A stretch of 63,069 nucleotides of DNA, filler included, from Choristocarpus tenellus KU-1152 (lineage: Eukaryota > Protista > Phaeophyceae): NCBI GenBank assembly GCA_964200185.2. It is 12 parts of 12 records of this genome, joined end to end, with 100 filler letters (N's around TTAATTAATTAA, not from the genome) between each part and the next. Parts side by side here need not be neighbours in the genome. Positions count along the whole stretch, not along the records: positions 46,859 to 56,018 come from CAXNAD020003932.1; 11 more parts are not named here. One strand, given 5' to 3'. Both the position numbers and the translations under genes were made by a program. This document shows, piece by piece, positions 1 through 63,069 of the stretch (position 1 is the first letter of the stretch; each line of letters begins with the position of its first letter). The notes under the pieces were generated by a model. The model was not told the origin of the DNA and made no database searches. It saw nothing but the letters and a program-made list of their open reading frames with translations.

Positions 1-30
1 CCCCTCCCCCTCCCCCCTCCCCGCCCTCAC

Positions 31-4311
<4,281 letters not shown>

Positions 4312-4559
4312 AGCTTTCCTCGGTCCACACCACCACAACAGTGGCAGCACCTGTAGTCCGATTTCCTTTAGTGTTGTCCACTTACCACTTCTACTCACAT
4401 TACATCAATGTTGGTAAATATTCACAGGCGGTTACAGCATTCACAAACGATGAAGATAAGGTTTCTACACTTATCAAGAAGGAGATATCCCAGAAGTGAG
4501 AAGGTATAAATCCTACAAGAGTTGTACCGTCATCACCCGCAACATAGCTGAAGTGAAGA
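4312..4559. promoter_or_regulatory. Putative bidirectional promoter region
   Basis: Only 248 nt separate the two divergent ATGs (4311 on minus, 4560 on plus). Confidence 0.5.
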
Positions 4560-6803
4560 ATGGCTCTCGCCGGGGCTGGTGCCGGTGCGGGGATTGCGAC
4601 AGGAGGCTTAGCTTTGAATCCTGGGATGTCGTTTGGGGGTAATGCTATGGCAACTCCCCAGGTGTTCAATAATTTCGGTTCAAGCTCTGGACCGACTCCG
4701 ATGCCTGCCTCTTCGGCCTCACAAGGGCCGGGAGGCGCTTTTGACCTTCGGTCGTGGGAGAAGAAGGATGATGATATCCTTGAAGACTTACACGCATGTT
4801 TAGGGGTGGACATTGGCACGTCGACCGTCAAGGTAAGGAAGAATCAGGGGCGAGTGGTGATGGGTTCGAAATTAGTTCTCCTCTTGGGAATTATTGGCTT
4901 AGTTTGTCTCCCACTAGGCTTAACTTTCACTGGTTTCGGAACTTTTAGTTGTGCGTGTCTACGGGTCCTCTCTCTTGTGTTTTGTTACGGTATGAACCTA
5001 TCCATTTTAAGTTGCCCTTGTGGGAGATGTGCGAAAGGAAACCGCATTTTGTTGTACAATTATCCCTGTTATACTACGAATCCCTAGTACCTTGTCGAGT
5101 TAAGGAATAGTCGGTGGGATGCAGATTTCCTTTTGCGGCGAAATTTGGTCGCATCACTCCTTGATGCGACTGAATGTGCACCATCCACACACATTGCGAA
5201 CTTCCCCTTCCATGGAAATAGCCTCGGAAAAGAAGATCGAAATGCCTTCACCCCTATGCAGATCTTCATATTGGCCAAGTTCTAACCTTTCCGTCTTGAG
5301 GCGTCCCCATGACCTTGACGTGCCCTCATTTCAGGCGTTTCTTTACCTTCGTGGCCTCGGCTGTAAGGACGTCATGGGCAAGGCCCCGAAGCCTGCCTCT
5401 ATTGTAGTTGACCCCAAGATTGGAGTGAAGGGGATTCGAAGGTATGAAAATTCTTCTCAAGTATTTATGGGACTGCAGGCCTGCAGAAGAAATTGATCAA
5501 TCATAAGACTTCGAAATTGACAAACCTTGTCCTTCATCCTGCCATAGACCTCGGAGAGGCCCCAATGACTGCAAGTGACTACCTCCACGATTCAAATTCC
5601 TCATGTAGGGTTTTGTTTTCTGAAATGTGGACACTCTCATGTGGAAGATAACATGAACAAGGAGCAGTGTGACATGTGTATGAAGATCAAACCACAGGTG
5701 TATGTCTTTTTGGCAAGTGCCATATGTCAGCCTATCCCTACCAACAGGTTGGCTCCACCCCACCCACTCCTTCTCGCCTCCCTCCCGCACAGATCAATTG
5801 GGATTGCACACTATCAATGTCGCTATAATTGCCGAAATAATCTCCCACTTCAGGTCATGCCCCAACTAACTTCAACCTCGCACAAGTGTGCTACCTCCGT
5901 CTATACCTGGCACCCTACTGTACATTTTGTTCTGTATCCTGGACCTGTCCTCGTCTATTATGTCACGACGGGATACTCTTTTTTTAATCTTGATGTGGTG
6001 TGGGTGGACTTTTTCAGGTGGCAAAAGCGCTCCGGTGATTCCAAGTCAATGCCCAAAGGCGTGTCAGTGTTCAAGGAGGAAGGACCAGGGTTACCGGTTG
6101 CTTGGGCCATGCGACTGCTGTCTCTTCGAGGGAAGGGGAAGGAGGCTCTAGACAGGGTCCGGGCAGCTTCAAACTTGGAGATCAGGTCTGTGACTTCTCG
6201 GGTTTGTGTCGCTGATGCAAGGTGTTGAGTGGATTAGAACGTGATGAGTGTGTGTTGTTTTTGTTTTTTTTCTGAAAACTTTTTTTTTTGGGGGGGGGGC
6301 GGGGGGTGGGGATAGGGGGGTACGATAGAAAAGAAGAAAAAAATAATGTCACAGGCTTCTTTTTTTTTTGGATGAAGGTGTATCTTCCTCTTGTGGTGTA
6401 TGAGCCCAGGCTCGCTCTACCTCCCTACCCCAACCTGTCTTGTCTTGTCCGCTGCCTGTGTCGACGTAGCGTTCTCCTCGAGAGCTCAACCCCCAAGTGT
6501 TTGTTGAGAGGTTACTGGCCTTGACCAACCAACCGCCCCGCCCCCTCAAGGACCTGATCTCACGAAATCGGCAGCGGTGCTCGCCCTGGAGAGTTATGCC
6601 ACAGATATTAATATGAGTAAACAAAAAAACCCACCTCCACCTCCACCTCCAGCGTGGCACCCGAGAACTCTGAGGACCCTGAAGATGAGGATACTGCTGG
6701 GGTTCGTGTGAAGGTGACGTCTCCCCTTGCGGCTGAGGAAAAAGACCAGTCGATTTGGCTCACAGTGGAGGAGGTGTTGGCGATACTGCTTGCCGGAGTT
6801 AAG
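4560..6803 (+). CDS. Divergent Hsp70/actin-fold ATPase family protein; 3'-partial
   Basis: Phase-compatible exons 4560-4832, 5335-5441, 6018-6185 and 6653-6803. Phosphate-1 motif LGVDIGTSTVK; WLTVEEVLAILLAGVK resembles the Hsp70 'fsPEEisamvL.kmK' helix. Confidence 0.7.
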
Positions 6804-7092
6804 GTCAGTCAGGGTTCAGTTCATCCATACCCCCCCCCACCCCCTCCCCTGCACCAACTTCTCCCTGCCCAACTTCCCTGGGTATGGGACCTTGATCTGT
6901 ACAGGGGTTAGGTATTTGGTACCGGGTCGGAGGGTTTGGTAGAGAAGGTGGAAGAGAATTGCGGATTGAATGAGGTTTAGGGGGTCTAAGTAGGGGGAGG
7001 GGGGGGAGGGGGGGGGGGGGGGTTAACGTGGTTTGATTTCTGTCTGGATGGGGGAAGGGGGGGGGTGGGGATTTGTTTTAGCTGTTGGGTTC

Positions 7093-7192
7093 NNNNNNNN
7101 NNNNNNNNNNNNNNNNNNNNNNNNNNNNNNNNNNNNTTAATTAATTAANNNNNNNNNNNNNNNNNNNNNNNNNNNNNNNNNNNNNNNNNNNN
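7093..7192. other. Artificial contig-joining spacer (N44-TTAATTAATTAA-N44)
   Basis: Identical 100-nt spacers at 7093, 13844, 16743, 21533, 25172, 28051, 35598, 43698, 46759, 56019 and 60048; the core gives stops in all six frames. Confidence 0.98.
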
Positions 7193-10100
7193 CCCCCTCC
7201 CTGGTGCTGGAGACAAAAGAACCCCCAAAGGCAACGCCTCCCTTCCCCTGTGTCATTGAAACCCTCATAACCGTTCCAACCGGGTCAGTAAGAGCCAAGA
7301 CAACAGCAAGTACCACTACTGTTAGTACTGCTGTCAGGGCTATAGGACCCAGTGCCTTTGGTCCCTGTACCGGTCCCTGTACTAGTCCCAGTCCTGCCCC
7401 AGAGTTACGCCCAGAGATACTCCCAGAGCAATCTTCCAAATCAACACTCTGTTGGACTGGTTGAAAACCTTCCTGACAACAACAGGACCAAGTGCAACTC
7501 CCCTCATCCAAGAGTACCAAGTTAGGCGATTGACTAAAACAACCTATGCACATACCCCTGTCCTCCTCCTTCTCCTGCTTCTCGTCCTCCTCCTCCCCAC
7601 TCCACCCCCCCCTCCCCGCATTTTCCTCCAGCTCAAGAGCAGCCCCATGGCCCCTCTTTGCCCCCTGACGGACACTCCCACCGCTTTGACTATGTTCAGG
7701 GTTAGACCAAGCCCCACAGCTCCACCTTCCTCCCCCCTGCCCCCCCCTCCTTCTCCTCCTCTGGATCAGAGAGAGACTAGTACCCAGGGATGACAAGCAC
7801 GCTGCACAGAGCACAAGTGCAGGACGGGTTGAGCGGAGAGGTCGAAGAGGTGGGGCATATTCGTATGCTACCAAGGACGCCTCCCATAACAACAGCAGGC
7901 AATACACCTGCCAGGTTGGGAAGTGGGGGAATCTGTCGAAGGGGGGGGGGAAATGATGGCAGAGGAGGCGGAGGATATGGGTAGGACCATTTCTGAACCT
8001 CTGACCAAAAGTGAACCCAACGTGGTAGAAGGCTATCAGAAGGTCAGGTTCTGGTTTGGTGAGAGTGGGGATGAGAGAATGTTTGGCCTATTGGGCTGTG
8101 GTTTGGGTTTGGAGGTTGACAAGTGCAGGGATTTGATGATGGGCTGCTCCACAAGTCTTACACCCCCATCTCAATCAACAGGTCTCTATTGCACTCAATT
8201 TTTCAAAGAGTATGAGCATAGTACACCTCCATACATACACTCCTCAAGAGAAAAAAATAATGCATCTAAAAATATCCTGACCTGTGTGCACGTGTGCCTA
8301 TTGTGATTCTCCTCCCCCAGCCTCAAGCACTATTCTTCTTCTTACTATTATTATTATTACTATTCAAATTACTTTGAAGAATTAATAGTAGAGTGTGAAT
8401 CAATTGACCGAGACAAGACAAAGATGTCGAAAAAAAATATGGTACAAAATCATTGGTACTGATAATATAAAAACAAAAATAAGATCGACCCCTCTCACCA
8501 CGCAGCCGTCTTGACCTCTCCCCCTTCCTATCTTCTCGAGGTCAATCCAAAGACATGGAATGAACAGTGCCATCATCATCACCTTTCAACAACCACAACA
8601 GTATTGATATCAATTTTCTTGTCCGAAGTTATTGGTCATTGATCCTTTAGAGCACTTTGGTGGGGAACACAGCGATACACTGTACTTTGGAATAGAGTGA
8701 CTCACTGGTGTAAATCAATAAATGACGGGCTGGATGGTCTCCGAGACTCAGGTCATGAACAGCACCACGGCAAAAACATCATCACACTAAACAATACCAG
8801 TAAGTCAGTGGGGAGAGAGGAAATGCTTGTTCTCACAACCCTGCCTGTGCTTGAGAAATAGTGCATTGCTCGCCTCCCAACTATACTGGAAAGATGGTAC
8901 ATAATGTACTGGGGGTAGAAGGGATAGGGTTTGGGCTAGGGCTAAGCAAACCTGTAGTGTTGCATACTACTAAACTGAAAACAATCCTCACCCAAATTCC
9001 TAACACTTATTAAAAATAATAATAATTGCAATGGCTATAACAATTAACAGCAAAAATAACAAATGTACCTAGAATAACAAGGGTATATCAGAGGAGGGTA
9101 CACGAGATCAGGCGTCTGACTACCTGTTTGGCTATTTGCTAGGGTTTGGGACATGTTACTCATCCAACCTCTGAAACCCTAACCCTAGCTCAAATCACTG
9201 TAATTAATAACATATTCAGTAAACGTGTAGTAGAAATACTGTACAGACAGTTAATGCTTGAACACGGAGCAACGCTCACGCACTCACTCATTCACTCACT
9301 CCCAGTACACTGAGAATTAATATTGACAGCATAGAGGTATATTCAAATGATCATCGTATAGGTGTATAAATGCCAAAAGTACACAAGTCACTACAACCTC
9401 CCCAGCATCCTTAACAATACAACTCCAACATCAACAGTACACAGGTGTACAAAAGCAGTAACAGAATAGAGGTGTACCAACCTTAGCAGTATACAGGCTT
9501 ATCAACAAATCAAGACTGTAGAGATGTTTCTACTTCTAGTGTGGTGTATGTTGGGAAAGGGGAGACAGCAGTGTCTGTGTACCTACAACTAAGACATAAG
9601 CCAAGGTTCAGGGGGTATCGGTAGAGTACAACAAACTTGACTTAACTCCAACCCTATAACCCTAACACCTTCAAGGGCAGGTTACTTCCGATAATAGCAC
9701 TGCCTATTTACCTAACAGTAGATCTCTACTGTTGCACAAACTTTGGGATCAAGTAGTAATGGCATATATGTTCTGGAGAGGGTAGATGGTTAGAGATCTA
9801 GGGAATGTGAGCAGGTCCAAGACATCGATAGACTTTAACTTTGCAAAATAGGAATGTAATATCAATAATAATATTGTTAAGAATAATACTACTGAGAACA
9901 GTTCTTATTATGACCTTGTTTCTATTGAACCATGGACTCAATTCCCTTGAGAAACAACAGTGGCGGAGCTCCATCTTTATAGAGAATTAAGAAACATGTA
10001 AAGAAGAAAATTGGAAAATTAATTTATTCATAATATATATATGGAAGGCATTCCTAGAAGACAAGGACATTGCTACGAGGGGTCATACAGGACCTTGAGT

Positions 10101-10562
10101 GTTAGGGTTCATTTTAGGCGTAATAAAAAGGACTAGAACAATATCATCATAGCACCATCAAACCCTAACCTCTACTAGCGTTGATTAAGCTCGACTACAA
10201 TACCCAGTGAGTGCTGTTGATACCAGCAAACAGCTAACACGCCTCCTAAGGGAAGATAAACGGTACTACTAATACCAGTGAGAGGTCAACAACAATGTAC
10301 TGGATTGGGGGATGCTCTCAGGGTTTAGGGTTAAGGATATAGACACAATAGTAGTGAGATGCACTAAGCAGAACAAGAATGCTGTCTCACCGATGGATGG
10401 ACAACAAACGCCTGGCAAGGCAAGAAAGCCAAGGATGCAGCCGCGATCATCAATGCTATCACCGCAAGCATGGGAGGGATTGCCGCTGCAATGCTTGTCC
10501 CAGCGCCCCAGGATATGACAGGTGATGCTTGGAGACAGCGCCTGAATAAAAAATAAAATATA

Positions 10563-10594
<32 letters not shown>

Positions 10595-12954
10595 TAATAA
10601 TGAGGACGTTCTGTGCACATGTGCCAAGCAGACAAATTTAGAGGTATGCATAATAAATGGAGTAATAAAGTGTATAGTATAATAAATACACTGTGGGTAT
10701 CTCAGAGTGGGGAGTTTCGCTGAAATGTTTCAATGCAGGCTATTGCAGGACAGACAGCACCGTCTTGTTGTCTGCATTGAAGCATTGCAGGCGAATTTTC
10801 ATACCTAGTATGTTATCATACCTAGTATGAATAAATATACAATAAAGTAATAAATAAGCAACAAAACACACAAATAAGCACCCACACACATACACAAGTA
10901 CAAACACACACACACACATATATATATATATCTGTAGGCAATCCTAAGACAAAAAGAAGACAGTGTTATACACACACCATACAGACTCTAAACTTGACAA
11001 TCATTACTGTAGAACCTAAATACATTACAAGCACACAGTCAATGCAGACTGACTGTGTACCCTTGAACTACTTACTAGTATCATAGTGTATACACAGAAT
11101 ACACGTATTCTATGAATACAAATACAAGCAAGGAAATGAGCTCAAACTACCTTCTCGTAAGAGGACAAGGTCCCAACATATGCTTATCACAACAATAAAA
11201 CAGCTCCCTCAGAGGCCATCCCCCTTCACGCAGGTGTAAAAAAACATTTACAATGACTAACCATCAACATGCCTTCCTATCAAGCATGAAACCCTACCCC
11301 CTTGCCCTTGCCTCCCTCTCTAGTACCCCAAACCTATTCCCCCAGAGACAACCCAACTTCAAGCATGACCCTACCTACTTCCACACCAAACGTCTCACCT
11401 ACATTGACCCTAACCCTAACCCTATCCTCAACCCCAACCCTAAGTGGCTATACATACCACACCGACATAACTGAGCACCAACCCTAACACTAACCCTAAC
11501 CCCCCAATTCTAAAAAAAAATCACCCATGAGTCTCTATTCATATTGCGCACCTGACCCCCCAAACTGTCACATCATCCTTCACCATAGCCCCAAACCTAA
11601 CCTTGAAAATGACCCTAACCCTATTCCTGACCGTGAACAAAAACCTGAAGCTAGCGACTGAGGCCCTAATGTTAACCTTAACCCTAACAACCCCCCCCAA
11701 AAAAAAAAAATCTGCAAACCCTGCCCCCACAATCTTACCTCACAAAAAATATATACATATATATACATAAAATCCTACCTGAAAGAAGTGACGAGGTTAC
11801 AGCAAATCACCCTTCGGAGAAGATCAGCAAATGAAAAAAAAATGGAAACACAACAAAGTCAGCAACACCTGGCTCTTGATACAAAACAAATACTCAAGAG
11901 AAAAAAATCAGCCCCCCCTTGTTGCTCTTGATTGAAAAAGCACAAATGTCCCTTTGGCAGTACGTAACGGTACCGTAATTAGTGTCCATCTCCTGTTCCA
12001 TTCGCCTACAAAGTGCAACTCCCTCAAGAAAATGTTATTTATTATTACGTTTTTTTTTTATTGCTACGTATTCTCACTCACTCTGTACCCCACCCCCTTC
12101 CTGTGTATGTCACTCACCACCCTGACCCTGTTTCTTAAACTCACCACCCGGAACTAAGTTGAACGCACCTTGCCACTGCAGTCCCCCTCCCCAAACCGCT
12201 GTTGCTATGCATTCCAATGGGTGACCATGATAGGCCCGTTGAAGGGGACGTAACGAGCATAGCTGTCAAGAACAACAGCCCTCCAAATGATAAGGACTCT
12301 GTAACACCCTCCAACCAAAACCACCAATGATCATAACAATCCTTGCAAGAGGAGCAGCGGCAGCAGTAGCAGCAGTAGCACCACCTACTGCCACTGATAC
12401 TGCTGAGGTTCCTTTCTTTTTTCCTTGTTCTCAACCTGTCCTCAAAATTTGCACTGTTCCAGGATCGTTCTTCGGCACTGCCAGCATCACTGGAGAGAGG
12501 AGTGTTCTTAGACTGCTCAGTTGGATGGAGAAGAAAAAGGGCCTCGTTGGCAGTTGATTGACCCTCAAGTGCCTCTTCCTCCTCCCCTTCCTCCTCCTGG
12601 TCTCCTTGTTTCTGTTCACTACAGAGCAGGTCAGCTGAGCATGTGGCCAAGGTAGCCCTCCCTTTGCCAATGGGCTCACCTCCTTCGGTACCAGGGGATA
12701 CTACAGGGCCCGGGGCTGGCCCCAAAGCCCTTGCTATAGAAGAGCCCCACCCCCTGCTTAGGGGCTTTCCTCCTTTGCTACAGGGCCGGACAGAGTCTGG
12801 GGCTGGCTCTGGATCCACCAATGGCCCTAGGGCCAACGCAACGGCTACAATGAGAAGAATTAGAGCCAGCAGGGACTTGTGCCAGGGGGCCAAAGGTGGC
12901 AGTAGGTTTGAGGCAAAGCGTAGAAGCAGGTTCAGATGGTTACCTACAAGGAGG
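7193..12954 (-). CDS. Multi-exon multipass membrane protein, partial; weak resemblance to a Patched/NPC1 sterol-sensing region
   Basis: Phase-compatible exons ~12954-12169, 10541-10391, 8582-8516 and 7801 to the contig end, with several hydrophobic segments. MMMALFIPCLWIDLEKIGRGR loosely resembles the end of the NPC1 SSD. The family call is tentative and an exon may be missing. Confidence 0.5.
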
Positions 12955-14799
12955 CTATTGTCCCCCCCCCCCCACACACACACACAAAAATAACCACACA
13001 ACACAAATATCAGGCAATAGTGGGAGAAGGGCAATGATGTTGTAAGTTTGTAATGACGTGCATATTGTTCATCATCCACAACAATAACAGAAAGATTTCC
13101 AAAAGATAAGTCACACTACCTAAAATTCCTGGGTATGGGCTAATTCCTAGGTACAGAAAAAGGTATGGCAAATGAAGATAGAAGTGGGGGGGGGAGAGGG
13201 AGGGGGAGAAGATGATGGGTTGAGGGTGAGTGAGTGCACAGGTGAGGTGGGTTTAAGATATTTTGAAAATGAGAAAAACTTGTGGCATACGTAGTGGGGG
13301 GAAGAGAGGGTTGAGGTGTCAATAAGTATGTACATTTACATGTCTCAACCTGTACTTGGTTCCATACTGGTTCTTACTTTTTCGGTTGAAATAAAAAAGA
13401 GAGATGGTACTGTTACCGATGGTTGGAGTTGTACTAAGGTGACAGAGAGGTGTGTACCAGTAGAGGCTGAGGCCAAGAGACAATGTCTACATTTTGACTC
13501 TTTTAACATATATTTATATATATATATATATTTCACATTTTGACTCTATTAACATGTATTTTTAAAACAAAACACCATTTCATTGGCAATATGAGTACAT
13601 CAAGAGGTACCACTGCTGCAAGCACATGGTATCATAGGGTTAGGGCTAGGAGATTGTTCTCAATCAAGGGTATGAGAAACAGATGGTGCAGTGTATTTTA
13701 TTACTTACCTGCAGTAAATTAATATTAATTTTGTTATAAAACACGAAACTCACAATAAGAAACACACACACACAATGGGATCCATTAAAAAAAAAAAAAC
13801 TAGAAAAAAAACAGAAAAAAAAAAAAAAAAAAAAAAGAAAATANNNNNNNNNNNNNNNNNNNNNNNNNNNNNNNNNNNNNNNNNNNNTTAATTAATTAAN
13901 NNNNNNNNNNNNNNNNNNNNNNNNNNNNNNNNNNNNNNNNNNNGGGGTCTACACCAGGGTGTCCACTTGGGTCATAATCAGGAAGAGTGCATTTACATTA
14001 TCCATCCGACTTATGCAACCAAATCACCAAAAAATCGCGACATGAAAAAATTGACCTCAAATGGACAGAAGCCACTCCCCCCCAAATGCTTTGACCCCGA
14101 TTTTGTGGCTGTGGACATGAAGAAGAGAAAGGCTAAGCACAAGGAATATTTCCAAACGCACATGACACTATTTGTATGCTTTGAAGTGTATATTTGCTAT
14201 GTGCTACTTACCCTGCTGCATTTCTGTTGCTAAAAAAACACGGCATTACATACTACACTACGCTTGTTCCTACAATAACTTGTTGGGACACATTTGTTTT
14301 TTCCTCCTTCGTAGGGCTTGCAAAGGGGCATGGAAACAGTAAACGGCCTGCACCCAGTCAACTCTCTTTTCATTGCAGCAAGGCGATAAGATACTGCAGG
14401 CGAACTAATGCTAACCGTAACTTTGGCAGCCCACAAATATATATACAGGCAACTATGAGTCAAAGCATTTAAGAGGGTAGGTCCACGTCTGTTTGGGGTT
14501 CAAAATCCAATGTTGCGATTTTCATGTAGTCTTCCCAATCATGTTTGTTAACATGTGTCGATATCCTTGATCCGGACATACCTCTCGTAGTCGTATCCAT
14601 ATTTTCGGAAATGTTTCGAAAACCGAAAAAGGACATAAAAGATCCGTGGGAAGCCAAGCCCCGAAGGGACAAGCACGGCAAAGCTCCCACCCACTTATGT
14701 GCTTTGGGTCTATCCCAAAACAGTAAGAAGGAAGGGATGGGGCACGTGGAACAAGGGATGCAGAGCAGGGGAGATACATTGCATGTTGGTTGTTCTTGC

Positions 14800-16330
14800 C
14801 TGCGGCTGGTGGTTGGGAATGATTGGGTCATTCTGGCTGACCACCTCCCCCCAAATCTCATCCCCCCACCCCAGATGTAGTTGGTCAGCTTCGTATGACA
14901 CATCTTGCACCTCCTCGGCAACCACATCCTCCATCCTTTACGGAACCGGTGCACAAACACAAATGGGTGAAAGGGGAGGGAGAGGAGGGAGAGCGAACAT
15001 TGTATTATACTGAATGAACTGTCATGTGAGTTGTGAGGTGCAGCTTGAAATCACTGGCTATACAATGTTGGAATAGCATCTATAGCAAACCTTCCAATAA
15101 TCAAGGCGATCCCTTCATCCCAACTGTTCAGCAATGAACCATCAACCCACCTCTTCGAGCTATAAGCCAAGTGTGTTAGTTCTTGAACCATTTACACACA
15201 TTTGTTTTGTCAACCATTGCTTAGTGTGATCATCCTCCTCTGGAACGTGAATGATCTAGATAATCAATTTTTGATAGAAAATTGTGACTAAGTGCAGCGC
15301 TGCAATACCGATGGACTTATGGGCTGCTATATTCAGAGTGATACACGGTTCTATCAGATCGTTTTGAGGAGTAGAGCGCTAACCCACCATGAATACCAGG
15401 CTTGCCCTCCCCACCTGGGTGAACCTTTGCCCCCTACCTTGAAATGGGTTGATTTTACTTGGTCAAGACCTGGATGAGCAGATTTCATTTCTTTTGCAGC
15501 AACACATTGCTTTGATACAAGACATACGAGAAAAAAAAATTCAATTTATTTAGACCCCAAAACGTTGGGCCAGGTCGAGTTATCCCTTTGCTGCTGAATA
15601 TCGAGAACCTTGGTGCTACTTGTGTCCAACAAAGGGCAGAGGGAATAATCAAATGTACACACAGTAACTGCACAGTTGTCACTACTACCGATATGTGAAC
15701 TCACACAAAGTATTTGACTGGCGTCTTACCTGCCTGCCTGTCCGTCCACAACTAGTTCCCTTCGAGATCTCCAAGCAGAACCAAGTACTCTTAACACACA
15801 GCAGCATGTCGAAACAAATTCACTTCCAGTGGTGAAAGCAACAAACTCTACATACAGCAAAGGTCATACGGTTATCCGTGCATTGATCTGTACAGTATTT
15901 TGAGTATTTGCATCTATGCATTGGCTCGAGAGTTTGCATCTGAACATGGTCAATAAATTTATGGGGATAAACTATGTAGTATATATTTGAACTTTTTCGT
16001 AGCCATCTACTCTCCACTACTTCCAAGAGCAATCCACACCTACCCTGCTAGAGCTCCACACAATGGACGTATGTACCCTACGTCTACCGCTCTACAGCTC
16101 TATAAAGGGACAAGCAGGCAATGGCTGACATCATAAGCTACTGGCACAAAAGAGGGCACACCGGCATGAATAGTTCCATGCTGTCCTGTACTCGGTATGA
16201 GCATACCACACTTAAGCATTTCAAGTGTGCATACAACTCACTGCTTAAAGATCCTCAGGGCCCTGGCACTGATCAGCGAGTCTCTATACATGTCAGCTGC
16301 TATCTGTTTATCGATCGCGATTTCCTGCGA
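14800..16330 (-). CDS. Fragments of a multi-exon hypothetical protein
   Basis: Exon-like blocks EIAIDKQIAADMYRDSLISARALRIFK, LDQVKSTHFKVGGKGSPRWGGQAWYS and WMEDVVAEEVQDVSYEAD, bounded by AG and GT/GC; the exon chain is only partly resolved. Confidence 0.35.
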
Positions 16331-16842
16331 TTTTCGGTCAATGGAAACAGCAAGCAAGGCAGGCCAAGATTGGGCATGCATGAAATAATATATTCAGTGC
16401 ATGCTAAACATAGTGCATGCATTGGGGGTGGAGGGAGAAAGGAGGGGGTTAATGTGTGTGTGTGCCATAGGTATTGTCGAGATGTGTGTAGACTGTTGCA
16501 GTGCAGAGGTCTGAGATCCAAAATATGATGGAATGTTGTGCAGAGTTCTTGGTATTGAAAGAGGGAGCGAGAGGGATGATTTGGACTATCATTGTGTCTT
16601 TTTGTCCTTGCAGTATCAGCATCTGTTCTGAGACATGTTTGAAAGCCCTCTTGCGATTGGCCAAGGTAAAGAGCTGAGTGAAACTATCTTAGAGGGTACG
16701 AATTCTTCCCTGTTTGTCCATTTGTGGGGCTTGGCTTCCCATNNNNNNNNNNNNNNNNNNNNNNNNNNNNNNNNNNNNNNNNNNNNTTAATTAATTAANN
16801 NNNNNNNNNNNNNNNNNNNNNNNNNNNNNNNNNNNNNNNNNN

Positions 16843-17125
16843 CTGGAAGAACGTGGTGGTGACTAGCACAGAGGACCTGGTGAAGAGACCACAATGGAGC
16901 CATTTGGATGTTTACCCCTGGGAGACACTAGAGCACATACGACATAGTCTATTTGCAGTCTACGATGAAGTACTGGGATCCAAGGGTGAAACCATCCTCA
17001 AAATTCCCCATCTTAGCAAGGAAAGGGCGGAGAAAGTGGGCAAGTTCTCCCCGAATGGCCTGGTGGATGCAGCTAAATACCGTACTGGAATGAAGTTTTG
17101 GAGGGCTTCGGGAGCGGAATCATAG
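16843..17125 (+). mobile_element. Tc1/mariner (plant/oomycete-type, DD39D-like) transposase C-terminal relic
   Basis: YPWETLEHIRHSLFAVYDEVLGSKGETILKIPHLSKERAEKVG matches the 'yp.e.l...f.tL..v..eil...GgN.ykiPH..K' C-terminal signature. Confidence 0.6.
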
Positions 17126-19182
17126 AGAGGTGTAGGCTGCCCCATTTTGCTTGAGATTTTGGTGTGCAACCTTTTTCGTGTCTGCGAAATACACCCATAA
17201 AATGTGAACAAGTATGAACAATCTTACTTCTTCAGTTGGGCTGCAATGATTATTATGTTGAATTTAATGCTGAACGTAGGAAGTGCAAAATTGGTTGAGG
17301 AAATCGGACAAGGGAAACGGTAAATATGTTGGTGAAGATGTATTGCGTTCTTTTCGCAAGGAGTAAATGAATTCTACTATTCTATCTCGCCCTCTACACG
17401 TTTCTTTGCCCTTGTCCCTTCATAGGCATAGTTTCTGTTTTGTTTTGACACTGAAAAGCTCCTGGACTGTTGCATGAATGGAAGGTTGATCGTCATCAAC
17501 GACAATACCTTTGTACACTGCTTTCAGTCATGTCCAAGGCATAACCAGTAGTTTTTGTTCAGAGAAGAGTTCCTTCAGAAAGATACGGTATAATTGCAAC
17601 GTGCTTGACCTGTTGAGGGCAGAGGTGGGAGGAACTAAAGCCCAACGTGTTTGATATGGCTGATGTGTTGCGAACTGACAGGAGAGGCTACAGTTGGGCA
17701 TCGACCTTGGATCCGACAAAGATATCTGTCAACCAGTTGTGAAACGCTGCTGCTAAGGGGTTTCCTTTGGAGGAAGGATTGATGATCTTCATGGGTAAAA
17801 CAGGAAAACATTCTGACCTAGTTAACAGAGGTGATTGAGGGACTTGTTTTCACTATCTGTTATTTTTGGTTCAATTTTTTAGGAGGCTATACGGGCCAAT
17901 CAGAAGACAACACCATTTCTAACTTATATGTCATACATTATTCACTTGTTTGGTCTTTCTAATGTTCATTTTCACATTTGGATAACATCTTCGCGTACAA
18001 CCAGTTTACTCTCTCTCATTTTTTCCCCAACATGTCCACATATGTCAAGGAGAACATATTCTGTCAAGAAGAGCAGGTAACATGTTTTCCTGATGCATGC
18101 AAGGAAGAACCCTTCAATTTGAAGGGCCTATTTCTTTCATGAGGATCCACCTGGAAGTTGAACGGAGGGATTACAATGCCCACGGCTTTCTATTTCGTAA
18201 AGAGAGGCAACGGTGGGGTGAGATGTACGTCAAACCCAGAATGAGCTCTGAGCGGTGGACTCACTGGTAACATTGCTCTCGAAGGATCTGTGCACAACCT
18301 CCTTCCCCGTACACCCAGAGTGAGAGACTGCCCACCATACGTCTTCAACCATGTGCTGAACTCAACCATTAACATGACCCTGAACAGGCATGTGGCAGTG
18401 GAGGACTGCGTCAGATTGACATACCCTCCCCATTCATGCAAGCCCTACACTTTCGTGTGCTGATGAGATTTCCTCTCTCTTCCAAATATTTTCGTTTCCT
18501 TCCAATATATGTTTAAATATTAATAATAGACTAACCAGGATATAATACTTTCTGCCGTTTCCCTCGTAACATGGGCTTCGTGTTAATATGCTGTATTCCT
18601 GCATACACTAGGAGTATTGACTGATATTATTGCTGACACTCTAACACTTTCACATAGAAAATCCTTCTTGTATACAGTACCACTGATAGTAAAAATAACA
18701 TGGTATACATTTCCTCCATACTGAGAGTAATATTATTAGTACTGCATTCTGCATCGAGAAATTTGATCACCGCATGATAAACAATGCCTCCATATACTAT
18801 AATTCTTCCCCCACTAAATAACCACAACCTTAAAATACTACTACTACTAGGTAGACTTTGCTTTCTTCATCGTGGAACATTATACAACAGTTTTCGCACG
18901 CCCAGACCAACTAGTACATCATCAGCATAAATGATTGCAAGACCTCCTGCAGAAACAGTAACAATACTCTCAATCAAATTCGAGATTCATTCTTAGTGGC
19001 ATGCTTTTCCTTCTGCTTAACCTACGACTACGACTACTACCACTACCACTACAGTCACGATTCAATCGTATGTTCACAATACGTCTTACTTGCGCTCAAC
19101 ACTCCAACATGGATTTTTACTGTACTTACGGTCAATGACGATATTACTTACTCACCACTATAACATCTACAACTACTACTGA

Positions 19183-19698
19183 GAGTTAAAGTAAGCAGAG
19201 GTATCCAGGGTTGCATTAGAAGGATCCCGACAAATATATCAAAATTTCGGCATTTAGTATAAATGCGTGTAGCTTATTTTATTATTTGAGTCCAAAATCT
19301 TCAATCAAGAAATTAACACTTTCAAATCAATATTTGCACTTCATCCATACAGAAATATGGTGAATCTCAGAAGATAAAAAAAGTGGCTTAAAATGCAAAA
19401 TGTAAAATCCTGGGTACCTTTCGTTTATTTTGGCTCTGAGTCCGAGATGACGTGAGATAACCAGGTCTTGGCCACTTCGCATTTTGACACTCTTTTTAAA
19501 ATCTATTGTAATTCACCCTTAATTCGATGGATGGACTGCTAATATTGACTTGTGAGCGTTGGTTTCTCCATCGTATGAAAAAATTCGACAGAAACTAGAT
19601 GAGTCCCTATTATATACATTTGTAAAAAAAGCAGATTTTTCGCTGATTGTCACCATTCTAAAAAAGCATTTCTGGGTACGTCTCGTTTACTTTGACTC
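19183..19698. mobile_element. Two adjacent MITE family 3 copies (19183-19436 and 19438-19698; TIR ~GAGTCAAAGTAAACGAGAGGTACCCAG); others at 26215-26497 and 58053-58307
   Basis: Degenerate TIRs; internal motif cttaaaatgcaaaa shared by 19183 and 26215, and loosely in reverse at 58053. Confidence 0.7.
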
Positions 19699-20762
19699 AC
19701 TACTACATCCTCTGTCACATCCTCTTCCTTCCCAGCAATACTACTAAATGGAAACATGCTGCATACGTTGCATCGTTGAGTCCAATCATTGACTCTGCAC
19801 CAAGAGACGTGCAATCATTATTTTATTATTATGCCCTCTGACATATTATTTTTGTAACAAGACACTGACATCTGAATTTATTTGTCCATTTATTTGTCCC
19901 CATCCTATCCTGTCTTTCTTTGACTTACACTTATATTCGTTTTATTTGCTATACTGTTACAACGCAGAAGTCTCAGTACATAGGACCTCCATGTTACAGC
20001 ACGCTCCAGAAGCTTACCTCTACAGGATGTATAACTCAGCCCACAAGCCTATAGATCGCGATGATACAGTATAGGTCTCCAGATTCACAAATCGTGAAAT
20101 ATGCTGGATCTCTTACTTGAATTATTCCCTTCGTAAGTATCAATATCATCGTATAAATAGGAACTGGCAAGGATGTACCACCTGATAATAACTAAATAAT
20201 GAAAATATATATATCAAATCTAGGACTTCAAGGTCATAATTGTGTTTATGAAACCGCCATCAAGACATATCGCCTGTAACAGATCATGAGATACAGGAAA
20301 GTAAACTCCCTCCGATTGCCTTCATCCATTTTCACAACTAAATAATCTATTGCCTTGTCCATAGGTACTACATAAGCCTTCCTCTTTCGTCGAAATCTGT
20401 TCCCTTGTTTGAAACCTTACCCTCCAAATCAATCACATAAAACAACAGCTGCATAAACAAGGTTCTCCGATACATCTGAAACCACTAAAAACTGACTCAC
20501 ATCATTCGCTCCTTAAGCAGCAAATACCAACCTTTTCTCCAAATTCACAAAACCCACTCAAAGCAAAAAAACATAAAATAATCCAAGTGGCTATGGTAGA
20601 TCAATCCACTGGCTAAGGCGCCAAGCTACAGTCCACTTCAACCTGGATACTATTTGTACAAGGAACGGACAGCTATTACCCAACCAGCACATTGAGGAAA
20701 TGGGCAGCAGAAGGGAATAACGACCACAAAATTGCACATGGACAACAAAAGCGATCGTAAGG

Positions 20763-21404
20763 GTGATGACGATGCTGATGGGGGCGGTGGGTACGGTACA
20801 GGTCCTGGGGGTGACGAGGAGATCCATGCTCATGAGGGACAGAAAAAGAAAGAAAAGGGTTGGTGTCAAGTGCCAGAGCAGCATCCATGCGTTCCTCATT
20901 GAGGATAACTGCTACTTCATTGTTGCTTGCACCATTTTAACGTGTCACCATCACTGGACATTTTCGACCCTTGAGGACAGGAGAGATGACTTGGCGAACC
21001 TCTAACGACCAGGAAATGCGCTCCAAAGTCATGCAGTGCACATTCAAACAGTATGTCAAATAACAACTTCACGCTAGAGTACATGGTGCTAACATCGCAT
21101 CAGAGGCCAAGAGAAGGAAGGGCAGAGAAACGCCAAGATGAACCACGAAAAGAAGGCATCCGCAGCAGCACTGGAGTGTGTCCTTGACATGAGTTGGGAG
21201 TGGAGCGAAGAGGTGGTTGCCTCTTGCGACAAAATCCGTGAAAGGTATATGCTGCCACAACTTTTGCAAACCCTGCACAAGGAACCAAACGCCAAGGAGA
21301 GAGGGGAGCATGTTCTGCAACCTCAAATGGGCTCTGCTGTACCTACTATCACTTGGGCCGCTGATATTGCAAAACTAAGACCAAAATTTGTGGGCAAATC
21401 GTGA
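20763..21404 (+). pseudogene. Decayed ORF, possibly a FAR1/MULE-type DNA-binding domain relic
   Basis: RVGVKCQSSIHAFLIEDNCYFIV..HHH loosely resembles FAR1 'R.gC.A.i...w.v..f..HNH'; contains in-frame stops. Confidence 0.25.
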
Positions 21405-21686
21405 ATAAATGAGGTGCTTGTTGTTGTATCTTCCAGGTATTAATATTTCCCCCCTTATTTTTTCTGGATGTATTCTTTCACACATCCATGCCTTGTTCGT
21501 TGCAGACATCTGACTCAAAGTAGCTGCGGGGGNNNNNNNNNNNNNNNNNNNNNNNNNNNNNNNNNNNNNNNNNNNNTTAATTAATTAANNNNNNNNNNNN
21601 NNNNNNNNNNNNNNNNNNNNNNNNNNNNNNNNCCCCAAATGGACAGCCACCCCCCCCCCCCACCCCCCAGATACTTTGAGCCTCAC

Positions 21687-24600
21687 CTCCGCATTGCTGG
21701 CCCGTTTCCCCTCTGCCTCGAGCTTCTCATTCAATACCCTGTTGTGCTCCTTTAGCTCAGCTATCTCGGCATCCTTCATGACCTCCCTCCGCGGCCTGGG
21801 TATACCTGAGCTCACCCCCCTCTTCTGAACGGACAACTTCTTGGTTTCCTTTACCAGCTTCTCGACCTCAGCCTCCCTTACCTGGAGCTGGTCTGCGAGA
21901 TCGTTCCTATCCCGGTGAAGGGCAACAGTTGCCTGGCGCTCCTCATCAAGACGGGCCTTGAGCGTGGCAACATCCTCTCCATCAACTTCTTGTATTATTC
22001 CCTGGGAGTGGGATGCCGGAGTTGCGTTGCGACTTCCCGTGGGTGTAGGAGCAGGGTCTCCTTGAAGTTGGAAGGCCTTCTGTGACACCATGTGAAGGCA
22101 TGCAGCGAGATTAGAGGCGTGTTCCGATGCCCTTCTGAGGTTCAGCTTGAAGTCCATCGATGGGCTTGTAATACCGGCCGCATAGAACAGGTGCTGCTCA
22201 GTCGTTGTTGCGTTCTTCTTTTCCTTCAGCAGCGATCGCATGGGAACAACACGTTGGCCAAAAAATCATCTCGGCATACGGCGCTTGGCACATAGAGTTT
22301 GAAAGGTTGCTTGCTACACGGGCGGATGCAATGTGGAGCCCGATACAACACATGCACCTACACGCACAGTGTTTGTTGGTGTCACTTACACTACACTGAA
22401 GTACATAATGGCGTCTTTACTGCTTCCAAAAATGAATTTAGAAGAGAATGAATTCAGAAGAGTATGAGGTTGAAGAACTTCTGCGGAATTTGAGGGACTT
22501 CATTGATTCGCTTCTTGAAAGTGACAACTCGCCCTGCTCCTGTTGCATTCACAAACTTGCAACCAAGAAATATCATCAAAATTTCTGTTGAAGAGGACGA
22601 CCTTGTCACACCAAATTCCTCTGCCCTCTCACCTCCTCCTCTCCATCTTGACCTTGTGCTACAGAACAAGCTGGCTCCATTCGATGGCACCGCCCTCCCC
22701 CTTCCCTAACACTGCAATGACTTGGCATTTCGTTGACACTGACGTGCAAATTATGTACAGAGAGAGAGAGAGAACAAGAGAGATCTCTTCATGTGATATT
22801 TTATATCGTGTAGAGAGTAGTTACAATGATTAGAACAATATATAAATGAAAACATGTTGTGCTGGGGATTGTGAAGATTGGGGCTCTAGTATAAACATAT
22901 TATTTCTTGATCAATGTAAACTGGACAGGAATGGAATAATAACCTGTGTGTCATTCACATTCACCAACCCACAGAATGCCTTCCCCCTCACCCACGCAGC
23001 ATACCATGACATTTATAGCTACTCCTCTGTAGCTCTCGAATCAGTACAGCACTCTCTGTAGGGCTCTGTGAGTGTGTGCTAGAATGTCTGAAGACCACAC
23101 TGATGATGAGTGTATGAACTTATTCAACAGCACCTGAGGTCTACACAAAAAGACAAGTATATACAAGCATAACCTAAAAGTCCTGCAATATACGGGCATT
23201 GATGTGGCACTGATAAGGAGAAGGGACATACTAAAAGTAGCCGAGTGCAGGAAGCGGGATACATTCTCTTCGAACATGCTTGAAAATACGTAACACTCGA
23301 AATATTTATCAAATCCCCCACACATACCTGACATCATCTTTTGTCTCCTCGTTGACCTGACCATTGTCTTGGACATTGATATTGGCAACCTCGATTGTAC
23401 CACTATTACTCCTGCTCATCTCTGCACCCTGTTAATCAACGTTTGCACGGGACTCAATAAAAAGATGTGCATGCTAAAGGTGACTGGTGAGCATAGTTGC
23501 GAATTGATCCGTATACTGTGGTGAGTCCTTCATGCTCGTGCTTCACCCTAGACAAGAAAATGCTCTACACTGTGTGTTTGCTACAGTACTCTGCCTGTAG
23601 CTCCTGCCTCTACCGCAACTATAGAGATCTGGTTTCAAGACTTGTGAATGAGATAGTAGGTGCGATACTGATCGGAAGCTAGATTCGACCGAAGGCAACA
23701 CCAAACATGAAGGCGACTCTCGCCAGTAGAGGAAGCGATGCCCTTTTCATTGCTGTAGATTGAAGGGGGAGGATGCATTGTGTCACCCTACCGAAAATAA
23801 GGGATGAGTATATCCAGGGGGAAATCAAAGTAAGGCAAATAGGTGAGGTAGGGTACAGTAGTGCAGTGTCAAGACGAAGAGCGAGAGACTGGGAGCAAAC
23901 AAAGGAAAGGACAGCAGAAAAGATCGACCTGTGAAATGTAGGAAGATCATGTATCAAGATATAGTCAGGGACAAGGCTTGGTAACCCCTTAAGCGCACTC
24001 GTATTCATCTTGTAAAGAAAAGGGTAATTTATTCACTTACCTGTGCGTCCACCGTGATAGCCAGTGGACTGGCTTTCTCGAGGGACGCATGTTGTGTGTG
24101 GAGACGCCATGCATGCTCGGCCTTCCCAACGACCTCAATGGCACGGGCAAGATGCCTACCACCCTGTTTGTCTCTCTCACAGTTACTCTTGAGAACCGTT
24201 AATTCCAAGTGCAGAGTATTCAGCATACTCTCCGCCTTGCGTGCATTATTATCCCATCCCCTGGCCGTAGTCAGCAGATTGAGATTTTGTGTTGTTGGGG
24301 TCGAAGCACAAGATACTGCAGGGCCATGAAGATGTTCTAAACAACAAGATTGTCTTGTGTTGAAAAGCACTTACCGCCTCAACAGGGTATCTTTCAGCCT
24401 ATTCAACATTATTTTAACGTTGCAGCTCGCTTGTTCGAGGCTAGCTAGAGCACCCTGGACGGACTTCGACCCTGTCATATCCAGTGTGCCATTAGACGAG
24501 GTTTCAGTCACCGCCCTCTTCAAAGCAGATACGATTGCTCGTAAAGTATAGGTGTCAGTCGACGACCTCCCAGCATCCTTTCTATCAACACTCGCTGGCA

Positions 24601-24690
24601 TTGCCATTTTCAGGAGAAGGAGTGTTCGGATGGCAACCTCCTCAAAGTGCTTCCCAGAGGAGGATTGATATGATCCCTTCAGGGAGATCT
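21687..24690 (-). CDS. Multi-exon coiled-coil protein, partial
   Basis: Exons ~24690-24375 and 24260-24041 (phase-compatible), ~23429-23328 and ~22300-21687 (LKARLDEERQATVALHRDRNDLADQLQVREAEVEKL); the middle exons are unresolved. Confidence 0.55.
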
Positions 24691-25465
24691 ACGTAGAGTT
24701 CTGTAGCATGTATGTGACGGTCTGTAGTATTTCATATAATTTCTTTAAAAAACATTTTTTTACTACATACAGTTGTATTACTATACGTAGTAGTAATACA
24801 TTAATAGGGGTGTAGTGCATTATCCGTAGAGCAGGTATGACCCAAATAAATACTCCAGAGTATTAAACCACGATAGGTAGTAGCTGGGGTGTGTCGTTGA
24901 TGGACAGAGAACCCTATGAACGACTGGCATACCATAGAAAGTATGATTGCCAACGTAACGTCGTACTTAAAGCAGAAGGTGGGGCAGGTCAAACGGGCTC
25001 AATACTTCTTGCTAAATGATCGTTTATCTTACTCTTTCCTCTTAGGTGTTTGTTCTCGCGTTCCTCTTTCCTTCTGTGTTGATTTGATTCACTGATTATC
25101 ATTAATTGAGTGAAAGTATCTTAGAGGGTACGAATTTTGCCCTTTTTGTCCATTTGGGGCTTGGCTTCTCANNNNNNNNNNNNNNNNNNNNNNNNNNNNN
25201 NNNNNNNNNNNNNNNTTAATTAATTAANNNNNNNNNNNNNNNNNNNNNNNNNNNNNNNNNNNNNNNNNNNNCGAAACATTTCCAAAAAAAGGACATATCC
25301 CGGGCCCTTCCAAGTGCAAAAACAGTTGCAAAAAAAACCTTTTGGTACTTTTTCAAGACCGTTTTCGCAGAACCATGCTCATAGAGGCTATAGCCCCGCT
25401 CCATCCTCAAATTTTAAAATCCACTGTTTAAACCAGAATTTAAGAAATATATCATCACACATTTA

Positions 25466-25663
25466 GACAGGTTGAAACAGGACACCCAAGCAATCCGGTA
25501 ATAACTACATCCCCATACATATATATATACCCTCAGCAGCATATAATGCTAATCCTAACCCCGACTACCCCAAAACAATTAAAGAGTGTATGTATATTAC
25601 TATTAATTGCATGTATGGGGATTTGGTGATTACCAGATCGCTTGGGTCCTGTTCGACTTTGTC
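25466..25663. mobile_element. ~200-bp element with ~55-bp imperfect inverted repeats
   Basis: gacaggttgaaacaggacacccaagcaatccggtaat...ccccatacat pairs with atgtatgggg...attaccagatcgcttgggtcctgttcgactttgtc. Confidence 0.7.
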
Positions 25664-26986
25664 ACCTGCATAATAAGCACTAGCAACTTCAAATTTGTAT
25701 CGGGATCCAGAAGACGATACTACTCAGATGTGGAACATAAGAAATAACACTGCTTCAAAGAATAGGCTCCTCTAACAACAAACTGTAAACTCCGAGTTTC
25801 AAGCCTTGAAATTATTTTACGTACTTTATACTGTACTTGATTTTTTTCTATAGATACGTAGGGTATTACTCCGACAATGAATGGTGTTATACTCCCCGGT
25901 TATATACGTCGTATGCTCTGGATGGATTATCGTAATAGCAATCAGTTTTACATGTATGTTGTACATGACAATATTCTTATTCACTGTTTACAGATACAAT
26001 GGCATCAGTTTGTCCCATATACAGACAATTTACAATAACATCAATTTTTCCCATAGATGATACAAAAACATCAGTTAGTCCCTCCCATACAGATAGAGAG
26101 AGGGGCATGATTTCTTTATAATTTAAATGTAGCAATTCAACGGAGAAGAATCTGTTTTGTGCTCTCATACATATCATAGGTATGTCGCTTTTGTCCTTTC
26201 TCTTTTTATGACAAGGGTCGAAAGTAAACCAGAGGTACCCACTCAGTGTTGCATCTTAATGATGTCGGCAAATATGTCCAAAAATTTAATACATATTTCT
26301 TCCAAATGTGTTCAGGATACTTACCTAAGTCGAAATGTCTTGAATAAAAATACTAACAGATAAATAAACCCTCGCGAGTCAAACTTAGCATTTCAAATAT
26401 AGAAAAATAAATACAGGTGGATTGAAAAAGATAAAAAAAATGACTTAAAATGCAAAACGACCGAAAATTGGCTACCCCTTCTCCTTTACTTTCATCCTCC
26501 AAGATGTTACTGGACATAGTGCTGTTGGATAACCACACTACACACTACATTGTCGTTTACAAGTTTCACACAATATAAATACAAAAAGAAATATAATAAT
26601 AATAATAATAAATAAAATAAGTAAAAATAAAGTGTCAGCAATAATAAGACCTACCTCCTCGTCTGTTCTACATGTGTGTGGCATCTCTCTGTGACGCAAG
26701 CACAACAGGACTAAAAGGAGCGAGGTAAACAGGAACCGAAGGATCAAAAATCGAAAAAAAAAAACCCAGCTCCAGTGAATGCAATAATAAAATGCGTCGA
26801 GTTTTGTCTGCAGAGCAAGCAAGCAGCACGGGGTTCACAGAAACTGTTCACATTATAATAGATAGGGGAATTACAAACTGAAGAAGGCAATAATAATGTC
26901 CATCGGTCAACCAACACACATCCCCTTTTTGACACTGCTCCACCAACGCTGGGAATCTCTTACATAGTACACAGTACATCCAGACT

Positions 26987-27249
26987 GAGTCAAAGTATCT
27001 TAGGGTTAGGGTAGGGCCGCGTTCATTTGGGGGCCAAAATCCAATGTTGAGATTTTGATGTGATTTTGGCTATCGTGTTTGTTATTAAGTGCCAATATCC
27101 TTGTTCCGGACACACCTTTCATAACGCATATATTTTACTTACTCCTGAATATTTTGAAGTAGGAAAATGTCATAAAAAACCCCATGGGAAGCCAAGCCCC
27201 AAAATGGACAAGCAGGGCAAAACTCGTACCCTCTAAGATACTTTCACTC
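26987..27249 (-). mobile_element. MITE family 1 copy, reverse orientation
   Basis: Both TIRs present; ACT on both flanks; TTAGGGTTAGGG in one TIR. Confidence 0.88.
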
Positions 27250-28612
27250 ACTACGTCAGAAGTATGTACGACACTTCAACTCCATCTTACGCACGCCACT
27301 GCTGACGCACGAAACATACTGAAAAAAACGGAAAAAAAATCATTTCCACGGAGTGCGAAAAAGGGGAAAGAAAGACATCAAATATATAATATAATATAAT
27401 ATATAATATATATATATATGGGACAAAAAAGAAGAAGCCCACTCAATTGCTGCAAGTATTAATTAGCACATAGGATATACTTAATATACCTAGTAAGAAA
27501 CAAACAACGGAACAAAATAACCAACAAAACTAGCGGTTTGATGACATCATAATATTGGTCCCTCCCTACCGAAAGGTCATAATAATATATTTTTTTTTAA
27601 AAGAGGAAAAACAAAAAAAAGAAAAAGGTGTGACTCGACTTCCCACAAACCCACAAGGGTCTCTCCGCCAGGATGTGACCTCGATGCAACAAAGCAAACA
27701 CTGCCCAGCAAATGTATATAGCAACTCCATCGACTACTACTACTACTACTACTCCATCCCAAACTGCTACTGTTCGGGAAGTATTACAGACATCATCTTC
27801 AGCATCAGTCAAGTCGCCTAACAAATAGCCTTCCCAGCCGTGCTGACAAACAGAACAAAAGGTTCAACAGTTTACACACACTACCAAGCAGCAAGTAAGT
27901 TCACCCCGCCCCCCACTGCATGCCAGTTATACGATCAGGCTAATCTGCTCCCCTCTTTTGATAACAACCATACATGTATGGTTGTAAAAAAAATAAATCA
28001 TAACTGACCCAAAGTATCTGGGGGGGGGGGGGTCAAAACAAAAAAAACAANNNNNNNNNNNNNNNNNNNNNNNNNNNNNNNNNNNNNNNNNNNNTTAATT
28101 AATTAANNNNNNNNNNNNNNNNNNNNNNNNNNNNNNNNNNNNNNNNNNNNGGGAGATGAGTGGGGGAGGAGGGGAGAAATGTTTCTACACCAGGGTTTCC
28201 ATTTGGGTCATAACGAGGAAAAGTTCAATTACATTTTCCATCCGAAGTATGTAACCAACTCACCCAAAAATCACAACATGAAAAAAGGGCCCCAAATGGG
28301 CAGATGCCACCTCCCCCCCCCTAGTTACTTTGGGCCAAAACACTGCTTTGAACACTTCCATCCAGAGAGTAGTAGTACCAGCACAAAGTATGCCATGTTT
28401 GACTGAGATCATTCCAACTAGAACTGAGAGGGGAATTATTTGCATCTCATACAAGATAACCCTAACCCTGTGAAAAGATATACTAACCCTAACCCTATAT
28501 ACAGATATACACTCATCAAGACCCCAGGTTTTTTCCATCAACATGGTATACAAATCATTTTTGAAATCTTCTAGAGCGTACTGACTAGCAATTTGCCCAA
28601 TGCACGAACTAT

Positions 28613-28875
28613 GAGTGAAAGTATCTTAGAGGGTACGAATTTTGCCCTGTTTGTCCATTTGGGGCTTGGCTTCCCACGGGGTTTTTTGTTGCACTTTCCT
28701 ACACCAAAATGTTTTGGAGTAGGTAAAGTGTATACGTCATGAAAAGGTGTGTTCGGAAGAAAGATATTGACACCTCCCAACAAACGCAATAGCCAAAATT
28801 AAATCAAAATCGCAACATTGGATTTGGGACCCCAAACTGACACGGCTCTACCCTAACCCTAAGATACTCTCACTC
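28613..28875 (+). mobile_element. MITE family 1 copy
   Basis: Both TIRs present; flanks CTAT/GTAT; the right TIR carries CCCTAACCCTAA. Confidence 0.88.
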
Positions 28876-29161
28876 GTATATGCCCACCAACCGTTTCACG
28901 TGTGTAGTGACAAAATGATATTAATCCCCAAATACAAGAGTCTCGACTTTCTGCACATCCTCTCACCTCAGAAAGTGTAACGCTCACTGCAAGTGCTATC
29001 CCTTATTGTTAGGCAATATTTCATGGGAAATGTTTGCCGTCTGCATAATACCCTGAATTGTTTGCTCAAGAATTACACTACCAGGAAGGCGTTTTAGGGA
29101 CAGTTACTCTCTAGCGTCCACTTTCCATGTAACCCTAACCCTAACCCCCGATCACATTTAC

Positions 29162-29419
29162 ATTAAAAAGTACCTTAGAGGGTACGAGTTTTGCCCTGTT
29201 TATCCATTTGGGGCTTGGCTTCCCATGTTTTTTTTGTGACATCTTCATACTCCAAAATGTTTAGGAGTAGGTAAAATGTATACGTTATGAAAAGGTGTGT
29301 CCGGAACAAGGATATTGATACTTCCTAACAAACATGATAGCCAGAATTACATCAAAATCGCAACATTGGATTATGGTCCCCAAATGGACGCGGATCTGCC
29401 CTCTAAGATACTTTGGCTC
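29162..29419 (+). mobile_element. MITE family 1 copy; TSD TTAC
   Basis: Degenerate left TIR, intact right TIR, TTAC on both flanks. Confidence 0.85.
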
Positions 29420-29987
29420 TTACTCTACCACTTCGTTCTCTAGCACAAGGCTTGTGAATAACATTCATTTTCTCAGTATTATTTGGTTCCCTTTGCTACA
29501 TTGTGTCCATTATTTAGCAGGCTTTCAAGGCCACTTGCCCTACATATCTATGGTATTGAACAATACTTGAGGCTGTTTGCTCAAATAATCATTCTGCAAA
29601 GCAATGCACTGATGAAATCGGATTTTTTTTCACACATTAGTTTGATCATTTTATTATGGAGAAGGCAACAAATGGAAGAAATTTGGCAGAGCAAAGAAGA
29701 AACTATGCAACGGATACAAAATATCCATTGGTTTTTCTTGCTCATAGCGTCTGTTGCCCAGCAAACTCTTGAGTCCATTTGGTCAGTAACATTTCTTGTA
29801 AAGGAAACACTAGTGGCCATTTGCTCTATATCATCCATTATCTGGACCATGATCATTGATTGGCCCTAACCTGGCATTGCTGCACCAATGTACATCTCAT
29901 ATGCCTTGGCTCAAACTACCTCAAGTCTTATCAGTATACCACATTATGTTGCCACTATACCTCTCTGTTTACCCCACTCTCAATCAG

Positions 29988-32900
29988 GCAAGGGTACCAA
30001 AGGGTCGGAAGTAGAAGAACCTGAGGCACTTTCAGATGATGAGCTCGAACAGATAAAGGTCAGCCAGAGATAGGGACAATGTGCATGCCCTTGCCGATGA
30101 ATTTGAGAAGAGTGAAAGTATCTTAGAGGTTCGAGTTTTGCCCTGTTTGTCCATTTGAGGCTTGGCTTCCCATGTGTTCTTTATGAAATTTTCCTACTCC
30201 AAAATGTTCAGGAGTAGGTAAAATGTGTATGTTATGAAAAGGTGTCTCCAGAACATGGATATTGACACTTCCTAACAAACACAATAGCCAATATTACATC
30301 AAAATCGCAACGTTGGATTTTGGTCCCCAAATGGACTCTACCCTCTAAGACACTTTGGCTCAGAACAATGATATACTGGGTGCACGAAAGGGGTCTTGTT
30401 GAAGTGGGATGTTATGTTGTCCAGCCTTCATATTAGAGAAGGGATGCTTGATGCCATTACTATTGGAAAGTAATTTTTTTCCTGTTGTACATTTTATGTC
30501 CTTGGGTTTAGAAATAGGTGGGGGGTTTTTTTAACGAAAAAGTAGATTTTTTCTGCAGACCCATGATTACAAACTTTTCAAGTAGAGGTGTGTAGATCTT
30601 CCTTTTCAACAAGTTCATCGAGGTATTCAGATTCAAATTTTCCCAGGAAAATCAACTTCACATTTTCAGGCTTTTCACTTTAGCATTCATGTTATTGTGG
30701 TGGCCATTCTTTTTATCTTCCTAGTGTAGTGTAGAAGATCAATTTTTTGGGGGAGGAATGAGGTATTGGACCTATTGAAAATGTTATAAATTTGTTCATG
30801 AGTACTATGTTCCACTCCATTACAATGGACAACATTGTACTTACATGTGGTGGCACAGTGATACTGTAGAATGAGTGGTTGTTACATAGTTGACACAATT
30901 GTGACATCATGGTCCAGGGATCGATCAATCAATATGTCGTTTTCGATAATAACTTGATGGGGTTGATTTCCTGGACAGTATTTGAAAAGGTAGGAATGAG
31001 CAGTGAAACCTAGATCAAACAAGTAGAATTGAAGCTAAGACGTCCAAGGTGGTGGCAAGATAGCAATATGACAGACATCTTGAAAGAGTTTCATGCCTTC
31101 CTTGCTGCTTCAGTCAACTTGAGAGTTAGATTTTCAAGAAAATACACCTAATGCAATAATGGAGAAAACATCCCACTCCAACCATGAGGGATATAATCCG
31201 CCAGGTTTGTGTGCAACTGAATCCATGGAGCACAAAGATATGTTCTTCTCTTGAGCTATGAGCCCCCATAACAGACCAACTATACGTGGAAACATGAAAT
31301 CATTGTTGTGAGTCATCTGCACAAGGGTGTTGTATTTTCCTATCCAACTGGTAGGAGCAGCCAATTCTGACCTAACAGATTTCATGGTGTGGAAGACATA
31401 CCTCAAAACGTTTCCCTTCTTGGATTTTTTTTCATGACATACTTATTGCGAACAGCTCTGAGCAGAAGAGCCATTCGTGAACTTTCAAATGAACTTCTTC
31501 ACAGAGATGAAGTGATGTCTTATGTAGTCCTTGGTGCTAGAGAGATGAAGTGAAGTCCATCAACGGCTTCCTATTCCCAAACTCTTCCATGTTCTGGTTT
31601 CATTAACCTATGCTTACCTCCCAATCTTCCGATTTCAAAAACATCTGTCGGAAGCTTCGGAACAACGGATTGATTCTCACGCGATCTGCTTTTGTTGTGT
31701 GTGAGACTAGAGAACACACTCTCAACGGCGGTGGATATTCCGATCAAAACGCCTTCCACCGCGTGAAAAAAATAATAGATAAAGTGGAACTTCCTATCTA
31801 CACGAAAATAGTAATAATAACATCTAAGAAGTACGCTCGCCATTCTCTTCTTTTTTTTCCCACCCCAGGATATAACAACTACCTAGCACCCTCATACCTG
31901 TCACTGCCATATTCTAAGTAGCAGTTATAAGTAACTATTTCGTTTGAATGGAGTAATATTGATGGTAGGGGTCAGATGTTATGGAGGAACTGTGATTGTC
32001 ATACACCAGGGTCGAGTGAAAGTATCTTAGGGTTAGGGTACAAGTTTTGCCCTGTTTGTCCATTTGGTGCTTGGCTTACCATTTTTTTTTTAATGACATT
32101 TTCCTACTCCAAAATGTTTCGGATTAGGCAAAATGTATACATTATGAAAAGGTGTTTCCAGAACAAGGATATTGCCACTTCCTAGCACGATAGCCAAAAT
32201 TACATCAAAATCGAAACATTGGACTTTCACCCACAAATGGATGCAGCCCTACCCTCTAAGATACTTTGACTTATTATTTGGTTCCGACTGAGCAAGAATT
32301 CAGAGTGCAGAAATGTTGTTGTTGTTGAATATTCCTTTAGTATAAGTAAAAGGAACTAGAACAAGGCAATCAATAAAAAGAGGATACCTTTCTCCTCTTC
32401 AAGTAGCACCATAAAAAAAGGAGCTAAGGGACGGTAGTCTTGAAAACAATCCTCAGCCCCACCTCCCCCCAGATCCTATCCTTGCCTCTCCACCAACCGA
32501 AAACCATCATTAACGCACAATGTTGCATAAGCATAGATTGACCTGATCAAGGCTAGGGAGAAGGAAGAAGACCTTGTTAGCATGCTTGAAAGGCGCAGAA
32601 ATGCCAATAGCAAGAAGCAGGAGGAGCTGCTGAAACTTGAGAATGACATGGAAGAGGTGAGGGAGTCTGAGCAACAAAACGTTGGGCAGAGATGTCTGAG
32701 TTAAGGGGAGTGGAGCTGGGAATAGTGAGAAGTGAAGGAACACCCCACCCAACTAGATGTAGGTAATCTGAGCATAACATGCAAAATGAGCAGTTATCGA
32801 TAGGTAGGTTTGGAACCCTACTAATGTAATGAGTATATTAGCGCAAACAAATGTTTCTGAGGGTGATGATAAATCTTTCCTAGAGAGTATGGAGTAAAAA

Positions 32901-35518
32901 TTGCAGTATCAAAGGTCACCCGTCCGCTTGTTCAACACATACAAAGGAAGATTTGTTACGGATTCCTCACTCACAGGAAATTAGAGCAGAAGAGGAGCGG
33001 CATTCTAGGCAGGCCGCTGCCATGGCTCATTTCAATAAAGTGGAACTAGGCGAAACAGCATCTACCTATGGAAAGGAGGAAGCAAAAGCCATGGTGGGGA
33101 CAATCAAGGGTCGACTCAACAAGCTCAAGACCGATCATGTGAATGGGCCTCAGCAATGCTCTGCGGAGCATCCTGTGCTTAGCAAGATACCCCTCCGCTT
33201 CCAGACCACACTCCCCACCATTTTGACTCAATTTTTCCTTCCTAGATCTTTACTATTTCGAGTTGTTGAATACTCTTGTACTCTAATTCGACACACTTTA
33301 GTAATTGTCTCCAGGAGCTATAGGTAAAGCCTAAGGAATAAGCTCGACACGTAGGAATCTCATTACTAATAATGTTGACTGAAGATTTGCTCCTGTTCTT
33401 CATGTTTAGGATGAGATAAGTCGAGAGGAAAAGGACGGCCAGGGGCTGATATCAACTATCCGCAGTGGAATTAAAGCCATTGTGGAAGGAGGGTGAGAAG
33501 AGAAGAAATATCTTGGGCCTAGTCTAGGGGGACACGTAAGATGTTGAAGAACTTCAGTATTGAACATATTGGTGGGTGTTTCTTCCATTCAGTGGAGAGA
33601 GTCAGAGAATGTCTCCGCAAAGGGCTTGGTTGTTGTTAGTCAGTCCATTTTGTTCAGCTTAGATTGATTCCTGGGTATTGCACCTTTAATACCCACTTGG
33701 AATACTCTCTATGATGCTACAAACAACTACAATAATATTTTCTGTTTCAATCTTCTTCATGACACATTGCTTTCGTTTATCTCATGGGTTTTTTTATCAT
33801 GTGTGCTTACTGCAGAGGAGCTACCACGTGTTCTACTGTTGATTTTTCCACATTCGCAGAGTGTTATAAAATTCTGAATCCTTCTGAATGCTTCACTCCA
33901 CCCCCACATGATCGTGTTGTGCCACACGCTGTGGAGACCAGAAGGCACGATATCGAGGATGATGAAGAGTGTGAAGACCGATTTAATTATGCGGAACAGG
34001 CGGAACGCATTGCCAAGAAGGCCAAGCAAGCAGTGTTGAAGCGCCAGATAGAAGAGCTCAAGAAAGCAAAGGCAGAGATTACCCAGAACTATAAATCATC
34101 GAATGCTCAACTCATGATGGCTCAGGTTTGAGAGCTGGGCAGTGGGTGTGATATGTAAGGGAACAATTGTACAGGGGAAGTGGCTTCATGTTTGTTTGAG
34201 TAGTATCAAGCTCAGGCGACAGAAAGATGTGGAGATTCCTGAGCAAAACAATTACTCCAGTTGGATAAGGTGCGTTCAAGGTATGACCAGTATATACGTT
34301 CTAAGTATATTAATCTCTGATAGCCCCTCAGTAGGAGGCGCAATAGCTGCATTATAGCACACATAGTGAGATTGGGAATTCATGTTTATGGGGAGGACCA
34401 AAGCAGCAACATGTACTTCTGATGAGAACCTATCTGCAATCCCAACCCATCTCGAGTAGGGTCCTGCAGCATTCGTCAGCTTCAGAACTATAGTAGAGAT
34501 TAGTCATGTTGTTTCATATCTGTAAAGCCCTAATTCATGAGATTGAACACAGTATACAAGAAATCTCAAGGACTCAAAACAAAAACATTGAAGCAATCCC
34601 TCAATACTGAAGGCTATGTGCAGTGCAGTCAGAACATCCGAGGTACAATATTCTCTACAAACATCTCTATACAGAGTACTTTTCAGAACCAATCCTCAGC
34701 ATGGGTATACATATCGACAGGTAGGGAAAAATCTGTCTCACTTAACAGTCCTTGCACGCAGGGTCGTTCTTGTGAGGGGTATCAATAACTCTGGAATACC
34801 AAAAGCCTCCACTTTCTTTCCCCCTTGCTAGTCTCTTGTGTGTCCTGCATGACATAGAGTTCGATGGCGGTTGGGAGTTCAACTCATTTAGCGTTAAGAT
34901 TCGCCTCGGCAATATATAAGGTTCCATCTTTCTTTTTATCCTTTCTTTTAAAGCAGGGCATTTGAAAATCTCCTTCTGAATCTTGCTTAGATTGCATGAG
35001 CACCACATGACTATCTTCACTGAGCAAAGAAAATATATGTTGTGTAGGCAACTGAATGCACCTCCTGCTTCATATTTTTGCAACCAGGTCCTGCCCGAAA
35101 GAAGGAATGTGAAAATATCGAAACCTTGGCCACTTGAGTATACATTGGAGTACATTGCTGATGCCGGCCGCTCATTCGCCGGCCTCTCATTCGCCGGCCT
35201 CTCATTCAATGCTCAAGTCCCATCAGTTATGGATGATACCTTCAATAGAATGTGTGGGTCACAAGAATGGTCACAAAGGTTTTGTCCAGTCCAAACTGGT
35301 GCTTAAGATATCAGACCTTGCCCCTCCTCCCATTACAACAATGTCTAGTGAGCTGATATTTGGCACAAAACCTTCCGCAGGTGAATGCTGATCGAGAAGC
35401 ACAGAACGAGGAGGCTGCAAAAAATCGAGAGGTGCAAAGGGAAGATGTCAAACATCGGAAGAAAAGGTTGGAAGAAATCAAGAGGGAAGAGAAGATGTGG
35501 AAAGACGAAGAGAAAAAG
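29988..35518 (+). CDS. Multi-exon E/K/R-rich coiled-coil protein, partial at both ends
   Basis: Six phase-compatible GT-AG exons with no stops: 29988-30058, 32537-32656, 32977-33138, 33410-33492, 33942-34125 and 35381-35518. Confidence 0.8.
30110..30361 (+). mobile_element. MITE family 1 copy; TSD AGAA
   Basis: AGAA|GAGTGAAAG...CTTTGGCTC|AGAA. Confidence 0.9.
32014..32272 (+). mobile_element. MITE family 1 copy
   Basis: Colinear with 53883-54141; TTAGGGTTAGGG in the left TIR; no clear TSD. Confidence 0.85.
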
Positions 35519-35697
35519 GTTTGTTGCAAACAAACAAAGAGCCAAAGTATCTTAGAGGGTAGAGCCGCGTCCATTTGGGGATCAAAATACAATGTTGNNN
35601 NNNNNNNNNNNNNNNNNNNNNNNNNNNNNNNNNNNNNNNNNTTAATTAATTAANNNNNNNNNNNNNNNNNNNNNNNNNNNNNNNNNNNNNNNNNNNN

Positions 35698-36200
35698 CCC
35701 TCCTTGTGATCCTGGCGTCATGAGCTGCCAGGATGTGAACCTCTGGGGCAGGTGCAGGTGGTACTGTTCCCCCCCAGGTTACCCAGTCTTGGCCAATAAT
35801 TTCAGCCAGGTCTTCTGAGGGGATACCTGTACAAAGGAGAGTATGTATGGACGATCCTAAGACCTCTATTGTAGGGTTTGTACATACAGCCTGTGAGGAC
35901 TCGCCACGAGGCCCTTGCTGCCTTGCTAGGAGGGTGGGGAGAGTAGCCACCAGTGATCTTACGAAAGCTGCATGTTTGCGGTGTTTCATAGAGGAGAGGC
36001 CCAGACTCCCCACACTTGTAGGCATCTGTGCCTGTACGTGTTGGTGGGTCTCTAGGCGGAGAGACCTATTGTTGCACCCTCCCTCAAAGAAATCTGTCAA
36101 CTCTGTCGCATCAGCTATCTCCATTATCCTCTCTAGTGCCCACAGGGAGATATTGTCTGCTTGCTCCATGGTGGAGCATGCCAGGAGGGGGGAGTGACCC
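35698..36200 (-). mobile_element. CRE/R2-type non-LTR retrotransposon relic, post-RT region
   Basis: QAQMPTSVGSLGLSSMKHRKHAAFVRS matches the 'Qa.LP...GGLGl.s......AAf..S' motif of RLE-clade non-LTR elements. Confidence 0.65.
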
Positions 36201-36439
36201 TCACTGGATAGCCTAGCCGGGAGGAGTTAATTATCCACTGGGCCTTTATCTTAGCCATCAATTATATTTTTATTATATCTGACGTATGACCAAAGACTGA
36301 CCCATTATACCGCTATGCATGTTACTACTTTGTATTGTACCAAACTGAAGATAAACGTACATGAAACCTATGTAATATACTTGTATCAGCACAGATAATG
36401 TAAGGATAGCACTAGGTTATTCGGCATTGATAATTCCAC

Positions 36440-36840
36440 CAGCTATGGTGTACCTGCTGCTGCAGCCGAGGCGCGAAAGCGTACCCACTACGAGGGCCCC
36501 TTTGATCCTCGTAATTATAACCTCAACACCTTCGTGGTGGAAAGTTTTGGGCGCCTCGGCAAGCAAGCGGAAGGCTTCCTGGATGAGCTGACTGTTCACA
36601 TTGTGGGGGGGAGAGGAACTGGAGGATTTAGGAGAAAAGGAGTAGTCAAATCTCACCTACACCAAATTGTATCATTGACTACGCAAGTGGCACTGTCTAG
36701 ACATGTCGTGCGTTTTAAGCTAGAGAGTCACCAGGGAGATGGGCACGGAGGGGTTTATTGGATTCTTGGGATGTCTCCCTAGCTCCCCCCTCCGGGGCAC
36801 AGGAGTAGGTAGATTGGAAGCACAGGGAGTAGTAGTACAA
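36440..36840 (+). mobile_element. CRE-type non-LTR 3' end with restriction-like endonuclease tail
   Basis: AAAAEARKRTHYEG..FVVESFGRLGKQAEGFLDEL matches the RLE C-terminus 'K..kY...f.P.vEt.G.lg..a..fl'; followed by a short GTA-repeat tail. Confidence 0.65.
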
Positions 36841-36974
36841 TATTGATAGTGGTGAAGTAACAAATAGATTGGTGTTTTTCACATTTATAATGTTTTATTT
36901 CCTTAGGGATTATACTGACATAGGTATAATTTTCATTTGTTTCCCCCCTGACATCTGTAAAATGTCAGAGGGCA

Positions 36975-37493
36975 TAATAATAAAAATACTATGTATTGCG
37001 ACCATCTTGGTCGGTGTGAGCTCCAAAGGCCACCCACTACGAGCTGCCACCCCTAGGTCAAGCGTGTGGTCACAGGCAAGCTGATCGGTGGTGTCCTCCC
37101 AGAGCCTTCGCATGTAACGCTTGGACACTCCAAACTCTGCTGCAAGGGCCAGTCCAACGTGTTGAGGCAGTTTATGCTCACCACGGACCATTGTGAGGGC
37201 GTGCCGCACTGCAAGTGCAACACTGATATTCAGGGACACTTGGGCACCCTTGGGGGTTGACGGGGGGGTGTTGCCATGCCAACGTTCTGACTTCAAAATC
37301 ACCCCAAAAGACTCTCCTTCTTTGACGGCTTGAAGAACCTCAAATTTGTACCAGATGATCCTCGACCCCCACCTTTTCTGAAAGCTGAAATGGTCAACCC
37401 GATTTCATTCTGTAGGGTTATTGTCCGATTCGGCGCTGTTCTCTCTCGGCGAGCCCAGATGTTTCACGGCACAAACTTATGGCACAGAGGCAG
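36975..37493 (-). mobile_element. Mariner-type element: left TIR plus N-terminal HTH of the transposase
   Basis: TA followed by CTGCCTCTGTGCCATAA (Stowaway/plant-mariner-like TIR) at 37495-37477. The ORF KLPQHVGLALAAEFGVSKRYMRRLWED..RSGWP is a typical N-terminal HTH plus GRP-like box. Confidence 0.6.
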
Positions 37494-38423
37494 TACATAT
37501 ATATTCATACCCATACAGGAGTTGTGGAGGTAGAACTGGTATTATGGGCAATCTACCCCATGCTCCAAGTCCATTCACATATATCCATGCATGCTTATTC
37601 ACGGGCAAGAAGTTGATAACAATGTAGAGAACCTGTCTATTGCATCTCTGGGATGGGGAGAGAAGTCGATGATGGGCACCCCCTTTTGGAGAAAAAAATC
37701 ACAAATGATCGACGAAGGCTCAATGGATTGCCTGCTTACTCCAGGTAAGGCTCAGTCCACTACTGATAGCTAGACGGCTCCATCAATTAACATCGCAGTA
37801 CCATCGCCAGTACATTGAAACCAACTGACTGGTACTCGCTCAATTTTGAGTGGGGGCCAGAACAAATTGTATACTTCGAAGTATTACGTCCTATCAGGTG
37901 GAAAATGTTTCCGTACAGTAGAGGAAAACAGGAGGGAAAATATTCAAAACCCTCTTGCCTTCCTTGGGTACATCAATTTGAGTTAAATAGTCAGCTGAAC
38001 TTACTTTGTTAGTTTCACACCAAGACCACGGTTGCTTCATCTGCATGAAAATCAGACTGACGACAGGAGAAGGTTTCACAATCAAAATGTACGATCAATG
38101 TCTAGCTCAATCTTACCGCCGCGTTGGTCTTCAACAACTTCCAGGCAGTTTCGATATGTATGCTACCCAGCAAAAAACTATACAGCACAGGTTAGATGGC
38201 AGGGTACCAAAGGTTCTACTGCAATAAATGTATCAAACAGGTCAAAAGAACAACCCCTGATACACACAGACAAGTATTCGAATGGTCTCTCGAATTTGAT
38301 ACACACAACAAGCAACACACAGGAACCACCCAACTAACTCAAGCACGGATTACCAAACATCCTAAACCTTCACAGGTGGGCCGGTAAACTCTATACTAAA
38401 TGCCATTATCCTGCACACCAGGC

Positions 38424-40829
38424 CTATAGAACAGCTACGCAGGTATCAAACACAATTTGTCCCCCTGAACAATCAAACTTGCCTCGCACGGTCAAGGAAT
38501 ACATTCCCCCAGTGGAAACCGGCTGTGGGTTGGGCAAAAACTTGATTGCTTGCTTAAAGTGGCGCCCAGTACAGGAGAGCGACTCTGTGGATACATCATC
38601 CACGCAGTCCTCCTTCTCCCCATCCCCATCTCCCCTCCCCTTGCAATCACCATTCTCGTATCTTCCCCTTCCCCCACCGTTTGTGCCGCTTCCAGTCGCA
38701 CCCTGGTGCATATAGGTGGTGACTCGGGATATCTCATCGAGCTGATAATCAACCCAAATCAAAATTGCATGGCATGTTCCATCAGCAGTGATCGGCAAGG
38801 AAATCTCTGCCTCTATGTCTTCCGGAAGGGATGAGTAGTCCATGCGCAAAAGGTCCATAGCAGGGGTGACCAAGCTGTGACGGATAATTAGTAGCACGCA
38901 CAGAAAGAAAATATATTGCGGGAAATGAGCAGGCAGCGTGGGATTCAAGGAGTGATTATTGTTATACTATTGGACGGTGGAGTCTTTCAGGCAGGCTAGG
39001 TTAGGAGGCCGGAACTTGCTATTTCTCTTGGAGGAAATGACCCGGAGTTCACAGGTACAGTACAGTAGAGAACATAGTTGCAAAGAAGTGAACATTCATC
39101 AATTGAACCCACTACCACTACATGAGGAAAAACTAACTCCTCATCCAGCTATTAATGGCGGAGTTGCTTTGCCAGAAGGACAGTGTCCTCTAAAGGATAA
39201 TAGGTGCCATTGTGTACAAATTGATGTATCATAGCCCTGATGCAAACAGATACTTCCAAGTATGTTGTGATAAAAGCCCAACATTGTTGTAGTCAAACTG
39301 TATCACTTGGGCTGAAAAAAAGCCCAACTTGTGTTCACAAGGACCACACACCTGTGTTTGTACATCCACAGTGGATAAGGATACAAGTGCGTATGCCACA
39401 CATCTTTCACCCGGGCATTGAAAGGTCCGTGGTCAAAGCCAGACACTCTGCCCACTGGACCATGACTAAGGCACAGCTCTGGCAGTTCCACACCAGCAAC
39501 ACACACCACAGCATGTAATGGAAGAATCCTTTGACACATCAGTAATCAACATAGTGTGGTGGGAATGGAATGTTACTAGTTGGGAGGCATCAATAGTGGG
39601 AAGGGAATTAGGGTCAGGAAAGTAGTATAAGTGTAAGGGGGAAAAGTTGGGATTTCATGGGGTCTTGTGGGAAAGAGACTGCCGTATATGGCAGGGAAGA
39701 TAGTGGCAAGCTCTGACATCAACAACTACAGTGGTTACTATAGCTAATGGCAGCAGGGCAGGTTAAGTTAAAGAATCACCAAGTAACATCAAGTTACCTA
39801 TTACCTGAAATAACAGGGGAAGTTGATGAAGAGGGACAGGGAGTCAAATCGATCTGTAAGGAGAGACAAGTTGGGACCTCTCGACTCCATTGTGCAGGTA
39901 TAAAATGTTCATCCTCTCTCTTTGAGAACATTGTGCAAGCAAACACCAAGGACTACACTTGACTTGAATCCAGTGTTTCCATTCCTCCGGCTGAGATACT
40001 GGTGCACCATTTCACCTTGGTAGTGAAGTGGTATATCAATATTCCCACAAATTCATAGGCAAAACACTGCTCAGCTTTATCAGTGAATCATCACCCCACC
40101 GATCTCCACTCTCCACAAGAAGTCATCTTAACCTTCAAATTTCCTGTCAACCCCCACAGGACACTGAACTACACTCAACCCTATCCTATATCCTCCTTAT
40201 GTTCTGGGTTGGTAAAGAGTCATGCTGCCGCTAGTGTTTCAAACCTACACTCTGGTTTTGTCAAGATATTGAGATGCTACTATACCAACATGGCACAAGT
40301 CCTGTCTAAAGACTAGCACCAAGAGGGAGTAGCAGCATCACAACACTAACAAAAGCATACTCCACAGATGGTGGAATCCATCTATGTCTATGATTCACAA
40401 TACGACTGAGCAGACCCAAGGTACCCAACCACCGACATACACAACAAGTGTTTCTTGGATTTCTGAGTCAGAACAACACCTGAATCACCAATTCCCATGG
40501 ACAAAACATTTACAGCAAATACAATACAAATAACACCCACAAAATAAACTACTACTGGAGTACGCAAGAGATTGCAATACCACACAAAAACCGCCATTTG
40601 GTTTACCCCAGCCTTCAAAACCTTGGACTGAGGGTCACACCTTGCAGTTGGTTTGAGGATAGGCTGGAATAATCCACGAAGGTACCAGAAGTTCATGGCC
40701 TGGTACAGGACCATGGACTGCATCTGTCCAAGGCAAAATATAGAAAAAAAATCATGAGAAACATGATAATAATAATGGAAATAAAATACAGCAACAATGC
40801 AACTGAAGACTAGGGAATGTGGAACAAAA

Positions 40830-40887
<58 letters not shown>

Positions 40888-42296
40888 ATGTTCTTGATCT
40901 TGGTTGTTTCAGCGCTTGAGCAAGGGAGTGCGACCGATTAAGCTAAATAAATATCCAACAACCCATCCCATGAATTTTGAATGTTATCAGTCTCAACATT
41001 GTGCTTGGTTCAAGTATGGCACTGTACCTCCAAGGTTGATAAGTAGGACATGTAATAGTCATCAACATTGGCAATTGGGAGGGTTGACTGGGGAAGAGTC
41101 CACTTCGACATGGAGTGCAACTTCTACAGTTGTGCTATACTTTCAACCACTTTTCACAAGCACTCATGCCCTCCCACAGAAAAATAATATCCCTTGGAGC
41201 CAAGACCAAAATAGCTCTCGATAACTCCTATTAATTCCCACACCCCTCCCACACCCTGACCCCTCATCTCATCCAACACACAAACAGCTCCTCCATGCTG
41301 GGGACGATATAACCTTCCACTGCAATGGGAGGAGCGCAACATACACTCTGACCCAAAGTATCTGGGAGGGGGGGGAGGTCTACACCAGGTTGTCCATTTG
41401 GACCAAAATCAGGAAATACAAAAAATTGACCCCAAATGGACAGTCGCCACCCCCTCCCAGATACTTTGAGCCTCTTGTCCATCAATCCCTCAGATTTTTT
41501 CTAGCTTGAGTAAATAGTCAGCACAAAATATCAACATGGTACTACTTGCACCATTCCCATGAAATTACCCTTCTTAGTGGTTTGAGTAGGATAACAGGGA
41601 CATTGAAACTGTCTCTCTTGTCATGTCTGATTCAAGAGCACCATCAGTCTTTTACATCAGCTTTAGACCATAAACCTTGAAAAAAACAGAAGGAAAAAGG
41701 ATGCTTTTGGTATATGAATAGAGACACACTGCATCCCTGAACGTCAGAGACCAAACACACGCCAAATCCCCTACTGTGTTGTAAAAGACAAACATGCACA
41801 CACACACACACACACAACCCAACCAGTCCTTCACCATTAACCCCCAAAAGAACCAGTATCTGAAACACTTACATCGGGATATCGAACACCAAAGCCGTTT
41901 AGTAATACTAATAAAGACTTTGGTTGACTATGAACTATGGGGCGAGGTATTCTCGGTCCTATATATATGGTACTGACCACTGCTATCACACACACTAAAG
42001 AGTACAAGCTGGCCCCCATCAAGCAACGGGCACTCTGTATCGCTTGCCACAACTGTACCAACATCTGCAATAAAACCACCTGACAACCACAACTCCAGCC
42101 CTCCCCTGGCGAAGAAACTTTATCTATATCTGGACAAAAACTCACAAACCTGATAATAGAAAGGCTCTCCCACGATAGCATCGCACAGCACATGTTCCTG
42201 CTCACCGCCCCCACCTTGTGCTTCTCTTACAAACGGCCACTCCTCTGCAGATTCCATGATAAGCAGGCGTTCGTCGAGGTCATTGTTTCCAATCAC
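38424..42296 (-). CDS. PRMT7: Protein arginine N-methyltransferase 7-like, C-terminal module; 5'-partial
   Basis: Phase-compatible exons 42296-42150, 40723-40641, 39528-39352 and 38874-38424. Motifs IVGEPFYYQ, AMNFWYLR, GPVGRVSGFDHGPF, YPLWMY, CHAILIWVDY and HFKQAIKFL. Confidence 0.85.
41350..41472. mobile_element. MITE family 2, internally deleted copy (123 bp) in a PRMT7 intron
   Basis: Both TIRs present; TCT on both flanks. Confidence 0.85.
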
Positions 42297-42343
42297 CTGG
42301 CACAGCACAAGAACAATAGCAGCAGCAGCAAAGGCTGTTTATT

Positions 42344-42407
<64 letters not shown>

Positions 42408-42702
42408 GAGAGAGAGAGCACTATACAATGGACAGCTCTACAAAAACAAGAAGATACACATCTATTTATATGATTCACCAGTAGAGCTCTACGGTACAAG
42501 GAAGGGTGTTGAGATTGGCAACATACACTGAAGTGGTGGGGCACTGGTCGAGAAGAAGAGGGGGGAAGTTGAGGGGCGGGGGAGGTGAGACTGGACCCGC
42601 GGAAACCCATGGTGTGTCTAATGTGCCTTACCATATTTTAAGACGATTGCTTGAATTGTCGTGGACCAACAAATCCACACCCAGGACATCATGCTCACAT
42701 AT

Positions 42703-42961
42703 GATCCAAACCAATTGAGAGGCAGGCAGGCTTGCATGTTAAGGATCTTGAGAAAGGGTAAAAAACATACCATTTTGAACAGTTCCAGAGTAATTAATTG
42801 AGTGTGGTCTCACTTTGTGTGTGGAAAGGTGGAATATCATCAACCTTGCATACACTATTCCGCACCTAAAGCAATGAAATACAGTGCATTGCAAATCTAA
42901 GAAATATGACTTGGAATCCAAAAGGTTCCAAAACCTGCCAACCTCTCGGCTGGTTTGACTC
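42703..42961. mobile_element. MITE family 4 (TIR ~GAGYCAAA(C/T)CAATTGAGAGGYAGGC); others at 44581-44841 and 46037-46292 (reversed)
   Basis: Three mutually similar 256-261 bp copies with degenerate TIRs. Confidence 0.7.
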
Positions 42962-43459
42962 AAATCACAACCTAACATCCAAGTGTTGCACACGAAAAAC
43001 TTTTTCGGGGCGACATACGCTGTAGAGCAAATGACTCCCAAGTGTTTGCTGAAAAGGCAGACAACAAAGGGCAAAAGGGACTTGATTATTCAGTGAACAG
43101 ACATCACAGAGCAATCGGCCCCAAGCACTGTCCCGGACAACAAACAACAAAGGGCAAATGGTGCTCGGCAGTTACTGGACAATGGACATCACGAGCGAGA
43201 GATGGGGCTGCATCTTTTTCTTCATTGCATTATTTTTTTTCTTGTTTCCTCGGCCATAATTATTCTGCTTATCGCCTCATCTGCGTCAAAACCCCTTGAC
43301 AATGAGTGGGAAACGATCGAACTGATGTGCAAAAAGAAATATAATTGAAAAATGACTTCTGTTGTTGTGCCGGACAGCGGATGCACCTGGTGGATCAAAG
43401 TATCTGGGGGGGGGGGGGGGGGGGGGCGGGGGGGCGGTTGTTTTCCCTGGCCGAGGTGT

Positions 43460-43495
<36 letters not shown>

Positions 43496-46400
43496 GCCGG
43501 TGTCCGTTTTTGACCCTGGCTCGAAGTATCTGGGGAGGTTGGCGGCGGTCCATTTGGGACCAATTTTTTCGCGTCACGATTTTTGAGTGATTTGGTTCCA
43601 TACGTTGGATGGATAATGCAACTGCACTTTTCCTGGTTTGGTCCAAATGGACACTCTGGTGTCAACCCCCCCCCCCCCCCCCCCCCCACGTTTTGTCNNN
43701 NNNNNNNNNNNNNNNNNNNNNNNNNNNNNNNNNNNNNNNNNTTAATTAATTAANNNNNNNNNNNNNNNNNNNNNNNNNNNNNNNNNNNNNNNNNNNNGGG
43801 GAGGGGTGCCACCCTTCCTTTCGTCAACTACTCTTTCCACTACACTATCATCTGGCACTAGGAGGAGGAGAAATGGTGCAGATAAAGATGCAAGGCCAGA
43901 GAGCCTGGTGTGGAATGACGTCAGGCCAGGGACCTGGACAAGAGTAGATTGTGGTGGTGAACCTGAAAACGAGAGCAGGAGGAGAAAGCAACCACGAATC
44001 AAAAGCAAAGGTGTCGATGTGCCAGTAATGGGATTTTTAGAATTCAGGTGTAACCCTGCCTGGCAGCATCCTGCCCAGGTGCTGAAATGAGTTATTACAG
44101 ATGTGGTGGAGCTTCTAGGCTTGGGAGAGATGCTAGGCGGTTGGGGTGATTGTGCAGCAAAATGCTTGAAGTGTAGTGTTTTGTGGCAGGAGGTTGACTC
44201 ATAGGGGAGAGTCACCCCACCACACAACATCAGATCCTTACCACAATTTATTTTCTTCCAATCAAGATAGCATTTCCTATGTCTTTCATGTGCTATTTTC
44301 TCTCTGTTGGTGAGTAATGCGTGTCATTCTCACCTCAAGCTAGCGAAGACCCTTTTGTGGGTGTAATTTTTATAAAGAGGAGGATCATAGCAATGTCATC
44401 CACATGTAGTCATAATTTCTATTTTTATTTTTCCACTCTCCCTTCATCCCCCATTCCTTTTGGTGCCTGCCTGAGTGGAATAATGAACGGTATCAGCAGA
44501 GAGTAGTGCCACGGTGCAAGTCTTTGGTGCCAGTAAATATAACTTACTGCCCTCTAGAATTTATTTTTTCCATGTAGACCAAGTCAAAGCAATTGAGAGG
44601 CAGGCAAGGTTACCTTTTAAGGACCTGAGAAATGGCCAAAACATTTCTTCTTGTACAATTGCAGAAAAGGCCATTGCTCAATTGTGATGTCATTTTTTAT
44701 GTGGATAGAAGGTATATAATTTTTAAAGACCCCATTGTGTACATAATGCAATGGAATTAGGGTGTATTGCACTACTTGTAATGTTTTTATGTACAAGATA
44801 TACAAGCAACCACATCTTAGAGCGAGGGTTAGTTTAGTCTCGTTTGAGTATTTTGTACTTTCATAAACCTTGTGCTTGACACCTCACTCCCATACTTGAA
44901 ATGCAGCTAACTCCCTAGGAGTCTGTGACTGCAGAAGATTAGGCGAATATTCGTCTGCGTAAAGCACGAAATTATTATCTGGAGTACTAGAAGTACATGT
45001 ACCAAAAGGCAGCCACAAGGATTCCAAATAGTCAACGACATCCATCTCTAAGATAGGATGGCGTTTATGCCATTTTATTTTGGTGACAACTGATGTGTAC
45101 ACAGTTCTATTGTGTTTCCATTTGCTTTTTTGGCACAGCTCTCTTGCTCATGGATGGATAAGGCAACTGTGATGGTGGGTTTTATCTGTCGGGTGATTGA
45201 GTAAGCCGTGCAATTTTCGGTGTTGCCATGCATACCCAAGTGCGGATGGAGGTCTAGTTGTACTTGATTGACTTGCATTGTAGGTAAGCAAAACAATTAC
45301 ACGTACCCAGCAATATTTTCCATTAGCGACGCTGGAAGTCATTAGATATTACAATGGTGAATTTGTGTAATGTTTCCCATAATAGATAGCATGGAGCCTG
45401 AGAACAACCAAAAGATTTTACGTACATCATACTTAGTATAATGCACAGGGGTATGTACAAAGTATGTACATATTTTCCTGAGCACAAGAAGTAGCTGAGA
45501 TGAGTAATACACTCAGTAATTCTTCACAATTTATATATTTTTCTCTGTATATTGAAAAAAATGCACCACTGCCTGATCCATGTGGGAAAGCATTTCATCT
45601 GGTGCAACCATACTTCAAACGTCAAAGGCACAACGAGGAAGAATTGATCCACAGTTCTATTCTTGCTGACTGGGAATGACATTTCACAGCAAGTCTGAAG
45701 GTGTGGTAAGTATCCAGATTGGTGTGTCATGTCGGGATAATCACTGAGTCCGGAAATCTATCTTCCTCCAGGCATGACTATTATTTTTTAATATAATTTG
45801 AGATGTATATGCGTCTGCTCTATTGCCCAAATATATAAATGTTGTCATATCATTATGCAAGTGGGATGTGCCCATAGGGTACAGCGTCTCTTCATTACGG
45901 TCGCTATTTTGGACATGTGTAACTTGCAGTAGACATCATTTCATTTTAGGTGCCAATGACTTTAATATGTACTTGGCGTTAATATTGGGATAAACTGAAT
46001 GATCCACGGCGATTTTTGAAACTACCTGTGACAATTGAGCCAAATCAATTGAGAGGTAGGCGGGTTTGGACTCTTTTGCATTCTAAGCCATCTTTCTCAC
46101 CCTGTGCAATGCACTCTAGTTCATTGCTTTGTGTGAACAAAAGCGTAAAATTGATATCACCCCTTTCCACACACATAGTGACACACAACAATTCAGCAAA
46201 GGCGCCTTTTGCAGTTGTACAAAATTACATATTTTTCCTTTTCGCAGGATCCTTAAAATACAACCATGTCTACCTCTAAATTGGTTTAATTCATTTCCAA
46301 CTTTGCTGAAGAAATCTACAGGAGTGCATAGGGTCTCGACCATGCTTTCAGGAGGGAGGTCAGTTGAAGTGAGAATATCTTTAACACTTACTTTGAACAC

Positions 46401-46858
46401 CACGATCTTTATTTTTAGGGTAATAATTTATACTGCACACGCGCCATGCACGAATATATCGTAGCAGCACCAACCATTATTGTAGGTTCTGTGTGTATGG
46501 GGGCATTTGAGTACCTGCATAGTCATGTGTTGTGACAAATTTCACTAAGAAATGTTCTTTGAAGGGTTCCTCTGTGCTTCACTCTGATTTATTTTCTCCC
46601 TCTCTCACAAGAAAGCTCAATCCGAGCTCTCCATGCCTCTTCTCCTTGTTCTTAATGAGAAGAGTCTTTTTGTGGCAAGGCGCTTGGAAGGTGATGTCAG
46701 CAGGTAGATGTTTAATCTGTCTCTAGCACGGGTTATGACCCAAAGTATCTGGGAGGGGNNNNNNNNNNNNNNNNNNNNNNNNNNNNNNNNNNNNNNNNNN
46801 NNTTAATTAATTAANNNNNNNNNNNNNNNNNNNNNNNNNNNNNNNNNNNNNNNNNNNN

Positions 46859-47040
46859 GTAAGTGAATGAAGTAATGTAACTTGAACTTACAAGCGACTG
46901 ACGTAGTGTAACTTGAACTTATAAGTGACTGACGTAGTGTAACTGTCACAAACATGTTTAAACATATCTCTGACTTGTTTGATGACGAATGAATTAGATA
47001 ACAAGGGAGAGCACCACCCCACCTTGAGGATAGTGCTCAC
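46859..47040. repeat. Dispersed repeat end with ~31-bp tandem units; reverse-complement homolog at 60149-60270
   Basis: Shared ctgacgtagtgt..tgatgacg..tagataa..gagcacc..gtgctcac. Confidence 0.65.
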
Positions 47041-49024
47041 TCCGCTAATAAACAAATCCATACCACATAAAGCAAAATACTCTATCAGAGTAGCTCTCTT
47101 TGCATATTACCAACGGTGGGTGACGGAGTGTTCTCGTTGTTCCATAATCGCTTGATGACTATTTTGATATATGAAGTTGTTGTCGAGTTGACCTTGCTAT
47201 GTTCATTGATAGTAAGTCCATTGTGATCCTTTTCTTTGCTCATCATTATTTACCATCGTGTCATTCCTGTCCTATGCAACATGTTTCTCTGTGCCACTGG
47301 CCGTGTGTGTCCCGCGATCGCTCCTCACCTAACCCTTGTCCCGTTCGCCCACTGCACCGTTATGCTTACAGCATTCAACGAAGCGACAGAGAGTGTGGTT
47401 GAGCGCACGTTATACGATATGATATATTTTCAGCACAAGCTCCAAGAAGCTATCAAGCGACAGAGGAAGAAGAAAGATGTGTCAATCGCAGATATCCACA
47501 AGATATACCAGCAGGTGAGAGAATTGTCGACATTGGTGGGATTGTCGTGCTCTACTCCTCTTCCAGTTGGGTTACAGCTGTTGCGAGATATCCCTGTGTC
47601 GAATTATTCATCCTGTAGTCGTATGTATATGTGGTTGACCGCAGACGTTCAATATCAATTATTTCTTAATTATATTATCGACGGTGTTGCCTAAACCCCC
47701 CCGCCCTCCCCCCACACATATATATATATACAAAGCTTGCGTGGTAATGACGATGCCTCATCCTCGCTGGCTGTGTGCCTAATGTTTTCCTTTTTCTGCC
47801 CATCGCAAAGGTGGGCGTTACTGCCCCGTCGAAGACAACCTTACGAAAATGGCAGCAAGCTGTGAACTCCCTGCAACCCGAGTCCTTTGAGGTACTGAAG
47901 GAAGTGTGTGAATCCACGTCGCCAGCGATTGACCGCAGTGCAATCTCCCTAAACTATCTCACGACCGAGGAGTTCACCGGCTTCACTTCTCTCAAGCAGG
48001 GGCTATGCATCCAACTGCTTGCTAGGCAAGTCAGAACGCCATCGTGTTTTATCGTGTAGGCAGCAGTAAGCACAGTTTATGCAGGTTGCAGCACATTTCA
48101 CACGAGCGTAAAATAAGTCTCAAAAGCTGACGAATTTAGTCGCCATTTTTGTGTCGAATAAAAATGCCTTCGTGGTATTCTGGTAATTCTACAGTGTGTG
48201 TTGCCTGTGTATGTGCGCTCTCGTCTTATAGGAAGTACGACAATCGAGTGATGAATATTTGCTGCAGTGGCGACCCTCCCCTCTTCGTAACCTGCGCATC
48301 GTTCTCCTTGATGCCCTTCGTGTAAATTATATTTTAGCAGATACAAGTTGCACTACGGGAAGGCTCCTACAACGAAGGACCACAAGGAGATCGAATCGGA
48401 CGCGCACATGTCTGAGATGTTTGTCTCGGGCACCAGGCAGATTGTGCCCAAGGAGGAGTGGACATCAGCGCTCCAAAGGTCTGTAAATTGTGCCATTGGT
48501 GTTGAGTATTTTGTTTTTGTCCTTTTCCGTAACTCCTGCGCACCCATACGTCACCTTCCGCCACTGCATTGTATAATACACCATCAGCGTCTTTTTCTGC
48601 ACCGCACTTACTTATTATTGCAAAATCGCCCTGAATTTCAAGCGCCACTATGGGGAGAGGACGAAGGAGGTGGCCCAACTTCTGCAGAAGGTTTCATCTG
48701 GCGACCAACAGGCGGGGCCCGTCCGCCAACTGAGGACAGACATCTCCGCGGTTGTCGAAGTGAAACCTATGCAACGGATCAGAGCCGTAAGTGTGCCTCC
48801 CGTGTTCGTAACTACAGCTGATTTGGCTTGTACCGTAATATATAGTTGATGCTTGGTAGGATTGGTTGTGGATCTTCTTCGTGATTCTGTGGCGACAAGG
48901 TTGCCTTCTGTACTACAAACCTTGCTGTTTTGTCTGTCCTCGTCTTTCATAACTAATAGTGGAAATAGTAAATCGTTTTCTTCCACTGTAGAAAACGATC
49001 TTGACCAATCCCCACCTCGTTCCT

Positions 49025-49291
49025 AAGTGCAAGTATCTTAGAGGACACGAATCTTGCCGTGTTTGTTCATTTGGGGCTTGGCTTCTCATGTGTGTTTTTT
49101 ACGACTTTTTCCTACTGCAAAATGTTTAGGAGTAGGTTAAATGTGTATGTTATGAAAGGTGTGTCCGAAATATAGATATAGACACTTCCTAACAAAAACG
49201 ATAGCCAAAATTACATTAAAATTACATCAAAATCACATCATTGTCTTTTGACCCCCAATTGGACGAAGTTCTATTTTCTAATATACTTTGA
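49025..49291 (+). mobile_element. MITE family 1 degenerate copy; further partial copies at 14457-~14695, 16676-16742, 25108-25171 and 35539-35597
   Basis: Colinear with the family consensus; possible TCCT TSD. Confidence 0.8.
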
Positions 49292-51340
49292 TCCTTTTGC
49301 CTCCAATATGCGTCACTGAAAAAAATGTATATGATTGGCGTCCTCGACATCAACGTTTTTCAAACTATTTCTCTTCGTAAGCCGCCTCCATTAAACATTT
49401 TCACCACATCAACCATATCGTTTGCTCTGCCCGATTTCCATGCTATCGTACTTCCACTACCCTCTCCCATTTTATTACGTCACCATCGTCCCCTCCTCTC
49501 CTCAACGACTTCCCCTAACCCTATCCACTACTAGATTATCGAGAAGGACTCGTCTCTACGCGCTTACCTCGCCACCTGGGATGGTAAATACCAGGATGTA
49601 CTCAACCGGGTCAACCTCCACCAGGCCCACATCGGGTGGGGCTGTGTTTGCGGCGGCGCAGAAGCTGAGAGAAACAACGGATCGGCATCAAATGAACGTG
49701 AGAAAGAGGAGGGGGGAGGGACGAAGGCGAAGGAGGCGACCAAGACGTCAGAGGGAACGAAGACGTCGAAGGGAACAGACTCCCTGACATGGAGGATGCG
49801 GACGAAGGGGGTTCTGCGGGCAGTGTTGAGGAACTTCAAAACGGCCATGGAGGGCGGAATGCGGGCGTTTGCTGTGCTGAATGCAATCCCCCACCTACGT
49901 CTCGGTGAGTAATGTACTTGTAACGGTACACGTGTAGGGCGGAGTGTAATTAATAGCGTAAGATTGGTTTCCATCCAATCCCCCGAACGGATAGATACTT
50001 TGTATATTTTCAGCGGCGCACACCATTGAACCGGTGGTATGTTGCGGGATCCCCATGTATGCAGCGCTGCGGTAGCTACCCCCACGTCTCTTTATTTACC
50101 ACAGTACGATTGTGTGTTAATAATGCATGTACATCACCGACATTTGTACCTCACCTGTACTGTCTTGCGTCGCCAATTTCGTGATCCTTCGTAACCGTGG
50201 ATTCCCGCGTTGTGTTGTTGTGCCCAATTGTTTTTTGGAATAATACTATCCTGTCTGTTTAATGCTCTCGTCCGATTACACGCGCGACAGGTATTCACGC
50301 CCAAGGTGCTCAATCACCCATATGGGCGAATGTGCCAACGCGGAGATAGTAGGCGACGAAAGGGACAAGGATCAACTATGTATCAATTGCCCCATGGCAC
50401 GGGAGGGCAGTGAAGGGTCTGAATCAGTGGATAACGAAGCGGCGGGTCGGGACAGGGGCAAGGGTAAGGGTAAGGCTCGCGCAAGGAGAGCAGGCGTGTC
50501 ACCAACAACGCAAAGCCTTTTACGTCCCAACTCACACAGCGAAACGGCCGACAAGGAGAAGTGCATGTGGGTCTCCGCGTTGTTGCACATTATACCGACA
50601 CATGAGTCGTCTCTGCGTGTTTGTTTTCGCGTTGGTTTGCACATAGATCGTGGCTGCTTGTACATTATGTGGCTTGCTCATCCTAATTACCTTGAGTGTG
50701 TCGATTTTTTGGAGGGTTCCATGGGACACGGAACTTAGTGTTTTGATGCCTACCTTCCTTCCACGAGATGTGTCTGATGAGTCTGGCGTTGTGGAGGGTA
50801 CAGCCTGACATTTTGGAGATCCCGTGAAAATATTGTGAGGAACTCACTTAAGGAAAAGATTGCCTGCACCGTCGCTTACTATGCCGCCCTTCTTGTCGTG
50901 CTGTCTGTCTACTGTGTCGTGTGTCATGATGTCCAAGCAGGAGCGAGAAAACTGCACTACACGACCTTCACCCTCTAGACCCCACGATGTCCTTAGACGA
51001 ACTTGGTGATTTCGTCTTCCGCAACGCCCCAAAGCTCGCCATAATGTCCATTGTCGCCGAGCCAAGACTGCTCACATCGACGAAGAGGCGACCAACACAT
51101 ACCTGCGCGAGATGCTTCAATGCTTGCGGGATAAGATGCATCCTCAGGGCACCATCGCGCTTTTGGCGCCCCATCCGTGGAAGGTGCATTTACACCGCCT
51201 AAACGGTAAGTTGCAGAATTCGCCAGCGCTGAAATACGGGGTGTATTGCGGGAGAATATCGAAATCAACTATGACTGTTATCATTCCGTCCATGTGTCGA
51301 TCGAATATTTGGCGACCGTTCAGTAGATGAGGATCAGGTC

Positions 51341-51918
51341 GTGTGTATTCCTATATTCTTCACTTTTCCCATGTTGTTTCATGTTCTTCATACCTTTCGT
51401 TTCCTTTTGTTTCGCTTGCTCTCTCCCCCCGGCCAGTACGTACTTATTTGTTTCATTGTCCATTCTCTCGCATGCTGGTGTTACTTGTGTTCACCACATT
51501 TTTTTGCGATATTTTCTCCTGTTATTACTTAATCTCCTAGTGTTTGCAATTTTTTCATTGAGCATTTGCCTTGCGTTCCAGACTCATTGTACTCTTATAA
51601 TGTTAGTGACACGAGATTCCATGAATCCCTGTGTATTCCAATATTCTTTACTTTTCACATGTTCTTTCATGTTCTTCATACCTTTCACTTCCTTTTATGT
51701 CGCTTGCTCTCCCCCCCCCCCCGCAAGTAACGATGTTATTTGTTTCATTGTCCCTTCTCTCACATGCTGGTGTTACTCGTGTTCACACTCTTTTGCCATA
51801 TTTACTCCTGTTATTCCTCAATCTCCTATTTATTGCATTTTTTGCGTTGGTTATTCCCCCTGCGTTACACACTCATTGTACTATTATAATGTTAGTGGTA
51901 TGAGATTTCATGAATCCC
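51341..51918. repeat. Intronic tandem duplication, 2 x ~289 bp, diverged
   Basis: 51341-51629 aligns end to end with 51630-51918; both end in catgaatccc. Confidence 0.85.
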
Positions 51919-53363
51919 TACGATAAATACTTGTGTGATGTCACTGTCAAGTTTGATACATGCCGGACCCACACGCTCCCTCCCGCCTTCTCTTCATCCA
52001 GAGGCTCTTACCTTGTCGAAGGTGGGCTTGATTGTGGAGGATCATCCCCTAACCCTAATATACAAGACGAGGAGGGGGGGGCGCCCTCAATTAGGCACAG
52101 ACAACCATCTCAAAAGCCACCAGGACATGATTCTTCTCACGCACAACGATGGGACAATGTTCACATGCAATAAGCGAGTCATAGTCGACGACATCTTCGG
52201 ACACGGGCGTGATACATCTCCTGTTGTACTCCAATCCATGATGGATGTCGAATACGAAGGTGCTGCCTCGGACATCCCCATGAGGGCCCTCCACTTCCTT
52301 GTTAACAGGTTCGTTAATAACGTCACACACATCCTTCTTCACAGAAGCAGCGATTTATTTATTTTTTATAGAAGGTGTAGGACATCGTTTAACAGTAACA
52401 GAACGAGCTGGGTGACGGTTCAGGGGCGTCAATCCATACCACGAGTTTGTTTTCCAAATCGGTACGTTAGCATGGAAACACACAAAGAGCGTGTTGCCCT
52501 GTACCGGAACATACTGCATACACAGCGAAATGATGAATCCGTGCGCAATTCAATATACCACGTTAGGGCTAATTTACGAACTGCCCTCCTGTGATAGGTA
52601 CACGAATGCGGGGGACACCGTCGTCTCCTACAGCGCAGAGAGGCACAATTTGGTGGAGGCGGCCCTTGAACGGAGCAGGAGGGTGGAGGTGTTCGTGTCC
52701 AACGCAGCGTCAAAGGACGAGGTGAAGGAGAGGATGGCCACGTCCTTCGGCCAAGCCTACGAGGAGGGCAAGTGGAAGGTAAGAAGGGTGTGCTGGCTTT
52801 TGTTTCCATTGCTTTCCAACTTGTTTGTACTACTAACCCTATGGATAGGTCTCGAGCTTGCAATTGTACTTGAGATGTTTCCTTGTGGACGTTTACACGT
52901 AGCCAACTTTGTGCATGCAGCTACCCACACCACCGCTGGAAATCGCGAGTCCCCAAGACTTTGCTATGATCGTCGGTACGTGGTAATGTCCCCATTCCCA
53001 CACAAAAAATATAAAAACATTGTGCAGTACATCACATCTTTAACCAACTAACCCTAACCCATACCTATGTGACAAAACCTTTTCGCATGGCTAACCCACT
53101 TCACTGCCACATTGTTGGACTGTCACATATAGCACGTGATGCTACAGATAGCCACGTCTCTCGCTCAAGAACGCGTGATAGGCCCTTCCTGTCTGCCGAG
53201 AGCCTCAGGGCAGACCCTCGTCCCAACGGAGACGCATTGATGTTTTGCTGAGGCCGTCCATCCTCAAGGAAAGGCGATGGGACGCGGTGAGGCTACCGTT
53301 TTCGTAACGAAGGCGGTGGCGACGGGCTTCGGCTACCAGATCGAGGTGAATGTGGTATGGAAT

Positions 53364-53704
53364 GAGTGAAAGTATCTTAGAGGGAACGAATTTTTCACTA
53401 TCCATTTGTGGGGCTTGGCACATGATGGATGTTTATGATATTTTCCGTCTCATTGGTATGTTTCGGAGTAGGTAAAAAGTATACGTTTGTGGGGCTTGGC
53501 TTCCCATGCTTTTTTTTGTTGACATCGGCCTTTGCAGAAAATTTCTCGGAGTATGTAAAATGTATACGTCGTGAAAGGTGTGTCCGAAACATAGATATTG
53601 ACACTACTTCCTAACAAACACGATATCCAAGATTTCGCCAAATCGCAACATCATATTTTGACACCCAAATTGACGTGGCTCTTCCCTCTAAGATACTTTG
53701 GCTC
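53364..53704 (+). mobile_element. MITE family 1 copy with ~80-bp internal duplication; TSD GAAT
   Basis: GAAT|GAGTGAAAG...TTTGGCTC|GAAT; the tttgtggggcttggc block occurs twice. Confidence 0.9.
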
Positions 53705-53882
53705 GAATACGCTAATTTACTAATTTTGTTGAGATTGAACAGCAGACTTTAGTTACCAACACACACGATATCCAATTTATTTTTATTCGTAAGTCCTAAC
53801 CTACCTAATGCGGCACCCAAACACGTCGTATACAAATATGTGGGCCTTAGGGGTAGTATTGCGTTGGTAGCGTGTGTGACTT

Positions 53883-54141
53883 GAGTGAAAGTATCTTAGA
53901 GGGTATGAGTTTTGTGCTGTTTGTCCATCTGGGGCTTGGCTTCTCTCGGGGTTTTTTATGACATTTTCCTAGTCCAAAATATTTCGGAGAAGGTAAAATG
54001 AATTTTTTACGAAAAGGTGTGCCTAGAACAAGGATATTGACACTTCCTAACAAACACAATAGCCAAAATTACATCAAAATTGCAACATTGGATTTTGACC
54101 CCCAAATGGACGCGGCTCTACCCTCTAAGATACTTTGGCTC
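53883..54141 (+). mobile_element. MITE family 1 reference copy (259 bp; TIR GAG(T/C)(G/C)AAAGTATCTTAGAGGGTA; 4-bp TSD ACTT)
   Basis: TIRs at both ends, flanked by ACTT...ACTT. Confidence 0.92.
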
Positions 54142-55764
54142 ACTTTTAGGCCACAATAGTGGTGCCGTCTTTGCAACCACCATCTTCGGACGATATTACC
54201 TCCAATTCACAAACATTCATGAATTGCCGTACTATAACCCCCCATCAATACCCCTCGACCCCACCCAACTCCACCGATGTCTTTATCCTCCGCAATATTC
54301 AGCCACGTTCAAGCTCGTCCTTGAATCCCGCGGAAATGGCCGTGTACCCAATCGAAGGGAAAAACTACAAGGTCGGTGGGAATGACATCCCTGTGTGGGG
54401 CGATCTCGTTGTGTGCAATTCTCGATCGGAGGCCTTCGATTGGCTCTCCCACGAAGACATTGAAGAACAATTACATCTGTCTACTCCATGTGGCCAGCAA
54501 CAGACAGCTCAAGCGTATGCTTGAGCCTGATAGGGAGGTGTGTGGGTCGGACGCAGAGCTCTACTTGCGCGTGGCAGTCACTTGCCCATTGTACTACATG
54601 CAATGGACCGAGAATGCATCCGACGCGAATATCGATTTCGCATCGGAAGTGCCACAAAGTGGAAGCCGTGATCAGGTCCTACTCCCCTTCTCTCAGGTTG
54701 GCGCTGGAGAGACGTTCGTCACTCCCGTGACCGGGAGGGTGTGCAAACCCCGACTGAAAGATGACACCAGATCACCATTCAACGCACTCCCGGGTGGTAG
54801 GGTAGTGCATTCTCGAGGGTTCGAATTGGTGGATTCTGACTCAGAATTGACGCCAATGACCACTAGAAAGCGCAAGTATCCCTCTTCCGGCACGGGTGAA
54901 AAAGGTACTGGTCGCAACGTATGGAGTGGAGGTAGTGATTCTGCCATGGAAGAGCAGGAGGACGAAGAGGAAGGAGAAGAGGAGTTAGGGTATGATACAG
55001 AGAAAGATGAAGTATAGATATAATAGTTGTAAGAAGATAATTGGGACGGCGGGCGGGTAGGAGTCATGATTTCTCTATTCTATGTGACGCATGTTTTTTT
55101 TTTTACTATATTTTATTTAAGGGCTGTTGTTGTGGCATTATTCTTCCCCTTCGTGTCATCTCTTGCGATTTATCACAACAACTCCAACAACTTGCACGAG
55201 AAAATAGATAAACGCAGATCGACGTATCGGACAGGCAGGGTGTCGTGGGGGAGAATATCGCATTGCCCAATATATCGGGCATGACTGAGATATTCGTACA
55301 AAGAGTTCGATCATCATAGTACGATGAAACTATTACTTATATGCACTCAATGTTAACTTCTTCTTCTACCTGGCGACAACAACAGTAATTGATAAACAAT
55401 CTAATAATATGGCAAAATAACACTACTGCTTCTTCTTCTTCTCTTCTTCTTCCTATTATTAAGCGTGCCAAAACTACACGACAATACACACCCGTTAACA
55501 CCAAAAACATACGCGAAGCACAAGCTTTTCATGTATGTCTACGAGTCAAAAATGTGTTCGTTCTTCTTTGTGAACTTGGTAAGTTTTTTTTGTGCATGTG
55601 ACCTACTAATAGTCCCTTACTGCTTGTACAAACCACATAATAATAACACTCGAATAAATATTCATAACTAGTAGAAGAAGCCGTATGTATATACGTATGT
55701 ACTGTATAATACAATCTGTAGTGTACCACACATATTATTATAAGAATACCAAAACCGTTACCGG

Positions 55765-56018
55765 CTCCCCCCCGGGGGGGGGGTCGAATGTCCTTATTAT
55801 ACCTTAGGCTTGGTCGAGGTCGGTTCCAATGTGCAGCGGTGCCCTCCACAAGTAGTACCCAAATATTTTTGAATAAAAATATATGTGGACCCTTAAAAAG
55901 TGCCGAAACAGTTTTTTTTAAAACACATCCCGGACCCTTAAAAGTGCCGAAACATTTTCAAAAAAAAACATATCGGTACTTTTCCGCACAAATTTCGATC
56001 ATAACCCATCCTCAACAC
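55765..56018. repeat. Repeat with a C7-G10 palindrome and ~44-bp direct repeats; homologous to 25272-25410
   Basis: ggacccttaaaagtgccgaaaca occurs twice; similar blocks and catcctcaa in both regions. Confidence 0.55.
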
Positions 56019-57695
56019 NNNNNNNNNNNNNNNNNNNNNNNNNNNNNNNNNNNNNNNNNNNNTTAATTAATTAANNNNNNNNNNNNNNNNNNNNNNNNNN
56101 NNNNNNNNNNNNNNNNNNAGTGCTTGGAGATGAAAACTACTCCAGAGGGAACGTTTCCACAAATAACTGCACTTGACGAACTTTTGTTGACATTCGACAA
56201 GAAGGGCAAATGTCAATGGCACATTACCATGGTACAAACTTGTCTTCAAAGTTCTTGACCAAAGTTGTGTTAGTGGTTCTTGTGGGTGGGGAGTTCCTCT
56301 GTATATACTCTCGGTAAGTGTACTCTTGGTATATATATTATGAGGATGGTAAGCTCAACTAGTCGGAAATAGTTTCGAGAAGGACAGTGGTGTATAATAG
56401 TTGGTAGTAAAATAGTAAATAAATGATAAAAAAAATATTTAACGTTCACAACAACTGTAGCGTTCGTAAGGGAGCTGTTCTGACATTTGAATTATTTTCA
56501 TCGGTTTTCTCCTTGACACATCTGGAAAAGGTTAAGGAGCTTAATAATATAATACTCCTACTAACAGATGTGTCATGGAAAAAGCCAAACCGATATCACA
56601 AGGACCTTTTAAAAGTAGCGGTTGTCGTAAAGATATGTTGTAATTGAAACATGCACGTATCGCACGACTTGATTTCAGCAAATCGCTAACCTTTTCGAGT
56701 ACATCACGCACTGTGCATTCGCACGATAAGAACCAATATAAAATTTCAAAACTTGACTTTCAGTTTGGATTAATCGCGATAATACCGAGTGATACCCAAT
56801 CTTTTGCTACGATTTATAATACGAAAGTAGATGTGGTCGAATATGTGGGGCGAATTGTTCGTCCAACAGTCACTTATTTTGGGATGCGAAGGGGAAAAGT
56901 TAGTTAGAAGGAGCTTTGATCAAAGAGTCAGATCAGTTCTCCTGTTTGGACCATAAAATACTGAAATTCATTGTGAATTTAGAGGAGACAGTATTAGAAG
57001 GGATCCTTCTGTAAGAGTCAGGAACAAAAGAATACGACAGTGCTGTATGTGGTCGGATATATGCCTCAGGTATAGGTAGGTAGGAAGTAGAAACCTCGCA
57101 ATAATAGTAGTGGGGAAAACTTCGTTTGTGGGCTGATCTGGGACTTAGACGAAAGGTTCTACCCCGTACTCTGCGTAAGATGATATTTCGAAGTATGCTT
57201 CAAAAGCTCAAAGGATCTGGTCTTGGACAGAGAGCAGCAAAACACATTATTTCATAATAAATATTCCTTATGCAAGCCAAATATCATACATTAGAGTAGT
57301 GGGATACTTGTCCACTGATGTTGGTGATAAATTAAATTTACTGCTGTGCTTCGAAATTCGATTTATTTCTGTGTAGTGTATGCTATTTCTATATGTTAAG
57401 CGTGAATGTATTTACCTCATTGCCTTACTGACCCCCTTCCCTTATTTTGGAAAGAGTGTATTGTCATACGGGCCCGTTCTTCCCTTATCTCTGTTGTTGT
57501 ATTAAGAGATGGAAAACATCAAATGCTTCATAATTCTTCGTCAGAATAGCTCTATCTGCGGGCTTCTGGAAAGAGACCACACATGTCTCCTTCATGTGAC
57601 AAAGAGCGTGATAATGATCCCGGGTAATTACCTACCCATGTCATTATTCTTATCATATTATTCTAACGAATAATATACGCATTAGAAAGATGTGG

Positions 57696-57903
57696 GACTC
57701 AAAGTATCTGGGAGGGGGTGGCGACTGTCCATTTGGGGTCAATTTTTTTATGTCGCGATTTTTGTGTGATTTGGTTGCATACATCAGATGGATAATGTAA
57801 GTGCACTTTTCCTGCTTATGGTCCACGTCCAAATGGACACCCTGGTGTAGACCCCCCCCTCCCCCCCCNNNNNNNNNNCCCCCCCGCCCAGATACTTTGA
57901 GTC
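57696..57903. mobile_element. MITE family 2 (TIR GACYCAAAGTATCTGG + G-tract); 3-bp TSD TGG
   Basis: TGG|GACTCAAAGTATCTGG...CCAGATACTTTGAGTC|TGG. Other or partial copies at 13944-14098, 21512-21532, 21633-21682, 28006-28050, 28151-28336, 43392-43697, 46737-46758 and 59827-59913. Confidence 0.88.
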
Positions 57904-60900
57904 TGGCTAGTATATCGCTAAACGTGAAACTGTGATTATGTGAATCTATCTTCAGACCGCAACCCCTTTCACATCTATATATGTAAATCCAACAAATTAA
58001 TATCAAGTACAATGAAGGGAATGATTTTCCCGAGAATGCGAGTTATTGTGCTGAGCGATAGTAGACACGAGGTACCCAGGTATTGGTCGTTGTGCATTTT
58101 GAGACAATCTTTTGCAATTCCCCCCTGCTTCCAATGGACGAAGTGTGGTGCACTTCACTTGAGCGCGTTGATTCCTCTATTGTTTGAAATTTTTCGATCG
58201 AGTTAGAAAGTTTCTAATACGCATTTGTAGAAAAAGAATTTTTTTTCACACACATTTATCTGCATTCTAGAAACGCAACTCTGGGTACATCTCCTTTTCT
58301 TTCACTCGAATCTAGCCTGGTCTATGATACGTTTACTATCGGATAAAGAATTCACGGCTAGACACACTGAAGGTCAAAGTTAAGCCCATTATGGTTGTTG
58401 CAAGTGAAATCCAGAAGTACCTCCCAGGATTATCCTTTGACAGCAACAACCGTGATAGCATGTTCATTGTAGTGCGTGTATTTCTCTTGATAAGAGAAAA
58501 TCTAGCGAGAGAGCGTAAAGAAATTTTTTTGACTTGAAGTGTGGGGACCAAGCATACAATTAGGGTGTTACTACAAGGGGTACGGAAGCGAGAATGCAAG
58601 AGAATCTTAGCCACATCATGACATGTTAGCCCAAATGGTTGTCTGACAAAGAGACACAAACACTTCAATACAAAATGTAGCACAGCCATACTCCAACCAA
58701 TTCCCGTTGTGTTGAAGATCAGACATGCATTTCCCCACCTCCCATCGCCAACATTTTGCGCATGTAAAAGGTCTGACGAACAGAAGTTGTTACCACTTTC
58801 ATTCATATACCTTGATCAATACCGTCGAATCTTGTGTTGAAATTGCATCGGCAACGAAGCATTGCCAGTCCAACACTTTCTTGGTAATATAGTGGCAGAT
58901 GGGACAGTACACGTATAAAATATATAGTGCTGCTAATCACATGGATATTGAAAGATCGAAAAAAAAAATCCTTGAAAGAATATCAGCATCAAACTCATAC
59001 GAACCCTTGAGATGAATGTACGGACCGTAGTTATGGCTCACATCAAAACAATAAAATTGTGCCACAATCTTTAAAAGTACCCCACGTGAAATATACAGAG
59101 GGTTCAACGCTAGACGAGAATATGATTTCCATGATCCAAAGTTCACCCGTCAAGGACCACGGATTTTACATGTACTATTCCGAGAAAACGGTTTATATTG
59201 TGTTGTTCAATATGTCCGAAAAAATCAAACACAATACACCAAAATACCTTCTTAGTAAAGACAACTGTGAACACAAGACACCACTCTACGATTTCTAGTT
59301 GAAGTTGAAATAATGATGCCAGGTACCGTATTTGCGCAAGATCTTGTTTGAAACCGTGTAATGGCATATCTAAAAAAGAAGGGGTGATGCAAAAAAAAAT
59401 ACGAAAAAAAAACACAGCCATTGAAGATAAAGAAGAAAACAAATAATTTTGAAGAATGAAATAGACATGTGAAGAGTAAATAAAAGAGAACCCAATCATA
59501 ATGGTCTAGCATCGAGTAATTGTGATAGAATGTTGTTAACAGCCTCATTACACACTATCAGGCTCTATTGTAAGAAAAAGGAAACAATAGGAAATTTAGT
59601 GTCATAGGGGATCCATCCACTGGTCACATCATTCATCACATGTCGTACAAAGGAAAGAGAAACTCAGGGACACAATAATGAAACCCAAGAAACCAAAGGA
59701 CAGACAAATGCAAGATTCAGCAGGCAGTGGTGAGTGTATACAGATGTGCCTTGATCTTCTTAGGCTGCCATGATTTCCTGATTGGTATGATGTATGTGAT
59801 GTATGACATTCATACTACCATCTAAGGGTGTCACCAAATCACAAAAAATTGCGACATAGAAAAATGGGCCACAAATGGACAGCCGCCACACCCCCCCCCA
59901 GATACTTCGAGCCAGTCAGCAGTGTTGACCTACAAATTTTATCACAATATATGTATATATATTTGCAGGTACACAGTCTGTGGAAAGCATGTTTGTCTGT
60001 TATTATACCGTTATTGCCGTATGACATATACCGTTATACCGTGGTACNNNNNNNNNNNNNNNNNNNNNNNNNNNNNNNNNNNNNNNNNNNNTTAATTAAT
60101 TAANNNNNNNNNNNNNNNNNNNNNNNNNNNNNNNNNNNNNNNNNNNNAGTGAGCACAGCACTTGGTGGTGGGGTGCTCTACCTTATATTATTATCTATTG
60201 AGCACGTCATCAGACACGTCAAAATGTGTCATCAGACACGTCAAAATGTGTCTCTGTCAGTCACACTACGTCAGCCACGTATATTGAACAAAATAACAGA
60301 TCGATCCATCGAGACTCGAGCCTGCGACTCGAAGCACACCAAATCAAGTCCTTGACTCTTACTCTACACAGTCAATACTTCTGTTGTATTCCACTGTTCA
60401 CTAAATATATAACTCCCTATAGACTGCCTAGCCTATATTGCACAGTACCAATAGCTTGGGGGTCTGTGGCAATCTTGCTTTTTTTCACTGTCGGGTCAGT
60501 AGAGTTCTGCAACATTATACATATCAAACTAACGCTTATGTCACAGGGATGGAAGATTTGTACTAACTCCAGCGAACGGGAACTATATCCCGACCAAACA
60601 ATGGCAAAAACGCGGGGGAATAACTCCGCCGCAATTTTGATGGTCACAACCTCAAAGGATAAAAAAATGAAGTGGTTGGCTGAATTTCCTGCAAAAAACT
60701 GGTCCGGGTTAGGCCCCTCTCAACTTAAGGTGCGAGTGTGGACAATTCCGAAGAAAAAGCAAGATTCTCGGACATCTTTTTAACGCCTTTTGGAAACTTT
60801 CTGCGAACACACGCACAGGTGACCCACACAGCAGTATGTGTTACAGGCGAATAGCGCGAGTATTTCTTCCCGCGCTTTAACCAGCGCGAGCAGTATACCC

Positions 60901-61399
60901 GCGTAGGGAACCCCAAAAGGGGGAACTCCAATTTGCCTAAACGTTGAAGAATAAACTGAACTCGGGTAGTTGCAGAGGGTCACGGATGAATGGTCGGGAA
61001 GGGTTCTCGGATATATGGCAGTATTTGTAAACCCGAATAAACCCCAAACGGTAAATGATGATTAGATTTCCTCAAAATGGCTCAAAGCAGCTCAGTTTTT
61101 CTGACCTAATAAGACCCACATAAATTACACTCTATCTGATACAAAACTATATATACTTTTCTTATACTGATTTATTCATTTGAGAGAACCCCTGTTCTGC
61201 TGAGCTGACGTTCGATAATCTTTGAATTGGACTTGACTTGTACATCCTGGGAAGGTGAGCATTGAGGGGCGCCTGTAACATATGGACCTCGACACTGAGA
61301 AAAGGAGAGCCACCGCGGCCATTCTGCCCCCTAGATCTACCCTCGGCTCCTTCTCTGTCGAGAGGCAACAAAAAAACAAGTACCGTGTGACATTCGGTG

Positions 61400-62200
61400 C
61401 GATGTCAGGGAACGAGAAAGTGCGTGTACTGTGACGGAGAAGCATGATCAAATTGCGCAATGGACCACACGGCCGCAACACTGACGCTGAGAGAAGATGA
61501 ATGGAAAGCATTACCACACAAACGTTGTTGGATCTTCAATCACGTCAGAGCACTGCTCTGCAGTCTCTGCCGCCTTGGGAAAGAAGGAAGAGAGCAGCGA
61601 GCCCATCACCAGGTATGGTACAGTGACGAAGTCTGTGGGGAAGCCTGGTCACGGTGGGCGAAAGGAGAACCAGAGTGACCAGCCGAAGGGAAGGTTGGGG
61701 AGGAGAATAGTACGACTGGGTGCCATTGCACTCAGGAAACGCCTAAGTGAAAACCCGGGTGTAGAATATCTTATGAGTCGACAGTTGCAGCAGGCCCTAG
61801 CGGTTTGGAAGCAATGTGAGCAGCCAGAGTGGCTTAGGAAACGAGAAAGAAGGTGATAGGTTTGGGCTACAAGGGCTCCGAAGCCCGAAAGAAGGTCACC
61901 CATTTCCGGCGCTCAATGAGGAAATGTGATAGTAGAGGCTCTAACACTGCGAATCCTGTACCTGTCTATGGGCAACGGGAAAGACCGTCAAACGGTGCTT
62001 GAGATGGCAGCAGGATATGCAATGTTGAGGTCGGAAACTGTGAGTAAATGGGAGAGAGACTTCCTAACTAAGGGCCATATCAAGGTGTCGGAGTAAGGGC
62101 GAGACTAGAGGCGTTTCGTTCTGGCCTCGACGCGGACATCCTTGCGGAGGTCAAACTGTGGGTCCGTGAACACACAGGAAGAAAGGGTGGGGAGGCTTTT
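61400..62200 (+). mobile_element. Probable decayed Ty3/Gypsy gag relic
   Basis: RLEAFRSGLDADILAEVKL resembles the retrotransposon gag 'F..GL...i..ev' motif; multiple stops and frameshifts. Confidence 0.3.
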
Positions 62201-63069
62201 CCCGTCTAAACCTCATACTTTAAACAAGTAATCGTATATCTGTTGCCGCTCTGGCAACCTACAATCCAGGGTTCGAACCCTAGTATGACTCGTCTTTCTT
62301 CAAAAAAAGAAAAAAAAAGGCGAAAAAACAAACGAAGCCGGTGGTCTGGAGGGCATTGTGACGGGCATCACTAATATGCTTCTATTTTTTTAATCTGATG
62401 TCTACATCAAAAGGTATGACGGGACAACCCCAGACGCATAAGGTATTGGTACCCACTGCAGTTAAGTTATGGTATTGAGAATGTGATACATGTGATCATA
62501 GTGCGAATCATGTGTATAGAGCAGTTATCATATTATGTTTCTATTTGGCCTTGTGACATTTTTTTGCGTATTTGTCACTTGTTATAGTATTTTATCCTCG
62601 AACATTTTGCAGATGTATTATTGTATGTTGATGTTTTGAATCTGAAGTACGTCTCTTTTTTACACTATATTACTGTATATTGAATGAGGTCTATGTATGT
62701 TGTTCTTCAACTTCAAAACCATCCCATGAAGTCCCAAGATGTGGTGCACACACTTATACAGAGGAATAACTGGTATAATGGTTCGTAGTTCGATAGTGTG
62801 TAAAGAGAATCATAACAAGTAATACACAGAAGTCAGAACCTCATCAAGTCGCCACCCTACACATCAATTGTCCACTACTTGTGCAATTTGGGCTGATAGT
62901 CTATATGGTTTATACGTGTTTAGTGAACACTACGAGACAACCGGAATGTTGGCTAAGTGGAACAAGTGTCATTGACTTGTGTTCGTGTGCGTAAAGTAAT
63001 GAGGTCGAATCGCAGATGATCGATTTCTTATTGCTTGATATAAATGGACTGATGGAGGAGTTCTGACAT

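Follow-up and report, generated by a model that had tools for sequence, protein, structure and literature searches.

An accessory gene of 1104 aa joining a ParB-like part to a DNA methyltransferase was described in 2025 from Sola1-1_Ec32, a 21.5-kb element of Ectocarpus, and its product was predicted to make 4mC or 6mA (PMC12477816). In the red-algal Plavaka elements PAG2 combines a PF01555 methylase with a PF00856 SET domain, while PAG3 combines a ParB-like domain with a 2OG oxygenase (bioRxiv 10.1101/2025.02.11.637652). Fusions of ParB_N with N6_N4_Mtase are found in phages and bacteria (ParB-Tls loci; Iyer et al. 2015, PMC4738411), and METTL14 and the DIRS1 copies exemplify amino-methyltransferase folds whose catalytic and SAM-binding residues are disrupted (PMC4738411). 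We analysed a window of 63,069 nucleotides made of joined parts of the Choristocarpus tenellus KU-1152 genome, in which a 9.2 kb piece holds a related locus. Our results indicate that this locus is very probably a pseudogene copy of an accessory gene with introns, which brown algae carry many times over on large repeats; these repeats are most likely Sola1-1_Ec32-like giant DNA transposons.

The original prediction assembled one spliced gene from four peptide blocks. The strings of the second, third and fourth blocks, together with the core of the first (AFNEATESVVERTLYD, followed past an intron by VGVTAPSKTTLRKWQ), lie on the + strand at the predicted places; only the residues written before AFNEATES are mismatched. 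Phase-keeping GT-AG junctions were found at 49905|50291, 51206|52002, 52308|52598, 52778|53253 and 53345|54303, and three of these recur in annotated spliced models of Choristocarpus tenellus: P0106 connects the zinc-finger halves (e5 and e6), P0001 and P0041 splice e8 to e9, and P0100 splices e10 to e11. Judged from the sequence, these phase-consistent and partly shared junctions make the locus a real multi-exon gene, one spliced unit as predicted. The 5' exon junctions at 48030-49534 and those between 50560 and 50979 are tentative in our exon model, a small exon probably lies between e3 and e4, and the gene start is placed 5' of the piece because the ParB N-domain exon of the homologues is absent from it.

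Table 1 Exons, conserved coding blocks and intronic repeats of the locus, in window coordinates
Feature	Position	Strand	Remarks
Exon e1	47372..47514	+	Next after the ParB N-domain exon (outside the piece); putative ParB-type HTH starts at its end; acceptor ag at 47370-71, donor GTGAGA at 47515
Exon e2	47811..48029	+	Putative HTH continuation (VGVTAPSKTTLRKWQ..); tentative donor
Conserved coding blocks e3 and e4	48341..48786	+	e3 ~48341-48478, e4 ~48643-48786; junctions and phases tentative
Dispersed ~265 bp repeat (MITE-like), intronic	49024..49290		More copies at 53363-53700 and 53882-54141
Exon e5	49535..49905	+	Acidic low-complexity stretch and first zinc-finger half (C-x2-C at 49872-49886); donor CG|GTGAGT at 49906
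Exon e6	50291..50560	+	Second zinc-finger half (50291-50395), then basic Gly/Lys/Arg stretch; 3' end tentative
Exon e7	50979..51206	+	Strand beta4, degenerate motif IV (KLAIM-SIVAEP), then helix and strand to HPQGTIALLAPHPW
289 bp tandem duplication within intron 7	51342..51919
Exon e8	52002..52308	+	Central part of the methyltransferase-like domain; intact in the window; junction phases fit
Exon e9	52598..52778	+	Strand beta1, degenerate motif I (GDTVV-SYSAERHN) and after it strand beta2; intact
Exon e10	53253..53345	+	Conserved C-terminal domain begins; phase-0 junctions at both ends
Exon e11	54303..55017	+	Conserved C-terminal domain (..VWGDLVV.., ..LYLRV..CPLYYMQW..), acidic tail, stop TAG at 55015-17

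Against Ectocarpus L008, e1 shows 75% identity over 40 aa (L008:8167-8286), the last 16 aa of e2 are 88% identical (L008:10300-10347), and e3 and e4 are matched by tblastn at E 5e-6 and 1e-13, respectively, with 48342-48521 also matched by residues 50-110 of P0097. Exon e7 matches P0042/P0065 and Ascophyllum L002:9605-9706, and e9 is 40% identical to residues 605-669 of P0042. The ParB-type N-terminus attributed to the gene is borne out in the homologues and in the literature, as a ParB-type exon with LDGNHR lies ~900 nt 5' of e1 in L008 and P0065 bears ILDGAHR; the P0027 stretch equivalent to e2 gave only a faint KorB match (E 0.038). In P0106, where the finger is contiguous, its spacing is C-x2-C-x10-C-x2-C-x3-H-x3-C-x14-C-x2-C. 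This ligand order fits the PHD finger of the original prediction, and a Pfam search with the contiguous P0106 finger returned no match; from its residues we describe it as a Cys4-His-Cys3 zinc finger whose PHD identity could not be confirmed.

Homologues are limited to brown algae (Ectocarpus, Choristocarpus tenellus, Ascophyllum nodosum and Hapterophycus), where many near-identical copies occur in every case. A search of 1.84 billion representatives with e8 yielded 41 homologues (E<=1e-3), all brown-algal, and the 39 matches of the e11 C-terminal domain family are from brown algae without exception. At least six Ectocarpus models and at least seven C. tenellus contigs carry copies, and the Ascophyllum clusters contain 131, 88 and 49 members. 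Ascophyllum copies L002 and L004 share 99% identity over at least 11.4 kb, and their homology extends 870 bp beyond the stop codon on its 3' side before ending; therefore the gene is carried on a large repeat. In L002 the ParB, HTH, zinc-finger, e7, e8, e9 and e11 parts are colinear. Instead of the single host gene originally pictured, the locus is thus a single decayed member of a family present in many copies and borne on a large repeat. The window copy falls in a second subfamily; its nearest relatives are P0097 and P0080 of Ectocarpus, with 55% identity across the C-terminal domain. Because the piece spans only 9.2 kb, neither a transposase nor terminal repeats nor a target-site duplication could be seen for this copy; Pfam searches of the L002 and L008 ORFs found no transposase, and tblastn against phage genomes gave no match to the family. 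Choristocarpus contigs L005-L007 also carry the ~265 bp MITE-like repeat, at sites elsewhere. The tandem duplication in intron 7 is mostly missing from L007 (356 gap columns).

The methyltransferase fold proposed for 50979-52778 gave no HMM match in Pfam, PHROGs or PDB and was upheld by features and structure. Atlas features scored 0.90 for this part, and the Atlas structure itself gave TM 0.65-0.69 to N6_N4_Mtase clusters, phage ParB_N fusions among them. Structure searches used the AF2 model of residues 401-671 of the Ectocarpus homologue P0042 (pLDDT 53, moderate confidence). Foldseek returned 41 matches at E<=1e-3 with probability 1.00 (E 9e-6), all of them amino-methyltransferases (M1.HpyAVI, TTHA0409, M.RsrI, CcrM, MboIIA and the rotifer N4CMT). 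In VIA-align, beta-class N6A/N4C DNA methyltransferases scored Z 12.4-10.2, and 20 amino-methyltransferase chains ranged from Z 12.4 to 6.5 before a drop to 5.5. On this predicted model of the Ectocarpus homologue, the beta-class N6A/N4C DNA-methyltransferase fold is confirmed. In line with the predicted replacement of DPPY and FxGxG, motifs IV and I, positioned by alignment and predicted strands rather than residue-level superposition, are degenerate in every subfamily seen: beta4 is followed by SIVA/SIAA (window and Choristocarpus), NVGA (Ectocarpus) or DLTR (Ascophyllum), and beta1 by YSAERHN, FGAEHNT or GIGVETT, depending on the subfamily.

These replacements make it improbable that the domain still functions catalytically as a DNA N6A/N4C methyltransferase by means of non-canonical residues, as PMC12477816 suggests for the Ectocarpus relative in predicting 4mC or 6mA production. 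The fold is kept, including the helix ..P.RAL.FL(I/V)NR ahead of motif I, and the Fucales subfamily retains a G-x-G-x-x-T-T remnant; however, all three subfamilies lack [DNS]PP[YFW] and with it the Pro-Pro-aromatic triplet holding the target base, and motif I of the subfamily comprising Choristocarpus and the window copy contains no glycine. The SET fold originally placed in the C-terminal part, at 53300-54640, found no profile, language-model or structural match: Pfam on ~40 family members matched neither SET nor anything else, PDB sequences searched with a profile yielded no relevant match at E<=10, Atlas language-model features gave nothing, and a low-confidence AF2 model (pLDDT 43.8) retrieved no SET structure with Foldseek, with VIA-align (best Z 2.4) or from the Atlas. 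A degenerate SET fold at 53253-54840, which would make the family the brown-algal counterpart of red-algal PAG2 with a ParB N-terminus added, is possible but doubtful. The identical order of PF01555 then PF00856 in Bostrychia PAG2 is consistent with it, as are the succession of strands and helices in the poor model and the family motifs ..VWG-L-V.. plus helix, ..LY(L/V)RV..CP.Y(Y/W).RW.. and ..GE.FVTPV.., which by eye follow the SET order YxGE, IDA..RF.NH, GEEL..Y. Beyond the negative searches, the GxG, NH and catalytic Tyr positions vary even inside the family, and the GE.F.T motif is missing from the Fucales subfamily.

Analysis of the reading frame argues that the window copy is most likely a pseudogenised transposon copy. 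Its protein is unreadable without correction of three in-exon frame changes: a 1-nt deletion at ~49718 in a G run of e5, a 2-nt insertion (CA) at ~51075 in e7 and a 1-nt insertion (T at 54471) in e11, the latter two outside homopolymers. Paralogous copies are unbroken at all three sites; e5 is one unbroken frame in L007 where the window must switch from frame 0 to frame 2, the 2 nt in e7 are absent in L006 and L007 (L006 reads through), and L005, L006, L002 and P0100 are continuous at the 54471 site. The third Cys ligand of the zinc finger is Arg in the window copy (YSRPRC versus YSCP(R/K)C in L006, L007 and P0106). We give little credence to a functional, expressed host gene whose three breaks are assembly errors. 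The G-run frameshift is possibly such an error, e6, e8, e9, e10 and most of e11 are open with splice phases kept, and dN/dS between copies is 0.44, not 1, and therefore part of the divergence arose under selection. Against this stand the two indels outside homopolymers, the lost zinc ligand, exon identity between copies (0.82-0.94) about equal to that of introns (0.75-0.92), paralogues broken independently by stops and frameshifts of their own, and the multi-copy state of the family wherever it is found.

As a decayed accessory gene, the locus most closely resembles that of Sola1-1_Ec32. Both come from brown algae, run from a ParB-like part to an N6/N4 methyltransferase, contain introns and occur in many copies. 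By architecture and length, P0065, which runs 829 aa before a premature stop, comes together with the next 296-aa ORF to about the published gene length, and the Ectocarpus L008 gene is likewise divergent from an opposite-strand neighbour. A zinc finger, a conserved C-terminal domain and a loss of catalytic motifs are not mentioned in the paper on the published gene, and the window copy is broken and of the second subfamily. Plavaka PAG2 and PAG3 are likewise cargo of giant algal DNA transposons, with a phage-type DNA methylase followed by a further C-terminal domain, a ParB-like binder and a chromatin-type domain, but there ParB and methylase sit on two proteins with domains at Pfam threshold, whereas the brown-algal parts are fused, all fall short of that threshold and SET could not be confirmed. 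The exhaustive e8 search matched brown-algal sequences only, so it gave no sequence link to PAG2. Beta-class enzymes (M.RsrI, M.MboIIA, CcrM, M1.HpyAVI and M.PvuII) and the phage fusions have the fold and the IV ... I motif order in common with the family, with VIA-align Z 10-12 over ~190-210 residues to solved enzymes and phage ParB_N + N6_N4_Mtase clusters among the Atlas structural neighbours; sequence identity is 10-17%, and the window family differs from these enzymes and fusions in its loss of motifs IV and I, its introns, the zinc finger and the extra C-terminal domain. METTL14, MTA9 and the DIRS1 methyltransferase-like domain, the first two represented among the structural matches, show the same fold class kept inactive as nucleic-acid-binding or scaffolding modules, but they belong to other clades (MT-A70, PCIF1-like) than the unpermuted beta class, and the brown-algal family has no known active partner.

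In its intact form the family protein comprises, from N to C, a ParB/Srx-like N-domain with DG(A/N)HR, a ParB-type HTH, an acidic linker, the Cys4-His-Cys3 zinc finger and basic stretch, a beta-class N6A/N4C fold lacking motif IV ([DNS]PP[YFW]) and the motif I glycine loop, the conserved C-terminal domain and an acidic tail. Such a protein would bind the element's own DNA through the ParB-HTH part and the methyltransferase-like DNA-binding scaffold, and may serve the element in a non-catalytic role, such as that of a marker, a tether or an anti-silencing factor.

The supplied piece lacks a long open reading frame and carries a chain of open segments on its + strand. The original prediction had joined these segments into one spliced gene encoding a ParB/HTH-PHD-methyltransferase-SET fusion with both methyltransferase modules apparently dead. 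The peptide blocks it quoted are all present on the + strand, although the residues written just before AFNEATES differ from the sequence. Three of the window junctions are in use in annotated spliced C. tenellus models from the protein databases: the zinc-finger halves are joined in P0106, the e8-e9 junction is spanned by P0001 and P0041, and the e10-e11 junction is spanned by P0100. Because the junctions keep phase and three of them are used in annotated models, the spliced gene is real, as had been predicted. We number its exons e1 to e11, with e1-e2 a putative HTH, e5-e6 the zinc finger, e7-e9 the methyltransferase-like part and e10-e11 the C-terminal domain. Window exons were searched singly, and contiguous homologues (P0042 and P0065 from Ectocarpus, the e11 homologue P0083, and P0100 and P0106) stand in for the multi-exon domains.

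Coordinates of gene segments, splice junctions, frame defects and repeats along the window (junctions were assigned for the 49905-54303 set)
Feature	Position	Strand	Description
Supplied piece	46859-56018	+	9.2 kb
Tandem repeat	46861-46953		31 bp x 2.7, 5' edge of piece
5' exons	48030-49534	+	outside junction list
MITE-like repeat	49024-49290		intron copy, ~265 bp
Defect in e5	~49718	+	1-nt deletion; C. tenellus contig L007 reads exon in one frame
Junction	49905/50291	+	GT-AG, carry 2
Segment	50560-50979	+	outside junction list
Methyltransferase-like part	50979-52778	+	e7-e9
Defect in e7	~51075	+	2-nt insertion; C. tenellus contig L006 reads through
Junction	51206/52002	+	GT-AG, carry 1
Tandem duplication	51342-51919		intron 7; 289-bp unit, units 79-90% identical
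Exon e8	52004-52306	+	span used in database search
Junction	52308/52598	+	GT-AG, carry 2
Junction	52778/53253	+	GT-AG, phase 0
C-terminal domain	53253-54840	+	e10-e11
Junction	53345/54303	+	GT-AG, phase 0
MITE-like repeat	53363-53700		intron copy
MITE-like repeat	53882-54141		intron copy
Defect in e11	54471	+	1-nt insertion; continuous in L005, L006, L002 and P0100
Tandem repeat	55876-55974		44 bp x 2, ~0.9 kb past stop

The methyltransferase fold proposed for e7-e9 was borne out by Foldseek, VIA-align and the ESM Atlas, in each case on Ectocarpus homologues. An AF2 model of P0042:401-671, built from a 36-row alignment, had a mean pLDDT of 53 and returned 41 Foldseek matches at E<=1e-3 with probability 1.00, all of them DNA/RNA amino-methyltransferases (N6A/N4C) and led by M1.HpyAVI (8.7e-6), TTHA0409 and M.RsrI. 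When the same model was aligned by VIA-align to 48,161 PDB representatives, the top 20 chains were all amino-methyltransferases. M.MboIIA (Z 12.4, 198 aligned residues, rmsd 3.9 A) was followed by CcrM (Z 12.2), M.BceJIV (Z 11.9), M.RsrI (Z 11.8), the rotifer N4CMT (Z 11.6) and M.PvuII (Z 10.9); HpyAVI and TTHA0409 also fall in the Z range of 12.4-10.2, and the first unrelated chain scored Z 5.5. In the Atlas, P0065:515-745 was assigned by features to N6_N4_Mtase clusters (0.90), and the Atlas's own model of these residues gave TM values of 0.65-0.69 over 177-195 residues, with phage ParB_N plus N6_N4_Mtase clusters among its matches. A Rossmann-like amino-methyltransferase fold in beta-class order, with the motif IV region N-terminal and the motif I region C-terminal, is therefore found on P0042:401-671, a homologue rather than the window protein, to which the window is 36% identical over e8 and 40% over e9. 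Sequence searches recovered none of this relationship. The PF01555 profile matched neither the window exons nor P0042, P0065 or fragments in Pfam, even at E<=1; the methyltransferase-like part had no match in Pfam, PHROGs or PDB sequences; phmmer and profile searches of PDB sequences returned nothing relevant for e9 or the methyltransferase region; and tblastn with e8 found no match in 50,697 phage genomes.

Beta-class enzymes are expected to carry [DNS]PP[YFW] after beta4 and FxGxG(T/S)T after beta1. At these positions the window reads SIVA and YSAERHN, the Choristocarpus subfamily SIAA (read in the paralogue-bearing contig L006) and YSAERHN, the Ectocarpus subfamily NVGA and FGAEHNT, and the Ascophyllum/Fucales subfamily DLTR and GIGVETT. 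The motif IV position was set by alignment together with the predicted strand E43-46. The MAFFT alignment A5 leaves out short e7 and e9 fragments that were misplaced in A4. Neither the catalytic motif IV nor the SAM-binding motif I is kept in any subfamily seen, while the helix ..P.RAL.FL(I/V)NR.. ahead of the motif I region is retained. The predicted loss of catalytic motifs thus extends across the family and is not confined to the window copy.

Upstream of this part, a ParB/Srx-type exon is found in homologues some 0.9 kb 5' of e1. Its box is recognizable by motif as ILDGAHR in P0065 and as LDGNHR in the Ectocarpus locus L008:6939-7454, and a further match to the exon lies at L002:5138-5377 in Ascophyllum nodosum. 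The proposed ParB link holds for the family but lies outside the supplied piece, in which tblastn did not find the ParB/Srx N-domain (DGxHR / GxxRxxA box), the exon being expected beyond the piece. Pfam did not detect this N-domain even in the motif-bearing homologues, and phmmer and profile searches of PDB sequences with the ParB region returned nothing relevant. Window exons e1-e2 had no Pfam match; their designation as a putative HTH rests on a sub-threshold KorB match (E 0.038) in the equivalent stretch of the family homologue P0027, on residue pattern and on published annotation. The zinc finger is contiguous in P0106, where it reads C-x2-C-x10-C-x2-C-x3-H-x3-C-x14-C-x2-C. This gives the PHD-like ligand order Cys4-His-Cys3, but with x3-H-x3 spacing against the canonical C-x4-5-H-x2-C. 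Pfam gave no match on the contiguous P0106 finger even at E<=10 (PF00628 included), and a search of PDB sequences produced only a faint zinc-ribbon-like match. Its identity as a PHD finger is not established.

An exhaustive HMMER search of 1.84 billion representatives with e8 yielded 41 matches at E<=1e-3, of which 12 reached E<=1e-10, and the named matches were all from brown algae (Ectocarpus sp. CCAP 1310/34 and C. tenellus). When a profile built on the C-terminal exon was used, 39 more matches appeared, again restricted to brown algae: Ascophyllum nodosum, Ectocarpus, C. tenellus and Hapterophycus canaliculatus. The family is multi-copy wherever it is found, with at least six near-identical models in Ectocarpus, copies on at least seven C. 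tenellus contigs, and Ascophyllum clusters (90% identity) of 131, 88 and 49 members. Two Ascophyllum loci, L002:1957-13403 and L004:1-11460 (ENA ERZ26962164), share 99% identity across 11.4 kb or more with the whole gene inside, and this identity points to very recent amplification of the repeat unit. The homology ends 870 bp past the stop codon on the 3' side, so the gene lies close to one end of this large repeat of recent amplification; the 5' boundary is beyond the compared span. In L002 the exons run ParB-like, HTH region, zinc finger, e7, e8, e9 and e11, and the Ectocarpus loci L003 and L008 have the same order. The exons are therefore parts of a single gene rather than of separate genes, and their fusion has been kept in homologues. 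At the family level we thus find a gene with introns that encodes both ParB-like and methyltransferase domains and lies, in many copies, within a long repeat unit. The window shares in this through nucleotide identities of 83-87% with several C. tenellus contigs, in exons and introns alike.

Several features were observed around the family loci. An opposite-strand gene upstream of the ParB-like exon in L008 (L008:1-3841) carries PF25273 (DUF7869) by precomputed matches and could be the element's transposase; an exon-wise Pfam scan of this gene found nothing, and no mention of DUF7869 was found in the literature. In the search for a neighbouring transposase, the ORFs of L002 and of L008 drew no Pfam match, and L003 is mostly N. 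Neither a transposase nor terminal repeats were seen for the window copy within its 9.2-kb piece, and the Ectocarpus loci are full of N gaps. In Ectocarpus, a gene for a Peptidase_C48 (Ulp1-like) protein follows the accessory gene at a distance of about 3.6 kb downstream and shares its strand (L003:20883-24195). Ulp1-like proteases are frequent transposon cargo. The Ectocarpus model P0097 (L008:10001-15335) splices e3-like exons straight to the C-terminal domain over a 2.9-kb N gap and is probably an artefact that the assembly gap introduced into the annotation.

The window copy itself is damaged. Compared with three C. tenellus contigs, the piece is 83-87% identical throughout, with per-region identities of 0.82-0.94 for exons and 0.75-0.92 for introns, so that the exons show no greater conservation than the introns. 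Three exons carry frame defects absent from paralogues, and replacement of the third Cys of the zinc finger by Arg is a fourth defect. The C. tenellus paralogues have their own, different frameshifts and stops. The dN/dS between copies is 0.44, which fits a history in which the active lineage was under selection and inserted copies decayed neutrally. The window sequence is most simply read as a pseudogenised transposon copy. Assembly error as the source of the frame breaks is a minor alternative. The gene's introns also contain a dispersed MITE-like repeat, relatives of which occupy other positions and orientations in the C. tenellus contigs L005-L007 and which was thus inserted after the gene copies diverged. 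The tandem duplication in intron 7 is mostly missing from the paralogue in L007.

The C-terminal domain is well conserved inside the family (alignments A2 and A3). In the Ectocarpus sp. CCAP 1310/34 locus, an in-frame stop at its start in e11 (L003:16328-16330) truncates the annotated P0065; the frame stays open to 17239, and the copy P0076 has Lys at this position. The SET fold originally assigned to the domain found no backing from Pfam, PDB profile searches, Atlas features or motifs. Pfam, PF00856 included, matched neither the window exons nor any of 39 family proteins, the C-terminal profile retrieved nothing from PDB sequences at E<=10, Atlas features gave nothing, and no subfamily in A2 or A3 has an NH or a terminal Tyr at the candidate positions of the NHS/C and ELxF/YDY motifs. 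Foldseek, VIA-align (best Z 2.4) and Atlas shape searches likewise returned no SET, but the AF2 model behind them (P0083:1-172, e11 homologue without e10; pLDDT 43.8) is too poor to refute the fold. A SET domain is kept live as a rival by the red alga Bostrychia, whose Plavaka accessory gene PAG2 combines PF01555 with PF00856 (SET) and whose PAG3 joins a ParB-like domain to a 2OG oxygenase (10.1101/2025.02.11.637652); we regard it as possible but doubtful here.

The window gene is a broken member of the ParB-methyltransferase accessory genes recently described from algal giant transposons. One such gene occurs in the 21.5-kb giant DNA transposon Sola1-1_Ec32 of Ectocarpus (PMC12477816). P0065 (829 aa to its premature stop) plus the next 296-aa ORF approximates the length of that gene, a comparison made by length only. 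Such accessory proteins have been proposed to methylate their own element (PMC12477816). The absence of motifs IV and I in all subfamilies seen argues against this suggestion, and self-methylation by the family protein is not favoured. Inactive methyltransferase-like domains have precedents in METTL14 and DIRS1, and eukaryotic N6A methylases with a ParB-type HTH have been traced to phage ParB-Tls loci (PMC4738411). A DIRS1-type origin was rejected, RT and YR being absent and the structural matches being beta-class and not PCIF1-like. An integrated phaeovirus gene was rejected on the introns, high copy number and lack of viral neighbours.

The intact family protein would act non-catalytically, binding the element's DNA through its ParB-HTH and methyltransferase-like scaffold, with the zinc finger, basic and acidic stretches and C-terminal domain making further contacts. 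Short tandem repeats flank the window gene on both sides; in Bostrychia, repeat arrays adjoining ParB-like accessory genes are reported as candidate binding sites (10.1101/2025.02.11.637652). In its fullest form the proposal would be that a family-wide dead pseudo-methyltransferase, combined in one protein with ParB-HTH, the zinc finger and a C-terminal domain (a possible SET remnant and PAG2 homologue), coats or tethers the element's DNA and so escapes or steers host chromatin silencing, with no DNA methylation, and that the ParB-methylase-SET toolkit is ancient cargo common to red- and brown-algal giant transposons. Taken whole, we consider this unlikely.

It was only in 2025 that giant algal transposons were recognised as carriers of DNA-binding and DNA-modifying cargo of prokaryote or phage type. 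The present locus adds further brown-algal lineages to the family, through a copy whose closest match is Choristocarpus and through a high copy number, recently reached, in Ascophyllum. Three features go beyond the published description: the zinc finger and the C-terminal domain, both conserved, and the loss of the motifs for catalysis and SAM binding in every subfamily seen. For annotation, such loci are to be read as transposon pseudogene copies and not as host chromatin genes.
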